NCBI GenBank assembly: GCA_965250285.1
Contig: OZ252299.1
Coordinates: 1,056,001 to 1,120,000 of the forward strand
Source: Myxococcota bacterium
GTDB lineage: Bacteria; Myxococcota_A; UBA9160; UBA4427
Direction: 5' to 3'
Length of the DNA: 64,000 bases
Shown here: piece after piece, positions 1-64,000 of the stretch
Layout: the number at the start of each line of letters is the position of its first letter
How positions within the stretch are numbered: the first letter of the stretch is position 1
Notes under the pieces: generated by a model
Seen by the model: the letters and a program-made list of their open reading frames with translations, nothing else
Database searches by the model: none
Told to the model about the DNA's origin: nothing
Translations under genes and position numbers: made by a program

Positions 1-2
1 AG

Positions 3-578
3 CGCGAGCGACGGCTGATGATCGGCGAGGCGCTCGTGCACCTCGGGCACCTCGGGACCGAGCGACTCGGCCCGATGCTCGACGCTTTCAAGACCGATCA
101 GTCGCAGTACGAGCTCGGAGCCCTCGGGCAGCTGCCCGATCCGCTCGTGAACAATCGCGTCGCGCCCTACGTGATCGACCTGTTGCCCAAGTTCTGCATG
201 CGCATCGCCCAGATCCGGGTCAAGGTCGGCGACGCGCAGGTGCTTGCCGTCGCGCCGGACTGGCCGCACCGTGTGTCGCTGCCGATCCACGCGCATCGCG
301 GTCTCGACGTGACGTTGATGGGGGACCGCGACTTCGTCGCCCGGCTCGCCTCGGGCACGTCGGGGATCGCAGAAGAGAAGCTCGATCGCGACCTCATGCT
401 CGACGGGGTGGGCGAGTTCTTGAACGTCCTCGCAGGCAACGCGATCAGCGCGCTCGAGCGCACCGGCGTACAGGCCGAGCTCGGCACACCCGATCACGAC
501 GCCGAGCTGGCCGACGGCTGGCTCTTCGACCTCGCGACTTCGTCGGGCCGTGCAGCGCTGCTCTTGATGCAGTTCTAG
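3..578 (+). CDS. CheX-like phosphatase domain protein with MshEN-like N-terminal motif (5'-partial)
   Basis: Frame is open from the window edge. C-terminal 'DGVGEFLNVLAGNA...LGTP' matches the CheC/CheX E-xx-N motif. 'MIGEALVHLGHL' resembles the MshEN motif. Confidence 0.65.
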   Translation, partial: RERRLMIGEALVHLGHLGTERLGPMLDAFKTDQSQYELGALGQLPDPLVNNRVAPYVIDLLPKFCMRIAQIRVKVGDAQVLAVAPDWPHRVSLPIHAHRGLDVTLMGDRDFVARLASGTSGIAEEKLDRDLMLDGVGEFLNVLAGNAISALERTGVQAELGTPDHDAELADGWLFDLATSSGRAALLLMQF

Positions 579-692
579 ACGGCGGGAGCCGTCGAACCCG
601 AGCCGGTTCGGCCATGCGGGCTCGCTGCAAGGCGATGCCTCGTGCCGCTGCCGCGGTCACGCCTCGATGGGCAGCGGAGCCGTTTCGCGCCG

Positions 693-1799
693 CTATGCGT
701 AGTGTGAGCGGCGCTTGACGACGAGCGAGCGCTCCAGGTCGAAGATCGTGACCTTCTTCCAGCCCGCCGGAGCATCGTCGTGCTCGGCCCCCTCGTCGCG
801 CACGAACTTGTGGCCGAGCAGCCTCGTCTTGACGATGCCCAGGTCTTCGCGCGACGCGTGATCTTCCTTCTCGAGCACCTCGGTCGCGGCGAAGACCGTG
901 TCGCCGGCCTGCAGAGGCGCGGTGTGCTTGCCCGTCGTGTAGACAAGGTCGCCGAGCGAATTGTCGCCGACGTCCGGCCCCGAGATGCCCAGGCAGAGCA
1001 CGAACGGGATGCCGCCGAAGACGATCAACTGACCGCCGACGTAGCGGTCGGGGTCGAGGTCGATCATGAACTGATTGCAGTGCACCTGGCTCGTGTTGTC
1101 GAGGATCCCCGTCAGCGCGATGTGCTCGTCGGTGACGGTGCGGCCGCGGCTGTGCTCGATCCGCGTGCCGGGCTCGAGGTCTTCGAAGTAGCTATCGGGG
1201 CTCGAGAGGTGCGCCAGGCCCTTGTAGTCGGCGGCGCGATCGTACGCCGGCAGCCAGAGGTCGCAGTCGACGGGGTCGGGTTCGATCTGGAACGACTCGA
1301 CCTCGATCGTCTCGTCATCCTTGTAGACCTGCACCTTGCGCTGCCAAGCCATGGCGATCGCCTCGTCGGGCTGCCCGACGTTCTTTCGCGCGATCGACTG
1401 GACGTGCACGATGCCGAGGTTCGGCCGGCTCGAAGAGGTGCGCACGCCGAGCACCTTCGTCTCGACCTCGAGCGTGTCGCCGACGTAGACAGGCGCCCCG
1501 TAGCGCATGTCGATGTACTCGAGGTTCGCACGTGCGTTCTCGGAGATGTCCTCGACCGTCTGGCTGAACGCGACCAGCATCACGAGGCCGGGCGGACACA
1601 CGAGCCCCTCGTAGCCATGCGCCCGGGCGTAGCGCGCGTTCTTGCACAGCGGGTTCGTCGCCATCGAGAAGTCGGTGAAGACGGTGAAGAGACCCTCGGT
1701 GATGGTCTTGCCACCCTTGTGGCGGAAGGTCTGACCGGGCTTGAAGTCTTCGAGGAAGTTGCCGGTCTTCTTGCGGATGATGCTCGGGGCGTCGCTCAC
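693..1799 (-). CDS. Double-hotdog MaoC-family dehydratase, mesaconyl-CoA (2-methylfumaryl-CoA) hydratase-like
   Basis: Two MaoC repeats (GNFLEDFKPGQ / SYFEDLEPG). 'TVEDISENARANLEY' resembles the Mch signature TVPDISLNAVANLGY. Confidence 0.75.
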   Translation of the reverse strand: MSDAPSIIRKKTGNFLEDFKPGQTFRHKGGKTITEGLFTVFTDFSMATNPLCKNARYARAHGYEGLVCPPGLVMLVAFSQTVEDISENARANLEYIDMRYGAPVYVGDTLEVETKVLGVRTSSSRPNLGIVHVQSIARKNVGQPDEAIAMAWQRKVQVYKDDETIEVESFQIEPDPVDCDLWLPAYDRAADYKGLAHLSSPDSYFEDLEPGTRIEHSRGRTVTDEHIALTGILDNTSQVHCNQFMIDLDPDRYVGGQLIVFGGIPFVLCLGISGPDVGDNSLGDLVYTTGKHTAPLQAGDTVFAATEVLEKEDHASREDLGIVKTRLLGHKFVRDEGAEHDDAPAGWKKVTIFDLERSLVVKRRSHYA

Positions 1800-2002
1800 G
1801 GGGGGCTCCGGTCGAGAGAATGGGGTTCGGGGTGTCGCGCCGAGCGGGCGGAGCGGGCCGCGGCCGGCTCGGGCGGCGCGAGTCTAGCAGGTCGCTTCGG
1901 AGGTGAGCGATCGAGCGAGGTGCCACACGCCGTGGCGCCGTGGCAGAGCCCGGCCACGCGTCGCGTTGGGGCGGGTGATTCGATGGGCGTCGGCCGGCGG
2001 GG

Positions 2003-2878
2003 TCAGGGGGAGATCGCGTTGACCTGCCAGTCGTAGTCGAAGTAGCGAAGTCGGATCCTCGAGCGGCGCGCGCGCAGCCAGGTCAGATCCGCCGCTGAGA
2101 CCGTGTCGATGCCCTCGGCGTGCTGCGCGACGAAGCCGCGCACGCCGTCGCTCGAGTCGAAGTCTTCCGAGAACCAGTCGAAGATGCGGCTCAGCATCAA
2201 CGTGTCCCGTTCGCGATCGATCTTCATGCCCTTGCGTGGATCAGCGAGGAACCGCTTCACGGCGGCGTCGAGCTGAGCGTCGAGCTGGTCGGCGGCGAAC
2301 GGCTCGCGGGCGAGGGACGGGCACGAGGTCGAAGCGCACACGATCGCCATGTGGATGCGCGGATCACCCATCGGCCGCAGGATCTCGTGCTCGATCTCGT
2401 GCAGGGTGACGACGCGGCCACCCACACGACCGGCGGGCTTGCCCCAGACCGGGCGAAAGAAGGATCCGATGTCGCGGATGCTGTCGACCGGCCAGTTGCG
2501 CACGACCATGTCGATGGCGAGTACGTTGTAGACGTCGATCCAGAACGCCATCCGAGCGTCGCGACCCGTGGGTGGCGCGACCGCGTCGAGCCCCGCAACG
2601 AAGGCGCGCCACGCGCCGCTGCTGCGAAGCCCTTCGTAGTCGACACGCGTACCGGCGATGTCGTCGACCGACATCGTGTGCGTCTGCAGGAACTCGGCCC
2701 AGCGCGCGCGATCGAAGTCGGCGGCCCGCGCCGCTCCGCCCGGTGCCGCGATGCCGAGCGCACTCGACAAGACGACGAAGAGGGCGAACGTGCGGGCGGG
2801 GAGCGCACGCGCTCGCCCGGCGCCGCGCGCCCCTCGCAGGGACGATCCAGCCGCTTCAGGTGCAGGTGACCCACTCAT
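2003..2878 (-). CDS. DUF547 domain secreted protein
   Basis: Signal-peptide-like N-terminus; motifs AFWIDVYN, LHEIEHEILR, DPRIHMAIVCASTSCPSL, SRIFDWF, YDWQVN. Confidence 0.85.
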   Translation of the reverse strand: MSGSPAPEAAGSSLRGARGAGRARALPARTFALFVVLSSALGIAAPGGAARAADFDRARWAEFLQTHTMSVDDIAGTRVDYEGLRSSGAWRAFVAGLDAVAPPTGRDARMAFWIDVYNVLAIDMVVRNWPVDSIRDIGSFFRPVWGKPAGRVGGRVVTLHEIEHEILRPMGDPRIHMAIVCASTSCPSLAREPFAADQLDAQLDAAVKRFLADPRKGMKIDRERDTLMLSRIFDWFSEDFDSSDGVRGFVAQHAEGIDTVSAADLTWLRARRSRIRLRYFDYDWQVNAISP

Positions 2879-2979
2879 TCCGGCGTTTCCCCTTGGGAAT
2901 TCGCGACCCCCCATCGAGTCGGTCCTCCAGCTATGGGACGCGCGGGGTCAGAGGGAGGTTTCCCTTGCTGCAGCCACAA

Positions 2980-3008
2980 TTGCCATGACTCCCGGATCAG
3001 GTTACAAA
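2980..3008 (+). promoter_or_regulatory. Putative sigma70 promoter of the pnt operon
   Basis: TTGCCA-N17-TACAAA about 85 bp upstream of the pntAA start. Confidence 0.35.
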
Positions 3009-3092
3009 CCGGGCCCCGGCCCGCGCCCCTGAGGTGAAGCGAGGTCGCCCCCGGCGCCGCACGCGCCCCCATATCCAGCTCGGAGCAAGCTC

Positions 3093-4259
3093 TTGAAGAT
3101 TGGAGTTCCCAAGGAGACCGCGTCCGGCGAGCGCCGGGTCGCGCTGGTGCCCGATGCGTTGAAGGTGTTGGCGAACCTCGGCGCCGAGGTCCACATCGAG
3201 GCCGGCGCCGGCGTCGAGGCGGGCTTCGAGGACGAAGCCTACGTCGAGCATCACGCACACATCGTCGATCGCGAGACCGCACTCGGCGCGGATCTCGTCC
3301 TCAAGGTGCAGCCGCCGAACGACGACGAGATCGCCGGCCTGCGCAGCGGCGCCGCCCTGATCAGCTTCCTGAAGCCCCTCGATATGCCCGAGGTCTCCGA
3401 GAAGCTCGCGAATCAGGGCGTGTCGGCCTTCTCGGTCGAGATGATGCCGCGCATCACCCGCGCACAGTCGATGGATGCCCTCTCGAGTCAGAGCACGATC
3501 TCGGGCTACCGGGCCGTGCTGCTCGGTGCGTCGGCGTTGCCGCGCATCTTCCCGATGCTCGTGACGGCCGCGGGCACGCTGCAGCCCGCCCGCGTGCTGG
3601 TCGTCGGCGTCGGCGTCGCCGGCCTGCAGGCGCTCGGGACCGCCAAGCGGCTCGGCGCACGCACGTTCGGCTACGACACGCGCCCCGTCGTGCGGGAGCA
3701 GGTCGAGAGCCTCGGCGCCCAATTCGTCGAGCTCGACCTCGACACCGAGGGCAGCGAAGACTCGGGCGGCTACGCGAAGGCCCAGAGCGAGGAGTTCTAC
3801 CAGAAGCAGCGGCAGCTGCTCGGCGAGCACGTGTCGAAGGCCGACGTGGTCATCACGACCGCGCTCGTCCCCGGTCAGCCCGCCCCTCGCCTCATCGAAG
3901 AGGACGCGGTCAAGGCGATGCGCCCGGGCTCGGTGATCGTCGACCTCGCGGCGGAGAAGGGCGGCAACGTCGCCGTGACCCGCGCGAACGAAGATGCCGT
4001 CGTGCACGGCGTGACGGTGATCGGTCGCACCAACCTGCCGAGTGAGATCCCGGCACACGCCTCGCAAATGTACGCCAAGAACCTGACGACCTTCCTCGAG
4101 CACCTCGTCGACGAAGGCGCCATCCAGTTCGACTTCGCCGACGAGATCACGACCGGCACCCTCATGACGTACGAGGGCAAGGTCGTGAGCGAGCGCCTCG
4201 GTGGAACCATGCCTTCGCCGCCGCCGGCACCGGCCGCAGCAGAAGAGGGGAGCGACTGA
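3093..4259 (+). CDS. pntAA: NAD(P) transhydrogenase subunit alpha part 1
   Basis: KIGVPKE...ERRVALVP, RAQSMDALSSQS, GVGVAGLQ, GGYAK motifs; TTG start after GGAG. Confidence 0.95.
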   Translation: MKIGVPKETASGERRVALVPDALKVLANLGAEVHIEAGAGVEAGFEDEAYVEHHAHIVDRETALGADLVLKVQPPNDDEIAGLRSGAALISFLKPLDMPEVSEKLANQGVSAFSVEMMPRITRAQSMDALSSQSTISGYRAVLLGASALPRIFPMLVTAAGTLQPARVLVVGVGVAGLQALGTAKRLGARTFGYDTRPVVREQVESLGAQFVELDLDTEGSEDSGGYAKAQSEEFYQKQRQLLGEHVSKADVVITTALVPGQPAPRLIEEDAVKAMRPGSVIVDLAAEKGGNVAVTRANEDAVVHGVTVIGRTNLPSEIPAHASQMYAKNLTTFLEHLVDEGAIQFDFADEITTGTLMTYEGKVVSERLGGTMPSPPPAPAAAEEGSD

Positions 4260-4552
4260 TGCTCGAAGCACCCGCCATTGCGGCTCTCACGATCTTCGTT
4301 CTCTCGCTCTTCGTGGGCGTCGAGGTCATCTCGAAGGTGCCGCCGCTGCTGCACACGCCCCTCATGTCGGGCTCCAACGCCATCTCGGGCATCTCGGTGG
4401 TCGGCGCGATCCTCGCCGCCGGCAACCCCGACTACCCGAACGTCTCGATGGTGCTCGGCTTCATCGCGCTCGTCTTCGCGTCGTTCAACGTCGTCGGCGG
4501 CTTCCTCGTCACAAACCGCATGCTGGCCATGTTCAAGGGGAACAAGAAGTAG
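4259..4552 (+). CDS. pntAB: NAD(P) transhydrogenase subunit alpha part 2
   Basis: LHTPLMSGSNAISG and NVVGGFLVTNRMLAMF; TGATG overlap with pntAA. Confidence 0.95.
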   Translation: MLEAPAIAALTIFVLSLFVGVEVISKVPPLLHTPLMSGSNAISGISVVGAILAAGNPDYPNVSMVLGFIALVFASFNVVGGFLVTNRMLAMFKGNKK

Positions 4553-4554
4553 CC

Positions 4555-5949
4555 ATGGCTGACAACCTGACGCTGATCCAGACGGGATACCTCGCCGCGG
4601 CCGTCCTCTTCATCTTCGGCCTCCGAGGGCTCTCGTCCCCCAAGACCGCAGTCATGGGCAATGGCCTCGCCGCCATCGGCATGCTGATCGCGATCGTGGC
4701 GACGCTCCTGTACAGCAACGTCATGAGCTACGGGCTCGTGCTCGCGGGCATCGCGGTCGGCGGTGCGCTGGGCGCGGTCGCGGCGCTCAAGGTCGAGATG
4801 ACCGGCATGCCCCAGATGGTGGCGCTGCTGAACGGCCTCGGTGGCGCCGCGTCGGCGCTCGTCGCTGGTGCCGAGGTCTTCGTGGCGGTCGACTCGGGCA
4901 CGACGCTGTCGGGCATCGTGCCGCCGGCCATCGTGGCTTCGGTGCTGATCGGTTCGATCACCCTGACGGGCTCGCTGATCGCGTTCGGCAAGCTGCAGGA
5001 GATCATGAACACGGCTGCGATGGTGTACCCGCTGCAGCAGCCGTCGAACTTCGTGATCGCGCTGGCGACGCTCGGCGTGGCCGTGATGGCGGCCCTCGAT
5101 CCGACCAACGTCACGTACCTGTACGTGCTGGCGGGGCTCGCCCTGCTGATGGGCATCCTGCTGACGATCCCGATCGGCGGCGCCGACATGCCGGTGGTCA
5201 TCGCGCTGTTGAACTCGTACTCGGGTCTCGCTGCGTGTGCCGCCGGCTTCGTGCTCGACAACAGTGCGCTCGTCGTCTCGGGTTCGCTGGTCGGCGCCTC
5301 GGGCTTGATCCTGACGAACATCATGTGTGTTGCCATGAATCGTTCGCTCGGGAACGTGCTCTTCGGCGCGTTCGGGGCGCAGGACGCCGCCGCCGCCGGC
5401 AGCGGCGAAGACCAGGGCACCGCCGTGGCGTACACGCCGATCGACGCGGCCGTGATCTTCTCGAACGCGCGCAGCTGCGTGGTCGTGCCCGGCTACGGCA
5501 TGGCCGTCGCCCAGGCCCAGCACGCCGTGCGCGAGCTGACCGAGGTGCTCGAGGAGAAGGGCGTCCAGTGCAAGTTCGCGATCCACCCGGTCGCGGGCCG
5601 CATGCCCGGTCACATGAACGTGCTGCTCGCCGAGGCAGACGTGCCCTACGACCAGCTGGTCGAGATGGACGACATCAACCCCGAGTTCCCCGAGACCGAC
5701 GTGGCGCTGGTGCTCGGCGCGAACGACGTCGTGAACCCCGCCGCGCGCGAAGACGACACGAGCCCGATCTACGGCATGCCGATCCTCGAGGTCGACAAGT
5801 CGCAGAACGTCTTCGTCATCAAGCGCTCGATGAACCCCGGCTTCGCCGGTATTCAGAACCCGCTCTTCTTCAAGGAAAACACCAAGATGATCTTCGGTGA
5901 CGGGAAGAAGGTGGTGCTGGATCTCGTCGAGGCGGTGAAGAACTACTAG
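4555..5949 (+). CDS. pntB: NAD(P) transhydrogenase subunit beta
   Basis: GGADMPVVIALLNSYSG, VPGYGMAVAQAQH, HPVAGRMPGHMNVLLAEA motifs. True start is ATG 4555. Confidence 0.95.
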   Translation: MADNLTLIQTGYLAAAVLFIFGLRGLSSPKTAVMGNGLAAIGMLIAIVATLLYSNVMSYGLVLAGIAVGGALGAVAALKVEMTGMPQMVALLNGLGGAASALVAGAEVFVAVDSGTTLSGIVPPAIVASVLIGSITLTGSLIAFGKLQEIMNTAAMVYPLQQPSNFVIALATLGVAVMAALDPTNVTYLYVLAGLALLMGILLTIPIGGADMPVVIALLNSYSGLAACAAGFVLDNSALVVSGSLVGASGLILTNIMCVAMNRSLGNVLFGAFGAQDAAAAGSGEDQGTAVAYTPIDAAVIFSNARSCVVVPGYGMAVAQAQHAVRELTEVLEEKGVQCKFAIHPVAGRMPGHMNVLLAEADVPYDQLVEMDDINPEFPETDVALVLGANDVVNPAAREDDTSPIYGMPILEVDKSQNVFVIKRSMNPGFAGIQNPLFFKENTKMIFGDGKKVVLDLVEAVKNY

Positions 5950-5957
5950 GCGCGGTC

Positions 5958-6686
5958 TTGGCCGTCGCCGAGTCGACGCCCCTGGGCCGTGTGGCCCGCC
6001 CCGATGCGGGCGGGCCCTGGCCCGGCGTCGTGTTCATTCACGACGTCTGGGGCCCCTCGCCCCACAGCGAACAGTTCAGCGATCGTCTGGCCGACGCCGG
6101 CTACGTCGTGCTCGCCGTCGACTTCTACCGTGCGCTCGACGCGCGCCCCAAAGACGACCCCGGAGCGTTCATCCGTGCGCTCGTCGATCCCGACGTGATC
6201 GCAGACGTGGCCGCCGGCCGCGATGCGCTCGCGGCGCGGCCGGATGTCGCCCCAGGCCGCATCGGCGTGACGGGCGTGTGCATGGGGGGCATGTACGCGC
6301 TGCTCGCGGCCTGCGAGCTCGACGGCCTGAGCGCGGCCGCGCCGTTCTACGGCATGCTCTCGTACGAGCACGGGATGCTCGCCGAGCCGGCCGGGCGCGA
6401 CTTCGAGCGCAAGCCTCGCTCGCCGCTCGAAGCGGCCCCCGCTCTGCGATGCCCGCTGCTCGCGTTCTTCGGCGAGCAGGACACGTTCGTCCCGAGCGAC
6501 GACGTCGACGCGCTCGCCTCGGCCCTGCCATCGGGAGCGTATCCGGTCGAGATCGTGCGCTACGCCGACGCCGGCCATGCGTTCATGAACGAGACCCGGG
6601 CGGAGGCGTTCCGGCCGGAGGCGGCTGCGGAGGCCTGGCGCCGTCTCGAAGCGTTTTTTGCGATCCACCTGAAGGGCGCCGCCTGA
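5958..6686 (+). CDS. Dienelactone hydrolase family protein
   Basis: GVCMGG nucleophile motif, FFGEQD acid, AGHAF His. Confidence 0.85.
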   Translation: MAVAESTPLGRVARPDAGGPWPGVVFIHDVWGPSPHSEQFSDRLADAGYVVLAVDFYRALDARPKDDPGAFIRALVDPDVIADVAAGRDALAARPDVAPGRIGVTGVCMGGMYALLAACELDGLSAAAPFYGMLSYEHGMLAEPAGRDFERKPRSPLEAAPALRCPLLAFFGEQDTFVPSDDVDALASALPSGAYPVEIVRYADAGHAFMNETRAEAFRPEAAAEAWRRLEAFFAIHLKGAA

Positions 6687-7581
6687 GCTGACTCGCGCTG
6701 CGCCGCGGGATCGCCTTGCCGTCGGCGAGGCGTGCGAAGCCCCCGCCCGGCTCGGGCTCGTGCGCCGCCGGGGCGCTCGAGGGCTCGGCCGTCGGCATCG
6801 ACGCGGCCGGCGGCGCATCGGATGGGGCCTGCGCACGGCGTCCGACGGCCGCGCCGGGCTGCGTCGACGCGAGGGCGTGGCACAGCACCAGCGCGAGTGT
6901 CCGGCCGCGGCTGGGATAGGCCGTCACGCTGGCCTCGACGCGGAGGGGCGCGCCGCTGACGTCCCGCAGAGGCGCCGAGAAACGATCGTGGTCGCCGCCT
7001 TCCGCCATGGCGTCGAGACGCGCGCGCCAGTCCGAACGGGCGTCCTCCGGCACGAAGGCGTCGAAGTCGACGCCGAGCAGGGTGTCGCGGGCGGTCCCGA
7101 AGAGCGCGCCGGCGGCGGGGTTGGCGTCGGCGATCTCACCGCTCACGGTGTCGATGGCCAGGAACGCGTCGGCGACTCGGTCGATCGCGGCGACGACCGC
7201 CCGCCGTGCCGCACGCGGCTTCCCGCGCGCGCTGCGCCCACCGCTGCTCTGACGCAGCGCCTGCCTGAACTGCTCGACCAGCGGCGCGAGCGCGCGCCGC
7301 ACCTCATCGCCATCCGGCATCGCGAGCACGCAGGCGGCTTCGAGCCAGGCGTCGAGCAGGGCGGCCATGCGTCGTTCGTTGATCTGGAGGCCGTCGAGGG
7401 CCGGGGCCCGGAGCTCGCCGCGGTGCAGGGCGACGCCGGTGAAGCTGCGAAAGCGCCGCAGCGTCTCGGCCTCGCCGCCCGAAGGTCGCGGCGCAGCCGG
7501 GCCCATCGCGTCACGCATCGCCTGCTCGATGGGCTGACGTTGAGCGACGAGCCACGAGGCCAACGTGGGGTTCGCATGCAC
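6583..7581 (-). CDS. PAS domain protein (helical N-terminus, one PAS domain, no output domain)
   Basis: PAS motif DAFLAID...IADANPAAGALFG...LLG. Start is uncertain; the P/A-rich tail overlaps the convergent DLH gene. Confidence 0.6.
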   Translation of the reverse strand: MHANPTLASWLVAQRQPIEQAMRDAMGPAAPRPSGGEAETLRRFRSFTGVALHRGELRAPALDGLQINERRMAALLDAWLEAACVLAMPDGDEVRRALAPLVEQFRQALRQSSGGRSARGKPRAARRAVVAAIDRVADAFLAIDTVSGEIADANPAAGALFGTARDTLLGVDFDAFVPEDARSDWRARLDAMAEGGDHDRFSAPLRDVSGAPLRVEASVTAYPSRGRTLALVLCHALASTQPGAAVGRRAQAPSDAPPAASMPTAEPSSAPAAHEPEPGGGFARLADGKAIPRRSASQLRRRPSGGSQKTLRDGARPPQPPPAGTPPPGSRS

Positions 7582-7704
7582 ATCGACGAGTCTAGCGGCA
7601 GTGGACGCTTCTGCCGGCGGATTGCGTGCGTGTCGCGCGAGGTGACACACAGGAAGGTCAATCGCGTCTCAATCGGGCCGACGGGCGAGCCGATCATTGG
7701 GGGC

Positions 7705-8358
7705 ATGAGCCTACGAACCGGACCCGTTCGTGTGCTGGTCGCCTATGCCCGGCCCGAGTGCTTCATCGACAAGACCGAGTCGATCCTGGCCCGGCTCGGC
7801 TACCTGATCCTGCGGCCAGACGAGCTCGAGGATCGCAGGGGCGAGCTGCCCCCGGGCGCACCGCATCTCTACGTCGCCGACGAACGGCAGCTCGACGAGG
7901 TGCCGAACCCCGAAGGCGAAGCCGAGCGCCCGGTGATCGTGCTGAGCGGTCGCCAGGGCATCGACTCGGACGATCCTCGCGTGGTGGCGGCGGTGCGCCG
8001 GCCGGCGGGTCTCCACGATCTGTACTGCATTCTCCAACGTGTATTCGAGCTGACGCCGCGCTCGACCCCGCGCATTCCGGTGCGGATCGAGGTCGACTGT
8101 CGTCGTGGGGACCGACACTTCGAGGCCGAGATGCGCTCGATCTCCGAGAACGGCGCGTTGCTTCGATGCGAGGATCGGTTGCCGCTCGGGTCGACGTTCG
8201 AGATGGACTTCGCGCTCCCCGGCGTCGGCTCTGTCCAGATGCGCGCCGAGGCCGCCTACCAGCTGATGCCCGATCTGGGCGTCGTCTTCAGCGGCGTCGA
8301 CGCGTCGCTGCGCGAGACGATCAACGGCTTCATCGCCGAGTCGATCCTCGCCGCCTGA
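7705..8358 (+). CDS. PilZ domain protein with degenerate receiver-like N-terminus
   Basis: RSTPR (RxxxR), SISENG and C-terminal GVVF. Confidence 0.75.
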   Translation: MSLRTGPVRVLVAYARPECFIDKTESILARLGYLILRPDELEDRRGELPPGAPHLYVADERQLDEVPNPEGEAERPVIVLSGRQGIDSDDPRVVAAVRRPAGLHDLYCILQRVFELTPRSTPRIPVRIEVDCRRGDRHFEAEMRSISENGALLRCEDRLPLGSTFEMDFALPGVGSVQMRAEAAYQLMPDLGVVFSGVDASLRETINGFIAESILAA

Positions 8359-8399
8359 TCCGAGCTAGCTTCTGCGTTCGACTCGAGCGGAGAAGAGCA

Positions 8400-9590
8400 A
8401 TGTCCGAGATCTGGCGATCCTTCGACCTGTATGCGCCGACCCCTGAGCACGAGCTGCTCGCGCAGACGCTCACCGAGTTCGTCGAGCGTGAGGTCGAGCC
8501 CCAGGCGATCCAGTTCAACCGCGAAGAGCGCTTCAACGTCGACCTCTTTCGCAAAGCAGGGGAGCTGGGGCTGCTCGGCATCACGATTCCGGAGAAGTAC
8601 GACGGCGCGGGCATGGACGCGGTCGCCGTCGTGCAGCTGATGGAGTCGCTCTCGACGAGCGATCCCGGCTTCGCGCTCGCCGTGCTCGCCCACTCGATCC
8701 TCTTCGCCCACAACCTCTCGGTCAACGCGAGTGAGGAGCAGTGCCAGCGGTACTTGCCGAAGATGGTCAGCGGCGAGCACATCGGCGGCATGTGCATGAC
8801 GGAGCCGGGGGCCGGCACCGACGTACTCGGCATGTCGACGAAGGCCGTGCCCGACGGCAAGGATTTCGTCGTCACTGGTACGAAGACGTACATCACGAAC
8901 GGCGCGATCGACGAACAGACGCTCGGCAATGCATTCATCGTCTATGCCACGACCGGGGAGCGCGAGATCACGTCGTTCCTCGTCGAGGACGACTTCGAGG
9001 GGTTTCGTCTCGGGCAGAAGTGGACCGACAAGCTCGGCATGCGGTCGTCGTTCACCGCCGAGCTCGTCTTCGATGATGTGAAGGTGCCGGCCGCGAACGT
9101 CATGGGGGAAGTGGGGCAGGGCGTCCATCACATGATGCGCAACCTCGAGATCGAACGATTGACGCTCGCCGCCCAGGCGACCGGGATCGCCCTGCGGTGC
9201 CTTCGCGTGATGGTCGAGTACGCGACGGAGCGAAAGTCGTTCGGGCGCCCGATCGCCGATTTCGGTCAGATTCAGCGGCACATTGCCGAGAGCTACGCGG
9301 CGACGGCGGCAGCGCGCGCGCTCGTCTACGACGTGGCGCGGCGTCACTCGTTCACGGCAGCCGGGCAGCGCGTCGAAGCCGATGCGACCAAGCTCTTCGC
9401 GAGTCAGGTGGCCAAACAGGTGGCCGACTCGGCGATCCAGGTGCTCGGAGGCAACGGCTACATGGGCGAGTACGTCGTCGAGCGACTGTGGCGCGACGCC
9501 AAGCTGCTCGAAATCGGGGGCGGAACGCTCGAAGCCCACCAGAAGAACATGACGAAGGATCTGTCGCGGGATCCGACGCTGCTCGGCTGA
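8400..9590 (+). CDS. Acyl-CoA dehydrogenase (isovaleryl-CoA dehydrogenase-like)
   Basis: CMTEPGAGTD, KLGMRSS, QVLGGNGY, RDAKLLEIGGGT. Confidence 0.9.
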   Translation: MSEIWRSFDLYAPTPEHELLAQTLTEFVEREVEPQAIQFNREERFNVDLFRKAGELGLLGITIPEKYDGAGMDAVAVVQLMESLSTSDPGFALAVLAHSILFAHNLSVNASEEQCQRYLPKMVSGEHIGGMCMTEPGAGTDVLGMSTKAVPDGKDFVVTGTKTYITNGAIDEQTLGNAFIVYATTGEREITSFLVEDDFEGFRLGQKWTDKLGMRSSFTAELVFDDVKVPAANVMGEVGQGVHHMMRNLEIERLTLAAQATGIALRCLRVMVEYATERKSFGRPIADFGQIQRHIAESYAATAAARALVYDVARRHSFTAAGQRVEADATKLFASQVAKQVADSAIQVLGGNGYMGEYVVERLWRDAKLLEIGGGTLEAHQKNMTKDLSRDPTLLG

Positions 9591-9604
9591 CCGAGGCCCG
9601 AACG

Positions 9605-9642
9605 CGAAGCGCGCCGATGGCCGTGGCCTTCGACGCGCTTCG
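9605..9642. terminator. Inverted repeat between convergent ACAD and aldolase genes
   Basis: CGAAGCGCG ... CGCGCTTCG arms; no U-tract. Confidence 0.35.
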
Positions 9643-9669
9643 TGACGCTGCCCGACCGATGCGTTGCGC

Positions 9670-10587
9670 TCAGGCGTCCTTGTAGATCTCCATCACGCTC
9701 TGCAGCAGCTTGATGCCGTCGCTCTTCGAGCGCTGGAACGAGTTGCGGCCCATGATGCTGCCGAACCCGCCCCCCGACGCGATGCCCTTGATCTCGTCGA
9801 GCACGTCGTCGTCACCCTTCGCGGCGCCGCCCGAGAAGATGACGATGCGGCGACCATCGAAGGCCGACTGGATCACGTGCGACACGCGATCGGCCAGAGT
9901 GTCGATCTTGATGCCTTCGCTCTCGTAGACCTTGCGCGCTGCGTCCTGCTCGATGAACTCGGTCGGCGGCTTCACCTTGATGATGTGCGCGCCGAGCTGG
10001 GCCGCGATCTGGGCGGCGTAGGCGGCCACGTCGATGCCGGTCTCGCCGTCCTTGCTGAGGCCCGAGCCACGCGGGTACGACCAGACGACGACAACGAGGC
10101 CGGCCGCCTTGGCTTCTTCGGTGATCGCGCGCAGCTCGCCGTACATCTCGTTGCGATGGGACGAGCCCGGATAGATCGTGTAGCCGATCGCTGCGCAGCC
10201 GAGGCGCAGCGCTTCGTCGACCGAGCCCGTAATGGCCGGGCAGGGGTCGCTGCTCGAGTAGAGCGAGTCGCTGTTGTTCAGCTTGAGGATCGTCGGGATG
10301 CGGCCCGCGAACTGTCGCGCGCCGGCCTCGATGAAGCCGAGGGGCGCGGCGTAGGCGTTGCAGCCGGCGTCGATGGCGAGCTGATAGTGGTAGAGCGGGT
10401 CGTAGCCGGGGGCGTTTTTTGCGAAGGTGCGCGCCGGCCCGTGCTCGAAGCCCTGATCGACGGGCAGGATCACCATCTTGCCGGTGCCGGCGAGGGTGCC
10501 GGTCTCCATCATCCAGCGCAGGTTCTTCAGTACGCCGGGGTTGTCCGATCCGTACCAGCTCAAGATCTCGTCGACGCGATTCGCCAT
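9670..10587 (-). CDS. fbaB: Class I fructose-bisphosphate aldolase (DhnA/FbaB type)
   Basis: ILPVDQGFEHGP, WSYPRG, IIKVKPP (Schiff-base Lys), GRNSFQR. Confidence 0.9.
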   Translation of the reverse strand: MANRVDEILSWYGSDNPGVLKNLRWMMETGTLAGTGKMVILPVDQGFEHGPARTFAKNAPGYDPLYHYQLAIDAGCNAYAAPLGFIEAGARQFAGRIPTILKLNNSDSLYSSSDPCPAITGSVDEALRLGCAAIGYTIYPGSSHRNEMYGELRAITEEAKAAGLVVVVWSYPRGSGLSKDGETGIDVAAYAAQIAAQLGAHIIKVKPPTEFIEQDAARKVYESEGIKIDTLADRVSHVIQSAFDGRRIVIFSGGAAKGDDDVLDEIKGIASGGGFGSIMGRNSFQRSKSDGIKLLQSVMEIYKDA

Positions 10588-10880
10588 CCCGGGGACTCCT
10601 TGCGATCGGCGGAGCAATGGGCCGATCGCGGTGCATATGGGCTCGGGGGCCGCCCGCTCGGCGGTCCCGGCGGCGGCGGAGCATATCAGACTCGGGCCCG
10701 AAGAGGCCCCGAGGTGGGTGCCCGGGAGCCGACCCGGGGTGATGCCCGCGCGCGGGGCGTGCCTCGAACTGCACCCGAGCTGCCGCTCCGGCGCGTTCGC
10801 GTCATCGAATCGCCGCGGGAGTGGACCGCCCCGCATGCGCTGCGGTACACCCCCGGCACCCCGCACCCAGGAGAGGCCCG

Positions 10881-12533
<1,653 letters not shown>

Positions 12534-12536
12534 GCG

Positions 12537-12556
12537 AACGGGTCGCGCGACCCGTT
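12537..12556. terminator. Perfect 20-bp palindrome immediately after the prfC stop
   Basis: AACGGGTCGC-GCGACCCGTT. Confidence 0.45.
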
Positions 12557-12631
12557 GCGCGATAGACTCGATCCCAGGCCGACGCGCCCTGCGCCGAACT
12601 TCGGCCGCGCCACCGATGGGAGCAAACCGTG

Positions 12632-12856
12632 ATGAACGTCTCGATCACCTACTGCGTCCGTTGAAACTACCTGCCCCGGGCCTCCAGTCTGGAGGCCGCA
12701 CTCGTCCGTGAGCTCGAGGCCGACGTGATGCTCGTCGAAGGGGGCGGCGGCGTGTTCGACGTCTTCGTCGACGACGAGCTCGTGTTCTCGAAGCACGCCG
12801 AGGGACGCTATCCCGAGAACGACGAGATCGTCGAGGCGCTGCGTCGGCGCGGCTGA
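12632..12856 (+). CDS. SelW/SelT/SelH (Rdx) family selenoprotein; in-frame TGA read as Sec at 12662-12664
   Basis: Translation MNVSITYCVR(U)NYLPRASSLEAALVRELEADVMLVEGGGGVFDVFVDDELVFSKHAEGRYPENDEIVEALRRRG. It has CxxU plus the family motifs GxFDV, LVFSK, GRYP, and GGGAG upstream. Absent from the ORF track. Confidence 0.9.
12679..12697 (+). promoter_or_regulatory. Bacterial SECIS-like hairpin
   Basis: GGCCTCC-AGTCT-GGAGGCC stem-loop starting 15 nt after the TGA, with G in the apical loop. Confidence 0.75.
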
Positions 12857-12871
12857 CGCGGGCCGCCGATC

Positions 12872-13633
12872 TCAGTCGCGATAGCTCGGATCGACGCGGT
12901 CGAGTCGCCGCAGCAGCGCCGGCCAGGCCAGCCCGCGACCCACGATCGGCAAACCGACCTTCACGATCGCCGCCGTCTTCTCGGCGGCCTCGGGTGCGGC
13001 TTCGATCAGGGCACCGCCCGCCTGGGCCGCGACCTGCGCCTCGCAGGCGCGTTCGAGCATGTACATCCGCAGCCAGGCATCGCAGACCGTTTCGCCGACG
13101 GTGAGCGTGCCGTGGTTGCGCAGGATCAGTGCGCTCTTGTCGCCGAGGTCGCGCACGATGCGCTCGCGCTCGTCGAGGTCTTCGGCGATGCCCTCGAAGT
13201 CGTGATACGCGACGTCATGGTGAATCTGCAGGGCGGTCTGAGTGATCGGCAGCAGGCCGTCGCGCTGGGCCGAGACCGCCTGCCCCTGCACCGTGTGCAG
13301 ATGCACCACGCAGTGCGCATCAGCGCGACTCATGTGCACCGCGCTGTGGATCGTGAAGCCGGCGGGGTTCACGGGATGCGGCGACTCCTCGACCTTGTTC
13401 CCTTCGACATCGACTTTCACGAGGCTCGACGCCGTGATCTCCTCGAAGAGCAGGCCGTAGGGATTGATGAGGAAGTGGTCGCTGCCGGGCACGCGCACCG
13501 ACAGGTGGGTGAAGATCAGGTCGTCCCAGCCATGCAGCGCGACCAGCCGGTACGCAGCGGCGAGGTCGACGCGGGCGGCCCACTCTTCGGGGCTGCAGTC
13601 GAGGTGGGGCGAGAGTTCGGTGGCGGCGGTCAT
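12872..13633 (-). CDS. Class II aldolase/adducin family protein
   Basis: FTHLSVR, AGFTIHSAVH, HLHT, LRNHG metal-binding motifs. Confidence 0.9.
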   Translation of the reverse strand: MTAATELSPHLDCSPEEWAARVDLAAAYRLVALHGWDDLIFTHLSVRVPGSDHFLINPYGLLFEEITASSLVKVDVEGNKVEESPHPVNPAGFTIHSAVHMSRADAHCVVHLHTVQGQAVSAQRDGLLPITQTALQIHHDVAYHDFEGIAEDLDERERIVRDLGDKSALILRNHGTLTVGETVCDAWLRMYMLERACEAQVAAQAGGALIEAAPEAAEKTAAIVKVGLPIVGRGLAWPALLRRLDRVDPSYRD

Positions 13634-13708
13634 GGCGGTCTCCTCGGCGGGGCGGGTGCAGAACGGCGCCCGCGACCAGGGGCAGACTAGGGGGCGACGA
13701 TCGGGCAC

Positions 13709-13728
13709 ACTGCGATCGCGATCGCAGT
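13709..13728. promoter_or_regulatory. CRP-box-like operator
   Basis: Perfect palindrome ACTGCGATCGCGATCGCAGT containing TGCGA-N6-TCGCA, between the divergent aldolase and Crp-family genes. Confidence 0.6.
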
Positions 13729-13756
13729 CGAGCGATTTCTCGACGAAGGTCTTGAG

Positions 13757-14434
13757 ATGTCCGGGAACCTGCTGATTCACAAGGATTTTCTGCGCACGCT
13801 GCCGCCCGAGCTGACGGCCGAGCTCGAGGCCCGTGCCCAGACGCGCCGCTTCGAGGACGGCGCCGTGATCTTCCGGCGCGGCGACGAGGCCCACGGCCTG
13901 TACGGCGTGCGCAGTGGGCGGGTGCAGGTGCTCGGGATGGGCGCCGACGGCCGCGACTTCGTGCTGACGGTCCTCGCCCCCGGCGAGTGGTTCGGCGAGC
14001 TCTCGCTCTTCGACGGCCTACCGCGCACCCACGACAACGTCGCGATCGGCGAGACCGAGCTGTGGCTCTTGCCGACGAACGAGTTCCACCAGCTGCTGCG
14101 CGAGCGCCCCGAGTTCTGGGCGCCCTTCGCCGAGCTGACCAGCCACCGGGTCAGGATGCTGTTCACCGTGCTCGAAGACGCGGTGTTGCTCGACCTCCCG
14201 ACACGCCTGGCGAAGCGACTCCTCGAGCTCGCCGGGGATCACGGCGAGGCGGAGGCCGAAGGGGGCGTCGCGATCGATCTGCACCTGCCGCAAGAGGGGC
14301 TGGCCTCCATGGTGGGGGCGACGCGTGAGGCCGTCGGCCGACACCTGAAGCGCTTCGAGCGCGAGGGCTGGATCGAGATCGCCTACGGGCGCATCGTCGT
14401 GCGCTCGCCGGACGGATTGGCCTCGTTGCTCTGA
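13757..14434 (+). CDS. Crp/Fnr family transcriptional regulator
   Basis: cNMP domain FGELSLFDGLPRT; HTH QEGLASMVGATREAVGR. Confidence 0.9.
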   Translation: MSGNLLIHKDFLRTLPPELTAELEARAQTRRFEDGAVIFRRGDEAHGLYGVRSGRVQVLGMGADGRDFVLTVLAPGEWFGELSLFDGLPRTHDNVAIGETELWLLPTNEFHQLLRERPEFWAPFAELTSHRVRMLFTVLEDAVLLDLPTRLAKRLLELAGDHGEAEAEGGVAIDLHLPQEGLASMVGATREAVGRHLKRFEREGWIEIAYGRIVVRSPDGLASLL

Positions 14435-14458
14435 GGTCGACCTGCCAGGAACGCTCGG

Positions 14459-15724
14459 CTAGATCGCGCCGCTCTCGCGCAGACCGTCGATCTTGCCCTG
14501 CTCGTAACCGAGGAGCTCGCCGTACACGACGTCGTTGGCCGAGCCCTGCGGCAGTCCGGGGAATCGGAACTTCGTCGGCTGGGCGCCGAGGCGGAAGGGC
14601 AGGTTCGGCATCGTCAGCTCGATGCCGGTGGCCGGATCTTCCATCACGATGAACGAGCCGCGCTCGTGGTAGTGCGCGTCCTGGTCGATGTCCTCCATCG
14701 TCAGGATGGGGCCAGCGGTAATGCCTTCCTTTCGACAGACCTTGAGCACCTCTTCTTCGGTGCGAGTCGAGTGCCACTCCTGGATGATCTCGTTCAGCAT
14801 CTGTCGATGCTCGGGGATGATCCGCTCGACGTTGGTGATGAAGCGAGGATCCTGGATCAGCTCTTCGCGCCCCATCACCTTGGCGAGGTTCTCCCAGGGC
14901 TTCTGGGCCGAGCACGACAGTGCGATCCACTTGCCGTCCTTCGTGCGGTACACGCTGCGCGGGGCGGCCGAGCGCAGTTCGTTGCCGATCGGCTCGGGGT
15001 TGATGCCGGTCAGCTTGTACCCGACGAACTCACCGCCGAAGTAGCCGAAGAGCGGCTCGTAGAGCGAGATGTCGATCACCTGGCCGCCCTTCACCCCGCG
15101 CTCCTGCCCCATCATGGCGAGGCTGACGGCGTAGGCGAGGTGGATGCCGGCGGTCAGATCGGCCAGGGCATGGGGCGGGCTGAGCGGGCCGCGGTCGGCG
15201 CTGCCGTTCAGGTAGGAGAAGCCGCTGTAGGCCTCGGCCAGGGTGCCGAAGCCCGGCTGGTCGGCCTTCGGGCCCGTCATGCCGTAGCCCGACACCTTGC
15301 CGATGATGAGTCCGGGGTTCAACTCGATCAGCGATTCGTGCGAGAAGCCGAGTCGATCCATCGCGCCGAGGCGCATGTTCTCGATCAGCACGTCCGACTG
15401 CTTGATCAGCTCGCGGAAGATCGTCTTGCCTTCTTCTTCCTTGAGGTTGAGCGTGACCGGGAACTTGTTACGGCCGATGACCGCGTGGTACGGCTCGATC
15501 CCGAGGTCGGTCAGGGTGCTCCAGCCGCGCAGCGCATCGGGCAGCTTCGGGTTTTCGATCTTGATCACGTCGGCGCCGGCGTCGCCGAGCATCGCGGCCG
15601 TGTACGGCGCCGCCACCACCGTGGACATGTCGAGCACACGCTTGCCGGCGAGCGGCAGACCGTCGGTGTCGCCGCTCCTTCGCTGGGCGGCAATGAAATC
15701 GTTGAGCTCTTCGCGGGTGCGCAT
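14459..15724 (-). CDS. CaiB/BaiF family (class III) CoA transferase
   Basis: PLAGKRVLD, GADVIKIE, GRNK, DVLIENMR, LADLTAG. Confidence 0.9.
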   Translation of the reverse strand: MRTREELNDFIAAQRRSGDTDGLPLAGKRVLDMSTVVAAPYTAAMLGDAGADVIKIENPKLPDALRGWSTLTDLGIEPYHAVIGRNKFPVTLNLKEEEGKTIFRELIKQSDVLIENMRLGAMDRLGFSHESLIELNPGLIIGKVSGYGMTGPKADQPGFGTLAEAYSGFSYLNGSADRGPLSPPHALADLTAGIHLAYAVSLAMMGQERGVKGGQVIDISLYEPLFGYFGGEFVGYKLTGINPEPIGNELRSAAPRSVYRTKDGKWIALSCSAQKPWENLAKVMGREELIQDPRFITNVERIIPEHRQMLNEIIQEWHSTRTEEEVLKVCRKEGITAGPILTMEDIDQDAHYHERGSFIVMEDPATGIELTMPNLPFRLGAQPTKFRFPGLPQGSANDVVYGELLGYEQGKIDGLRESGAI

Positions 15725-15884
15725 GTGGGGGCCTCGGTGTGGGGTGGGGCTCGAGTGGGCGGGGAAGATACAGCCTCTGCCTGAGACCGGACACCGCCGG
15801 CGGGGCCACCATCGGTGGCAGGCAACCGCAGCGCAACGTCTGGAGATCGGCGTGAGGGGCGGCCCGCGCACGCGAACCGCGCCT

Positions 15885-16163
15885 TCAGTCGGACGGGTCG
15901 GAGGGGCCATGCGCCCCGCGTGTCTGCGTGAAGAACCAGTGTCCACCGACGGCGACCAGAACGACGAAGCCCGCCGCATAGAGCGGCCAGTGGCTCGGCT
16001 GCGCACCTTCGAGCAGCACATGCGCCTGAAAGACGAGGGCGCTCGCGATGGCGAGCAGCACGCGCGTCATCCTCAGTGGATCGCCGGGCAACACCAACGC
16101 AGCCACCCCGCTCAGCACGGTGAGGCCGAGCAGGAACGCCATCGCGATCTCGAGCGGACTCAT
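15885..16163 (-). CDS. Small membrane protein (about 3 TM helices)
   Basis: 92 hydrophobic codons after the RBS AAGGGAG. Confidence 0.55.
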   Translation of the reverse strand: MSPLEIAMAFLLGLTVLSGVAALVLPGDPLRMTRVLLAIASALVFQAHVLLEGAQPSHWPLYAAGFVVLVAVGGHWFFTQTRGAHGPSDPSD

Positions 16164-16326
16164 GGTGCTCCCTTCGAGTACGGCCGCCGTGCAGCGATGT
16201 TCGCGGCGAGGCGCTGCCCAGGGCGAGACGATATGGTCGGGCGCGCTCGCCCGCACCCCGGTCGAGCCCGTCCCGATCGAACTCGCCGGCGCATCGCATC
16301 GCGGCGTTCCGGCGCACGGAGGTGGC

Positions 16327-16779
16327 ATGCCCCCTGGCGCAGCCCTGTACGTCCTGCTCGCAATCCTGACCGGCGCGCTCGGCGCGATCCACGTGCCGAT
16401 CAACGGTGCGCTGGGTGCGCGGATCCAGTCGACGGCCGTCGCGACGTTCACTTTCTACGGCGTCGCGTTCCTGCTGATCGCGAGCTTCACCTTGCTCACG
16501 AGTGAACGACAGAGTCTGCGCGAACTCGCGGGCGTCCCGACCTGGCTCTACGTCGTGCCCGGGTTGATCAGCGTCATCGTCGTCGCGGCGGGCACCTTCT
16601 TGATGCCCCGACTCGGCGCCGTCAACGTCTTCGTGATCACGGTCTTCGCGCAGACCGCCGTGCGACTCGTGATCTCGCACTACGGCTGGCTGGCGTCGCC
16701 CGTCGACCCGATCAGCGCCCAGAAGCTGGCGGGCGCTGCGATGGTGGCGATCGGCGCCGTCCTCGTGGTCCGGTCATAG
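16327..16779 (+). CDS. DMT superfamily transporter, YdcZ/DUF606-like
   Basis: About 5 TM helices; INGALG, WLYVVPG, PRLG, SHYGW. Confidence 0.8.
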   Translation: MPPGAALYVLLAILTGALGAIHVPINGALGARIQSTAVATFTFYGVAFLLIASFTLLTSERQSLRELAGVPTWLYVVPGLISVIVVAAGTFLMPRLGAVNVFVITVFAQTAVRLVISHYGWLASPVDPISAQKLAGAAMVAIGAVLVVRS

Positions 16780-16897
16780 CGCACCGAAGCGGGTGCGCTG
16801 CGCCGTCGCCTGCACTCGGTCGAAGCGATATGGTCGGGCGCTTAGCGATGCGCCACTTCGAGCGCGCGCTGCACGCCGAACGCGTGAGGAAGCGAGC

Positions 16898-18100
16898 ATG
16901 ACCCCCGACTGGGGCTTCGCCCGAGAGATCGAGCCGATCGATGGTCGCGTCGCGATCGTCGGTGTCGGAGAGGCCGATCAGACGAAGGCGTCGGGGCGCA
17001 GCTCGCACGCGATTGCCGCGCAGGCGGTCGAGCGGGCCCTCGACGACGCCGGCTTGCGGCCCGATGAGGTCGATGGCCTCATGTTCTCGGCGGGCGTCGG
17101 CGGTCAGTTCGATGCCGAGGCCTACCACGCACACTTCGGCACGCGTCACGATCTGTGGGTCTCGAAGAACGGCGGCGCCATGACGTGGGCGGCGACGGCA
17201 CCCGAGCAGGCGGCGCGGGCCATCGCAGCGGGCAAGGCGAGCGTCATCGTCAACGTGTTCTCGGTGTCGTGGGCCAGCAACAAGAGCAGCGGACAGGGCG
17301 AGGGGCCCGGCACCTTTCACGCGGCAGAGCGTTTCAAGGCCAGCTTCGAGCTGCCCTACGGTTGGTTCCCCCAGCCGGTCTACTTCGCGACGATCGCGCG
17401 CCGACACATGTTCGAATACGGCACGAAGCCCGAACACCTGGGCGCCATCGCCGTGAGCGCGCGCCGCCACGCGAACGGCCACCCGGGCGCGGTGATGCAC
17501 GACAAGTCGCTCACCCTCGACGACTACCTCGGCCGACCGATGCTCGTCGATCCGCTGCGCACGGAGGACTGCTGCCTCGTGAGCGATGGCGGCGCGGCGT
17601 TCGTGATGACGAGCCCCGAGCGCGCGCGCGATCTGCGGCAGAAACCCTGTCGTGTGCTCGGCATGGGTGAGGGCCACTCGGGCGCCGGGCTCTACTGGAG
17701 CCAGCAGGGCGACTTCACGGCGACGCCGCAGGTCTTCTCGGCCCCGGCGGCCTTCGAGATGGCCGGCATCGAGCCCAGTGACGTCGACGTGCTCACGCTG
17801 TACGACCCCTTCACGATCGTCGCGCTCATGCAGATCGAGGACATGGGCTTCTGTGAGAAGGGCGAGGGCGGTGCGTTCGCCGCGAGTGGCGCCCTCGACT
17901 TCGACGCCGGCCGACTGCCGTACAACACCCACGGCGGCTTGCTCAGCCACGCCTACGTGCTCGGCATCGCCCACGTCGTCGAGGTGGTGCGGCAGCTGCG
18001 CGGCGAGGCCCACAACCAGGTGCCCGGTGCACGGCTCGGTGTGTACGGCGGCTACACCGGGGCGATGGCAAGTACCCTGGTGCTGGGGGTCGACGCGTGA
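16898..18100 (+). CDS. Thiolase-fold protein, Ltp2-like aldolase
   Basis: VAIVGVGE, DCCLVSDGG, LYDPFT, NTHGGLLSHAY, EVVRQLRG. Confidence 0.8.
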   Translation: MTPDWGFAREIEPIDGRVAIVGVGEADQTKASGRSSHAIAAQAVERALDDAGLRPDEVDGLMFSAGVGGQFDAEAYHAHFGTRHDLWVSKNGGAMTWAATAPEQAARAIAAGKASVIVNVFSVSWASNKSSGQGEGPGTFHAAERFKASFELPYGWFPQPVYFATIARRHMFEYGTKPEHLGAIAVSARRHANGHPGAVMHDKSLTLDDYLGRPMLVDPLRTEDCCLVSDGGAAFVMTSPERARDLRQKPCRVLGMGEGHSGAGLYWSQQGDFTATPQVFSAPAAFEMAGIEPSDVDVLTLYDPFTIVALMQIEDMGFCEKGEGGAFAASGALDFDAGRLPYNTHGGLLSHAYVLGIAHVVEVVRQLRGEAHNQVPGARLGVYGGYTGAMASTLVLGVDA

Positions 18101-18522
18101 GCGCCGTACCGTTGCCTGACCTCGATTGGCACGTGATCGCGCCGTTCTGGGCCGCGGCGGCTCGGCATGAGCTCGTGTTTCCGGGTTGTACCGGCTGTGG
18201 ACGCCTCGTCTGGTATCCGGCCGACGAGTGTCCGCGCTGCGACACGCCCGCGCCGCAGTGGACGCCAGTCTCCGGGCGCGGGTCGCTCTTCTCGTGGACC
18301 GTCGTCGAGCGGGCGCTCTACAAGCCCTTTCGCGACCGCGCGCCGTACGTAACGGGGCTCGTCGAGATCGAGGAAGACCCGGCCGTCCGCTTCGTGACGA
18401 CCATCGTCGACGTGCCGTTCGATGCGCTCGAAATGGGGATGCCGCTCGTGGTGCGTTGGGGCGACCTGCACTTCGCCGGCGACGAGCGACGGGTGCAGGC
18501 GCCGTTCTTCACCGCCGCCTGA
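18097..18522 (+). CDS. DUF35 Zn-ribbon/OB-fold protein
   Basis: CTGC...CPRC, W..VSGRG.LFSWT, PYVTGLVE; overlaps the thiolase stop. Confidence 0.9.
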   Translation: MSAVPLPDLDWHVIAPFWAAAARHELVFPGCTGCGRLVWYPADECPRCDTPAPQWTPVSGRGSLFSWTVVERALYKPFRDRAPYVTGLVEIEEDPAVRFVTTIVDVPFDALEMGMPLVVRWGDLHFAGDERRVQAPFFTAA

Positions 18523-18555
18523 GAACCACGGCCCGTGGCCTGCCGTCGCCCCGCG

Positions 18556-19752
18556 TCACCACTGCACCGGCAAGGCGTCGAGCCCGTCGATCAGGGCCGA
18601 TGGCGTGGGCACGGCTTCGGCGCCATCGGCCAGATGGATCCCCGGTAGGCGCTCGAGGATGCGCGCGAGCACCGTGCGGATCTCCATCCGCGCGAGGTTC
18701 GCGCCGAGGCAGTGGTGCGGGCCGAAGCCGAAGGCCAGGTGCTCGCCAGCCGTGCGGTCGACTCGGAAGGCGTGGGGATCGTCGAACACGTCGGGATCGC
18801 GGTTCGCGGCTGCGTAGACCATGACGACCGATTCACCTGCTCGAATCGGTTGATCGCCGAGGGTCGTGTCGCGCAGGGCGACCCGTCGCATCGCTCGCAC
18901 GGGCGACGTCCAGCGCAGGATCTCCTCGGTGGCCGTGGGCCAGAGCGTGGGGTCGGCGACGAGCCGCGCGCGTTCGTCCGGCTCTTGAAACAGCGTCGAC
19001 ATCCCCTGGCTGATCGCGTTGCGGGTCGTCTCGTTGCCGGCGACGAGCAGGAACAAGGCAAAGTCGCGCACCTCGTCGCCTTCGAGTCGGTGGATCGTCT
19101 CACCGTCGTCGATCACCCCTGCGTCGGCGGCTTCGATGATGCGGCTCAACACGTCGTCCTCGGGGCGCTTGCGACGGCGCTCGACCTGCTCGGAGAGGTA
19201 GCCCATGAAGTCGGCCATCATCGTGGCCATCTCGGCGACCGCGTCGTTCTCGGCGTGCCCGCCCCCGGCGAGGACGAGCGCGTCGCTCCACTGCCTGAAC
19301 TGGTCGAGGTCGCCGTCGGCGACGCCGAGCATGTCGGCGATGATGCGCATCGGTACGGGTGAGGCGAGGTCCCCGACGAACTCGGCCTGCCGCTTGTCGA
19401 TCACGGCATCGATCGCTTCGTCGGTGTAGCGCAGGGCGCGCTCCTCCATCTGTCGCACCAGCCTCGGTGTGAAGGCGCGGCTGACCACGTTGCGGTGCCG
19501 AATGTGCCGAGCGCCGTCCATGGCCTGCATCGAGAAGTGGTACTCGAAGACGTGCCAGGGCCCCTTGGGCTCGGAAGAGAACAGGTCGGGCCGCTTCGAC
19601 ACCTCGCGGACGTCGGCGTGCCGTGTGAGCAACCACCACTCGTTCTCGGGATCCCAGTGCACTGCGTCGTCCCGGCGCAGGGTAGCGAGCGCGGCGTCGC
19701 GCTCTTCGAGCGAGGGGTGGAAGGGCGCCATCACGTCGTAGGCGGCGGTCAT
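18556..19752 (-). CDS. Cytochrome P450
   Basis: AGNETT I-helix, EEILR, FGFGPHHCLG heme motif; RBS GGAGGAG. Confidence 0.95.
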   Translation of the reverse strand: MTAAYDVMAPFHPSLEERDAALATLRRDDAVHWDPENEWWLLTRHADVREVSKRPDLFSSEPKGPWHVFEYHFSMQAMDGARHIRHRNVVSRAFTPRLVRQMEERALRYTDEAIDAVIDKRQAEFVGDLASPVPMRIIADMLGVADGDLDQFRQWSDALVLAGGGHAENDAVAEMATMMADFMGYLSEQVERRRKRPEDDVLSRIIEAADAGVIDDGETIHRLEGDEVRDFALFLLVAGNETTRNAISQGMSTLFQEPDERARLVADPTLWPTATEEILRWTSPVRAMRRVALRDTTLGDQPIRAGESVVMVYAAANRDPDVFDDPHAFRVDRTAGEHLAFGFGPHHCLGANLARMEIRTVLARILERLPGIHLADGAEAVPTPSALIDGLDALPVQW

Positions 19753-19826
19753 CGAAGCTCCTCCATGAAGGGGAAGCATATCGACTTCGCGGACGCGGCG
19801 AGGACCACGGTCGGTGCGCCCGCGTG

Positions 19827-21113
19827 CTAGTCGCGGCTGCGCAGGGCCGGCCCGTCGAGCGAGCCCCCCGGCTGGTAGGGTGCCTCGAGGCCGGCGCTCG
19901 CGATCTTGACCGGGCGCTCGCTGTAGAAGTCGTTGCGCGGAAAGGCGAGCACCCGCTCGTAGGCGGCGACGGCAGCCGCTCGATCGCCCACGACGTCGAG
20001 CACGTTGCCCCGCACGACCCAGAGCCAGGTGCGTCCCCACGCGGGCAGCCGCGGGTCGTCGTCGCGCATGTCGAAGACGATCTCGCGCGCCTGCTCTTCG
20101 TTCCCGAGGTCGAGCGCCGCGCGCGCCCGCCAGATGCGGGCGAGCATGGCGCGACCGGTCACGCCGTCCGATTCGCCGAGGCGCCCTTCGAGGGCGAGCG
20201 CCTCATCGGTCAGCCGGTCGTAGCGCCCGGCGTGCAGCAGCACCTCGAGCAGCTCGAAGTGCAGGATCGCGTTCTCGGGGTAGGCGGTGTGCAGCTGATC
20301 CGCGAGGCGGAGCGCGGTCTGAACGTCGGTGGGGTCGTGATAGTTGTTGATCGCGACGAGCACCATCGTGGCCGAGGGCGAGTAGACGCTCGGGCCGTGG
20401 TGGACTTCTTCGAGCAGGGAGAGCCCTTTGTCGCGGTCGCCCTTCGGCACGAACCACAGCCAGCTGAGCGACTGCACGAAGTCGGGCATCATGCTCGAGA
20501 AGTAGTAGTAGAGGCCCAGCGGGTAGCGGGCCTGGGCATGATCGGGGTCGACCGAGAGCAGCCGCTCGAGCTCCTTGCGTCCGCGCTCGCCCGTCGAGCC
20601 CGCCTTCACGTAGCTGCCGCTCATCGCTTCGAGCCGCGCTTGTTGCATCAGCGTCTCGCCGAGCAGCCAGCGGGCGCGCTGGTCGTCTTCGTCGATCTCG
20701 AGCGCGGCCTCCGCCAGCGCCCGCGACTGGTCGAGCACACGACGCAGGGCATCCTGGGTCAGCTGCTGGCTCTCGTCGTACCAGTGCCGCCAGTAGAGGG
20801 TGTCGACCCGGCGCAGCCAGGGCTCGGCGTCGGCCGGGTCCATCGCTTCGAGCCGATCCCACACCGCATCGGCTTCGTCGTGTCGGCCGCGCATGTCGGC
20901 GTCCATGCCGGCATGGACCAGCCGATTCCAAGCATCGCGTTGCGACGCGGTTGCATCGGGGGAGGGCAGCGAAACCGGCGGGTGGGTGGCGGCTTCGGCT
21001 TCACCCGCCGATGCGGCGTTCGACGAGCCGAGGCCCAGGGCGAAGAGGATCACCGCCCAGAGCGCTCCCGAGCGCAGGGCGGCGTGCCGCGTCCTGCCTG
21101 CGGGTTCGATCAT
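19827..21113 (-). CDS. Secreted TPR-like helical protein
   Basis: Signal peptide, repeated TPR-like helices, RBS GGAGGAG. Confidence 0.7.
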   Translation of the reverse strand: MIEPAGRTRHAALRSGALWAVILFALGLGSSNAASAGEAEAATHPPVSLPSPDATASQRDAWNRLVHAGMDADMRGRHDEADAVWDRLEAMDPADAEPWLRRVDTLYWRHWYDESQQLTQDALRRVLDQSRALAEAALEIDEDDQRARWLLGETLMQQARLEAMSGSYVKAGSTGERGRKELERLLSVDPDHAQARYPLGLYYYFSSMMPDFVQSLSWLWFVPKGDRDKGLSLLEEVHHGPSVYSPSATMVLVAINNYHDPTDVQTALRLADQLHTAYPENAILHFELLEVLLHAGRYDRLTDEALALEGRLGESDGVTGRAMLARIWRARAALDLGNEEQAREIVFDMRDDDPRLPAWGRTWLWVVRGNVLDVVGDRAAAVAAYERVLAFPRNDFYSERPVKIASAGLEAPYQPGGSLDGPALRSRD

Positions 21114-21173
21114 CTCGACTCCTCCGTGCCGCACCGAACGCCCGTCCATCGGAGCCTGATCGGCCCGATGAGG

Positions 21174-23000
21174 TTACGCGATTTGTCGCGTCGACGGCGA
21201 GAGGGACGCGAGATGTCGCTCGACTTCGTCGCGGTCGAGTCGGCCTGACCGCAGCGCGAGCGCGGGCCGAAGCCGAAGCAGGTGAAAGCAGAGCACGGTG
21301 AACGCGAAGCCCGTCACCACGACGGCGATGACGATCCCGGGCCCCGGTTCGGTCGCCACATCGACCACGCCCGCGATCGCCGCGGCGCCGGCGACGCAGA
21401 CGACGGCCAGCGATGCAGACGCGCAGATCAAGACGTCGCGCAGCGGCCGGCTCGGCCCACCGACAAGCCAGCGCCGCAGCTCGCCGGTCGAGAAGTGATC
21501 GAGGAACCAGCCGGTGGCTTCGGCGTCACCCTGCGCGCTCGGGGGCGCGAGCGGTCGTCCGGTGAGCGGGTCGTCGATCGTCCGGCCATCGGCGTGCGCC
21601 GCGATGCCCTTTCGAATCGCCTCGTGGGCACGCTCGCTGATCGGGTATCGAGTGAGGATCAACAGGGCAACGACGTAGAAGAGTGCCGGGAAGAGACCGA
21701 CGAGGAACCGGATGGTGAAGGTCACCTCTTCGGTCTGCACCACGTTCGGCTGGTATCCGACCCAGCCGAGGATCGCGAGGGGAATCGAGCTGCCGGGGAT
21801 GGCGACGAACTTGGGCACGATCGCCCAGAACGACCCGAACTGGGCCTCGCGTCGTTTGCCGGTCAGGAGCTCGTCGTAGTCGATGGTGTCGGCTGCCATC
21901 GCCGGCATGAGCACGTTGCCCACCTGGCTCTGGGTGCCGGTCAGAAAGAAGAGGAACACCGCGAACGTGAGGTCGCCCGGGCCGATGAAGAAGAAGAGCA
22001 CGCTGCCCGAGATGCCGATCGTTGCGGCCGAGACGAATGCGCCGAGCTTGCCGATGCGCCGGGACAGCGCCATCCACGCGGGAATGCAGACGAGCCCCGT
22101 CGCCATGTAGGTGACGAGCAGGATCGTCAGCCAGAGCTGCGCGTCGCCCGGCTGCAGCACGTACTCGACGAGGTAGGGCAACAGGATCGCCGGGATCGCG
22201 GCTGGAATCGCGTTCGCGAGCCCGGCGAGGAAGAGAATGCGAAACGGTCGATTGCGCAGCGCCCGACGCACGCCCGGCACGAGTGGGTTCGACGTGCGGT
22301 TCGCGAACTCGGGTCGCTCGGGCACCTTCCACACGAGTAGCCCGTACAGAGCGACGAGCAGCGCCGCGACGACGATCGCGATCCACGAGAACGCGCGCCG
22401 ATCGCTGCCTTCGCCCATCCAGTCGATCACGAGGGCCGGTGCGGCCGCGGCGCCGATCGTGCCGAGGGCGATGAAGAAGGCCTGCCAGCCGAAGAGGCTC
22501 GAGCGCTCGTGGTAGTCGAGCGAGATCTCCGCCCCCAGCGCGCCATGGGGGATCTGGTAGACGGTGTGGAAGAGAAAGTAGAGCGCGAAGCTCGCGCCGA
22601 ACCAGCCCGCTGCAGCCGGTCCTGCGAGCGACTCGGGCGGTGTGAAGAGCGCGACGACCGAGAGCGCGGTGAGCGGTACGCCGACCGCGATCCACGGCTT
22701 GCGGCGGCCCCAGCGCGTGTGTGTGCGGTCGGTGATCCAGCCCATCAACGGATCGGTGAGTGCATCGAGCGAGCGCGCGGCCGCGATCGCGAGGGCGATC
22801 AAGCCGATCGGCGCGAGGATCACGTCGCTGTAGAACTTGGGCATGTGGATGGCGATCGGGATCGCCATCGCCGCGCCGGCGAAGGCGGGCGCGCCGTAGA
22901 AGATCTTCGTCGACGTGCCGAGCTTCGCGCCCGCCGCAGTCGCTTCGGTCTCGGAGGACGAATTCGATTCGAGCGGGGGATCCGCGGGCTGGACGGGCAC
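21174..23000 (-). CDS. MFS transporter, GPH/MelB (MFS_2) family, with C-terminal extension
   Basis: DALTDPLMGWITDRTHTRWGRRKPW, IPHGALGAE, ADTIDYDELLTGKRRE. Confidence 0.9.
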   Translation of the reverse strand: MPVQPADPPLESNSSSETEATAAGAKLGTSTKIFYGAPAFAGAAMAIPIAIHMPKFYSDVILAPIGLIALAIAAARSLDALTDPLMGWITDRTHTRWGRRKPWIAVGVPLTALSVVALFTPPESLAGPAAAGWFGASFALYFLFHTVYQIPHGALGAEISLDYHERSSLFGWQAFFIALGTIGAAAAPALVIDWMGEGSDRRAFSWIAIVVAALLVALYGLLVWKVPERPEFANRTSNPLVPGVRRALRNRPFRILFLAGLANAIPAAIPAILLPYLVEYVLQPGDAQLWLTILLVTYMATGLVCIPAWMALSRRIGKLGAFVSAATIGISGSVLFFFIGPGDLTFAVFLFFLTGTQSQVGNVLMPAMAADTIDYDELLTGKRREAQFGSFWAIVPKFVAIPGSSIPLAILGWVGYQPNVVQTEEVTFTIRFLVGLFPALFYVVALLILTRYPISERAHEAIRKGIAAHADGRTIDDPLTGRPLAPPSAQGDAEATGWFLDHFSTGELRRWLVGGPSRPLRDVLICASASLAVVCVAGAAAIAGVVDVATEPGPGIVIAVVVTGFAFTVLCFHLLRLRPALALRSGRLDRDEVERHLASLSPSTRQIA

Positions 23001-23169
23001 GGATCTCTCCGATGAGCTGAGTACGGCCGGGGGCGCGCGCCGGCGGGGGCGCGACGCTAGCAGGTTTGCCGTCGTCGCCTGGCGCTGGTGGTTTCGTCGT
23101 CGCGGCGACGGTTTCGGTTCGCGAACGACGCTCGATCGGTCCCGGCTCGAGCGTGTGTATCCTCTGGCC

Positions 23170-24312
23170 ATGGCTCTCACTGCGGCTCAGCTTCGCGCGC
23201 CCCTCGGCTTTGCGCGGCCCGAGCACGTGTTGCCCGACGCCGAGCGGCCCGGGTTGCTGCGGGCGCGCACGCTGCCGATGGACACCGCGGCCGACGAGGC
23301 GTACGACTACCGGCTCTGCGTTCTGAACGACTGCACGCATGCCGAGTCGGCCCAGCCGCGACTCGAGTCGGCCGGCTGCGAGACGGTCGATCTGTCGTCG
23401 ATCGCGGCGCTGCAGCGCGCGATCGAATCGCTGCGCGTCGAAGATCGCGTGACCGAGTCATCGGCCCAGGCGATTCGCGACAGCCTGACCGGTGCGTATC
23501 TCGAGCTGAACGATGGCAAGCGCCTGCGCATCGAGCACGTCGCCGATGAAGGCTTGATCCATCGTCGCGCGGGTCCGAACGGCCTCGATGTGAACCCGGG
23601 TGGGGTCGAAGGCGCGAACGGGCACGGCGGTGCGGCGGCGGTCCACGGCGACCAGGACGTGTTCGGCACTCCGCTCGCGCAGATGATGAACGGAGGCGCG
23701 CCCGAGCTCTTCCGGCACCGCTCTCCCGATGCGTGCAACGAGACGTCGCCGCTGTTCCTGCTGAATCTGTGGATCCCGATTCAGCAGATCACACGCCCGC
23801 TGGTGCTCATGGATCGACGCACACTCGATCAGGCGAAGCATCAGCTCCGCTATGGCCTGCCCGTGACGCGCTTCCTCGATCGCGACGAGGCCAGCAGCGT
23901 GAACGACATCTGGAAGTTCCTGCCGCACCCCGACCAGGTGTGGTTCTACCGATCGACGATGGGGCCCGGTGAGGGGTGGCTCTTCGATACCCTCGGCGCG
24001 CCCCACGGCGCCTGCGTCCTGCCGGGTGAAGACGCGATCGAGTCGCTCTTTCGTCTGCTCGGCGACGCCCTCGATGCGCACACGGCTGCTGACGCCCGCG
24101 CCCTCTCTGGGATCGCCCGCGCCGAGCCGCCGTCGCTGTCCGACTCGACCCCGGCGCCGGTGCGCGCGGCGTGGCAGCGCATGACGGCCCTGCTGCGCGA
24201 GGCGAACGCGCCGGGCGATGCCTGGCGAGTGCGCGTGATCGATGCGAGGGACGCGGTCGTGCGCAAGTCGGTCGAGATGCGGCTCGTCGCCACGCTGATC
24301 CAGTCCGACTGA
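23170..24312 (+). CDS. CmcJ/NvfI (AsaB/GA4-desaturase)-like putative Fe/2OG oxygenase
   Basis: VHGD (HxD), LNLWIPI..PLVLMD, WFYRSTMGPGE, PHGA, RKSVEMRLV. Confidence 0.55.
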   Translation: MALTAAQLRAPLGFARPEHVLPDAERPGLLRARTLPMDTAADEAYDYRLCVLNDCTHAESAQPRLESAGCETVDLSSIAALQRAIESLRVEDRVTESSAQAIRDSLTGAYLELNDGKRLRIEHVADEGLIHRRAGPNGLDVNPGGVEGANGHGGAAAVHGDQDVFGTPLAQMMNGGAPELFRHRSPDACNETSPLFLLNLWIPIQQITRPLVLMDRRTLDQAKHQLRYGLPVTRFLDRDEASSVNDIWKFLPHPDQVWFYRSTMGPGEGWLFDTLGAPHGACVLPGEDAIESLFRLLGDALDAHTAADARALSGIARAEPPSLSDSTPAPVRAAWQRMTALLREANAPGDAWRVRVIDARDAVVRKSVEMRLVATLIQSD

Positions 24313-24500
24313 CGTCGCCAGGCCCGTGCGTCGAGATCGCTTCGCGGGGAGAGGCGCCCGGCATCCCGTCGGCGCATCGGCTTCCACGCTCAGCAAAGTC
24401 TTGATACGCTGGGCCGACCCCGGGCCGCTCATTCGTCGACTGCATCGTGCGCGCCGGGGCCTCAAACGGCCGCCGACCTCGGCGGAAGAGGAGCGCGCCC

Positions 24501-26114
24501 GTGGAAGCCACCTTTGCGAACGTCTGGGAGGGCATCGCCGAAGCGCAGCCCGATGCCCCCGCGATCACCATCGGTGACGCCTGCCGCACGTGGGGTGACT
24601 GGGAAGATCGCGCTGCGCGGCTGGCCGGCGCCTTCGAAGCCGCCGGCCTCGGGCCCGACTCGAAGGTCGGTCTCTACCTCTACAACGGCATCGAGTACTG
24701 CGAGGCGCAGTTCGCCGCATTCAAGGGGCGCGGCGTCCCGATCAACATCAACTACCGCTACCTCGACGACGAGCTGCTCTATCTGCTCGAGAACTCTGAC
24801 AGCGAGGCGCTCGTGTTTCACGGCAGCCTCGGTGACCGGGTGGCGAAGGTGATCGAGCGCAGCCGGGGGACGAAGCTCTGGCTGCAGGTCGACGACGGCG
24901 GGCATTCCCTCGTGCCCGGTGCGCAGTGGTACGAAGACGTGATCGCCGCCCACGACCCGGCGGCGCCGATTCGGCGCTCCGAGGAAGACGTCTACATGCT
25001 CTACACCGGCGGCACGACCGGCATGCCGAAGGGCGTGATGTACGACATGGGCGGCATGGTGCGCTCGTTTCTGACGTTGGCGCTACCGGTCATGGGGCTC
25101 GCCCCGCCCGACGATCTCGAGACCCTCGTCCCTTCCCTCATGGCTGCCAAGGCCGAGGGCAAGCTCAGCGTCAGCGTGCCCGCCTGTCCGATGATGCACG
25201 GCACCGGCGGCTGGATCGGCACGATGATGCCTCACTGTGCCGGGGCCGAGGTCGCGTGCCTCGAGGGGCGATCGTTCGATGCGCATGAACTCTGGCAGGT
25301 CGCCCAACGACGTCGCGCCACACAGCTCGTGATCGTGGGGGATGCCTTTGCCAAGCCGATGATCACCGCGCTCGATGAGGCGAAGACGCGCGGCGAGACG
25401 TATGACACGTCTTCGGTTCGGCTCATCATCTCGTCGGGTGTCATGTGGAGCGCCGAGGTGAAGCAGGGGCTGCTCGACCGCGGCGGTTTCACGCTCTTCG
25501 ATGCAATGGGCTCGAGTGAGGGGTCGATGGGCAATCAGGTCTCGGGCCCGGGCATGCCACCTTCGACCGCGAAGTTCGCGATGTCGCCCACCACCAAGGT
25601 CTTCAACGAGGCCGGTGAAGAGGTGAAGCCAGGGAGCGGTGAGCGAGGTCTCGTCGCGGCGGGCGGCAACGTACCGACCGGCTACTACAAGGATGCGACG
25701 AAGTCGGCCGCGACGTTCAAGACGATCGATGGTGTGCGGTACTCGTTCCCCGGTGATTGGGCCACCGTCGAAGAGGACGGCACGATCACGCTGCTGGGTC
25801 GCGGCTCGCAGTGCATCAACACGGCAGGCGAGAAGGTCTTCCCTGAAGAAGTCGAGGAGGCGGTCAAGCAGCACCCCGACGTGGTCGACTGCCTGGTCGT
25901 CGGGGTCGACGACGAGAAGTTCGGTCAGCGCGTGACCGCCGTCGCGTCCCTTGCACCGGGTGCGGCTGCCGACGAGGAGGTGCTGCGCGGATTCGTGCGC
26001 GAGCGCCTCTCGGCGTACAAAGTGCCCAAGCAGGTCTTCCTGGTCGATCACGTGCAGCGCGCGCCGAATGGCAAAGCCGACTACGGCTGGGCGCGCGAGG
26101 TCGCGGGCGGATAG
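24501..26114 (+). CDS. Acyl-CoA synthetase (FadD19-like AMP-binding enzyme)
   Basis: YTGGTTGMPKG, GSSEG, PGDWA, GRGSQCINTAGEKVFPEEVE, NGKADY. Confidence 0.9.
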   Translation: MEATFANVWEGIAEAQPDAPAITIGDACRTWGDWEDRAARLAGAFEAAGLGPDSKVGLYLYNGIEYCEAQFAAFKGRGVPININYRYLDDELLYLLENSDSEALVFHGSLGDRVAKVIERSRGTKLWLQVDDGGHSLVPGAQWYEDVIAAHDPAAPIRRSEEDVYMLYTGGTTGMPKGVMYDMGGMVRSFLTLALPVMGLAPPDDLETLVPSLMAAKAEGKLSVSVPACPMMHGTGGWIGTMMPHCAGAEVACLEGRSFDAHELWQVAQRRRATQLVIVGDAFAKPMITALDEAKTRGETYDTSSVRLIISSGVMWSAEVKQGLLDRGGFTLFDAMGSSEGSMGNQVSGPGMPPSTAKFAMSPTTKVFNEAGEEVKPGSGERGLVAAGGNVPTGYYKDATKSAATFKTIDGVRYSFPGDWATVEEDGTITLLGRGSQCINTAGEKVFPEEVEEAVKQHPDVVDCLVVGVDDEKFGQRVTAVASLAPGAAADEEVLRGFVRERLSAYKVPKQVFLVDHVQRAPNGKADYGWAREVAGG

Positions 26115-26115
26115 G

Positions 26116-26204
26116 CTGCGCCGGCCGGGTCGTGTCGCGCTCGCACTCGCAACGAACCTGCGCCCGCCGGGTCGTGCCGCTCTAGCCCTCGCGACGAACC
26201 TGCG
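26116..26204. repeat. Imperfect 42-bp tandem duplication spanning the NUDIX stop
   Basis: CTGCGCCGGCCGGGTCGTGTCGC...GCAACGAAC followed by CTGCGCCCGCCGGGTCGTGCCGC...GCGACGAAC, then CTGCG. Confidence 0.7.
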
Positions 26205-26796
26205 GGCGCATGCCCCGGTACGACACGAAGAGCGGGCGCCGTCTCGAGCCACGACGCGCACGCATGCGGTCGAGTGCCTCTTCGAGCATCAGGTCGGTGA
26301 CGTCGATGGTCGGCAGCGCGAGCGCCTCATCGATCGAGAGCCAAGCGAGCTCTTCGAGCTCGCCATTGCTGCGCGGCGAGGGCAGGCGGCCGCGCCACTC
26401 GAGACAGAAGAAGCGGGCGTGATAGCGAATCGGGTTACCGGTCGGGGTGATGGCGCGTCCGACGTATTCCAGGCGCGCGAGGTCGGGCGCGATCGTTTCG
26501 CCTTCGACTTCACCGATTGCGACGCCCGTCTCTTCGAACGTCTCGCGCAGCGCCGCCGCACCGAGCGCGTGCGGATGCGCGTGTCGCGCGCCGAGCTGCC
26601 GCTCGACGGCGGGTCGCAGCGGCGAGAGCAGAGGCGACGCCTGATCGGCGCGGTCGACCCGCCCACCCGGAAAGACCCACACCTCGGGCATGAAGCTCAT
26701 TCGGGTCGAGCGCCGGCCCATGAGCACGCGCCATCCATCGCGACCATGATGAAGCGCGATCAGGCTCGCAGCATCGCGGGGACGCGCCTCGCTCAC
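26182..26796 (-). CDS. NUDIX hydrolase (NUDT19-like, interrupted Nudix box)
   Basis: PRDAASL, FMPEVWVFPGGRVD...AALRETFEETG, ITP..PIRYHARFF. Confidence 0.85.
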   Translation of the reverse strand: MSEARPRDAASLIALHHGRDGWRVLMGRRSTRMSFMPEVWVFPGGRVDRADQASPLLSPLRPAVERQLGARHAHPHALGAAALRETFEETGVAIGEVEGETIAPDLARLEYVGRAITPTGNPIRYHARFFCLEWRGRLPSPRSNGELEELAWLSIDEALALPTIDVTDLMLEEALDRMRARRGSRRRPLFVSYRGMRPQVRREG

Positions 26797-26869
26797 GGGC
26801 AAGGCCCCGGTTTCGCGGGGCCCGAACGGTCGGCCTGCCGCATGCGCCTCATCGGTCGGCGGCCCGCGC

Positions 26870-28729
26870 TCACGCCCGAGCCGCCTGAGCCGAAGGCTTC
26901 GGCTCGGTCCGCGGCAGCACGAGCCGCACGCGCGCGCCCGACGGCGACCGGTTCGAGAGCTCGAGGCGGCCGTCGAGATCGCGCACCACGCGTCGCACCA
27001 TGGCGAGACCCAGCCCCGTGCCGCCCTGGCGCGACGTCTGGAACGGTTGCGCGCCGGCCTCGAGGGTCTCGTCGGGGAACCCCGGGCCATCGTCGTCGAC
27101 GCCCAGCACGAGGTCATCGCCGTGCACGGCGACCGTCACGTCGATGCGTCCCTCCGAGCCGGCCCCCTGTGACTCGATCGCCTGCTGCGCGTTCAAGACG
27201 AGATTGAGGAGCGCCTGACGAACCCGATCCCGGGGCAGGGGCCAGTGAGTCGCCGCGTCGGGCTCGTAGACCAGCTGAACCGTTGCCGGCACGCGGAATC
27301 GCACGAGTGCGCACAGCTCGTCGACCAGGCGCGTCACGTCGACGTCGCCGATGGGCTCGGGCTCGTGGCGCGCGGGGGCGAGGTAAGCGCTGAGCAGTCG
27401 CGTCAGCCGCTGCATCTCCTTCGCGATCAGCTCGAGGCGCTCCTTCGTGTCGGGGTCGCCCGTTTCGCGGAGCAGGTTCTCGAGGCTCATCATCATGCCG
27501 GCGATCGGGTTGCGCAGCTCGTGGGCGAGCCCCGCTGCCACCTCACCGAGCGCGGCGAGTCGCTCGGCGCGAGCGAGGGACTCGTGCTGCTCGAGCAGCG
27601 TCGTCGCGGCCGCCTCGGCGCGGTCGCGGGCGACGGCCAGCTCTGCGTTCGACCGCCGCAGCTCGAGGGCGCGTTCGACCAGGTCGTCGGTCAGACCTGC
27701 GGCGAGGGCGACCGCCTGCTGGCGACGCTGATTCAGCCAGCGCACCGCGCCGAAGATCAGGAGGCTGGTGACGACCCCCGTCGCCAGCACGGCCCAGGAC
27801 TCGCGGCGCCGGTCGTAGAATGCGTGGGGGTCGTCGCCGTCGACGACGAGCGTCCACGACTCGCCGTAGAGATCGATGCGGGCCGCGCCGCGGTAGCGAC
27901 CCGCTTCGCTTTCGACGACGCCGTCCGAGGCCGAGTCGGTGAAGAGCAGGAAGGCCGGATCGGGCTCGGCGCTCGAGTACAGGCTCAGATCGATGAGCGG
28001 GTCATCCTCCTTCACCAGCGTTTCGAGCAGGCCCTCGACGAATCGCTGTGCGATGAAGGGGGCATACACCCAGCCGTGGATCAGCGCTTGGCGATCTTCG
28101 ACCGTGGTCGGCACCTGCCCTCCATCGTAGACGGGCGTGAACATCACGAAGATCGGCTCGACGTCGCCCGGTTCGACTTCGAACTCGACGCGTTCGGAGA
28201 GCGTCGTCTCACCCGTATCGCGTGCGCGCTCCATCGCCCGGCGTAGCTCGGCGACCGACGCCACATCGAAGCCGACCCGCCCCTCGTTCGGCGAGACCGG
28301 GTTCGCGTACTGAATCACGAAGTGCTCCTCGAGCGGGAGCCGCGGGTAGATGCGAACGAGCAGTCCTGCGCCTTCGCCGAGCGCGCTCTCGGTCTCGGCC
28401 AGTTCGTCGGCGCGTACCCGCACGGCATAGCCGAGGCCCTGCGCGCCCGGGTGCCGACGCGGCAGATCGAGTCGTTGCTGGAACTCGCGCCACTCATCGC
28501 GGGTGACCTCGTCGCTCGCGTTGAAGAGGCCGGCGCCGCCGAGCAGGGCGTCGCGGTAGCTATCGAGGCGGTGTTCGAGGGCCGCCGTCGTGTCGCGCAG
28601 CACTCCGTCGAAGTAGCTCCAGCGGGCGCGCTCGGCGTCGCGCTGGGCCTCGCGCCACGCGTCGTGGGTGAAGGCGAGGCACACCACCAGCACGATCCAC
28701 GGGAGCATTCGAAAGATGAGTTCGCGCAT
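26870..28729 (-). CDS. CHASE-domain sensor histidine kinase
   Basis: TM-CHASE (GFDVAS...AMERARDTGE, GWVYAPF)-TM; H-box LAHELRNP; NLVLNA, DDGPG, GTGLGL. Confidence 0.9.
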   Translation of the reverse strand: MRELIFRMLPWIVLVVCLAFTHDAWREAQRDAERARWSYFDGVLRDTTAALEHRLDSYRDALLGGAGLFNASDEVTRDEWREFQQRLDLPRRHPGAQGLGYAVRVRADELAETESALGEGAGLLVRIYPRLPLEEHFVIQYANPVSPNEGRVGFDVASVAELRRAMERARDTGETTLSERVEFEVEPGDVEPIFVMFTPVYDGGQVPTTVEDRQALIHGWVYAPFIAQRFVEGLLETLVKEDDPLIDLSLYSSAEPDPAFLLFTDSASDGVVESEAGRYRGAARIDLYGESWTLVVDGDDPHAFYDRRRESWAVLATGVVTSLLIFGAVRWLNQRRQQAVALAAGLTDDLVERALELRRSNAELAVARDRAEAAATTLLEQHESLARAERLAALGEVAAGLAHELRNPIAGMMMSLENLLRETGDPDTKERLELIAKEMQRLTRLLSAYLAPARHEPEPIGDVDVTRLVDELCALVRFRVPATVQLVYEPDAATHWPLPRDRVRQALLNLVLNAQQAIESQGAGSEGRIDVTVAVHGDDLVLGVDDDGPGFPDETLEAGAQPFQTSRQGGTGLGLAMVRRVVRDLDGRLELSNRSPSGARVRLVLPRTEPKPSAQAARA

Positions 28730-28933
28730 CGGGTCCCGATCCGAGGAGGCGCGACGAGCCTAGCAGCACGCCCGACGCCCGCGCAGATGCGAGGTCGACC
28801 ATCGAGATCCCGCCGAAGGTGCTGATTTCAGAGCGAAAACACTGACCGCGAGACGTCGTTCGTGTTAGCGTGATCCCCATGGGCGCGCTTCGTTCGCGCG
28901 CACCACTCGACCTCCCGCGGGTTCGGTACAGAG

Positions 28934-30802
28934 ATGGCGAACCGCTCGATTCTCCTGATGGCGTTGCTCGCGGCGATTGCGGCCGCGGCGGTGACCACGA
29001 TCGTCGCCGATCGGGGGCCCACCGTGGCGGCGCTCGAACGGCAGGACGAGCGCGACATCGCCGACGTCGCCACGGAGCGACTCACCGAGGCCGGGCCCGT
29101 CGTCGGAACCACCGACGCCCGCGGTGTCCATGCCTGGCTCGGCATTCCGTATGCGAACGCGCCGACCGGAGCGCTTCGCTGGCGAGCGCCGCAGCCGCCC
29201 GCGCCCTGGGTCGAGACCCTGGACGCCTTCGAGCCGGGTCCCGCCTGTGCGCAACCCTCTCATCTCCCCGGTGACGCGGTCGGCGCCGGTCCGGCGGTGA
29301 TCGGCAGTGAGAGTTGTCTCACGCTCGACGTCTGGGCGCCGGGTGAAGACGTGCAGGTGCGCGGGCGAGACGCCTCACAGGGGCGACCCGTCATGGTCTG
29401 GGTGAATGGCGCGGCCGCGTTCACCGACGCTTCGGGCGCTCGCGTCGATGGCTCGACGCTCGCTGCGAGCGAGGGTGTCGTGGTGGTGTCGTTGCGCCAT
29501 CGGTTGGGCGTGCTCGGATTCTTTGCGCACCCCGCACTGGCCGATCCCGATCATGCGCTCGGGGCGAGTGGCAACTTCGCGACGCTCGACGTGATCCTCG
29601 GCCTCGAGTGGGTGCGCGACCACATTCGAGAGTTCGGTGGTGACCCGAACAACGTGACGCTCTTCGGTGACGCCGCGGGCGCGACCCAGGTCATGTCGAT
29701 GCTGCTGGCCCCCGCCGCACGCGGGCTCTTCCATCGCGCGATCCTGCAGGGCGGCAGCGTCGAGACCGTCGCTTCGAGCGATCTCGCCGTGTCGCCGTCG
29801 GGGCCGGACGCCTTCGTCGCCGAGCTGCTGCTCACCGAGGGCACCGTCGCGAGCGACGAGGAGGCGCGGGCCTTCGCGAGCGGTTTGTCGCCCGCCGAAA
29901 CCGCCGACTACCTGCGTCGACGCCCCGTGCGCGACGTGCTCGCCGCGGCCGAGCGCCTCGAGCGCCGGCACCCCGATGGGGTCGTCGCGCGGCTGGTGCG
30001 GGACGGCTTGGTGATTCCCGAGGCGCCGCCCTTCGAGCGCTTCGCGAGCGCCGAGCGCTACAACGCCGTGCCGATCATCCTTGGTAGCAACCGCGATGAC
30101 GCCAAGCTCGAGCTCGCTTACGACCCCGCGCTGGTTTCGAACGTGATGGGTCGCTTCTACCGCGTTCGCGACCGCGCGCACTACGAAGAGCTCGCGCGCA
30201 TCGCGAGCGCGGCGCGCCGGGCGCGCGTCGTCGACGAGCCCGCAGGCGTCCTGCATGCCGCGCAGGGGCCGTCGGTGTGGGTGTACCGCTTCGACTGGGA
30301 CGAGCACGCCTCAGCGATCGGCACCGACCTGCGCCAGCTGCTGGGCGCGGGCCACGGCCTCGAGGTGCCGTTCGTCTTCGGAGAGTTTCGATATCAGCCC
30401 ACTCACTTCGGTCATCTCGTCTTCGACGAGGCGAACGCCCCGGGCCGGCGCGACCTCAGCGCCGCGATGATGTCGTACTGGGCCGAGTTCGCCTGGACGG
30501 GCGCACCCGGTCGAGGCGGCGAAGGGCGCCTGCCGCTCTGGCAGCCGTGGGACGAGGCGGGTCGGGTGCCCGGGCGATTCCTCGTGCTCGACTCCGCCGC
30601 GGGCGGCGGCGTGCGCATGAAGGCGGGCAAGGTGACATCGGGCGAGGTGCTCGCCGAGCTCGACGCGTCGACCGAGCTGGCCGCGGCCGACAAGTGCGAG
30701 GTGCTGCGGCGCTGGCGCGACGATGCCGGGGGCGTGCTCGCGCCGGCGACGAGCCGAGCGCTGGCCGAACGCGCGCGGGCGTGCTTCGGCGGACCGCTCT
30801 AG
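28934..30802 (+). CDS. Type-B carboxylesterase-fold protein, apparently catalytically inactive, N-terminally anchored
   Basis: GIPYANAPTGALRWRAP, SESCLTLDVW, FGGDPNNVTLFG, LFHRAI, GAGHGLE. The nucleophile motif reads GDAAG. Confidence 0.85.
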   Translation: MANRSILLMALLAAIAAAAVTTIVADRGPTVAALERQDERDIADVATERLTEAGPVVGTTDARGVHAWLGIPYANAPTGALRWRAPQPPAPWVETLDAFEPGPACAQPSHLPGDAVGAGPAVIGSESCLTLDVWAPGEDVQVRGRDASQGRPVMVWVNGAAAFTDASGARVDGSTLAASEGVVVVSLRHRLGVLGFFAHPALADPDHALGASGNFATLDVILGLEWVRDHIREFGGDPNNVTLFGDAAGATQVMSMLLAPAARGLFHRAILQGGSVETVASSDLAVSPSGPDAFVAELLLTEGTVASDEEARAFASGLSPAETADYLRRRPVRDVLAAAERLERRHPDGVVARLVRDGLVIPEAPPFERFASAERYNAVPIILGSNRDDAKLELAYDPALVSNVMGRFYRVRDRAHYEELARIASAARRARVVDEPAGVLHAAQGPSVWVYRFDWDEHASAIGTDLRQLLGAGHGLEVPFVFGEFRYQPTHFGHLVFDEANAPGRRDLSAAMMSYWAEFAWTGAPGRGGEGRLPLWQPWDEAGRVPGRFLVLDSAAGGGVRMKAGKVTSGEVLAELDASTELAAADKCEVLRRWRDDAGGVLAPATSRALAERARACFGGPL

Positions 30803-30874
30803 CCCGCCGAGGTCGGCCGGGATTCTCGACCGAGCGAGTGATAGACTCCGCCGCCCTCGACGGAGCGCTGCCTG

Positions 30875-31222
30875 ATGAACCCCGCCGATATTCTCGAACG
30901 GCTCTACGCCGTGATCGAAGAGCGTGCCCGCGAGCGCCCGCAAGACAGCTATGTCGTGAGTCTCCTCGACGGCGGCGTCGACGCGATTGGCGCCAAGGTG
31001 AGCGAAGAGGCGGCCGAGACGATCGAGGCCGCGGCCTCGGGCGATCGTGATCATCTCGCACGCGAGGTGGCCGACCTGATCTTCCATACATGGACTCTGA
31101 TGGCGCACGCCGGTGTCCGGCCCGAAGAGGTCTACGCCGTGCTCGAGGGGCGGTTCGGCACGGGTGGCCTCGAAGAGAAGCGCGGGCGTGCGCTGCAGAA
31201 GGACGACGAAGATGCTCGGTGA
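30875..31222 (+). CDS. hisE: Phosphoribosyl-ATP diphosphatase
   Basis: SYVVSLL, KVSEEAAE, EVADLIFH. Confidence 0.9.
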   Translation: MNPADILERLYAVIEERARERPQDSYVVSLLDGGVDAIGAKVSEEAAETIEAAASGDRDHLAREVADLIFHTWTLMAHAGVRPEEVYAVLEGRFGTGGLEEKRGRALQKDDEDAR

Positions 31223-32090
31223 AGACGAGCTGCGCATTGCGATCCCCTCGAAGGGGAGGCTGCGTGAGGATGCGATCGCGATCCTGCAGGAAGCGGGGAT
31301 GCGGTTTCGGACCGGTGGGCGACGCCTCGCCACGGCGTGTCAGGCCACGGGCACCCGCATCATCTTCACGAACACGGCAGACGTACCGGGTCTCGTCGCA
31401 GAGGGCGTCGTCGATCTCGGGATCACCGGCAGCGACCAGGTCGACGAGAAGGGGGTCGAGGTCGTCGAGCACCGTCGACTCGGCTTCGGTCGATGTCGTC
31501 TGTCGGTGGCCGTGCACAAGGACGCCGGCTTCACGAGCTCCACCGAGCTCGCCGGGAAGGTCGTCGGCGCCAAGTTCGTCCAGCTCGCGCGGCGCTACTT
31601 CGAGCAGCGCGGCGTCGGCGACGTGCATGTCCTCGAGATCCAGGGGGCGGTCGAAGTCATGGTGCTGCTCGGGCTCGTCGACGCGATCGTCGAGATCGTC
31701 GAGACGGGGTCGAGCCTGGTCGAGAACGACCTGATCGAGCTCGATGAGGTGCTCCAGGCCGAAGCCGTGCTCATCGGGCACGCGTCGCCGCGTGACGAGG
31801 CCGGGCGCGACCGCCTGCTGCGCCGCATCGATGGAGTACTCGCCGCACGTCGCTACACGCTGCTCGAATACAACTGTCCTGCGAGCCGGATCGACGAGGC
31901 ATGCCAGATCACGCCTGGCTTCTCGGCCCCGACGATCCAGCCGCTCCACGACAGCGACTGGTGCGCCGTCAAGGTGCTCGTCGAGCGCGCGGACGCGCAG
32001 GACGCGGTCGACCGACTCGAAGCCATCGGCTGCGTGGCGATCCTCGAGACGGGGCTGCGCCACGCGCGGCTGGTCGAAGAAGGCCCGTAG
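31212..32090 (+). CDS. hisG: ATP phosphoribosyltransferase, long form
   Basis: LRIAIPSKGRL, DLGITGSD, GAVE...GLVDAIVEIVETGSSL..N, C-terminal ACT-like domain. Confidence 0.95.
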   Translation: MLGEDELRIAIPSKGRLREDAIAILQEAGMRFRTGGRRLATACQATGTRIIFTNTADVPGLVAEGVVDLGITGSDQVDEKGVEVVEHRRLGFGRCRLSVAVHKDAGFTSSTELAGKVVGAKFVQLARRYFEQRGVGDVHVLEIQGAVEVMVLLGLVDAIVEIVETGSSLVENDLIELDEVLQAEAVLIGHASPRDEAGRDRLLRRIDGVLAARRYTLLEYNCPASRIDEACQITPGFSAPTIQPLHDSDWCAVKVLVERADAQDAVDRLEAIGCVAILETGLRHARLVEEGP

Positions 32091-32398
32091 GCCTGGCCCG
32101 GGGTCGGCGGCGCCGTGGCGCGGGTCACACCTCGACCGCGACCCGAACCATCGTCGCGGTCGCTGCTTGCCAGCGCTCCGCCCAGCGCATTACGCTCTGG
32201 GCCACCGAACCGAGGCCTCGTCTCGGGGGTCGAATCGGCGATCGGTCAGCCCACTTCGGGATGGGCTCGAGCACTCGGCGCAGGACGTCCGAGGGAACCG
32301 ATCGAGAAGTTGATGTCGAAGCGGCCATGCCCGAGCCGGCCAGAGCATCATCGCGGCGCCGAGCCGAAGACGGCCGGCCGCGCATGGAGGGGGTGAAC

Positions 32399-32893
32399 AT
32401 GAGCAAGCGAACTCAGCGAAGCATCCGCGGCATCCTGTTCGGGACGGCGCTCGCCGTCGTGCTCGGCGCGATCGCGCCGTTCGCGGCGACGGCGCAGCAG
32501 ATGAATCCGATGGTGAAGGAGCAGCTCGACCGGATCCCGACGGGCGAAGAAGGGGTCAATCAGATCCTCGAGCCGATGAAGACGCGCCTCGACCTGTCGG
32601 ATGCGCAGGTCGCCGAGGTGAAGCCGATCGTCGAGGAGCTGGTCGCGGGCATGGAGTCGGGCAAGGCCGATCTCGAGTCGGGCGAGACCACGATCATGAA
32701 GTTCATGATGCAGATGAACATGCAGGGTGAAGCGGCCGCCAAAGAGATCGAGCAGCACCTGACCGAACCGCAGCTCGCCGAGTACGAAGCGATGCGCGCA
32801 GAGCAGAAGCAGCGCATGATGGAAGAACGCCGCAAGGCGATGCAGGCCATGATGAAGGCCCGCCAGGACGAAGCCGCAGTCGGCAACAACTAG
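32399..32893 (+). CDS. Secreted helical protein, Spy/CpxP-like (LTXXQ)
   Basis: Signal peptide ending ATA-Q; LDLSDAQ and LTEPQ motifs; Met/Gln-rich. Confidence 0.55.
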   Translation: MSKRTQRSIRGILFGTALAVVLGAIAPFAATAQQMNPMVKEQLDRIPTGEEGVNQILEPMKTRLDLSDAQVAEVKPIVEELVAGMESGKADLESGETTIMKFMMQMNMQGEAAAKEIEQHLTEPQLAEYEAMRAEQKQRMMEERRKAMQAMMKARQDEAAVGNN

Positions 32894-32948
32894 GGGCGAA
32901 CGGGATCGCGCACTGGACCGATCGGCTCGCGCCGGCCTTTCGGTGGGC

Positions 32949-34247
32949 TCAGTCGTCGCTGCGCGAACCGCCATCCAGCTCGAATGCGCCGTGGAGCGGC
33001 CACGGATGCGCGACGACGCGGGGCCGGTAGAGGTCCATGCGCGTCTTCATGACGTCGAGGGTCGCCCACATGTCGCCGTCCGTGCCCGGGGCCAGATTGC
33101 AGACGTACGTCATCAGCAAGATGCCCTCTGGCGAGAGCGCAGCGTGGGCCTTCGACGCGTAGCAGAAGCGCCGGCCGCGTCGCGCATCGCGGGGCGGTTC
33201 GAACGCCTCGGGCATGAGATAGAGGCGCTGACGCTTCGACCACGGGCCCGTCAGCGAGGTCGCGGTGCGCACGAAGATCGAGTTGGCGTCGAGCCGCGGT
33301 GTGTCCGAAGCCGTGCCGCTGCCCGACGTCTGCGTGGGTGAGCCGTAGACGACGAAGTAGAGCCCCGTGTCGCCGATGCGATCGATCGTCATCTCGGACG
33401 CGCTGTCGGGGAGCAGGATGCGCGCGTTTTCGGCGTGGAGTCCGGGCTCCCAACCGCCTCGATGGGTGAACGTCTCGAGGCGGGTCGCGATGTCGTCGGA
33501 CCAGTCTTCGATCCCCTCGACGGGCAGGCGCACGAGGAACCTCGGCTGCTCGATCGTCTCGGGGCTGGGCGTCGCCATCATGTGCACCCAGCCTCGCTCG
33601 ACGTACACGCCGCCCGAGAGCACGGGCTGGCCATCGCTCGTCAGGGCGCGCTGCTCGACGCGCCAGTACGCCGGCGGCGCGTCGGGGTTCTCGACGCGGG
33701 CGAGCAGTGTGCGCGTCACGACAAAGGGCAGGCCGAGCGGGCCACGCGTCGAAGATGGCCGGACCTCGACGAGCACCACGTAGAGCCGCTCGCCGAGGAA
33801 GAAGCCATCGAAGGGCCACACGAAGTGACGCGCGCGGTCGGTCGTGAAGACGGCCGCGGGCCGATCGGCATCGTCGGCGCGCCAGCTGTACTCGATCTCG
33901 AACGCGTCGTCGCTGCGGCAGCGCGAGACCCCGACGCTGTTGTGGATCAGCGCCGCGCCGTCCCGGTCACGCGCGCCGGGCGCGCCGACGTAGGTGTCGC
34001 CGAAGAGCCAGATCGTCTCGTGATCGTCCTGACCCGTTGGCACCGGGATCGAGAACACGCCATCCCCCCCGAGCCAGCCCTCTGCGTACTGGAAGTCGGG
34101 GATGCATGTGCGTTCGCCGGTGCCGAGTGGCCCGGGGATCGCGGCACAGCCGGTCGCCAGGATCGCGACCGACGCCCACGCGAGCGCGAGCCGGCGCCAC
34201 GCGGCGCGCGCGAAGGGAGAGTCTGAGCCGGTACGGCTGGATTGCAT
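32949..34247 (-). CDS. DUF4185/DUF5005-like lipoprotein (putative glycoside hydrolase)
   Basis: Lipobox LATGC; WLGGDGVFSIP, WLFGDTYVG, GPWS, YASKAH. Confidence 0.6.
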   Translation of the reverse strand: MQSSRTGSDSPFARAAWRRLALAWASVAILATGCAAIPGPLGTGERTCIPDFQYAEGWLGGDGVFSIPVPTGQDDHETIWLFGDTYVGAPGARDRDGAALIHNSVGVSRCRSDDAFEIEYSWRADDADRPAAVFTTDRARHFVWPFDGFFLGERLYVVLVEVRPSSTRGPLGLPFVVTRTLLARVENPDAPPAYWRVEQRALTSDGQPVLSGGVYVERGWVHMMATPSPETIEQPRFLVRLPVEGIEDWSDDIATRLETFTHRGGWEPGLHAENARILLPDSASEMTIDRIGDTGLYFVVYGSPTQTSGSGTASDTPRLDANSIFVRTATSLTGPWSKRQRLYLMPEAFEPPRDARRGRRFCYASKAHAALSPEGILLMTYVCNLAPGTDGDMWATLDVMKTRMDLYRPRVVAHPWPLHGAFELDGGSRSDD

Positions 34248-34390
34248 GGCGTCCTCGGTCGAACGACGTCGAGAGGGGAAGACGGCGGATCGCGCCGAGT
34301 CTGACGACGATGGGGCACGCGGGCAAGCAGAAGGTTCCGTGTGCGGCCTGGGAAGGCGAAGTGAACCCATCACGAATCGGATGCGCCCGG

Positions 34391-35263
34391 TCAGGCGGTC
34401 GGGCGCAGCGAGACGAAGAGCGTCCCGCCGATCACGAGTGCGGCCCCCGCCACCGTCCAGGCGTGAATCGGCTCGGCGAAGAAGAGCACGCCGATCGTCG
34501 CGGCGAACACGACCTGCACATAGGAGAGCGCCGTTCCGCGCGATGCCGGCAGCAGCGAGAGGCCGCGCGTCAACCACACCTGCCCGAGCTGGGCGGCGAC
34601 CCCAACGCCGAGCAGGCCCGCCCACTCGATCGGCGTCGGCCAGACGAGGTCACGAAACACGGTCGGGAGCGTCGCCGGGACCGTCACGAGGGGGAAGTAG
34701 AGCACGATGACGAGCGGGTGCTCGGTCGCGCTGAGACGGCGCACCGTGACGTAGGCGCACGCACTGAAGAATGCCCCCGCCAGCCCGAGCGCGACCGCGG
34801 TGGGCGCGAGATCGGTCGCCCGCGCGCTCGAGAGCTGCAGCGCGCTCTGCAGCCAGGCCGGCTGCGCGACGAGCAGGACGCCGATCAAGCTGACGCCGCT
34901 GGCGACGAGCACGCGCGAACTCGCGCGTTCGCCCAGCGCGGCCCAGGCGAGGATCGCGGTGAACGTCGGGTGCGTGTACTGCAAGACCGTCGCCTCGGCG
35001 AGCGGCATGCGCGTGACCGCAGCGAAGACGCACGAGAGGCCGAGAAAGCCGAAGAGGCCCCGCAGCAGAAGCAGTCCGCGTCGCTGGCCGAGCAGGGGGA
35101 TACCCGCCCGACGCAGCAGTGCGTAGCTCAGGCCGAGGCTCACGACCGCGCGCGCGAGCACGATCTCCTGGGTGGGTAGCCGGGTCCCGATCGCCTTGAC
35201 CAGCGCGCTCATCACCGCAAAAGCGGCGGCGCTGCCGATCATCCACGAGGCACCCCGCGCCAT
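34391..35263 (-). CDS. DMT/EamA family transporter
   Basis: About 10 TM helices in two EamA repeats; LLRGLFG, PLAEAT, LGE. Confidence 0.85.
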   Translation of the reverse strand: MARGASWMIGSAAAFAVMSALVKAIGTRLPTQEIVLARAVVSLGLSYALLRRAGIPLLGQRRGLLLLRGLFGFLGLSCVFAAVTRMPLAEATVLQYTHPTFTAILAWAALGERASSRVLVASGVSLIGVLLVAQPAWLQSALQLSSARATDLAPTAVALGLAGAFFSACAYVTVRRLSATEHPLVIVLYFPLVTVPATLPTVFRDLVWPTPIEWAGLLGVGVAAQLGQVWLTRGLSLLPASRGTALSYVQVVFAATIGVLFFAEPIHAWTVAGAALVIGGTLFVSLRPTA

Positions 35264-35782
35264 CACGCCACGGCTGGGCTCGGACGGGCTCGGGGACGGG
35301 GCTTCGCTCAATGTCGGTCCGCAATGACGGTGGATGGAGGGGTGGCCCGGCGACACGGCCGCGACGCCGTGCCCCTTCGGGGTCACGATACCGCACGCGC
35401 ACGCCCGAGCCGGTCTCCGATCGATTTCACTCGCGCATCGCAGGCCTGCCCTCCATCATGGGGGCGCGGGGCCGTCGGATCGAATGCAGCCTCGATGCAG
35501 GCGCCACGTTGTCGCAGGGGCGGGGAGCGGCCGTAAGGTCGATGAACCCGGGACGTCGAGATCGACGTCGATCCCGAAACAGAAGCCGAGCAGAGTCAGA
35601 GGCCGAGCCGAGTCGGAAACAGAGCAGAGCTTGACGCAGAGCAGAAGCCAAGGCTGAAGCCGCCGCGAGAGTCGAAGCCGAATTCGCAGGCGAACCCCCC
35701 GCCACGCAGGAGTGCACAGAGGACGAACCACGAAGCACACACAGAGCGCGCGGCCGCGGGCCGCGCCCGGGAGGAAGAGGAC

Positions 35783-37852
35783 ATGCACAACGTCCAAGTC
35801 GGCCAAACTCGCAGCTTCGCTCTGATCGGCCACGCGGGAGACGGCAAGACCTCACTCGGCGAATCGCTGCTGCACGTCGCGGGCGCCACGTTGGAGCTGG
35901 GCCGCGTCGAAGACGGCTCCTCCGTGTTGAACTCCCTCCCCGAAGAGAACGACGGGCACCACACCCACACCGTCACCTCCCATCTCTACGCCTTCGACGT
36001 CGACGACTACCACTTCACCCTGATCGACACGCCCGGCGACCCGAACTTTCAGGGCGACGGCGAAGTCGCACTTCAGGCCGTCGACGGGGCCGTGCTCGTG
36101 ATCGACGCCGTCGAGGGCGCGAAGTCGGGCACGTCGCGCATGCTGCACATGGCCGAGTCGAACGATGTGCCGGTCGTCGCGTTTCTCAACGGGCTCGACC
36201 GGGACCGCGCGAACTTCGACGGCGCCGTTGCATCGCTCTCGAACCTCGATGCGAACCCGGTGCTGCTCAGCATGCCCGTCGGCAGCGAGGACGAGTTCCA
36301 AGGCGTGGTCGATCTGATCGACCTGTCGTGGCACGGCGCGCCCGAGGCCGCAGGTGAGCTGCCCGACGGCGTCTCCGAGGCGGCCCAGCAGCTGCGGGAG
36401 ACGTTCGTCGAAGCCGTGGCCGAGCACGACGACGCGTTGCTCGAGAAGTACCTCGAAGACGGTGAGCTGACCCGGGACGAGATCATTCGCGGCCTCGCGG
36501 CGGGCGTACGTCGGCACGCGATCCTGCCCGTCGTGTGCGGCTCGGCCGAGCGCGAGCTCGGGGTCGACGTGATGCTGCGCGATCTCGAGGTGCTGTTGCC
36601 TTCGCCCACCGAGCGCGGCGAGTGGGCGGCGAGCGACGTCGCGGGGGACGCGCCCGTCAGCGTGAAGGCCGATCCCGAGGCGCCGTTCTCGGCGGTGGTG
36701 TTCAAGACGATCCTCGACCGCTACGCGGGCACGCTCTCGGTGCTGCGCGTCGTGTCGGGCACGCTGCGCCCCGACCAGACGGTGCTGAATGCGACGCGTG
36801 ACGCCCGGATGCGCGTGGGCAAGCTGCTGATGCCGATGGGCGAGCGCCACGAAGAGGTCGATGAGGCGGGGCCTGGCGACGTCGTCGCGGTGGCGAAGCT
36901 CAAGGATGTGCACACCGGCGACGTGCTGACCTGCGAGAAGGGGGGCGTGCACCTGCGCGAGCTGCAGATGCCCGAGGGCGTCATCAGCTATGCCGTTGCC
37001 GCCCACGACCGCAAGGAAGAGGACAAGGTCTTCGCTTCGCTCGCGAAGCTGGCCGAAGAAGACCCGGCGCTCTCGATCGGGCGCGAGCCGACGACGGGCG
37101 AGTTCCTGCTCTCGGGGCGCGGCGAGCTGCACATCCGCACAGCGGTGCACAAGCTCGAACGACTCTTCAGCGTGTCGGTCGATCTGCGGACGCCGAAGGT
37201 GCCGTATCGCGAGACGATCAGGGCTTCGGTCCAGCACGTGGAGGGCAACCTCAAGAAGCAGTCGGGTGGCGCGGGGATGTACGGCGTCTGCTTCCTCGAT
37301 CTCGAGCCGCTGCCGCGGGGGGGCGGCATCGAGTTCGAGGACAAGGTCGTCGGCGGCGCGATCCCGAGAAACCTGATCCCGGCCGTCGAGAAGGGCGTGC
37401 GCGAGGCGTGCGAGGCCGGGCCGCTGGCCGGCTATCCGGTCGTCGACGTGAAGGCCCGCTGTGTCGACGGCAAGTACCACAGCGTCGACTCGAACGAGAT
37501 GGCGTTCAAGCTCGCGGGCTCGTTCGCCCTGCGCTCGGCGGTCGAGGCGGCGAAGCCCGTGCTGCTCGAGCCGGTGATGACCATCGAGGTGACGGTGCCC
37601 GACGAGCATGTGGGTGATGTGATGGGAGACCTCGCTTCACGCCGTGGCACGGTGCAGGGCACCGAGTCGGCCGGACGCGAGGCCGTGATCACGGCCAGCG
37701 TGCCGATGAGCGAGATTCTCGAGTATGCGAGCGTGCTGACCAGCATCACCGGCGGGAAGGGCATGTTCCACGTTCACTTCTCGCACTACGACGAGCTGAG
37801 CGCGAAGCTTGCGCAGAAGGTGATCGAGGCGAACGCCGCCCCGAGCGCCTGA
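35783..37852 (+). CDS. fusA2: Elongation factor G paralog (EF-G2 type)
   Basis: GHAGDGKT, DTPG, GELH, PKVPYRET, KKQSGG, HSVDSNEMAFK, LLEPVM; G-motifs are divergent. Confidence 0.9.
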   Translation: MHNVQVGQTRSFALIGHAGDGKTSLGESLLHVAGATLELGRVEDGSSVLNSLPEENDGHHTHTVTSHLYAFDVDDYHFTLIDTPGDPNFQGDGEVALQAVDGAVLVIDAVEGAKSGTSRMLHMAESNDVPVVAFLNGLDRDRANFDGAVASLSNLDANPVLLSMPVGSEDEFQGVVDLIDLSWHGAPEAAGELPDGVSEAAQQLRETFVEAVAEHDDALLEKYLEDGELTRDEIIRGLAAGVRRHAILPVVCGSAERELGVDVMLRDLEVLLPSPTERGEWAASDVAGDAPVSVKADPEAPFSAVVFKTILDRYAGTLSVLRVVSGTLRPDQTVLNATRDARMRVGKLLMPMGERHEEVDEAGPGDVVAVAKLKDVHTGDVLTCEKGGVHLRELQMPEGVISYAVAAHDRKEEDKVFASLAKLAEEDPALSIGREPTTGEFLLSGRGELHIRTAVHKLERLFSVSVDLRTPKVPYRETIRASVQHVEGNLKKQSGGAGMYGVCFLDLEPLPRGGGIEFEDKVVGGAIPRNLIPAVEKGVREACEAGPLAGYPVVDVKARCVDGKYHSVDSNEMAFKLAGSFALRSAVEAAKPVLLEPVMTIEVTVPDEHVGDVMGDLASRRGTVQGTESAGREAVITASVPMSEILEYASVLTSITGGKGMFHVHFSHYDELSAKLAQKVIEANAAPSA

Positions 37853-38002
37853 CTGGGGGAGCCAACGCATCGGGCCCGAAGACGCGTCGAGCGTCTCCGG
37901 GCCCTCTGTGTTCAGCGCGGTGCTGCCGTCGACCGGCGCGGGCCACCGTATCGTGCTCGGGGGAGCATGCGACCGGGTGGGTTCGCGTGGCCGGCCCGGC
38001 GC

Positions 38003-38731
38003 TCAGCTCGGCTTCTGCGATGCGCCCGCAACGGGCTTGGCGGCGCAGCGCAGGCGGCGCATGCGTGCGACGAGTCCACTCCGCCCGCCCGCCTGCACGT
38101 TGCCGAGCAGCAGCGCGGTCGTCGGCCCGTCATGTGTGTTGCGCCAGCAATGGGGCTGCGTGCCCTTGAAGTGGATCGTGTCGCCGGGACGCAGCGTGAA
38201 CTCGTCGTTGGCGACCCGCACCTCGAGCTCGCCGGTCTCGACCATCAGCACGACGTCGCCCGAAAGATGCTTGATGCGCTCGCCTCCGAAGGTGAACGCC
38301 TCGGGATGCGTGATGCGCCAGAGCTCGATCTCGGGGGCGAGGGCCTCGCCGATCAGCCACTCGATGTGGATCCCCTTGCCCGTCACGAGCTCGGCGCCCG
38401 TGCCCGCGGGCGTGTGGACCGCACCCGACTCGCCGTCGGCGTCTTCGAGCAGCTCGGTGGGACGGCGGCCGAGGCCTTCCGCTAGCTTCAGCAGGACCGC
38501 GATCGTCGGCACGGTCTGCCCGTTCTCGATCTTGTGGATCGTCGACGGCGACACGTCCGACCGGTTGGCGAGCACCTGCAGGCTCATGCCCGCGGCGGTT
38601 CGCCAGGTCTTGATGCGATGAGCGATGCGATCCACCTGCTCGGCGACGGGCAGCCCCCGGTCGTCGGTGGGGGAGGATCGGAGGGCCGGCTCGGCCGGCG
38701 CGGGATGGAACGGCGCATTGGCTACGGACAT
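38003..38731 (-). CDS. XRE family HTH regulator with cupin domain
   Basis: RIKTWRTAAGMSLQVLANRSDVSPSTIHKIENGQTVPT; cupin LRPGDTIHF..PHCWRN. Confidence 0.9.
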   Translation of the reverse strand: MSVANAPFHPAPAEPALRSSPTDDRGLPVAEQVDRIAHRIKTWRTAAGMSLQVLANRSDVSPSTIHKIENGQTVPTIAVLLKLAEGLGRRPTELLEDADGESGAVHTPAGTGAELVTGKGIHIEWLIGEALAPEIELWRITHPEAFTFGGERIKHLSGDVVLMVETGELEVRVANDEFTLRPGDTIHFKGTQPHCWRNTHDGPTTALLLGNVQAGGRSGLVARMRRLRCAAKPVAGASQKPS

Positions 38732-38982
38732 GGACAACTCCAGGGGGGGCCAGCTCGGGCTAGGGCGCGTTCGGGGCCTTGCGCGACAATCGGCCTGCCA
38801 GATTCGGTCAAGTGGTCGTCGGCACGAGGAATTCCCGATGACTTGCAACGGGGACGTCGACCACCCTAAAGACGGCATTCCTGTTTTGCAAACGTTTTCG
38901 TATCTGAAACTGGCAACAGTTGTGCCGCAGAATTGATCCGGCGCCGTCTGCGACTCGGAGTCAGCTGCGCCTCGGAGGCTCG

Positions 38983-40140
38983 ATGAGCGAATTCTCTCGC
39001 GCGACCCAGTACCTGCGCGACTTCGTCGCGATCCCGTCGGTGAACCCGATGGGTCGCGACGACGTGCCCGCGTCGATCGCCGGCGAGACCCGACTGGCCG
39101 AGCACCTCGAGAACGTGTTGCGCGCACACGCCATCGATGCGGTGCGCGTGGGCGAGGGGGCGCGGCAGAGCGTGGTCGCCGAGGTGCGCTGCGACGCCCC
39201 CGACGCCGACACGGTGCTCGTGGCGTCCCACATCGATACGGTGCCCGTCGATCACATGGCGATCGATCCCTTCGCACCCGACGTCGTCGATGGGCGCCTC
39301 TACGGTCGGGGCAGCTGCGACACGAAGGGTGGCATGGCGGCGTTGATCGCAGCGCTCGAGCGCGTGCTACCGAGCGGGGGGCTGGCGCGCAACGTCATCG
39401 TGGTCGGCGAAGCCGACGAGGAGCTCTCGAGCCAGGGGGTGCAGGACGTGTTGGATCATCTGGGAGGGCGGCGGCCCGACTGGGTGCTCGCGACCGAGCC
39501 GACGTCGCTCGAGATCGTCAACGCGCACAAGGGCGTCGTGCACATTCGTCTCGAGGCCCATGGAGAGGCGGGGCATGCGTCGGCGCCGGTCGGACGCCGC
39601 AACGCCATCGTCGAGCTGGCGCGCGCCGCCGTCGCGCTGGCTGAGCTCGGCCTGGAACTCCAGTCGACCGACCACCCCGCGCTCGGGCCGGCCACACTCT
39701 CGGTTGGACGCTTCGGCGGGGGCCAGGCGCCGAACATCGTGCCCGACGCGGCTTGGCTCGTCGCCGATCGTCGGTCACTCCCGGGTGAGACGCTGAGTGC
39801 GATCCAGGCAGAGATCGAAGCCGCGGTGAAGCGGGCGGGATGCGAGGGTGTGCGCGTCGTCGCATGCACGCAGGAGAAGCCCGCGCTCGGAACGCCCGAG
39901 GACCACGCCTGCGTGGGGCACTGCCGGGCCGCGCTCGGCCGGATCGGCCACGAAGCCGTGACGGGCACGGTGGCGTTCGGGACCGACGCGGGGGTCTTCA
40001 GCGAGCTCGACATCCCCGGCGTCGTGATGGGGCCGGGTTCGATCGAGCAGGCGCACACCGAACGCGAATGGGTCGAGGTCGCCCAGCTTGATGCCATGAC
40101 CGACTTCTTCGAGCAGCTGCTCCGGTCGCCGGAGCGCTAG
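38983..40140 (+). CDS. M20 family metallopeptidase (ArgE/DapE-like)
   Basis: SHIDTVP, GRGSCDTKGG, DEE, TEPT, GHAS, GTDA, GPGSIEQAH. Confidence 0.9.
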   Translation: MSEFSRATQYLRDFVAIPSVNPMGRDDVPASIAGETRLAEHLENVLRAHAIDAVRVGEGARQSVVAEVRCDAPDADTVLVASHIDTVPVDHMAIDPFAPDVVDGRLYGRGSCDTKGGMAALIAALERVLPSGGLARNVIVVGEADEELSSQGVQDVLDHLGGRRPDWVLATEPTSLEIVNAHKGVVHIRLEAHGEAGHASAPVGRRNAIVELARAAVALAELGLELQSTDHPALGPATLSVGRFGGGQAPNIVPDAAWLVADRRSLPGETLSAIQAEIEAAVKRAGCEGVRVVACTQEKPALGTPEDHACVGHCRAALGRIGHEAVTGTVAFGTDAGVFSELDIPGVVMGPGSIEQAHTEREWVEVAQLDAMTDFFEQLLRSPER

Positions 40141-40152
40141 GGAGCCTTTGCC

Positions 40153-40425
40153 CGGTTCGCGGTGCCAGGGCCGGGGCAGGCGGGGGCACCGTGCTCGGAC
40201 ATTCTCGGCGCGACCTGACTGGGAAGCTCCGATGTTGCGCACGTCGCGCCTGCGAACTGCGCGCGGTACCCCCGACTGCCCCGGCCGCGGTCCGCGGTGC
40301 CAGGGCCGGGGCAGGCGGGGGCACCGTGCTCGGACATTCTCGGCGCGACCTGACTGGGAAGCTCCGATGTTGCGCACGTCGCGCCTGCGAACTGCGCTCG
40401 GTACCCCCGACTGCCCCGGCCTCGG
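40153..40425. repeat. Two tandem near-identical 135-bp units, each a long imperfect palindrome (REP/MITE-like)
   Basis: Period 135. Each unit (40169-40286, 40304-40421) has ends GGCCGGGGCAGGCGGGGGCACCG / CGGTACCCCCGACTGCCCCGGCC (21/23 complementary) and inner arms GGCGCGAC/GTCGCGCC. Confidence 0.9.
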
Positions 40426-40733
40426 GACGCTTCGGTCACAGCGCAGCACGCGTCCTCATGTGAGCCCCGGGGTGGCTGTTCGATCCGGAGCGCGTGCATG
40501 TCCCGCCCCTTCGGGCGAGTCGAGATCCGCTTTCTTCCGAGTCCGCTGGGCCTCGTCGCGGGGCATGCAACGAGATGGCCCGATCGACGCGCGGAGCGTC
40601 GATCGGGCGGTGGATCAGCGCGCGGGCATCCGGCGGCTCCCCCCGGAGTCGGCCACCCTGGCCTGTGCCGGCTTGCCCGCGCGCGATCGGCTCGTTTCGC
40701 GCACCTCAGGCCAGCGAATAGGCGCGGCCCGGG

Positions 40734-41816
40734 TTAGGCCCCGGCCTGCGCGACGGCCTGCCCGCCCGCCTTGGGGCGGTTCGGCTCACGCGAGAGCAGC
40801 AGCAGGGGCTGGTTGAACTCGCGCTGCTTGCTGCGGATCGTGTGCGCCCGCTTCCGAACCCACTGCACGTTCCGCCGATGACCGAGCGCGCGCGCGATCT
40901 CGGGCCCGGTGGGCGGATGCGCGCGGCGTTCGACCAGGTCGAGGTAGGCCGTGAGGAACTCGCGCTCGTGGCTCGTCCACTCGGGCTCGGTCTGGATCCC
41001 GCGCAGCCACTTCGACATCTGGCCCTTGAGCACCAGCGGGAGCTGACGCGCCTCGATCTGCTTCCACCGGATGTTGTGCACGAGCACGTGCACGCCGGTG
41101 CGATCGACGTCGCCGAGCACGGCCGCGATCTCTTCGGCCGAAGGGAACGCTCCGCCGTTCTGCTCGACCAGCGTGAGGTAGGCCTCGGCGACCCGAACCT
41201 CCTTCGGCGTGAGCAGGCGCGTCTCGGCCGCCTCTCGCAGCGCCTCGGTCACGAGGTTCGCCAGCGGGACCGGCTGCGGATTCTGCCGGAAGTGGCGGAT
41301 GTGTCCCGCCTCATGGTCGGTGCCGCGCAGGCCGAGCCCCTCGCGAACGCACTCGATGATCTCGTCTGCACCGTGCTGGGTCGCGGCATTGTTGCGATTG
41401 AGATCGATGACGACCGCGAGACCCGAGAAGAGGTAGTCGTCGATGCGATACGCGATGGCCCCCGCCGCTGAGCTCGGCGGTTCGACGAACGCGACGAAGA
41501 GATCGCCGACTCGCACGCCGTCCTCGGGCTTCGCTTCGAGATCGACGGGCCCCTGGGCTGCATCGTCGGTCACCCGAGGCGCGACGCGGCGCGCGCCGAG
41601 CCCGGCGCGCAGCTTCAGCGCACCGGCGCGGACGACCGGGTCGTGGCTCGTCTCGAGCGTGTGCGTGAGCGAGAGGTCGAGGTCTTCGACCGCCTGGAGC
41701 ACCTGGTCGACCACGTCTTCGTGGGGGTCGATCACGGCCGCACGGCGCGTGTCGCTGCAGGCGACGACGTAGGCGTGGCGGCCATCGGTACCGACGTTGA
41801 ACTGGCGAAAGATCAT
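40734..41816 (-). CDS. Degenerate MBL-fold (persulfide dioxygenase-like) domain fused to two LexA-like HTH repeats; putative regulator
   Basis: Starts MIFRQ..YVVAC..AAVIDP..LET like ETHE1/PDO, but the metal ligands are missing. Two C-terminal repeats read P(S/T)..EIA..LG. RBS AGGAGG. Confidence 0.7.
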   Translation of the reverse strand: MIFRQFNVGTDGRHAYVVACSDTRRAAVIDPHEDVVDQVLQAVEDLDLSLTHTLETSHDPVVRAGALKLRAGLGARRVAPRVTDDAAQGPVDLEAKPEDGVRVGDLFVAFVEPPSSAAGAIAYRIDDYLFSGLAVVIDLNRNNAATQHGADEIIECVREGLGLRGTDHEAGHIRHFRQNPQPVPLANLVTEALREAAETRLLTPKEVRVAEAYLTLVEQNGGAFPSAEEIAAVLGDVDRTGVHVLVHNIRWKQIEARQLPLVLKGQMSKWLRGIQTEPEWTSHEREFLTAYLDLVERRAHPPTGPEIARALGHRRNVQWVRKRAHTIRSKQREFNQPLLLLSREPNRPKAGGQAVAQAGA

Positions 41817-41993
41817 TGGGACTTCCTCCTGAAAGGCGGCGCGGCCCTGCCGCGTCGTCCCCGCTCCAGCGGGCTCCTTGCCCGCCCTGGCCGTGGGGCA
41901 CCCGCCGAATTTGCAGCGAACGTGCCAAGCCCGCAGATCGGCGATTTCTCAGGAATTTCAAGCATTTGCGGGAATGCACGAAATGGTCCGCAC

Positions 41994-42009
41994 TGGCTGA
42001 TTTCAGCCA
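41994..42009. promoter_or_regulatory. Operator-like palindrome in a divergent promoter region
   Basis: TGGCTGA-TT-TCAGCCA within an AT-enriched intergenic stretch. Confidence 0.4.
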
Positions 42010-42189
42010 TCTGCGTGAATTCGCGGTGCATCCCAACCAGTGGGGCGCGGCCTCAAGCCGGCTTCTCTGCAGGCCGATTTCGATGATCGGGATCGTGCGA
42101 CGCCCGGCCGCCGCGCCGTCGATGAACGGTGCGGTGCGGGCGCCTGCGGGCGCGCGGCGTGAGCCGCTCCGCGTCCAGGGAGGTGCACC

Positions 42190-43056
42190 GTGCAGAACGG
42201 ATTCAAGGGGATCGTGCTCGCGGCCTGCGTGGGTCTCATGGCCTTCGGCTGCGCGAGCGTCGACGGTCAGGGAGCGAGCGGCGATGCCGAGCTCGTCGAG
42301 ACGCCGCAGACCGTGAGCGCCGCGTGCAAGGTCAAGGTCGACGATTACCGCGGAACGGCGATCGTGAGCTGCGCCGATCGCGGCGGCGAACTCGATCTGC
42401 TCGAGGGCGACTCATACTTCAAGGCGCATCTTCGCGGCATGGCGAACCGAGGCGGCGCCGAGAGCTTCCAACTCTACGTTGCGACGCGACTCGATGCCGG
42501 CTGGGAGAACTTTCGCGCCGCGCGCGACCAGCACGAGATCCCGTTGACGGTCAGCAAGATCGACCGCAAGAAGAGCTGCCAGAGTGAAGAAGACTGCACC
42601 TACTACGAGCACTTCGGCGTGTCGTTCTCGCGCCCCTACCTCGAGGCCCGCAAGGTGCGGGGGATCTCGCTGCGCGTGCGCAGTCATGCAGGTGAGTCGG
42701 TGATCGAGCTGCCGGCAGCGTACGTCGAGGGCTTCATGAACCGCTTCGATGCGGCGCGCGGTGGTGCGCCCGCGTCGGCCCAGGCGGCGGCGACCGCCAA
42801 CCGCAAGTCGTTCTGCAAGGGCAAGTACGGGCGGGATCCCGAGGCGCACGCATTCTGCGAGAAGCAGGCGCGCGCCTCCTACGATCGACTCGAGCCCGCC
42901 CTTCGCCGCATGCGAAACGACTCGTTCACCCCCGAGGCCAAGGCGCTCGATGGCTGCATGAAGCGACACGGCAGCCGACTCGGCCTCGATTGGATGATGG
43001 TCGAGCACTGCTTCGGTCGAGCGACGGGCCGTTCGCCGGCGTCGCACGGGCAGTAG
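42190..43056 (+). CDS. Hypothetical lipoprotein, two Cys-containing domains
   Basis: RBS GGGAGG; lipobox LMAFGC. Confidence 0.75.
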   Translation: MQNGFKGIVLAACVGLMAFGCASVDGQGASGDAELVETPQTVSAACKVKVDDYRGTAIVSCADRGGELDLLEGDSYFKAHLRGMANRGGAESFQLYVATRLDAGWENFRAARDQHEIPLTVSKIDRKKSCQSEEDCTYYEHFGVSFSRPYLEARKVRGISLRVRSHAGESVIELPAAYVEGFMNRFDAARGGAPASAQAAATANRKSFCKGKYGRDPEAHAFCEKQARASYDRLEPALRRMRNDSFTPEAKALDGCMKRHGSRLGLDWMMVEHCFGRATGRSPASHGQ

Positions 43057-43060
43057 ATCG

Positions 43061-43768
43061 ATGAACGAGGGATCGCTCCACTCGACGTCATGGGCTGGCC
43101 GGGTCGCGCTCGCTGCGCTGGCCACCGCGATCGCGTTCGCGGTCGGTTGTCAGACGGGACCGCCCCCCACGCCCATCGACCGCGCGCACACCGCATTCGA
43201 CGCCGGCGACCTCGAAGCGGCGTTCGCCCTCTACGAAGAAGCTGCGCGGACACAGCCCCAGCGCCGGGCGGAGGCCCTGCACGGGGCCGCCCGCGTGCGG
43301 ACCCTGCGCCGCGATCCCGAGCGCGCGCTCGCGCTCTACCGGGCCGTGGCGAAGGCCGACGGTGACTACTTCACCGCCGCCGCGCGCGGTGACTACGCGC
43401 AGACGCTGCTGCTCGCAGGTCAGATGCGTCTCGAGGCCGACGAGCTCGCGGCATCGATCGACGCGCTCGAGGCCCTGCATCGGATCGATCCCGACTACCC
43501 GGGCCTCTCGAAGGCACTCGCCCAGGCGTGGACCGCGCACGGTGAGCAGCTGTCGATGCACGGACGGCGGACCGAGGCGATGGCGCGATTCGAGGGCGCC
43601 ATGGCGCTGCGTCCCCAGGCGGCCGAAGCGTGGATCGGGGCCGCCGAGATCCTCATCGCGACGGGCCGAAAGAAGGAGGCGCTCGCGCTGCTCTCGAACG
43701 CCAGTCGGTACAACCCCAGCGATGGCCGGGTGCGCGCCCTGACCGTTCAAGCGATGGGTGTCTACTGA
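43061..43768 (+). CDS. TPR lipoprotein
   Basis: Lipobox FAVGC; several TPR-like helical pairs. Confidence 0.75.
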   Translation: MNEGSLHSTSWAGRVALAALATAIAFAVGCQTGPPPTPIDRAHTAFDAGDLEAAFALYEEAARTQPQRRAEALHGAARVRTLRRDPERALALYRAVAKADGDYFTAAARGDYAQTLLLAGQMRLEADELAASIDALEALHRIDPDYPGLSKALAQAWTAHGEQLSMHGRRTEAMARFEGAMALRPQAAEAWIGAAEILIATGRKKEALALLSNASRYNPSDGRVRALTVQAMGVY

Positions 43769-43814
43769 CCGAGTGCATCCACGGCGCCGCCGTGGTGTCG
43801 ATTCAGCTGCTGCG

Positions 43815-45065
43815 ATGATCAACGTGTCCGACCCCTCCGATCGCCCTCCGAACGATGCGTCCAAAGCCGCCCCGCGCGGTTTGTCGGGCCAGGTGCATCC
43901 CGACTTCGCGCCGGTCGCCAACCTGCTGCGACGACAGCTGGCTCGAAAGCGAGGCGCCGGCGCCGCGATCTGCGTGATCCATCGCGGCGAGTGCGTCGTC
44001 GACATCTGGGGTGGTGCGCGCGACGTGGCTGGCCGCCCGTGGGAGCGCGACACGCTCGCGCTCTCGTTCTCGACGACGAAGGGGGTGGTCGCCACGCTGC
44101 TTCATGTACTCGTCGACCGAGGGGCGCTCGACTACGACGACCGGGTCGCGACGCACTGGCCCGAGTTCGCGGCCGGCGGCAAGGAGGCGATCACCGTTCG
44201 TCAGCTGCTGGCGCATCAGGCGGGGCTCTACGACGTGCGCGGCCTCGTCGCTCACGCGAGTGAGTTGCTCGACTGGGAGCACATGGTGACGACCCTCGAG
44301 GCCGCGTCGCCTGCGCACGCGCCGGGTGCGCACCACGGCTACCACGGCCTCACCTGGGGCTGGCTTGTCGGCGAGCTGATCCGCCGCGTCTCGGGCAGCG
44401 GCGTCTCGGAGGGGGTGCAGGCCGAGATCGCGCGGCCGCTGCGCCTCGACGGGCTCTACGTCGGTCGATTGCCTGCCGACGCGCGACTGCGCCGCGCCGA
44501 TCTGCTCGATCACCGAATGGGGACGCAGCCCCTCGAGGCCGCGCGCCGCCAGGCGAGACGACTCGGACGGGGGCTGCGCGCGGTAGGCGCGCCGTTCGAC
44601 GTGTCGTGTCTCGAGGGGGCGTTGCTGCCGCCCGGGATCGAAGAGCTCGACTGGAACTCGGACGCGATCGCCGATGCCTGTATCCCCGCGGCGAACGGCT
44701 ACTTCGACGCGCGGTCGCTGGCGCGCATGTACGCGGTGCTGGCGGCCGGCGGGGAACGCGACGGCGTGAAGCTCGTGCGGCCCGAGACCCAGGAGCGGTT
44801 CGCGCAGGTGCAGATGCGCGGCCTCGGTCGCGTGGTGCCCTTCCCGATGAACTGGCGGCTCGGCTACCACCGCATTCCCGTGCCGGGGCGCGTCGGGCCG
44901 CGGCCCTTCGGCCATTTCGGCTTCGGGGGCTCGGGCGCCTGGGCGGATCCGCAACGCGATCTGGCCGTCGCCTGCGTGCTGAACTCGGGCGTGGGCACGC
45001 CCTTCGCCGACACGCGCATCGTGCGGCTCGGCGTGACGGCATCGCGCATCGCCGACCGGCGGTAG
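43815..45065 (+). CDS. Serine hydrolase, beta-lactamase/EstB family
   Basis: FSTTK (SxxK), LLAHQAGL, PG..HGYH, FGHFGFGGS. Confidence 0.9.
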   Translation: MINVSDPSDRPPNDASKAAPRGLSGQVHPDFAPVANLLRRQLARKRGAGAAICVIHRGECVVDIWGGARDVAGRPWERDTLALSFSTTKGVVATLLHVLVDRGALDYDDRVATHWPEFAAGGKEAITVRQLLAHQAGLYDVRGLVAHASELLDWEHMVTTLEAASPAHAPGAHHGYHGLTWGWLVGELIRRVSGSGVSEGVQAEIARPLRLDGLYVGRLPADARLRRADLLDHRMGTQPLEAARRQARRLGRGLRAVGAPFDVSCLEGALLPPGIEELDWNSDAIADACIPAANGYFDARSLARMYAVLAAGGERDGVKLVRPETQERFAQVQMRGLGRVVPFPMNWRLGYHRIPVPGRVGPRPFGHFGFGGSGAWADPQRDLAVACVLNSGVGTPFADTRIVRLGVTASRIADRR

Positions 45066-45095
45066 GCCCGGCGGCACGCCCGAGGCGAGGTCGGG

Positions 45096-45932
45096 TTACT
45101 GGCTCTTGACCTCGACGCGCACCGGGATCCAGCGGTTCAGCACCTGGTCGAGCTGGCCGCTCTCGCGCCACGTGTCGAGCAGCCCGTTCAGCTGGTCGAC
45201 CAGCTCGGGGTCGCTCTTCGACACGGCCCACGCGAGCGATTCATTGGTGAGCGGCGTGTAGAGCCCCATCAGCTCGCGCTCGTCGATCCCGGCGCCGATC
45301 CGCCAGACGGTCGGGGCGTCGTGGACGAACGCGTCGATGCGCCGCGCGCGCAGGTTGCGCACGCCCTCTTCGACGGTCGAGAACGCGTACGACTCGGCGT
45401 TGCCGAGGTGTTCGGCGACGTAGGCCTCGCCGGTCGTGCCGTCGACATAGCCGATGCGGACGCCCGGCTTGCGCAGGGCGTTCGGCGCCGAGAGTTGCTG
45501 GAGGTCTTCGATGCGGATCAGCGCGAGCTGTCCGACCTGCAGATACGGTTGCGTGAAGAGCACCTGGCTGGCTCGCTCGGGTGTGATCGAGATGCCCGAC
45601 ATCGCGACGTCGACGATCCCCGTCCGCACCGCCGGGATGAGCTCTTGTCGCGTCATCGGCACGTACTCGATGCCCCGGCCGAGAGCGACCGACACGCCCG
45701 TCGCGAGCTCGGCCTCGACCCCCATCATCTCTCCGTCTTGCTCGAAGATGATCGGCGGGTAGTAGGGCGCCACGCCGATGCGCAGGGCCGGCTGGCCCTT
45801 CGAGTTCGATCGGCCTGCGCAGCCACTCAGGACTGCGACGGCGGTGAGCGCAACGAGGACGAGGGCGCCGATGTGGACGATCGGCCTCGTACGACATTCG
45901 GTGGCGGCGGGGCGCGGACTCGAGGGGCGCAT
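45096..45932 (-). CDS. ABC transporter substrate-binding lipoprotein (family 3)
   Basis: Lipobox LSGC; YYPP, SGISITPERASQVLFTQPY, GTTG. Confidence 0.85.
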   Translation of the reverse strand: MRPSSPRPAATECRTRPIVHIGALVLVALTAVAVLSGCAGRSNSKGQPALRIGVAPYYPPIIFEQDGEMMGVEAELATGVSVALGRGIEYVPMTRQELIPAVRTGIVDVAMSGISITPERASQVLFTQPYLQVGQLALIRIEDLQQLSAPNALRKPGVRIGYVDGTTGEAYVAEHLGNAESYAFSTVEEGVRNLRARRIDAFVHDAPTVWRIGAGIDERELMGLYTPLTNESLAWAVSKSDPELVDQLNGLLDTWRESGQLDQVLNRWIPVRVEVKSQ

Positions 45933-46109
45933 GACGTCTCCTGCGGCAGAGCGGGGGCGCTCCTAGTCTCCCGCATCCCGAGCGATTGGAAAGGGGGCGG
46001 GCCGCCGCAGCGGGTCTCTTCGGGTGCTTTCGCCCCGGCCAGCGGGTACGCTCGGAAGCCCGCCGCGCCGCGACGGAGCGGTCGCGCGAGGGGAGGGGGG
46101 CGAGCCCAG

Positions 46110-46877
46110 ATGATCAAGCTGTGCTGTTTCGTGAAGCGCAAGCCCGGCATGGACCGAGACGCATTTCACAGCCACTGGCTCGAGTCCCATGGCCCGCTGA
46201 TCCGCGACACGCCCGAGCTCGCCGATCCGCTCCTTCGCTACGAGCAGAACCATCGACTCGATGCCGACTACGAGCGCGATCCCGATGGCTTCGATGGCGT
46301 GACGATGCAGTGGTTCGCCTCGTTCGAAGACTTCACCGCCTTCGTGGCCTCGGACGCCTATCGCGACGTGCTGTCGCACGATGAAGCGAGCTTTCTCGAT
46401 CGCGCAAATCTTGCGCTGATCTTCGCCGGGCCGGCGAATCGAGTCATCGTCGACCCGGCCGCGCGCGCGGCCGCCGGCACGAAGCTGCTCTGTCTGCTGA
46501 CACGCCAGCCGAAGCTCTCGGCCGAGGCGTTCCACGCGCACTGGCGCTCGCCCCACGGCGAGCTGTTTCGCGACACCGAGACGCTCGCCCGGCACATCGC
46601 GGCCTACGAGCAGCACCCGCGGAGCGCACACGACTACGGGCGCGCAGGGGGCGGCGACGGGCTCGCGGAGCAGTGGTATCGCGATCTCGACGCGTTCGCG
46701 GCGTTCGTGCGCGAGCCGGCCCAGGCGGAACTGATCCGGCCCGACGAGGATCGATTCATCGACCGGGCGGCGATCCGGTACGTCCTGACGGGCCCGGCCG
46801 ACGTCATCATCGACGACCACGACCACGACCGCGACGCGCTCGAAGCCGGCGCGGTCGAATCGGAGTCCCAGGCATGA
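46110..46877 (+). CDS. Tandem EthD-domain protein
   Basis: Two repeats, RKPGM..AFHSHWLESHG and RQPKLS..AFHAHWRSPHG, each ending DE..F(L/I)DR. Confidence 0.85.
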   Translation: MIKLCCFVKRKPGMDRDAFHSHWLESHGPLIRDTPELADPLLRYEQNHRLDADYERDPDGFDGVTMQWFASFEDFTAFVASDAYRDVLSHDEASFLDRANLALIFAGPANRVIVDPAARAAAGTKLLCLLTRQPKLSAEAFHAHWRSPHGELFRDTETLARHIAAYEQHPRSAHDYGRAGGGDGLAEQWYRDLDAFAAFVREPAQAELIRPDEDRFIDRAAIRYVLTGPADVIIDDHDHDRDALEAGAVESESQA

Positions 46878-46929
46878 GCGAAGAGAAGCCCAAGTCGGAG
46901 TCCCAGGCATGAGCGAAGAGAAGCCCAAG
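46860..46929. repeat. Exact 35-bp tandem duplication across the EthD stop / pepN start
   Basis: TCGGAGTCCCAGGCATGAGCGAAGAGAAGCCCAAG twice. Confidence 0.9.
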
Positions 46930-49575
46930 GCAGTCCACCGACTCGACTACACGCCGCCCGACTACACGATCGACACGGTCGACCTCGACTTCGATCTCGG
47001 CGAGCACGAGACGATCGTACGCGCCTCGCTCGGCGTCCGGCGCAACCCCGACCTGCGCGGCGACGCGCCGCCGCTCGTCCTCGACGGCGAGCATCTCGAA
47101 CTGCGCCGCATCGCGATCGACGGGGCCGAGCTGCCGACTTCGCAGTGGCACGAGGCGGACGACAAGCTCAGCGTGGATCGATGCCCCGAGCGCTTCACGC
47201 TCGAGACCGAGGTGCGCATCCTGCCGCACGAGAACACCGCGCTGTCGGGGCTGTACAAGAGCGGCTCGATGTACTGCACGCAGTGCGAGGCCATGGGCTT
47301 TCGCCGCATCACGTACTTCCTCGACCGACCGGACGTGATGGCGCGGTACAGCACCACGATCACGGCCGATGCCGAGCGGTATCCGATCCTCCTCTCGAAC
47401 GGCAATCGCGTCGACGTCGAGACGGGCCTCGACGGGGGGCGGCACCGCGTCCGTTGGGAAGACCCGTTCAAGAAGCCCTCGTACCTCTTCGCGCTGGTGG
47501 CCGGCGACCTGCGCTGCCACGAGGGCGTCTTCACGACCCGATCGGGCCGAGACGTCAAGCTCGAGATCTGGGTCGAGCCCGAGAACATCGAGAAGTGCGA
47601 GCACGCGCTCGGTTCACTGCAGCGTGCGATGAAGTGGGACGAGGACGTGTTCGGGCTCGAGTACGACCTCGACATCTACATGATCGTCGCGGTCAACGAC
47701 TTCAACATGGGTGCGATGGAGAACAAGGGGCTGAACGTCTTCAATTCGAAGTACGTGCTCGCGAAGCCCGACACGGCGACCGACACCGACTACGAGGGGA
47801 TCGAAGGCGTCATCGGCCACGAGTACTTCCACAACTGGACCGGCAATCGCGTGACCTGCCGCGACTGGTTTCAGCTCACGTTGAAGGAGGGGCTCACGGT
47901 CTTTCGCGATCAGCAGTTCAGCGGCGACATGGGGAGCGCCGCGGTCAAGCGCATCGACGAGGTGAATCTGCTGCGCGCCGCGCAGTTCCCCGAGGACGCG
48001 GGGCCGATGTCGCACCCGATCCGGCCCGAGTCGTACATCTCGATGGACAACTTCTACACGGCGACCGTCTACAACAAGGGCGCCGAAGTGATCCGCATGT
48101 ACCACACGCTGCTCGGCGCCGACGGTTTTCGCCGCGGCATGGATCTCTACTTCGAGCGCCATGACGGCGACGCCGTGACCTGCGACGACTTTCGGGCCGC
48201 CATGGCCGATGCGAACGACCGCGACCTCGAGCTGTTCGGGCGCTGGTACAGCCAGCCCGGTACGCCCGAGCTGCACGCGACCGAGTCGTTCGATGGGGCG
48301 ACCGGGACCTACGCGCTCACCCTGCGCCAGGCCTACCCCGAGGCGGCGCATCCCGTCGAGGGGGCGACCGATCGCAGGCCGCTCCACATGCCGGTGGCCA
48401 CTGGCCTGCTCGGCGCCGACGGGGCCGATCTGGCGTTGCGGCTAGAGGGCGAGGCGCGACCCTCGGCGCCGGGAACGCGTGTGCTCGAGCTGACCGAGGC
48501 CGAGCAGACCTTCGTCTTCGAGGGGCTCGGGGTGTCGGAGAAGCCCGTCGCTTCGCTGCTGCGCGACTTCTCGGCGCCGGTGCGGCTGCGCATGGATCGG
48601 CCGCGCGCCGAGCTGGCGTTCCTCTTCGGGCACGACGTTGACCCCTTCAACCGCTGGGAGGCGGGGCAGACGCTGGCGACCGAGCTGCTGCTCGAGGCAG
48701 CGCCGGTGATCGACGGGCATCCCGACTACACGTTCGACCCGGTCTTCGTCGATGCGATCGGCAAGGTCCTTGCCGACGAGACGCTCGATGGCTCGCTCAA
48801 GGCGCTGGCGCTCACGCTGCCGGCCGAGCGCATCGTCGGCCAGGAGATGGACGTCATCGATCCGACCGGTGTGCATCTCGCCCGGGAGGCGCTGCGCCGG
48901 TCCGTCGGGTCTGCGCACGCCGACGCCCTGCGCGCGGCCTACGAGGCGCGCAGCGGCGCGGTCTACTCGAACGACCGCGCGGCGATCGACGACCGCCGTC
49001 TCAAGAACGCCGCGCTCGCGTATCTCGCGGTGACGGGCGCAGAGGGGCTCGCGCTCGCCGAGGCGCAGTACGATGCGGCCGACAACATGACCGACTCGGC
49101 GGCGGCGCTCTCGTTGCTGGTCGACTTCGAAGGCGAGGCGCGCGACCGGGCACTGGCCCACTTCTACGAGCGCTGGCAGCACGACCCCCTGGTGGTGGAC
49201 AAGTGGTTCACCGTGCAGGCCATGTCGCGGGCGGCCGACACGATCGAACGCGTCCAGACGCTGCAGTCGCACCCGGCCTTCGGCCTCGACAACCCCAACC
49301 GCGTCCGATCGCTCGTCGCCTCCTTCTGCGCGGGCAACGCGGTGCACTTCCACCGCCTCGACGGGGCGGGCTACGACCTGCTCGCCGAGACGGTGCTCGA
49401 GCTCGACGGTCGGAACCCACAGCTCGCAGCGCGACTCGTGTCGGTGTTCAATCAGTGGCAGCGCTACGACACGGAGCGCCAGGCGCTGATGGGCGCGCGG
49501 CTACGGCGCATCGCCGACAAACCCGGGCTTTCGAAGGATGTCTTCGAGATCGTCGGCCGGGCGCTCGGCGACTGA
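46909..49575 (+). CDS. pepN: Aminopeptidase N
   Basis: GAMENKGLN, HEYFHNWTGNRVTCRDWFQL.LKEG, NPNRVRSL. Confidence 0.97.
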   Translation: MSEEKPKAVHRLDYTPPDYTIDTVDLDFDLGEHETIVRASLGVRRNPDLRGDAPPLVLDGEHLELRRIAIDGAELPTSQWHEADDKLSVDRCPERFTLETEVRILPHENTALSGLYKSGSMYCTQCEAMGFRRITYFLDRPDVMARYSTTITADAERYPILLSNGNRVDVETGLDGGRHRVRWEDPFKKPSYLFALVAGDLRCHEGVFTTRSGRDVKLEIWVEPENIEKCEHALGSLQRAMKWDEDVFGLEYDLDIYMIVAVNDFNMGAMENKGLNVFNSKYVLAKPDTATDTDYEGIEGVIGHEYFHNWTGNRVTCRDWFQLTLKEGLTVFRDQQFSGDMGSAAVKRIDEVNLLRAAQFPEDAGPMSHPIRPESYISMDNFYTATVYNKGAEVIRMYHTLLGADGFRRGMDLYFERHDGDAVTCDDFRAAMADANDRDLELFGRWYSQPGTPELHATESFDGATGTYALTLRQAYPEAAHPVEGATDRRPLHMPVATGLLGADGADLALRLEGEARPSAPGTRVLELTEAEQTFVFEGLGVSEKPVASLLRDFSAPVRLRMDRPRAELAFLFGHDVDPFNRWEAGQTLATELLLEAAPVIDGHPDYTFDPVFVDAIGKVLADETLDGSLKALALTLPAERIVGQEMDVIDPTGVHLAREALRRSVGSAHADALRAAYEARSGAVYSNDRAAIDDRRLKNAALAYLAVTGAEGLALAEAQYDAADNMTDSAAALSLLVDFEGEARDRALAHFYERWQHDPLVVDKWFTVQAMSRAADTIERVQTLQSHPAFGLDNPNRVRSLVASFCAGNAVHFHRLDGAGYDLLAETVLELDGRNPQLAARLVSVFNQWQRYDTERQALMGARLRRIADKPGLSKDVFEIVGRALGD

Positions 49576-49642
49576 AACCCGCGGTGGACCCCGCGAATCG
49601 AACACACACGGGCCCGTGCCGGGCCGAGGAGAATCATCCGAG

Positions 49643-50149
49643 ATGGCGAGCTTCTACGAATTCGAGATGAACGATATCGACGGGAAGGCGCGCTCCCTCG
49701 CCGACTTCGACGGCAAGGCGGTGCTCGTGGTGAACGTCGCGTCCAAGTGCGGTCTGACGCCGCAGTACGACGGGTTGCAGCGTCTCTACGAGCAGTACCG
49801 TGACCGTGGGCTCGAGATCGTCGGCTTCCCGTGCAATCAGTTTGCGGGGCAGGAGCCTGGGACCGATGCGGAGGTCAAGGAGTTCTGCACCGTGAACTTC
49901 AACGTCGGCTTCCCGATGTTCTCGAAGGTCGAGGTGAACGGCGACGGTCGGGCACCGCTCTATGCGTGGCTCTGCGCGTCCGAGGTCGGCCCCGAAGAGG
50001 CGGGCGACGTGAAGTGGAACTTCGGCAAGTTCCTGATCGGCCGGGATGGTCAGATCGCAGGGCGCTTCGACCCGTCGGTGGAGCCGAACTCGGACGAGCT
50101 GACGGCCGCCATCGAGGCCGCGCTCGAGCGCCCCGCCGTCCTCAACTGA
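49643..50149 (+). CDS. gpx: Glutathione peroxidase family protein (Cys type)
   Basis: VNVASKCGLT, GFPCNQF..QEPG, KWNFGKFL. Confidence 0.93.
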   Translation: MASFYEFEMNDIDGKARSLADFDGKAVLVVNVASKCGLTPQYDGLQRLYEQYRDRGLEIVGFPCNQFAGQEPGTDAEVKEFCTVNFNVGFPMFSKVEVNGDGRAPLYAWLCASEVGPEEAGDVKWNFGKFLIGRDGQIAGRFDPSVEPNSDELTAAIEAALERPAVLN

Positions 50150-50422
50150 AGGACGCGCCTCGTCTGGAGCGACGGACGCCCCGCCTCCAGGGCGATGGGC
50201 GCCCGGCGCCCGGCGCTCGAGACGACGGATGGGGCGCTCGCGTCGCCCGCAGCCGCACGTCGGCACGACCCAAAGCACGCCGGGCTTCGACGGGTGGCGC
50301 GGCTCGCGCTACCTATACGCCCGCCGCGGCCCCGGGCCCACGGCCGGCGAGCCATTGCGCATCCCGGCTGGACGAACCCCGCCGCCATCCACTCCTCCCG
50401 AGCGCCTCCCGGAGCCATCGTC

Positions 50423-52141
50423 ATGAAGGGCCTGAAGCCCGGTCAGCCGGTTCTGACCGTCACGAATCTCAAACGCAAGTTCGGCGACCGCGTCGTGCTG
50501 AAGGACATCCACTTCAGCTTGCAGCCCGGCGATCGCGTCGGCGTACTCGGCGTGAACGGCACCGGCAAGTCGACGCTCATGAAGATCGTCGCCGGGCGCG
50601 ATCCCGAGTTCGAAGGCGTGTGCGCCTTCGCCAAGGGGGCGACGGTCGGCTACGTGCCGCAAGAGCCCGAGCTCGACCTCGACAAGACGGTGCGAGAGAA
50701 CGTCGAGCAGGCGGTCGCCGACACGCGCGCTCTGCAGGCCCGCTATGAAGAGATCCTCAAGCTCTGGGAGGATCCGAAGGTCCTCGAGAGCGAAGAGCTG
50801 ACGAACGATCTGCTGACCGAGCAGGGTGAGGTTCAAGAAGAGCTCGAGCACCGTGACGCGTTCGATCCCGGCAAGCTCGACGCAAAGATCGAGCAGGCCA
50901 TGGAGGCGCTGCGACTGCCGCCCGATGACAAGGTGTGCTCGGTGCTCTCGGGGGGTGAGAAGCGCCGCGTGTCGCTGTGCCGCGAGCTGCTCGCGCACCC
51001 CGACGTGTTGATCCTCGACGAGCCGACCAACCACCTCGACGCCGACACGATCACGTGGCTCGAGCACTTCCTCGCCGACTACACGGGCACGTACATGCTC
51101 GTGACCCACGATCGTTACTTCCTCGACCGCGTGGCGACGCGCATGCTCGAGATCAGCCACGGCTTGATCAAGTCGTACGACGGCAACTACAGCGACTTCC
51201 TCGAGGCGAAGCAGAAGCAGCAGGAGATTCAGGACCGCACCGACGCGAACCTGTTGAAGGCCGTTGCCCGCGAGCTCGAGTGGGTTCGGTCGACGCCGGC
51301 GGCCCGCCGCACCAAGAGCAAGGCCCGTCTCAAGGCCTACGACCAGCTCGTCGAGGAGGCGACCAAGATCATTCCGGCGCAGGAGCTCGACCTGCGGATC
51401 CCCTTCGGCCCTCGGCTCGGCAGCACGGTCCTGCGGCTGCACGACGTTGCGAAGCGATACGGCGAGAAGACGCTCTTCGAGCACCTGAGCTGGGACATGC
51501 CCCACGGTGCCATCGTCGGCATCACGGGCGCGAACGGCCTCGGCAAGACCACGCTGCTCAATCTGATGACCGGGCGAGACGAGCCCGACGAGGGCAGCGT
51601 CGAGATCGGTCAGAACACGAAGTTCTGCTACGTCGACCAGACGCGGCAGACGCTCCAGGACGACAAGACGGTCTACGAAGAGGTCGCCGAGGGCAGCGAG
51701 GTGATCGAGTACGGCGACAAGGACCTCTCCGTTCGGCACTACCTGGCGCGATTTCTCTTCAGCGGCTCGATCCAGCAGACGCGGGTGGGCGACCTCTCGG
51801 GCGGCGAGCGCAACCGTGTTCAGCTCGCGAAGTTTCTGCGCAACCCGAGCAACTTCATCATTCTCGATGAGCCGACGAACGACCTCGACCTGATGACCCT
51901 GCGCGTGCTCGAGGAGGCGCTCCTGTCGTTCCCCGGCTGTGCGATCGTCGTCTCGCATGACCGCTACTTCCTCGACCGCGTCGCCACCCACATCATCGGC
52001 TTCGAGGGCGATGGCCGCGTCGAGTTCTGCGCGGGGGCGTGGGAGACGTACGTCGAGCAGCGCGCGGCGCGCGAGGCCGCCGACGGAGGGCAGGGGCCTT
52101 CTCAGGCCTTCAAGCACCGCAAGATCTCGCGCGCGCACTGA
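50423..52141 (+). CDS. ettA: ABC-F ATPase, energy-dependent translational throttle EttA-like
   Basis: Two ABC domains with no TM segments; linker ELEWVRSTPAARRTKSKARL; GPRLG. Confidence 0.85.
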   Translation: MKGLKPGQPVLTVTNLKRKFGDRVVLKDIHFSLQPGDRVGVLGVNGTGKSTLMKIVAGRDPEFEGVCAFAKGATVGYVPQEPELDLDKTVRENVEQAVADTRALQARYEEILKLWEDPKVLESEELTNDLLTEQGEVQEELEHRDAFDPGKLDAKIEQAMEALRLPPDDKVCSVLSGGEKRRVSLCRELLAHPDVLILDEPTNHLDADTITWLEHFLADYTGTYMLVTHDRYFLDRVATRMLEISHGLIKSYDGNYSDFLEAKQKQQEIQDRTDANLLKAVARELEWVRSTPAARRTKSKARLKAYDQLVEEATKIIPAQELDLRIPFGPRLGSTVLRLHDVAKRYGEKTLFEHLSWDMPHGAIVGITGANGLGKTTLLNLMTGRDEPDEGSVEIGQNTKFCYVDQTRQTLQDDKTVYEEVAEGSEVIEYGDKDLSVRHYLARFLFSGSIQQTRVGDLSGGERNRVQLAKFLRNPSNFIILDEPTNDLDLMTLRVLEEALLSFPGCAIVVSHDRYFLDRVATHIIGFEGDGRVEFCAGAWETYVEQRAAREAADGGQGPSQAFKHRKISRAH

Positions 52142-52527
52142 CCGCCGGCTCGGCGGCCGAGTGGGCCCACGCGTTTCGGCGCGACGCGTCGACGCAGGGC
52201 GTCGTGCTGCGGCTGGGTGCTCTTCGCGGCCCGGGTTGCGGGTTTCACCGGGGTTCGATCGTTCGATGGCGCCGAATTCGATCGGCGACCGAGCACGCGG
52301 GCGCGCACCGTCTTCCGATGCGAGCTGCCTGTCGGTTGCGAACCGCCGAGCGGTGACGAGCATCGAATCTCGACACGAATGGGGGCCTCACGCGACATCC
52401 TTGAAGGGCCTGTCGGGTTCTGGCTGCGCGGGGCAGGGAGATTGCTCTGGATTCGCGAAGACCCAATCGGCATGATCCGGGGGTGGCACGTTTGAGCTGG
52501 CGACGAGCGGAGCGGACGGTGGGATCG

Positions 52528-53658
52528 ATGCGGCGCGACGACACGCGCGGCCGCCGGGCACAGATCCAAAGCCCGATCCTGTCGCTCGTCTCTCTTCTGG
52601 GCCTCCGCGGCGCTCCGGGCGCCGCTCTCGCGATCCTGGGCGCTCTCCTGTTGGCTCCGGACGTGGGCCTGGCCATCGACTCCGACGCCGTCGATGCGAG
52701 TGAGCAGCCGCCCTCCGAGAAGCCCGAGACCCCCGAGCTGCCCGTGGTCTCGTTGGCGCCGCCGCCGAGCGACTCTTCGGCGCTCTGGGGCTCGGAGACC
52801 GCCACCGCCGAGACGTTCGACTACGACGCGCTGCCCGGTCGCCTCGCCGACGAGAAGCTGCGCCCGCTGTGGTATGCCGGCCTGACGCACGAGCGGGCCG
52901 AGCGTCTGCTCGAGTCGTCGGAGCAGTACGAGCGCATCGTCGCTCAGGTGCCCGAAGAGTCGTTCACCTACTGGCGGTTGGCGCGCAACTACTGGCGCGC
53001 CGGCGAGGCACTGCCGGCCGACGCGGCCGATGAACGCCTGACGTACTTCAAGCGGGCCGAGCACTGGGCTGCGCGCGGCATCGCCGTCGATCCCGACTGC
53101 GCCCCGTGCATGCTCTGGCAGTTCGTCTCGATGGGCCGGCAGGCGACGACCGAGGGCATCTGGACCGCGGCCCGCTACGCAAAGGAGATGTCGCAGCTCG
53201 TCGAGCGGGGCATCGAGCTCGAGCCCGAGCACAGCGACGATCCCGGCAACTCGGTGCTGGGCAACCTCTACTACTCGGGCGCCGTGTTCTATCGCTTCGT
53301 GCCCGACAGCTGGTGGGTCAAGTTGCTGATCGGCGTTCGAGGCGACCTCGACCGCTCGCTCGAGTTCATCCGCAGCGCGGTCGAGATCTCGGAGCAGCGC
53401 GTCGACTATCGCGTCGAACTGGGGACCGTGCTGCTGTGTCAGGGCCAGCGCAAGAAGAACGGGGACCACGTGGCCGAGGGGCTGGCCGTGCTCGAGGCGG
53501 CGCGTGCGTTGCCGACCTACCTCAGCACCGACCACCTCGACATCGAGCACGCCGGGATGCTGATCGAGAACCCGAAGCTCGCTTGCGGGTACTCTCGGGA
53601 CGGCTTCATCGACATGGACGAGGTCGTGAGCCGGGCCAAGGTGGCGAGCCAGCAGTAG
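52528..53658 (+). CDS. Secreted TPR-like helical protein (TatT/RMDN-like)
   Basis: Signal peptide; YWRLARNY, RGIELEP, FYRFVP..GDLDRSLEF. Start is uncertain. Confidence 0.6.
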   Translation: MRRDDTRGRRAQIQSPILSLVSLLGLRGAPGAALAILGALLLAPDVGLAIDSDAVDASEQPPSEKPETPELPVVSLAPPPSDSSALWGSETATAETFDYDALPGRLADEKLRPLWYAGLTHERAERLLESSEQYERIVAQVPEESFTYWRLARNYWRAGEALPADAADERLTYFKRAEHWAARGIAVDPDCAPCMLWQFVSMGRQATTEGIWTAARYAKEMSQLVERGIELEPEHSDDPGNSVLGNLYYSGAVFYRFVPDSWWVKLLIGVRGDLDRSLEFIRSAVEISEQRVDYRVELGTVLLCQGQRKKNGDHVAEGLAVLEAARALPTYLSTDHLDIEHAGMLIENPKLACGYSRDGFIDMDEVVSRAKVASQQ

Positions 53659-53722
53659 GGGGCCGCCCCGCCATCAGGGGATGGGCCCGCGTCGGCCTCG
53701 AAGCGCCGCTCAGGGCCATTCT

Positions 53723-54475
53723 GTGACCGACGCTCGGCTCCCCGTGATTCCGCACCGCAACGCGATCGACACGCTCTTCCTCGACGTGGGCAATACCCTC
53801 ATCTCGATGGACTTCGACTGGATCGCCGACGTGCTCGGCGAAGCCGGGCTCGACGTGTCGGCCGAGGCCGTCCGACGCGCCGAAGCGGCCGCGCGGCCCG
53901 CGACCTCCCGCAGCCTGCACACCCAGAGCGAGCGCGAGCCCGAGCGGCTCTTTCGCTACCGGTTCGGGCTGATCCTCGACGAGGTCGAGGCGCGCACGCT
54001 CGACCGGGCCGACGGGGACCGCGCTGCGTTGCTCGATCTGTTGAACCAGCGCCTGCGCGTCGAGCGGGGGACGCGGCGCCTGTGGTCGATGGTGATGCCG
54101 CGCATCCCGGCGGCGCTCGAGCAACTGGTGGCCGCGGGGCTGCAGTTGGTCGTGGTGAGCAACGCCGACGGCACGATCGAGAACGAGCTCGTCGAGGCCG
54201 GTCTACGCCCCCACTTCGACGTCGTGATCGATTCGCATCACGTGGGTTTCGAGAAGCCCGATCGGCGCATCTTCGAGGTGGCGCTCGAGCGATCGGGCGC
54301 CGACCCGGCGCGCACGCTGCACGTCGGTGATCTCTACGACGCCGACGTGACGGGCGCCCGCGACGCGGGCGTGCACGCGCTGCTGCTCGATCCGTATCTC
54401 GACTGGCCGCCGCTCGATTGCGCGAGCCTCGGGAGCCTGCCCGAGCTGGTCGAGCACTGGGACGGCATCGTCTGA
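53723..54475 (+). CDS. HAD-superfamily hydrolase (IA)
   Basis: DVGNTL, VSNAD, EKPD, HVGD...DVTGA. Confidence 0.9.
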   Translation: MTDARLPVIPHRNAIDTLFLDVGNTLISMDFDWIADVLGEAGLDVSAEAVRRAEAAARPATSRSLHTQSEREPERLFRYRFGLILDEVEARTLDRADGDRAALLDLLNQRLRVERGTRRLWSMVMPRIPAALEQLVAAGLQLVVVSNADGTIENELVEAGLRPHFDVVIDSHHVGFEKPDRRIFEVALERSGADPARTLHVGDLYDADVTGARDAGVHALLLDPYLDWPPLDCASLGSLPELVEHWDGIV

Positions 54476-54535
54476 GGACGACGTTGCCCGACGCGCCGGG
54501 CTTGCGGCGCAACGACACCCGCCGCCGCTCGCTGG

Positions 54536-55393
54536 CTACGACGCGACGCGCTCTTCCTCGTCGATGGTCATGTACGGGCGGTCGCTGCGGTAGCGCGCGG
54601 GCGGGCACCCCATGCGCTGGGCGAAGACGCGCGTGAAGTAGTAGCGGTTCGCGAAGCCGCAGCTCTCGGCGATCTCGTCGATCGACTGCCCGGTCGAGAT
54701 CAGCAGCTCGGCGGCCTTTCGCAGTCGCCGATCCTGCACGTAGCGCCCGGGCGTCCGGCCCGTCGCCTCGCGGAAGCGCCGGATGAAGCGCGACTCGCTC
54801 GCCATCGCAATCTCGGCGAGCTTCGCGTTGCTGAGCGGTTGGTCGAGGTTCGCGTCGATGTGCTGGAGCACGGCGAGCAGCTCCTGCTGCCCTTCCGCGA
54901 TGCGCAGGAACCGCGTCGCCCGCTCTTCGGGGATCTCGGCGAGCGCATCGGCCGAGGCCAGGTGAACGAGTGCTTTCAGCCGGCTGGCGATCACCGGCTC
55001 GATCTCCTTCGCGACCTTCACTTCTTCGATCACCTGCGCGAGCAGGGCATCGCGCAGGGGTTCGGGGTCGAGGAAGACCGGGCCGGGCACGATCTCCTGC
55101 GCGGCCTTCGCCGGCCAGCCGACGAACTCGAAGTACACGAAGAACTGGCTGACTGGACTGTCCACGACGACGTCGAACTCGAGGCCTGCGGGCACCAGGA
55201 CCAGTCGATTCGCGGGCAGGGGGTGCAGCTCGGAGCCGACTCGGAGGGTGATCCCGTCCGCCTCGTTCAGATACAGTCGCCAGACGTCGCGAATGCGATC
55301 CGACTCGGCCCACCACGAGCCAGCAGTCGCGTAAGAAGCTGAAAACAAACGGACATTGAGCGGTTCGGCGATGCCGGGGAAGACGAAGTTCAT
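54536..55393 (-). CDS. AraC family transcriptional regulator
   Basis: C-terminal double HTH: LAEIAMASESRFIRRF, IAESCGFANRYYFTRVF..GCPPARYR; RBS AGGAGG. Confidence 0.92.
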   Translation of the reverse strand: MNFVFPGIAEPLNVRLFSASYATAGSWWAESDRIRDVWRLYLNEADGITLRVGSELHPLPANRLVLVPAGLEFDVVVDSPVSQFFVYFEFVGWPAKAAQEIVPGPVFLDPEPLRDALLAQVIEEVKVAKEIEPVIASRLKALVHLASADALAEIPEERATRFLRIAEGQQELLAVLQHIDANLDQPLSNAKLAEIAMASESRFIRRFREATGRTPGRYVQDRRLRKAAELLISTGQSIDEIAESCGFANRYYFTRVFAQRMGCPPARYRSDRPYMTIDEEERVAS

Positions 55394-55428
55394 GCTGATG
55401 CCTCCTGGGTCGGTTCGTGCGGCCGCCA

Positions 55429-55434
55429 ATTATA
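55429..55434 (-). promoter_or_regulatory. Putative -10 element of the araC-family gene
   Basis: Perfect TATAAT on the minus strand in an AT-rich patch; no good -35 at 17 bp. Confidence 0.4.
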
Positions 55435-55626
55435 TACACGAGATCCAGAGATTGGGGTTGCAAAAAACGGCACGTCTCTGTCAGTGTGCGTCGCCGATGC
55501 GAGGCCGCAGCCGGGCTCCCGTGGGATGTGTCCATTCCGGGATCCTGGGGCGAGCCCGCTAGGCCCCGGGGGCGGGGTCGGGTTCGTGCACGCGACGTCC
55601 AGGGGGCGTGCAGGGGGAGACGAGAG

Positions 55627-55926
55627 ATGGTGCGCCACGTCGTGGCCTTTCGATTCAAGGCAGATACGACCGCCGAGCAGCGCGAGCGTGTGGTGGCCGG
55701 GCTCGAGACGCTGCCGGGTCAGATCGACGACATCCGGCGCTATGCGTTCGGTCCCGACCTGGGGCTCGCCGAGGGCAACTTCGACTTCGTGGTCGTGGGC
55801 GACTTCGACGATGCGGCGGCCTACCAGCGGTACGCGGGGCACGCGGCCCATCAGGCGCTGATTCGCGACGTCATCCGGCCCGTGCTCGCCGACCGCGTCG
55901 CCGTGCAATACGAGATCGAGGGCTGA
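55627..55926 (+). CDS. Dabb (stress-responsive A/B barrel) protein
   Basis: MVRHVVAFRF...GPD...FDD..AYQRY..H.AH. Confidence 0.88.
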   Translation: MVRHVVAFRFKADTTAEQRERVVAGLETLPGQIDDIRRYAFGPDLGLAEGNFDFVVVGDFDDAAAYQRYAGHAAHQALIRDVIRPVLADRVAVQYEIEG

Positions 55927-56180
55927 CAGTGCGGCCCGTCGAGCAGGCGACGTGGCCCGCGCACGCCTCGTGCGAAGCCCCGAGTGTGCCGGCGTGTTTT
56001 CTCTCGACGAATCGCGGCGAGGTCGATTCGACGCGGGGGGTTCTGCCCCGCCTGTGCCCGTCTCGACCAAAACGGTGCCAGATGCTGTCGAGCGCGCGAT
56101 CCGTCGTTGACGCGACAACCCCATCCGGGTTCCATTCGCGGCCGCATCGGGGCGTCCGACCCCGTCGAGAGGGGGTCTCG

Positions 56181-58838
56181 TTGCGTGTGAATCGATTCGT
56201 CCGGGTGGGCCGGCACCCGTTCCATCCTGGACGTGCGGATCGGCGGGGCACGGCGCGGCTGCGACGCGCGCTGACCTTCGCCTGGCTCCTCGCCGTGGCT
56301 CTGGTGATGGTCGGTCCGCTCGACGCGCTCGCACAGTCGGCGTCCGACCGCGCCGCCGCCGAGGTCGAAGAGGCCGATGCCGCGGCGGACGCGTTCGAGG
56401 AGATGGTCGACGAAGAGGGCGCCGAGGCCGAGGCCGAGGCAGTCGAGGAGGCGGCGGACGACTTCGACGAGTTCGATGCGTTCGACGCGGCGGCCGCCGC
56501 GAGCGAGCCCGACGACGTCAACACCGACGTCCTCGCCGATCAGACCGATCCGGCCATCGTCGACGACGACGCCGAGGAGCCGATCGGCGCCTACCAAGGC
56601 CTCGAAGAGCTGACGGTCACCGCTGCCAAGCGAAAGCAGTCGGTGCAGGACGTGCCGATCTCGGTCACCGCGATCCAGGGCGACTTCCTGCAAGAGACGG
56701 GCACGACCGGCTTCGCCGAGATCCAGAAGTTCGTGCCGAACCTGCAGATCCTGCCGGTGACCGACACGCGTTCGACGAGCATCCGCATCCGCGGCATCGG
56801 CTCGGTGGGCACGAACGCGGGCATCGACCCGAGCGTCGGTGTCTTCATCGACGGCGTGTACCAGGGGCGCGCCGGCATGAGCGTGAACGATCTGCTCGAC
56901 ATCGAGCGCATCGAGGTGCTCCGCGGTCCGCAGGGCACGCTCTACGGCAAGAACACCGCAGCCGGCGCGATCAGCATCATCACCCGCGATCCCACAGACG
57001 AATACGAGTTCACGGGTGAGACCGTGCTCGGCAACTACAGCCAGAGGGAGTTTCGGGGCTCGGTCAACATCCCGATGATCGAAGAGACTCTGGCGGCGCG
57101 CATCTCGGGCTACAAGGTGATGCGCGACGGCTTCGACACGAACCGCTTCAACGGCGAGCGGGTGAATACGGCCGACAAGTGGGGCGCGCGCATCAAGCTG
57201 CTCTACCAGCCCACCGAGACGACCGACCTCCTCGTGAACGGCGACTATTCGGTCGACGCCTCGAAGTGTTGTGTCGCCGACATCATCACATATCAGGGGC
57301 CGAACAGCCTTGGGATCGACTTCAACGATCTGGCCGATGCGAGTGGGATTCCTCTGGCGAAGGAGGACCCCTATGACCGCATCGTCGGCGCGAACGTCGA
57401 TCCGTTCAACCGTGTCACCGTCGGCGGCGTTTCGCTCAAGGCGGCGCAGGAGATCGGTGACTACGAGCTCAGCTGGCTGAACGCGTGGCGCAGCTACACC
57501 TCGGACAGCCAGTTCGACGCCGACTTCTCGATCTACGACGCCGTCTTCTCGCGCACCGACGTCGACTACTGGCAGTTCTCGAGTGAGCTGTTGCTCGTTT
57601 CGCCGGGTGGCGAGACGATCGAGTACCAGGCTGGGCTCTACTACTACATGTCGAACCTGCACACCGTTGACGTGCTCGGGTGGTCTGAGTTCTATGCGGA
57701 TCAGTCGGCGCTGCTCAGCGGGATCGGTGCCGCATTCAACGTGAACGACAACGTCCACAAGACGTTCAGCGCGTCGGGCTTCAGCCAGATGACGTGGAAC
57801 TTCGCTGAAGACTGGAGCCTGACGGGCGGCTTTCGCCTCGACTACGAGCGCAAGACGCGCGACGGGACGAGCATCTCGGAGCCGGAGGACTGCAAGAACC
57901 TCGGCGCTCCGCCGGTCTGCGGCCCCGACAGCGCGCGCAATCAGGCCCGCCACGTGTGGAACCCGCAGGGCACGGCGATCCTGCGCTACCGCCCCACCGA
58001 TACGGTCATGGCGTATGCGAGCATCGCCAACGGCTTCAAGTCGGGCGGCTTCAATCAGCTGCGCACGTCGGCCAGCGAAGGGTTGGCCGGCGCAGAGTTC
58101 GACGACGAGAAGTCGCTGAACGCCGAGATCGGCACGAAGACGACCTGGATCGACGGGACTCTGCTCTTCAATCTCACGGGCTACTTCACGTGGTATCGCG
58201 ACTTCCAGGCCCAGCTCTTCAACGGCTCGGTCATCACGGTCGATAATGCGGGCAGCATGCGAAGCTCGGGCATCGAGTCGGAGGTGCGCTGGGTGCCCGA
58301 CTTCTCGATCTTCCCCGATCGCAACTTCGTGCTCGGCGGCTCGCTCGGCGTGAACATCACGGCCTATGGCGACTATGAAGGGGCGCCCGCGACGTTGCCC
58401 CAGCAGGCCGAGATCGTCGGCACCGACAATGCGGTCGGCATCCTCTGTGGCTTCCGGCCCGATGGCTGCACCCAGGATCTCACGGGCGAGCGCATCGACA
58501 ATGCGCCGCGCATCACGCTCACGCTCTTCAGCTCGTACGAGCGCGAGATTCCCGGAACCGACCTGATCTGGTACTCGAGCGGCAACTACCTCTACGAGAC
58601 GTTCAAGTACCTCGATACCGATCTCGACCCGAACACGATCCAGACGCCGATCCACCTGCTCGGCCTGCGCACCGGGTTCAAGACCCCGAACGACATGATC
58701 GACGTCTCGTTCTGGGTCGAGAACACGCTGAACGAGCGGTGGTGGGTTACGTCGTCCGACGTGCCGATCGTGTCGGGCTACTTCGCCGTCAATGCGCCGC
58801 CGCGCACGTTCGGCGGGACGCTGCGCATCCGCTACTGA
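56181..58838 (+). CDS. TonB-dependent outer membrane receptor
   Basis: Signal peptide, TonB box LEELTVTA, plug IERIEVLRGPQGTLYGKN, GFKSGGFN, C-terminal PRTFGGTLRIRY. Start is uncertain (56181 or 56187). Confidence 0.93.
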   Translation: MRVNRFVRVGRHPFHPGRADRRGTARLRRALTFAWLLAVALVMVGPLDALAQSASDRAAAEVEEADAAADAFEEMVDEEGAEAEAEAVEEAADDFDEFDAFDAAAAASEPDDVNTDVLADQTDPAIVDDDAEEPIGAYQGLEELTVTAAKRKQSVQDVPISVTAIQGDFLQETGTTGFAEIQKFVPNLQILPVTDTRSTSIRIRGIGSVGTNAGIDPSVGVFIDGVYQGRAGMSVNDLLDIERIEVLRGPQGTLYGKNTAAGAISIITRDPTDEYEFTGETVLGNYSQREFRGSVNIPMIEETLAARISGYKVMRDGFDTNRFNGERVNTADKWGARIKLLYQPTETTDLLVNGDYSVDASKCCVADIITYQGPNSLGIDFNDLADASGIPLAKEDPYDRIVGANVDPFNRVTVGGVSLKAAQEIGDYELSWLNAWRSYTSDSQFDADFSIYDAVFSRTDVDYWQFSSELLLVSPGGETIEYQAGLYYYMSNLHTVDVLGWSEFYADQSALLSGIGAAFNVNDNVHKTFSASGFSQMTWNFAEDWSLTGGFRLDYERKTRDGTSISEPEDCKNLGAPPVCGPDSARNQARHVWNPQGTAILRYRPTDTVMAYASIANGFKSGGFNQLRTSASEGLAGAEFDDEKSLNAEIGTKTTWIDGTLLFNLTGYFTWYRDFQAQLFNGSVITVDNAGSMRSSGIESEVRWVPDFSIFPDRNFVLGGSLGVNITAYGDYEGAPATLPQQAEIVGTDNAVGILCGFRPDGCTQDLTGERIDNAPRITLTLFSSYEREIPGTDLIWYSSGNYLYETFKYLDTDLDPNTIQTPIHLLGLRTGFKTPNDMIDVSFWVENTLNERWWVTSSDVPIVSGYFAVNAPPRTFGGTLRIRY

Positions 58839-58865
58839 TCGGCTCGGCGGTCAGCCGCGTCGCGG

Positions 58866-60695
58866 TCAGGCGTCGCTCGATCCGTTCTTGTCGAAGAGCG
58901 TCGGGTTCTCGCGCTTCTGCCGGGAGTGGGGCAGGGTGACGGTGAAGGTCGTTCCTTCGCCGACGATGCTCGCGACGGTGATGTCGCCGCCGAGCGCGCG
59001 CAAGAGATGCTTCACGATCGAAAGACCGAGACCGGTGCTGCCGATGACGCGTGAGCGCGCGGCGTCGACGCGGTAGAAGCGCTCGAAGATGCGATCGAGG
59101 TCGGTTTCGGGGATGCCGATGCCCGTATCGCGCACCGCGATCTCGATGCGATCCTCCATCGCCGCCAGATCGACGTCGACGTGGCCACCCGCGTTCGTGT
59201 AGCGCACCGCGTTCGTGAGCAGGTTGCTGATGATCTGCTCGACCGATTCGCGATCGGACCAGCAGATGAGCTCCTCGTCCTTGCAGTGCAGCTCGGCGGT
59301 CAGCTCGGCCTCGTGCAGGCGCGGCTGCAGGTCGCGGAGCAACAGCTGGCAGAGCTTGACGAGGTCGATCTCGCTCTCTTCGATCACGGCCTTGCCGCTC
59401 TCGATGCGTGACAGCTGAAGCAGGTCGTCGACCAGATCGGCCATGCGCTGGCTGTTGCGCGCGATCACCTCGAGATACGGGCCGATCGCCTCCTTGTCGA
59501 GGTCGGCGTTCACGAGCGTGTCGGCGAAGCCGCGGATCGCCGTCAGCGGTGTTCGCAGCTCGTGGGACGCGTTGGCGATGAAGTCGCTGCGCACCCGATC
59601 GACGCGGCGAAGCTCCGTCACGTCGTGCAGCACCGCGACGGTGCCGAGTCGATCCCCCTCCTTGGGGAAGCGACCCGCGTGCACCATCACCGTGCGCTCG
59701 CGGGGCACCACGACGTTCACCTCTCCGACCACGATTTCGTCGCTCGCCAGCGCCTGGTCGAGGGTGACGTTCACGTCGAACGAGCGCACGACCTCGGCGG
59801 CGAGGCGGCCCTCGACGGGGCCCCAGATGTCGAACATCTCGCGCAACCGCGGGTTGGCCAGCATGACCCGGTTCTCGGTATCGAGTACGAGCACGCCCTC
59901 GGCCATGGCGCTCAGCACCGCTTCGAGCTGGTCGCGTTCTCGCGTGGCTTGATTCGCGCGATCGCGAAGCTGCCGCGCCATGCGATTGATGGCCGTCGCG
60001 ATCTCGGTGCGCTCGTCGAAGCTGCCCTCCCAGTGGAGGCGTCGGTCGAGGTTGCCCTCCGAGATCGCGGCGACGGTCGCCCCGAGTTCTTCGATCGGCC
60101 GCAGCGTGAAGCGCGAGAGGATGACCGACAGGCCGACGGCCGCGATCAGCCCGAAGACGCCGGCCCAGAAGAGGTCGAGCCTCAGGTCGGCGATGGCGGC
60201 GTCGACCTCGTGGAGGTCGACCGCGAGGCGCACGACGACCCGGGGTGGGCCTCCGGGCTCGTCGACGACGGGGGATGCGAAGTAGACGAGCTCGCGCTTG
60301 AGCGTTTCGCTCCTGCGCACCGAGCGACCTTCGCCCCCTGCGAGGGCGGTCACGACCTCGGCGCGCCCGCCGTGGTTGGGAACACTCAGGATCTCGTCGA
60401 ACGAGAGGGCCGAGTCACCGAGGACGACGCCATCGGGGGCGATCAGCGTGACCCGCGAGTGGGCCGCTTCGGACGTGTCCTTTGCGAAGGCGACGAGCTC
60501 CGGTGTCGGCTCGGGGCCGAAGTCGATGCGGCGGGCCATGGTTGCCACGAGATTCGTCTGACTCGCGAGGCCCTCGACGATCTCGTCGATCGTGCGCTTT
60601 CGCAGGCGCTGCTCGGCGAGGATGGCGGAGAGCGCGACGACCAGGACGACGAGCGCGGCCAGCGCGCCCACGATCTTCAGCTGGATCTTGGGCAT
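58866..60695 (-). CDS. phoR: Phosphate regulon sensor histidine kinase (HAMP-PAS-HisKA-HATPase)
   Basis: FIANASHELRTPL, FERFYRVDAARSR..GSTGLGL; located in the pho cluster. Confidence 0.9.
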   Translation of the reverse strand: MPKIQLKIVGALAALVVLVVALSAILAEQRLRKRTIDEIVEGLASQTNLVATMARRIDFGPEPTPELVAFAKDTSEAAHSRVTLIAPDGVVLGDSALSFDEILSVPNHGGRAEVVTALAGGEGRSVRRSETLKRELVYFASPVVDEPGGPPRVVVRLAVDLHEVDAAIADLRLDLFWAGVFGLIAAVGLSVILSRFTLRPIEELGATVAAISEGNLDRRLHWEGSFDERTEIATAINRMARQLRDRANQATRERDQLEAVLSAMAEGVLVLDTENRVMLANPRLREMFDIWGPVEGRLAAEVVRSFDVNVTLDQALASDEIVVGEVNVVVPRERTVMVHAGRFPKEGDRLGTVAVLHDVTELRRVDRVRSDFIANASHELRTPLTAIRGFADTLVNADLDKEAIGPYLEVIARNSQRMADLVDDLLQLSRIESGKAVIEESEIDLVKLCQLLLRDLQPRLHEAELTAELHCKDEELICWSDRESVEQIISNLLTNAVRYTNAGGHVDVDLAAMEDRIEIAVRDTGIGIPETDLDRIFERFYRVDAARSRVIGSTGLGLSIVKHLLRALGGDITVASIVGEGTTFTVTLPHSRQKRENPTLFDKNGSSDA

Positions 60696-60726
60696 GACGG
60701 TCTCCGGACCGGGAGGTGCCCGCCCC

Positions 60727-61407
<681 letters not shown>

Positions 61408-61471
61408 GGTGGGGTCCCTTCCGGTCGGCCGGATCGGCGCTCGTTTCTCGGCCGGCTCGGGCACGCGCCCG

Positions 61472-62170
61472 TCAGGACGAGAGCTTCTGAGCGTGTTTGA
61501 GGTTGAGAGACTCGACGATCAGAATCACGTCTTCGGCGACGTTGGTGGCATGGTCGGCGACGCGCTCGAGGCTCTGGGCGATGAAGATCAAGTCGATCGT
61601 CTGCTCCGTGGCGTCGGGGTTGTCGTGGATCTCGCGGATCGCGGCGCGAATCACCTGGTCTTCTTCGTCGTCGATCTCGTCGTCCTGGTCGAGGACGACG
61701 CGGGCGAGGGTCGGGTCGGTGTCCGCGTACGCGCGCAGCGCCTTCGAGAGCACGTCCTGGCAGTCGATGGCGAGTTTGCGAAGTGAGCCGGGCATCTCGG
61801 CCGGTCCGCGGTCGGCGAGCCGGATGGCGCACTTCGCGATGTTTCGGGCGAGGTCGCCCACGCGTTCGAGGTTGGTCGCCATCGTCTTGGCGGCGACGAC
61901 CTCGCGCAGATCAGAGGCCACGGGCGCGAGCAACGCCAGATAGCGGAGCACGGCCTGGTCGATCTCGACATCGAGGCGGTCGATCTCGAGATCGAGCTGG
62001 GCCACCTGCTCGGCGTCGCCTCGGTCGCGCTCCCAGACGGCGCGCAGCGCACGAGCGAGGATCTCCTCTGAGAGCTGTCCCATGCGTAGGATCAGCTCAC
62101 GGAGGGAGTTGAGCTCGCGGCTGGTCTTCGTCGGCTGTTGATCCAAGTGGGGCGCAAAGCCTCCGGACAA
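61472..62170 (-). CDS. phoU: Phosphate signalling protein PhoU
   Basis: PVASDLR, LERVGDLA.NIA, LERVADHATNVAE. Start is uncertain (TTG 62170 or 62146). Confidence 0.92.
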   Translation of the reverse strand: MSGGFAPHLDQQPTKTSRELNSLRELILRMGQLSEEILARALRAVWERDRGDAEQVAQLDLEIDRLDVEIDQAVLRYLALLAPVASDLREVVAAKTMATNLERVGDLARNIAKCAIRLADRGPAEMPGSLRKLAIDCQDVLSKALRAYADTDPTLARVVLDQDDEIDDEEDQVIRAAIREIHDNPDATEQTIDLIFIAQSLERVADHATNVAEDVILIVESLNLKHAQKLSS

Positions 62171-62202
62171 GACGCTTCCTCCCGGAGCCGTCGATTAGCC
62201 CC

Positions 62203-62224
62203 GGAACGTGACGCGGACGTGACG
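62203..62224 (-). promoter_or_regulatory. Pho box oriented toward phoU
   Basis: Minus strand CGTCAC-gtccg-CGTCAC, 11-bp period. Confidence 0.6.
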
Positions 62225-62277
62225 TGCAGGTTGTATGTCGCGCAAGCACGGGGACTTGGGGAGATCCCCGTTGGAGA

Positions 62278-62307
62278 CCTTCACTTAATCGTAACAACTC
62301 CGTCACG
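62278..62307 (+). promoter_or_regulatory. Pho box (three half-sites) oriented toward pstS
   Basis: CTTCAC-ttaat-CGTAAC-aactc-CGTCAC, 11-bp period, similar to the CTGTCAT consensus. Confidence 0.7.
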
Positions 62308-62493
62308 TCCAGAGAACCGCCCGATCCTAGTGTGCTCTCGTCCGGAAGATCGGGGGGCGGACATCCGGGCAGCCGCAGCAATTCGACCGGGTTCGAGCCC
62401 TCAAATCGACCGGGTCATCCCCCAGCGCTCTCGCGCCGCGTGTGGGATGCTTGCGGCCGCCCGACACGAATCCCCTCGAAGGAGTCCCGCCCC

Positions 62494-63546
62494 TTGACTC
62501 GACTCTCCGCCCGCTCGGGGCAGGCGACCCGGCTGTGCTCGCTGCTCGTGATCACGCTGTGGGTTGCCTCCTCGGCCTCTGCGCGAGATCAGATCCAGAT
62601 CGTCGGCTCTTCGACGGTGTTCCCGTTCTCGACCGCCGTGGCCGAGCAGTTCGGTCGCTCGACCGACTTCAAGACCCCGATCGTCGAGTCGACCGGGTCG
62701 GGCGGCGGCCTGAAGCTCTTCTGCGGCGGCGTCGGCGCGGGGACGCCCGACGTCGCGAACTCGTCCCGACGCATCAAGCAGTCCGAGGTCGATCTATGCG
62801 CCCAGAACGGTGTCGACGAGATCATCGAGGTGCGCGTCGGCTATGACGGCATCGTGCTCGCCAGCGCCCGAAGGGCCACACCGGTGGCGCTCACGACGCG
62901 CCAGATCTTCCTCGCCCTGGCTCGACAGATCCCGGTCAACGACCAGCTCGTGCCCAACCCGAACAAGACGTGGCGCGACGTCGATCCCTCACTGCCCGAC
63001 GTCCCGATCGAGGTGCTCGGTCCTCCCCCGACGTCGGGCACACGGGACGCCTTCGTCGAGCTCGGCATGGAAAGGGGTGCGCTCAGCTTCCCCTATCTGC
63101 AGAACCTCAAGAAGACCGACAAGAACGCCTTCAAGGCTGTCGCACACGCGTTGCGCGAAGACGGGGCCTACGTCGAGGCGGGCGAGAACGACAATCTCAT
63201 CGTGCAGAAGCTCGTCGCCAACCCCAACGCGCTCGGTATCTTCGGCTTCTCGTTCCTCGATCAGAATGGCGACCGCGTCTCGGGCGCGACGGTCGACGGC
63301 GTCGAGCCCTCGTTCGAGGCGATCGCCGACGGCAGCTACCCGATCTCGCGTTCGCTCTACGTGTATGTGAAGAAGGCCCACGTCGGCCAGATCCCCGGTC
63401 TCGAAGAGTTCATCGTCGAGTTCCTGAGCGACCGCGCCAACGGCGACGAGGGGTATCTGGCGGAGAAGGGGCTGATCCCGCTGTCCGATGACGAGCGCGC
63501 GCGCGTGCGCGCATCGTCGTCGGCACTCGAGCCGCTCCAGCTCTAG
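62494..63546 (+). CDS. pstS: Phosphate ABC transporter substrate-binding protein
   Basis: RDQIQIVGSSTVFP, ESTGSGGG, PPPTSGTRDAF, YPISRSL; TTG start after AAGGAG. Confidence 0.93.
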   Translation: MTRLSARSGQATRLCSLLVITLWVASSASARDQIQIVGSSTVFPFSTAVAEQFGRSTDFKTPIVESTGSGGGLKLFCGGVGAGTPDVANSSRRIKQSEVDLCAQNGVDEIIEVRVGYDGIVLASARRATPVALTTRQIFLALARQIPVNDQLVPNPNKTWRDVDPSLPDVPIEVLGPPPTSGTRDAFVELGMERGALSFPYLQNLKKTDKNAFKAVAHALREDGAYVEAGENDNLIVQKLVANPNALGIFGFSFLDQNGDRVSGATVDGVEPSFEAIADGSYPISRSLYVYVKKAHVGQIPGLEEFIVEFLSDRANGDEGYLAEKGLIPLSDDERARVRASSSALEPLQL

Positions 63547-63610
63547 CTCCGCGGCCCGGCGCCGGCCGAGTGAGACGGCGACGCACGCTCTGAACGCGAG
63601 ACCGACAACG

Positions 63611-64000
63611 GTGCAGATCCCTTTCATCGACCAGGCCGCCCTCTCTCTGACCCGCCGGTTCCCGGCGCGCTCGTCGGCCCGTCGCTCGATCGAGGGCGTG
63701 CTGGTGCGCGTTCTGGCGCTGAGCAGCGGCGTCGCCATTCTCGTGACGATCGGCATCCTGCTCTCCCTGATCTTCGAGGCATCTCGGTTCTTCGAGCAGA
63801 TCTCGCCCGTCGAGTTCTTCTTCGGTACCGAGTGGAGCCCGCAGACGGCGCTTCGAGCCGACCAGGTCGGCGCATCGGGCGCGTTTGGCGCCGTGCCTGT
63901 CTTCGCGGGCACGCTGCTCATCACCTTGATCGCGATGGCGGTTTCGGTCCCGATCGGGTTGATGTCGGCGATCTACTTGAGCGAGTACGCGACGAAACGC
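63611..64000 (+). CDS. pstC: Phosphate ABC transporter permease (3'-partial)
   Basis: EFFFGTEWSPQTA..FGAVPVFAGTL..PIGL.SAIYLSEYA; runs off the window end. Confidence 0.9.
   Translation, partial: MQIPFIDQAALSLTRRFPARSSARRSIEGVLVRVLALSSGVAILVTIGILLSLIFEASRFFEQISPVEFFFGTEWSPQTALRADQVGASGAFGAVPVFAGTLLITLIAMAVSVPIGLMSAIYLSEYATKR

Follow-up and report, generated by a model that had tools for sequence, protein, structure and literature searches.

A truncated pseudo-persulfide dioxygenase fused to tandem helix-turn-helix repeats, a candidate second-tier regulator in a predicted sigma-54 cascade of Myxococcota

P0001 joins a truncated MBL fold, derived from a type I persulfide dioxygenase (PDO), to two C-terminal helix-turn-helix (HTH) repeats, and it belongs to a protein family that is real and apparently undescribed. 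On balance, the reading preferred here places P0001 in the second tier of a sigma-54 cascade, as a transcription regulator that uses the dead enzyme as a scaffold. Its gene lies in a window of 64,000 nucleotides, the whole stretch of DNA that was analysed, where the open reading frame and the ETHE1/PDO motifs quoted by an earlier sequence-only reading are present as that reading gave them. The features located in the window are collected in Table 1.

The gene has a GC3 of 0.89, as expected of a real gene. A word-based search retrieved 31 homologues at 40-87% local identity, none of which (0/31) has a Pfam domain on record, and a profile of the C-terminal module matched 17 representatives among 1.84 billion sequences. 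Fourteen module sequences were newly read: eight carry a PDO-like N-terminus at their start, four are fragments, one has a different N-terminus and ends within repeat 1, and one is a repetitive chance match; P0046 (E 1e-4), which is repetitive, was taken as a chance match. The PDO-like N-domain is kept in every full-length member seen, and overall identity across the family is about 35-45%. In the bacterial family of the window the module is present in 17 of 68 genomes (the carriers) and in 6 of 19 genera, and it was not found in other families among 401 genomes drawn from the phylum. The record names of the relatives are Myxococcota, Deltaproteobacteria and TMED72/88, with Spirochaetaceae for three of them. 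No longer fused form of P0001 was found, which is a weak negative. The ESM Atlas returned no usable match to the C-terminal module, and the whole protein led to MBL clusters below 0.9. The earlier claim that the architecture is undescribed stands: no described family combining a pseudo-PDO with a tandem HTH appeared in the libraries and full-text literature searched, a collection with few subscription papers and no supplements, where a mention in a genome survey is possible.

Several other elements were observed around the gene and its relatives. A divergent 313-aa paralogue with a short linker is encoded at G000 C1:2244059-2244997 (L040 8060-8998) in the window's genome and has a counterpart in G190:C338; in both genomes (G000, G190) it lies upstream of an HlyD/FtsX/ABC exporter cluster. 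Within the window, positions 42190-43768 hold a divergent lipoprotein-like gene lacking a Pfam match and a TPR gene, an arrangement that is syntenic in G190. Several g8 genomes have a hybrid kinase-receiver gene directly upstream of the P0001 orthologue (L042 4683-6830; L046 8250-10565). At 40153-40422 there are two head-to-tail copies of a 135-bp REP/MITE-like element with internal inverted repeats, of which about 35 copies at >=86% are scattered across the genome, often in tandem.

Table 1. Features of P0001 and its predicted regulatory region in the window
Feature	Position	Strand	Remarks
Coding sequence, P0001	40734..41816	minus	360 aa; truncated pseudo-PDO domain plus tandem HTH module
HTH repeat 2	40782..40988	minus	residues 277-345; predicted recognition helix 314-334, net charge +7
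HTH repeat 1	41019..41219	minus	residues 200-266; predicted recognition helix 238-256; invariant H243, H247, R250, Q253
Conserved helix before repeat 1	41220..41267	minus	residues 184-199
Variable linker	41268..41390	minus	residues 143-183; low confidence; replaces C-terminal part of PDO
Truncated MBL fold of type I PDO origin	41391..41816	minus	residues 1-142
Ribosome-binding site	41822..41831	minus	AGGAGG
Predicted sigma-54 (-24/-12) promoter	41912..41927	minus	11/12 consensus positions; predicted start near 41901
IHF-like site	41956..41968	plus	1 mismatch to the consensus; in AT-rich stretch
Proximal palindromic upstream site	41994..42009		predicted NtrC-type activator site; best-scoring in genome
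Distal upstream site	42024..42039		30 bp from proximal site
CHASE-domain histidine kinase	26870..28729	minus	genome's best kinase-core match to the kinase adjacent to the gene in other genomes

At the N-terminus, P0001 shares over residues 1 to about 142 the MBL fold and core of the type I PDO/ETHE1 enzymes (M. xanthus 4YSB, human 4CHL, BpPRF 5VE3), whereas it lacks their iron ligands and the part that carries Tyr197/Arg214 and is fused to a tandem HTH. A sequence search matched 4ysb to residues 1-143 with an E of 2e-12, Foldseek ranked 4ysb, 8zbd and 5ve3 at the top, and the VIA Z against type I PDO is about 15. The PDO-like part had been drawn to about residue 175; the fold assignment holds, but the likeness ends near residue 140-143. 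Since pLDDT falls below 50 at residues 138-183 and residues 143-183 show a mean identity of 19% in the family, the N-domain is truncated and not just mutated. The iron ligands of PDO are His79, His135 and Asp154, and Arg163, Tyr197 and Arg214 lie on the substrate side, according to two published sources (PMC4383860, PMC11507549). In P0001 the His/His/Asp set is replaced by S57, S116 and L133. The family was compared, as 50 partly redundant rows (36 from protein databases and 14 from genome loci), with 14 intact PDOs of the same class, one of which was checked against solved PDOs. No iron ligand is kept in 33 of the family rows, one is kept in 16 and two in a single row, so that all three occur in 0/50 rows against 14/14 intact PDOs; no fixed residue has taken their place, and the disruption of the three metal-binding motifs reads as originally described. 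On the substrate side, the Arg163 column holds Arg in 2/50 rows, the Tyr197 column is empty in 50/50 and the Arg214 column in 45/50. The family alignment (45 rows) has no Cys column conserved in at least 50% of rows. Twenty-five N-domain positions are nonetheless conserved at 80% or more; most conserved positions are PDO core residues and some (Y39, P80, Y128) are unlike PDO. In a tree that took in 25 of the 50 rows, with the window's gene entered once more among the outgroups, to which the '2 changes' scored for the family are due, the family forms one long-branched clade separate from PDOs and other MBL proteins (support 99/92).

The M. xanthus, human and Arabidopsis enzymes (MxPDO, hETHE1 and the Arabidopsis protein) form dimers through their N-terminal regions, while the B. 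leptomitoformis PDO does so through its C-terminal regions instead, as stated in PMC11507549. It is the N-terminal part, the dimer region of the first three enzymes, that P0001 has retained. The N-domain is quite probably a scaffold rather than a glutathione (GSH) sensor, and its scaffold role would most plausibly be dimerisation. Pairing with a native type I PDO in a heterodimer is disfavoured, as only one of the 17 carriers yielded a close type I PDO, matching the query used at 56% or more.

The two C-terminal repeats, recognised from the start as units of about 62 aa, are identical at 25 of 62 positions and align with a profile-profile probability of 97.9%. Mean identity over 45 rows is 0.43 and 0.30 in the N-domain and 0.54 and 0.64 in the repeats, which means that conservation is inverted relative to an enzyme. 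Structure prediction and Foldseek, the fold check proposed earlier, bore out the HTH assignment: the module is modelled with a pLDDT of 88, and each modelled repeat consists of a helix-turn-helix with a long third helix followed by a single short strand or bridge. The relative orientation of the repeats is poorly defined in the model (pTM 0.54). Near-invariant Trp residues occur in the repeats; repeat 1 has a net charge of -1, and its predicted recognition helix reaches only +1. Because the two predicted recognition helices differ, an asymmetric DNA site is suggested rather than a pseudo-dimer, and the pseudo-dimeric module first envisaged has become doubtful.

The tandem-HTH module matches no named family. 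In VIA, sigma region 3, WhiA, MntR-type, sigma region 4, LuxR-type and LexA domains tie at Z 6-7.4, the sigma-54 core-binding domain is also among the top structural ties, and all Z values of the module search stay below 8; no Foldseek match reaches an E of 0.001. A PDB profile search of the module gave nothing meaningful, and Pfam and NCBIfam gave sub-threshold HTH matches only. With respect to sigma-70 factors, weak structural ties to regions 3/4 and one FliA match (E 0.025) in 1/45 rows were observed, and no region-2 Pfam match was obtained. A GcrA/Myb likeness was not supported, with no Pfam match in 32 members and no place among the listed structural rows. Fold and conservation taken together make it probable that the P0001 product binds DNA specifically.

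Upstream of the gene, a sigma-54 box fitting 10-11 of 12 positions of what we take to be the sigma-54 consensus was found in 16/16 orthologue promoters, compared with 42/3200 shuffles; two loci, L009 (truncated) and L040 (the paralogue), had been left out of this count beforehand. The box recurs in 10 of the 11 metagenome loci with enough upstream DNA, the miss being a paralogue-like locus. At the L040 paralogue of the window's genome, sigma-54 box and palindromic sites were looked for and both are absent. Motif discovery returned a palindrome with the consensus TGGYTSAWWTSAGCCA, located -78 to -83 and -109 to -113 from the box. Palindrome pairs are spaced 30-31 bp apart in 16/16 promoters and 31/32 sites score above 4 bits, in search windows that were fixed after discovery and left room for spacings of 19-41. 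Palindromes and box are separated by an AT-rich stretch, and an IHF-like match with at most one mismatch occurs in 7/16 promoters as a raw count. The promoter alignment shows no extra conserved motif for self-binding. The palindrome was also considered as P0001's own operator, which is disfavoured, given its presence in a genome that lacks the gene (G140); an overlap of the kind seen at mrpC is possible.

The orthologue neighbourhoods support the regulatory setting that had been proposed. A histidine kinase and an NtrC-type activator with receiver, sigma-54 AAA+ (GAFTGA) and Fis-type HTH domains are encoded directly downstream in 15 of the 17 carriers, that is, in 15/15 outside the window's genus; at L009 the activator is cut by the contig end. 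In the window's genus (2 genomes) kinase and activator are unlinked to the gene. The activator of the window's genome is located at G000 C1:226739-228157 (60% identity), and the CHASE kinase of Table 1, whose sensor domain differs, is a possible partner. A profile of the activator C-terminus matches in 17/17 carriers and 4/51 non-carriers, a co-occurrence that is partly circular, as both profiles derive from one set of loci and the genomes are related. In G140, where the activator is present and the gene has no match, the sites and box precede the kinase-activator pair; they also stand upstream of genes for a lipoprotein and a YflT-domain protein, beside a BON gene. The presence of the same sites in G140 without the gene indicates that the sites track the activator. 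In G083, a non-carrier with the activator, the palindrome precedes the kinase and the box is poor, and in G007 (95% complete) and G201 the activator is present with no match to the site pattern. The activator very probably drives the sigma-54 promoter of P0001.

A wider scan for the site pattern with two mismatches was noisy, with hits in 43/68 genomes and many that were not promoter-like. A conserved protein of ~120 aa without Pfam match has a similar promoter in three genomes (G102, G202 and G000; G000 C1:583940-584290, L103 1081-1449, L086 470-865), and its promoter at C1:583940-584290 ranks 3 of 329 candidate promoters. By this promoter likeness it is a candidate member of the regulon to which the P0001 gene itself belongs. 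In two g8 genomes a ~95-aa protein is encoded behind a strong sigma-54 box and an upstream site (L098 1129-1419; L099 1675-1959). The second-ranked promoter, C1:2291911, precedes PDO-rhodanese-TauE genes and probably belongs to their own divergent PAS-type activator. At that locus (L051, G000:C1:2290430-2294322) the PAS-type sigma-54 activator, presumably FisR-like, diverges from an intact MBL (PDO-like)-rhodanese-TauE operon, and repeated palindromes there resemble the P0001 upstream sites. No sulfur genes recur among the orthologue neighbours in the neighbourhoods read. Tentatively, the putative co-regulated genes point to stress or envelope functions and not to sulfur metabolism.

The P0001 mRNA is probably monocistronic, as judged from sequence features. 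A script detected terminator-like hairpins between gene and kinase in 7/15 loci, one of them weak, and a TATG(A/C)T hexamer occurs in that interval in 11/15 against 1.3 expected. Among metagenome contigs shorter than 1.5 kb, 6/9 hold this ORF alone with 54-80 bases on the 5' side and 2-77 on the 3' side, and none of them includes the box; contig L116 has a genomic match at 95% identity and starts about 17 bases past the start site predicted for that match. L114 and L116-L120 coincide almost exactly with the orthologous ORF, a pattern expected of transcript assemblies, and may be of RNA origin. The hairpins, the hexamer and the ORF-only contigs disfavour co-transcription with kinase and activator.

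P0001 belongs to none of the systems that it most resembles, namely LexA, PDO, WhiA and the family of mrpC. The repeats had been called LexA-like. The helix 1-3 geometry does agree with the LexA DNA-binding domain (PF01726), LexA 3jso superposing at an rmsd of 1.5 over 53 columns with a Foldseek E of 1.6, but the likeness is that of a generic HTH: the VIA Z for the LexA domain is 6.4, tied with many HTH families, and PF01726 scores 13.4 bits on P0001 (E 0.066) against a cut-off of 23.7. Across the family its best E is 0.006, with E<=1 in 4/32 members. Compared with 22 LexA domains, repeat 2 reaches a profile probability of 31% (shuffled maximum 7.5%) and repeat 1 of 3.9% (2.8%), a score on the level of shuffled sequences. 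Unlike LexA, P0001 shows no wing match and has two C-terminal copies; no Pfam match to the Ser-Lys peptidase/self-cleavage site was obtained in P0001, which ends 15 residues past repeat 2, and the window's genome has a LexA of its own. PF17778 (LACTB2-type) MBL hydrolases also place an HTH-type domain after an MBL fold, as P0001 does. Descent of the repeats from that BLACT_WH domain was rejected, 20 PF17778 domains giving probabilities of 0.1-0.3%, and a PF17778-type MBL protein is encoded by a separate gene in 21/21 genomes checked. A parallel in design is WhiA, the nuclease of which we take to be dead. Its scaffold is LAGLIDADG (homing-endonuclease-like) and it has one HTH, whereas P0001 has an MBL scaffold and two. 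In both proteins an enzyme-derived N-terminal scaffold precedes a C-terminal HTH, which drives DNA binding in WhiA according to PMC3240954. The parallel in circuit is M. xanthus MrpB-MrpC, where, according to PMC10701913, a transcription-factor gene with a putative sigma-54 promoter is controlled by an enhancer-binding protein through two UAS; P0001 resembles mrpC in that it has two UAS and a predicted sigma-54 promoter. MrpC itself is a CRP/Fnr protein unrelated to P0001, and the likeness concerns circuit position, not a developmental role.

Other explanations have to be weighed against a scaffolded regulator. The sequence-only reading proposed a dead PDO domain that switches a LexA-like pseudo-dimeric DNA-binding module upon binding glutathione or persulfide. 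Such sensing is unlikely because the iron ligands are lost and the half with the substrate Tyr and Arg is missing. The closest fold is indeed that of a type I PDO, every full-length member seen has kept it, and a few g8 proximal sites resemble those before the intact PDO-rhodanese-TauE operon of the window's genome; nevertheless, that operon has its own divergent activator, the pocket columns of the family vary freely, no Cys column is conserved at 50%, and the rarity of a close type I PDO among the carriers also speaks against it, which leaves this proposal improbable. A broader version, in which P0001 regulates by binding DNA and a remodelled surface of its N-domain senses a different small ligand or a partner protein, would fit a domain never lost in full-length members and conserved positions unlike PDO. 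Most of the conserved positions, however, coincide with the PDO core, and the long branches are those expected under relaxed selection, so that we regard it as unlikely, if less so than glutathione sensing.

About as unlikely is a role in which the repeats bind protein and the product feeds back on the activator, sigma-54 or RNA polymerase as an anti-activator or anti-sigma factor. It would account for the near-invariant Trp residues and the tight linkage to the activator, and sigma regions 3 and 4, WhiA and the sigma-54 core-binding domain are indeed among the top structural ties; according to PMC3240954, a sigma factor as well as DNA is bound by WhiA. Against it, repeat 2 has a near-invariant third helix that is strongly basic, and the sigma and WhiA matches are ties among many DNA-binding HTHs. 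The ORF-only contigs, possible transcript assemblies, would suit a nucleoid-associated protein that binds without specificity, is abundant and responds to the same signal, but near-invariant recognition-helix residues at the overall identity of this family suggest base-specific reading, and we consider that role very unlikely.

In the preferred reading, that of a second-tier regulator with a dead-enzyme scaffold, a membrane histidine kinase would phosphorylate the NtrC-type activator, as their strong conservation suggests. The activator would bind the two palindromic sites 30-31 bp apart and open the sigma-54 promoter, with IHF bending likely, and the two repeats of P0001 would in turn bind an asymmetric DNA site at target promoters. 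The enzyme half, which kept its core strands and lost its pocket, would act as a scaffold, most plausibly for dimerisation, and not as a glutathione/persulfide sensor. More speculatively, and with less confidence than in the reading just given, a halved and metal-stripped PDO may have been domesticated to form the head, dimerising or sensing, of a master regulator specific to this lineage. Its HTH module would be a new DNA-binding family, and the regulator, placed below a kinase/sigma-54 activator pair as MrpC is below MrpAB, would control a stress or lifestyle programme in uncultured bacteria labelled as Myxococcota.

The lineage is known here from assembled genomes only, and the narrow distribution of the protein family limits the significance of the finding. 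Comparison has nevertheless delivered a testable circuit, composed of a kinase, an activator, two mapped sites, a sigma-54 promoter and a few co-regulated genes. P0001 would also be a clean example, within the MBL superfamily, of an enzyme domesticated into a regulator, and related genomes still encode the parent enzyme with which it can be compared; if the reading is true, P0001 would be the first MBL-fold pseudoenzyme transcription factor.
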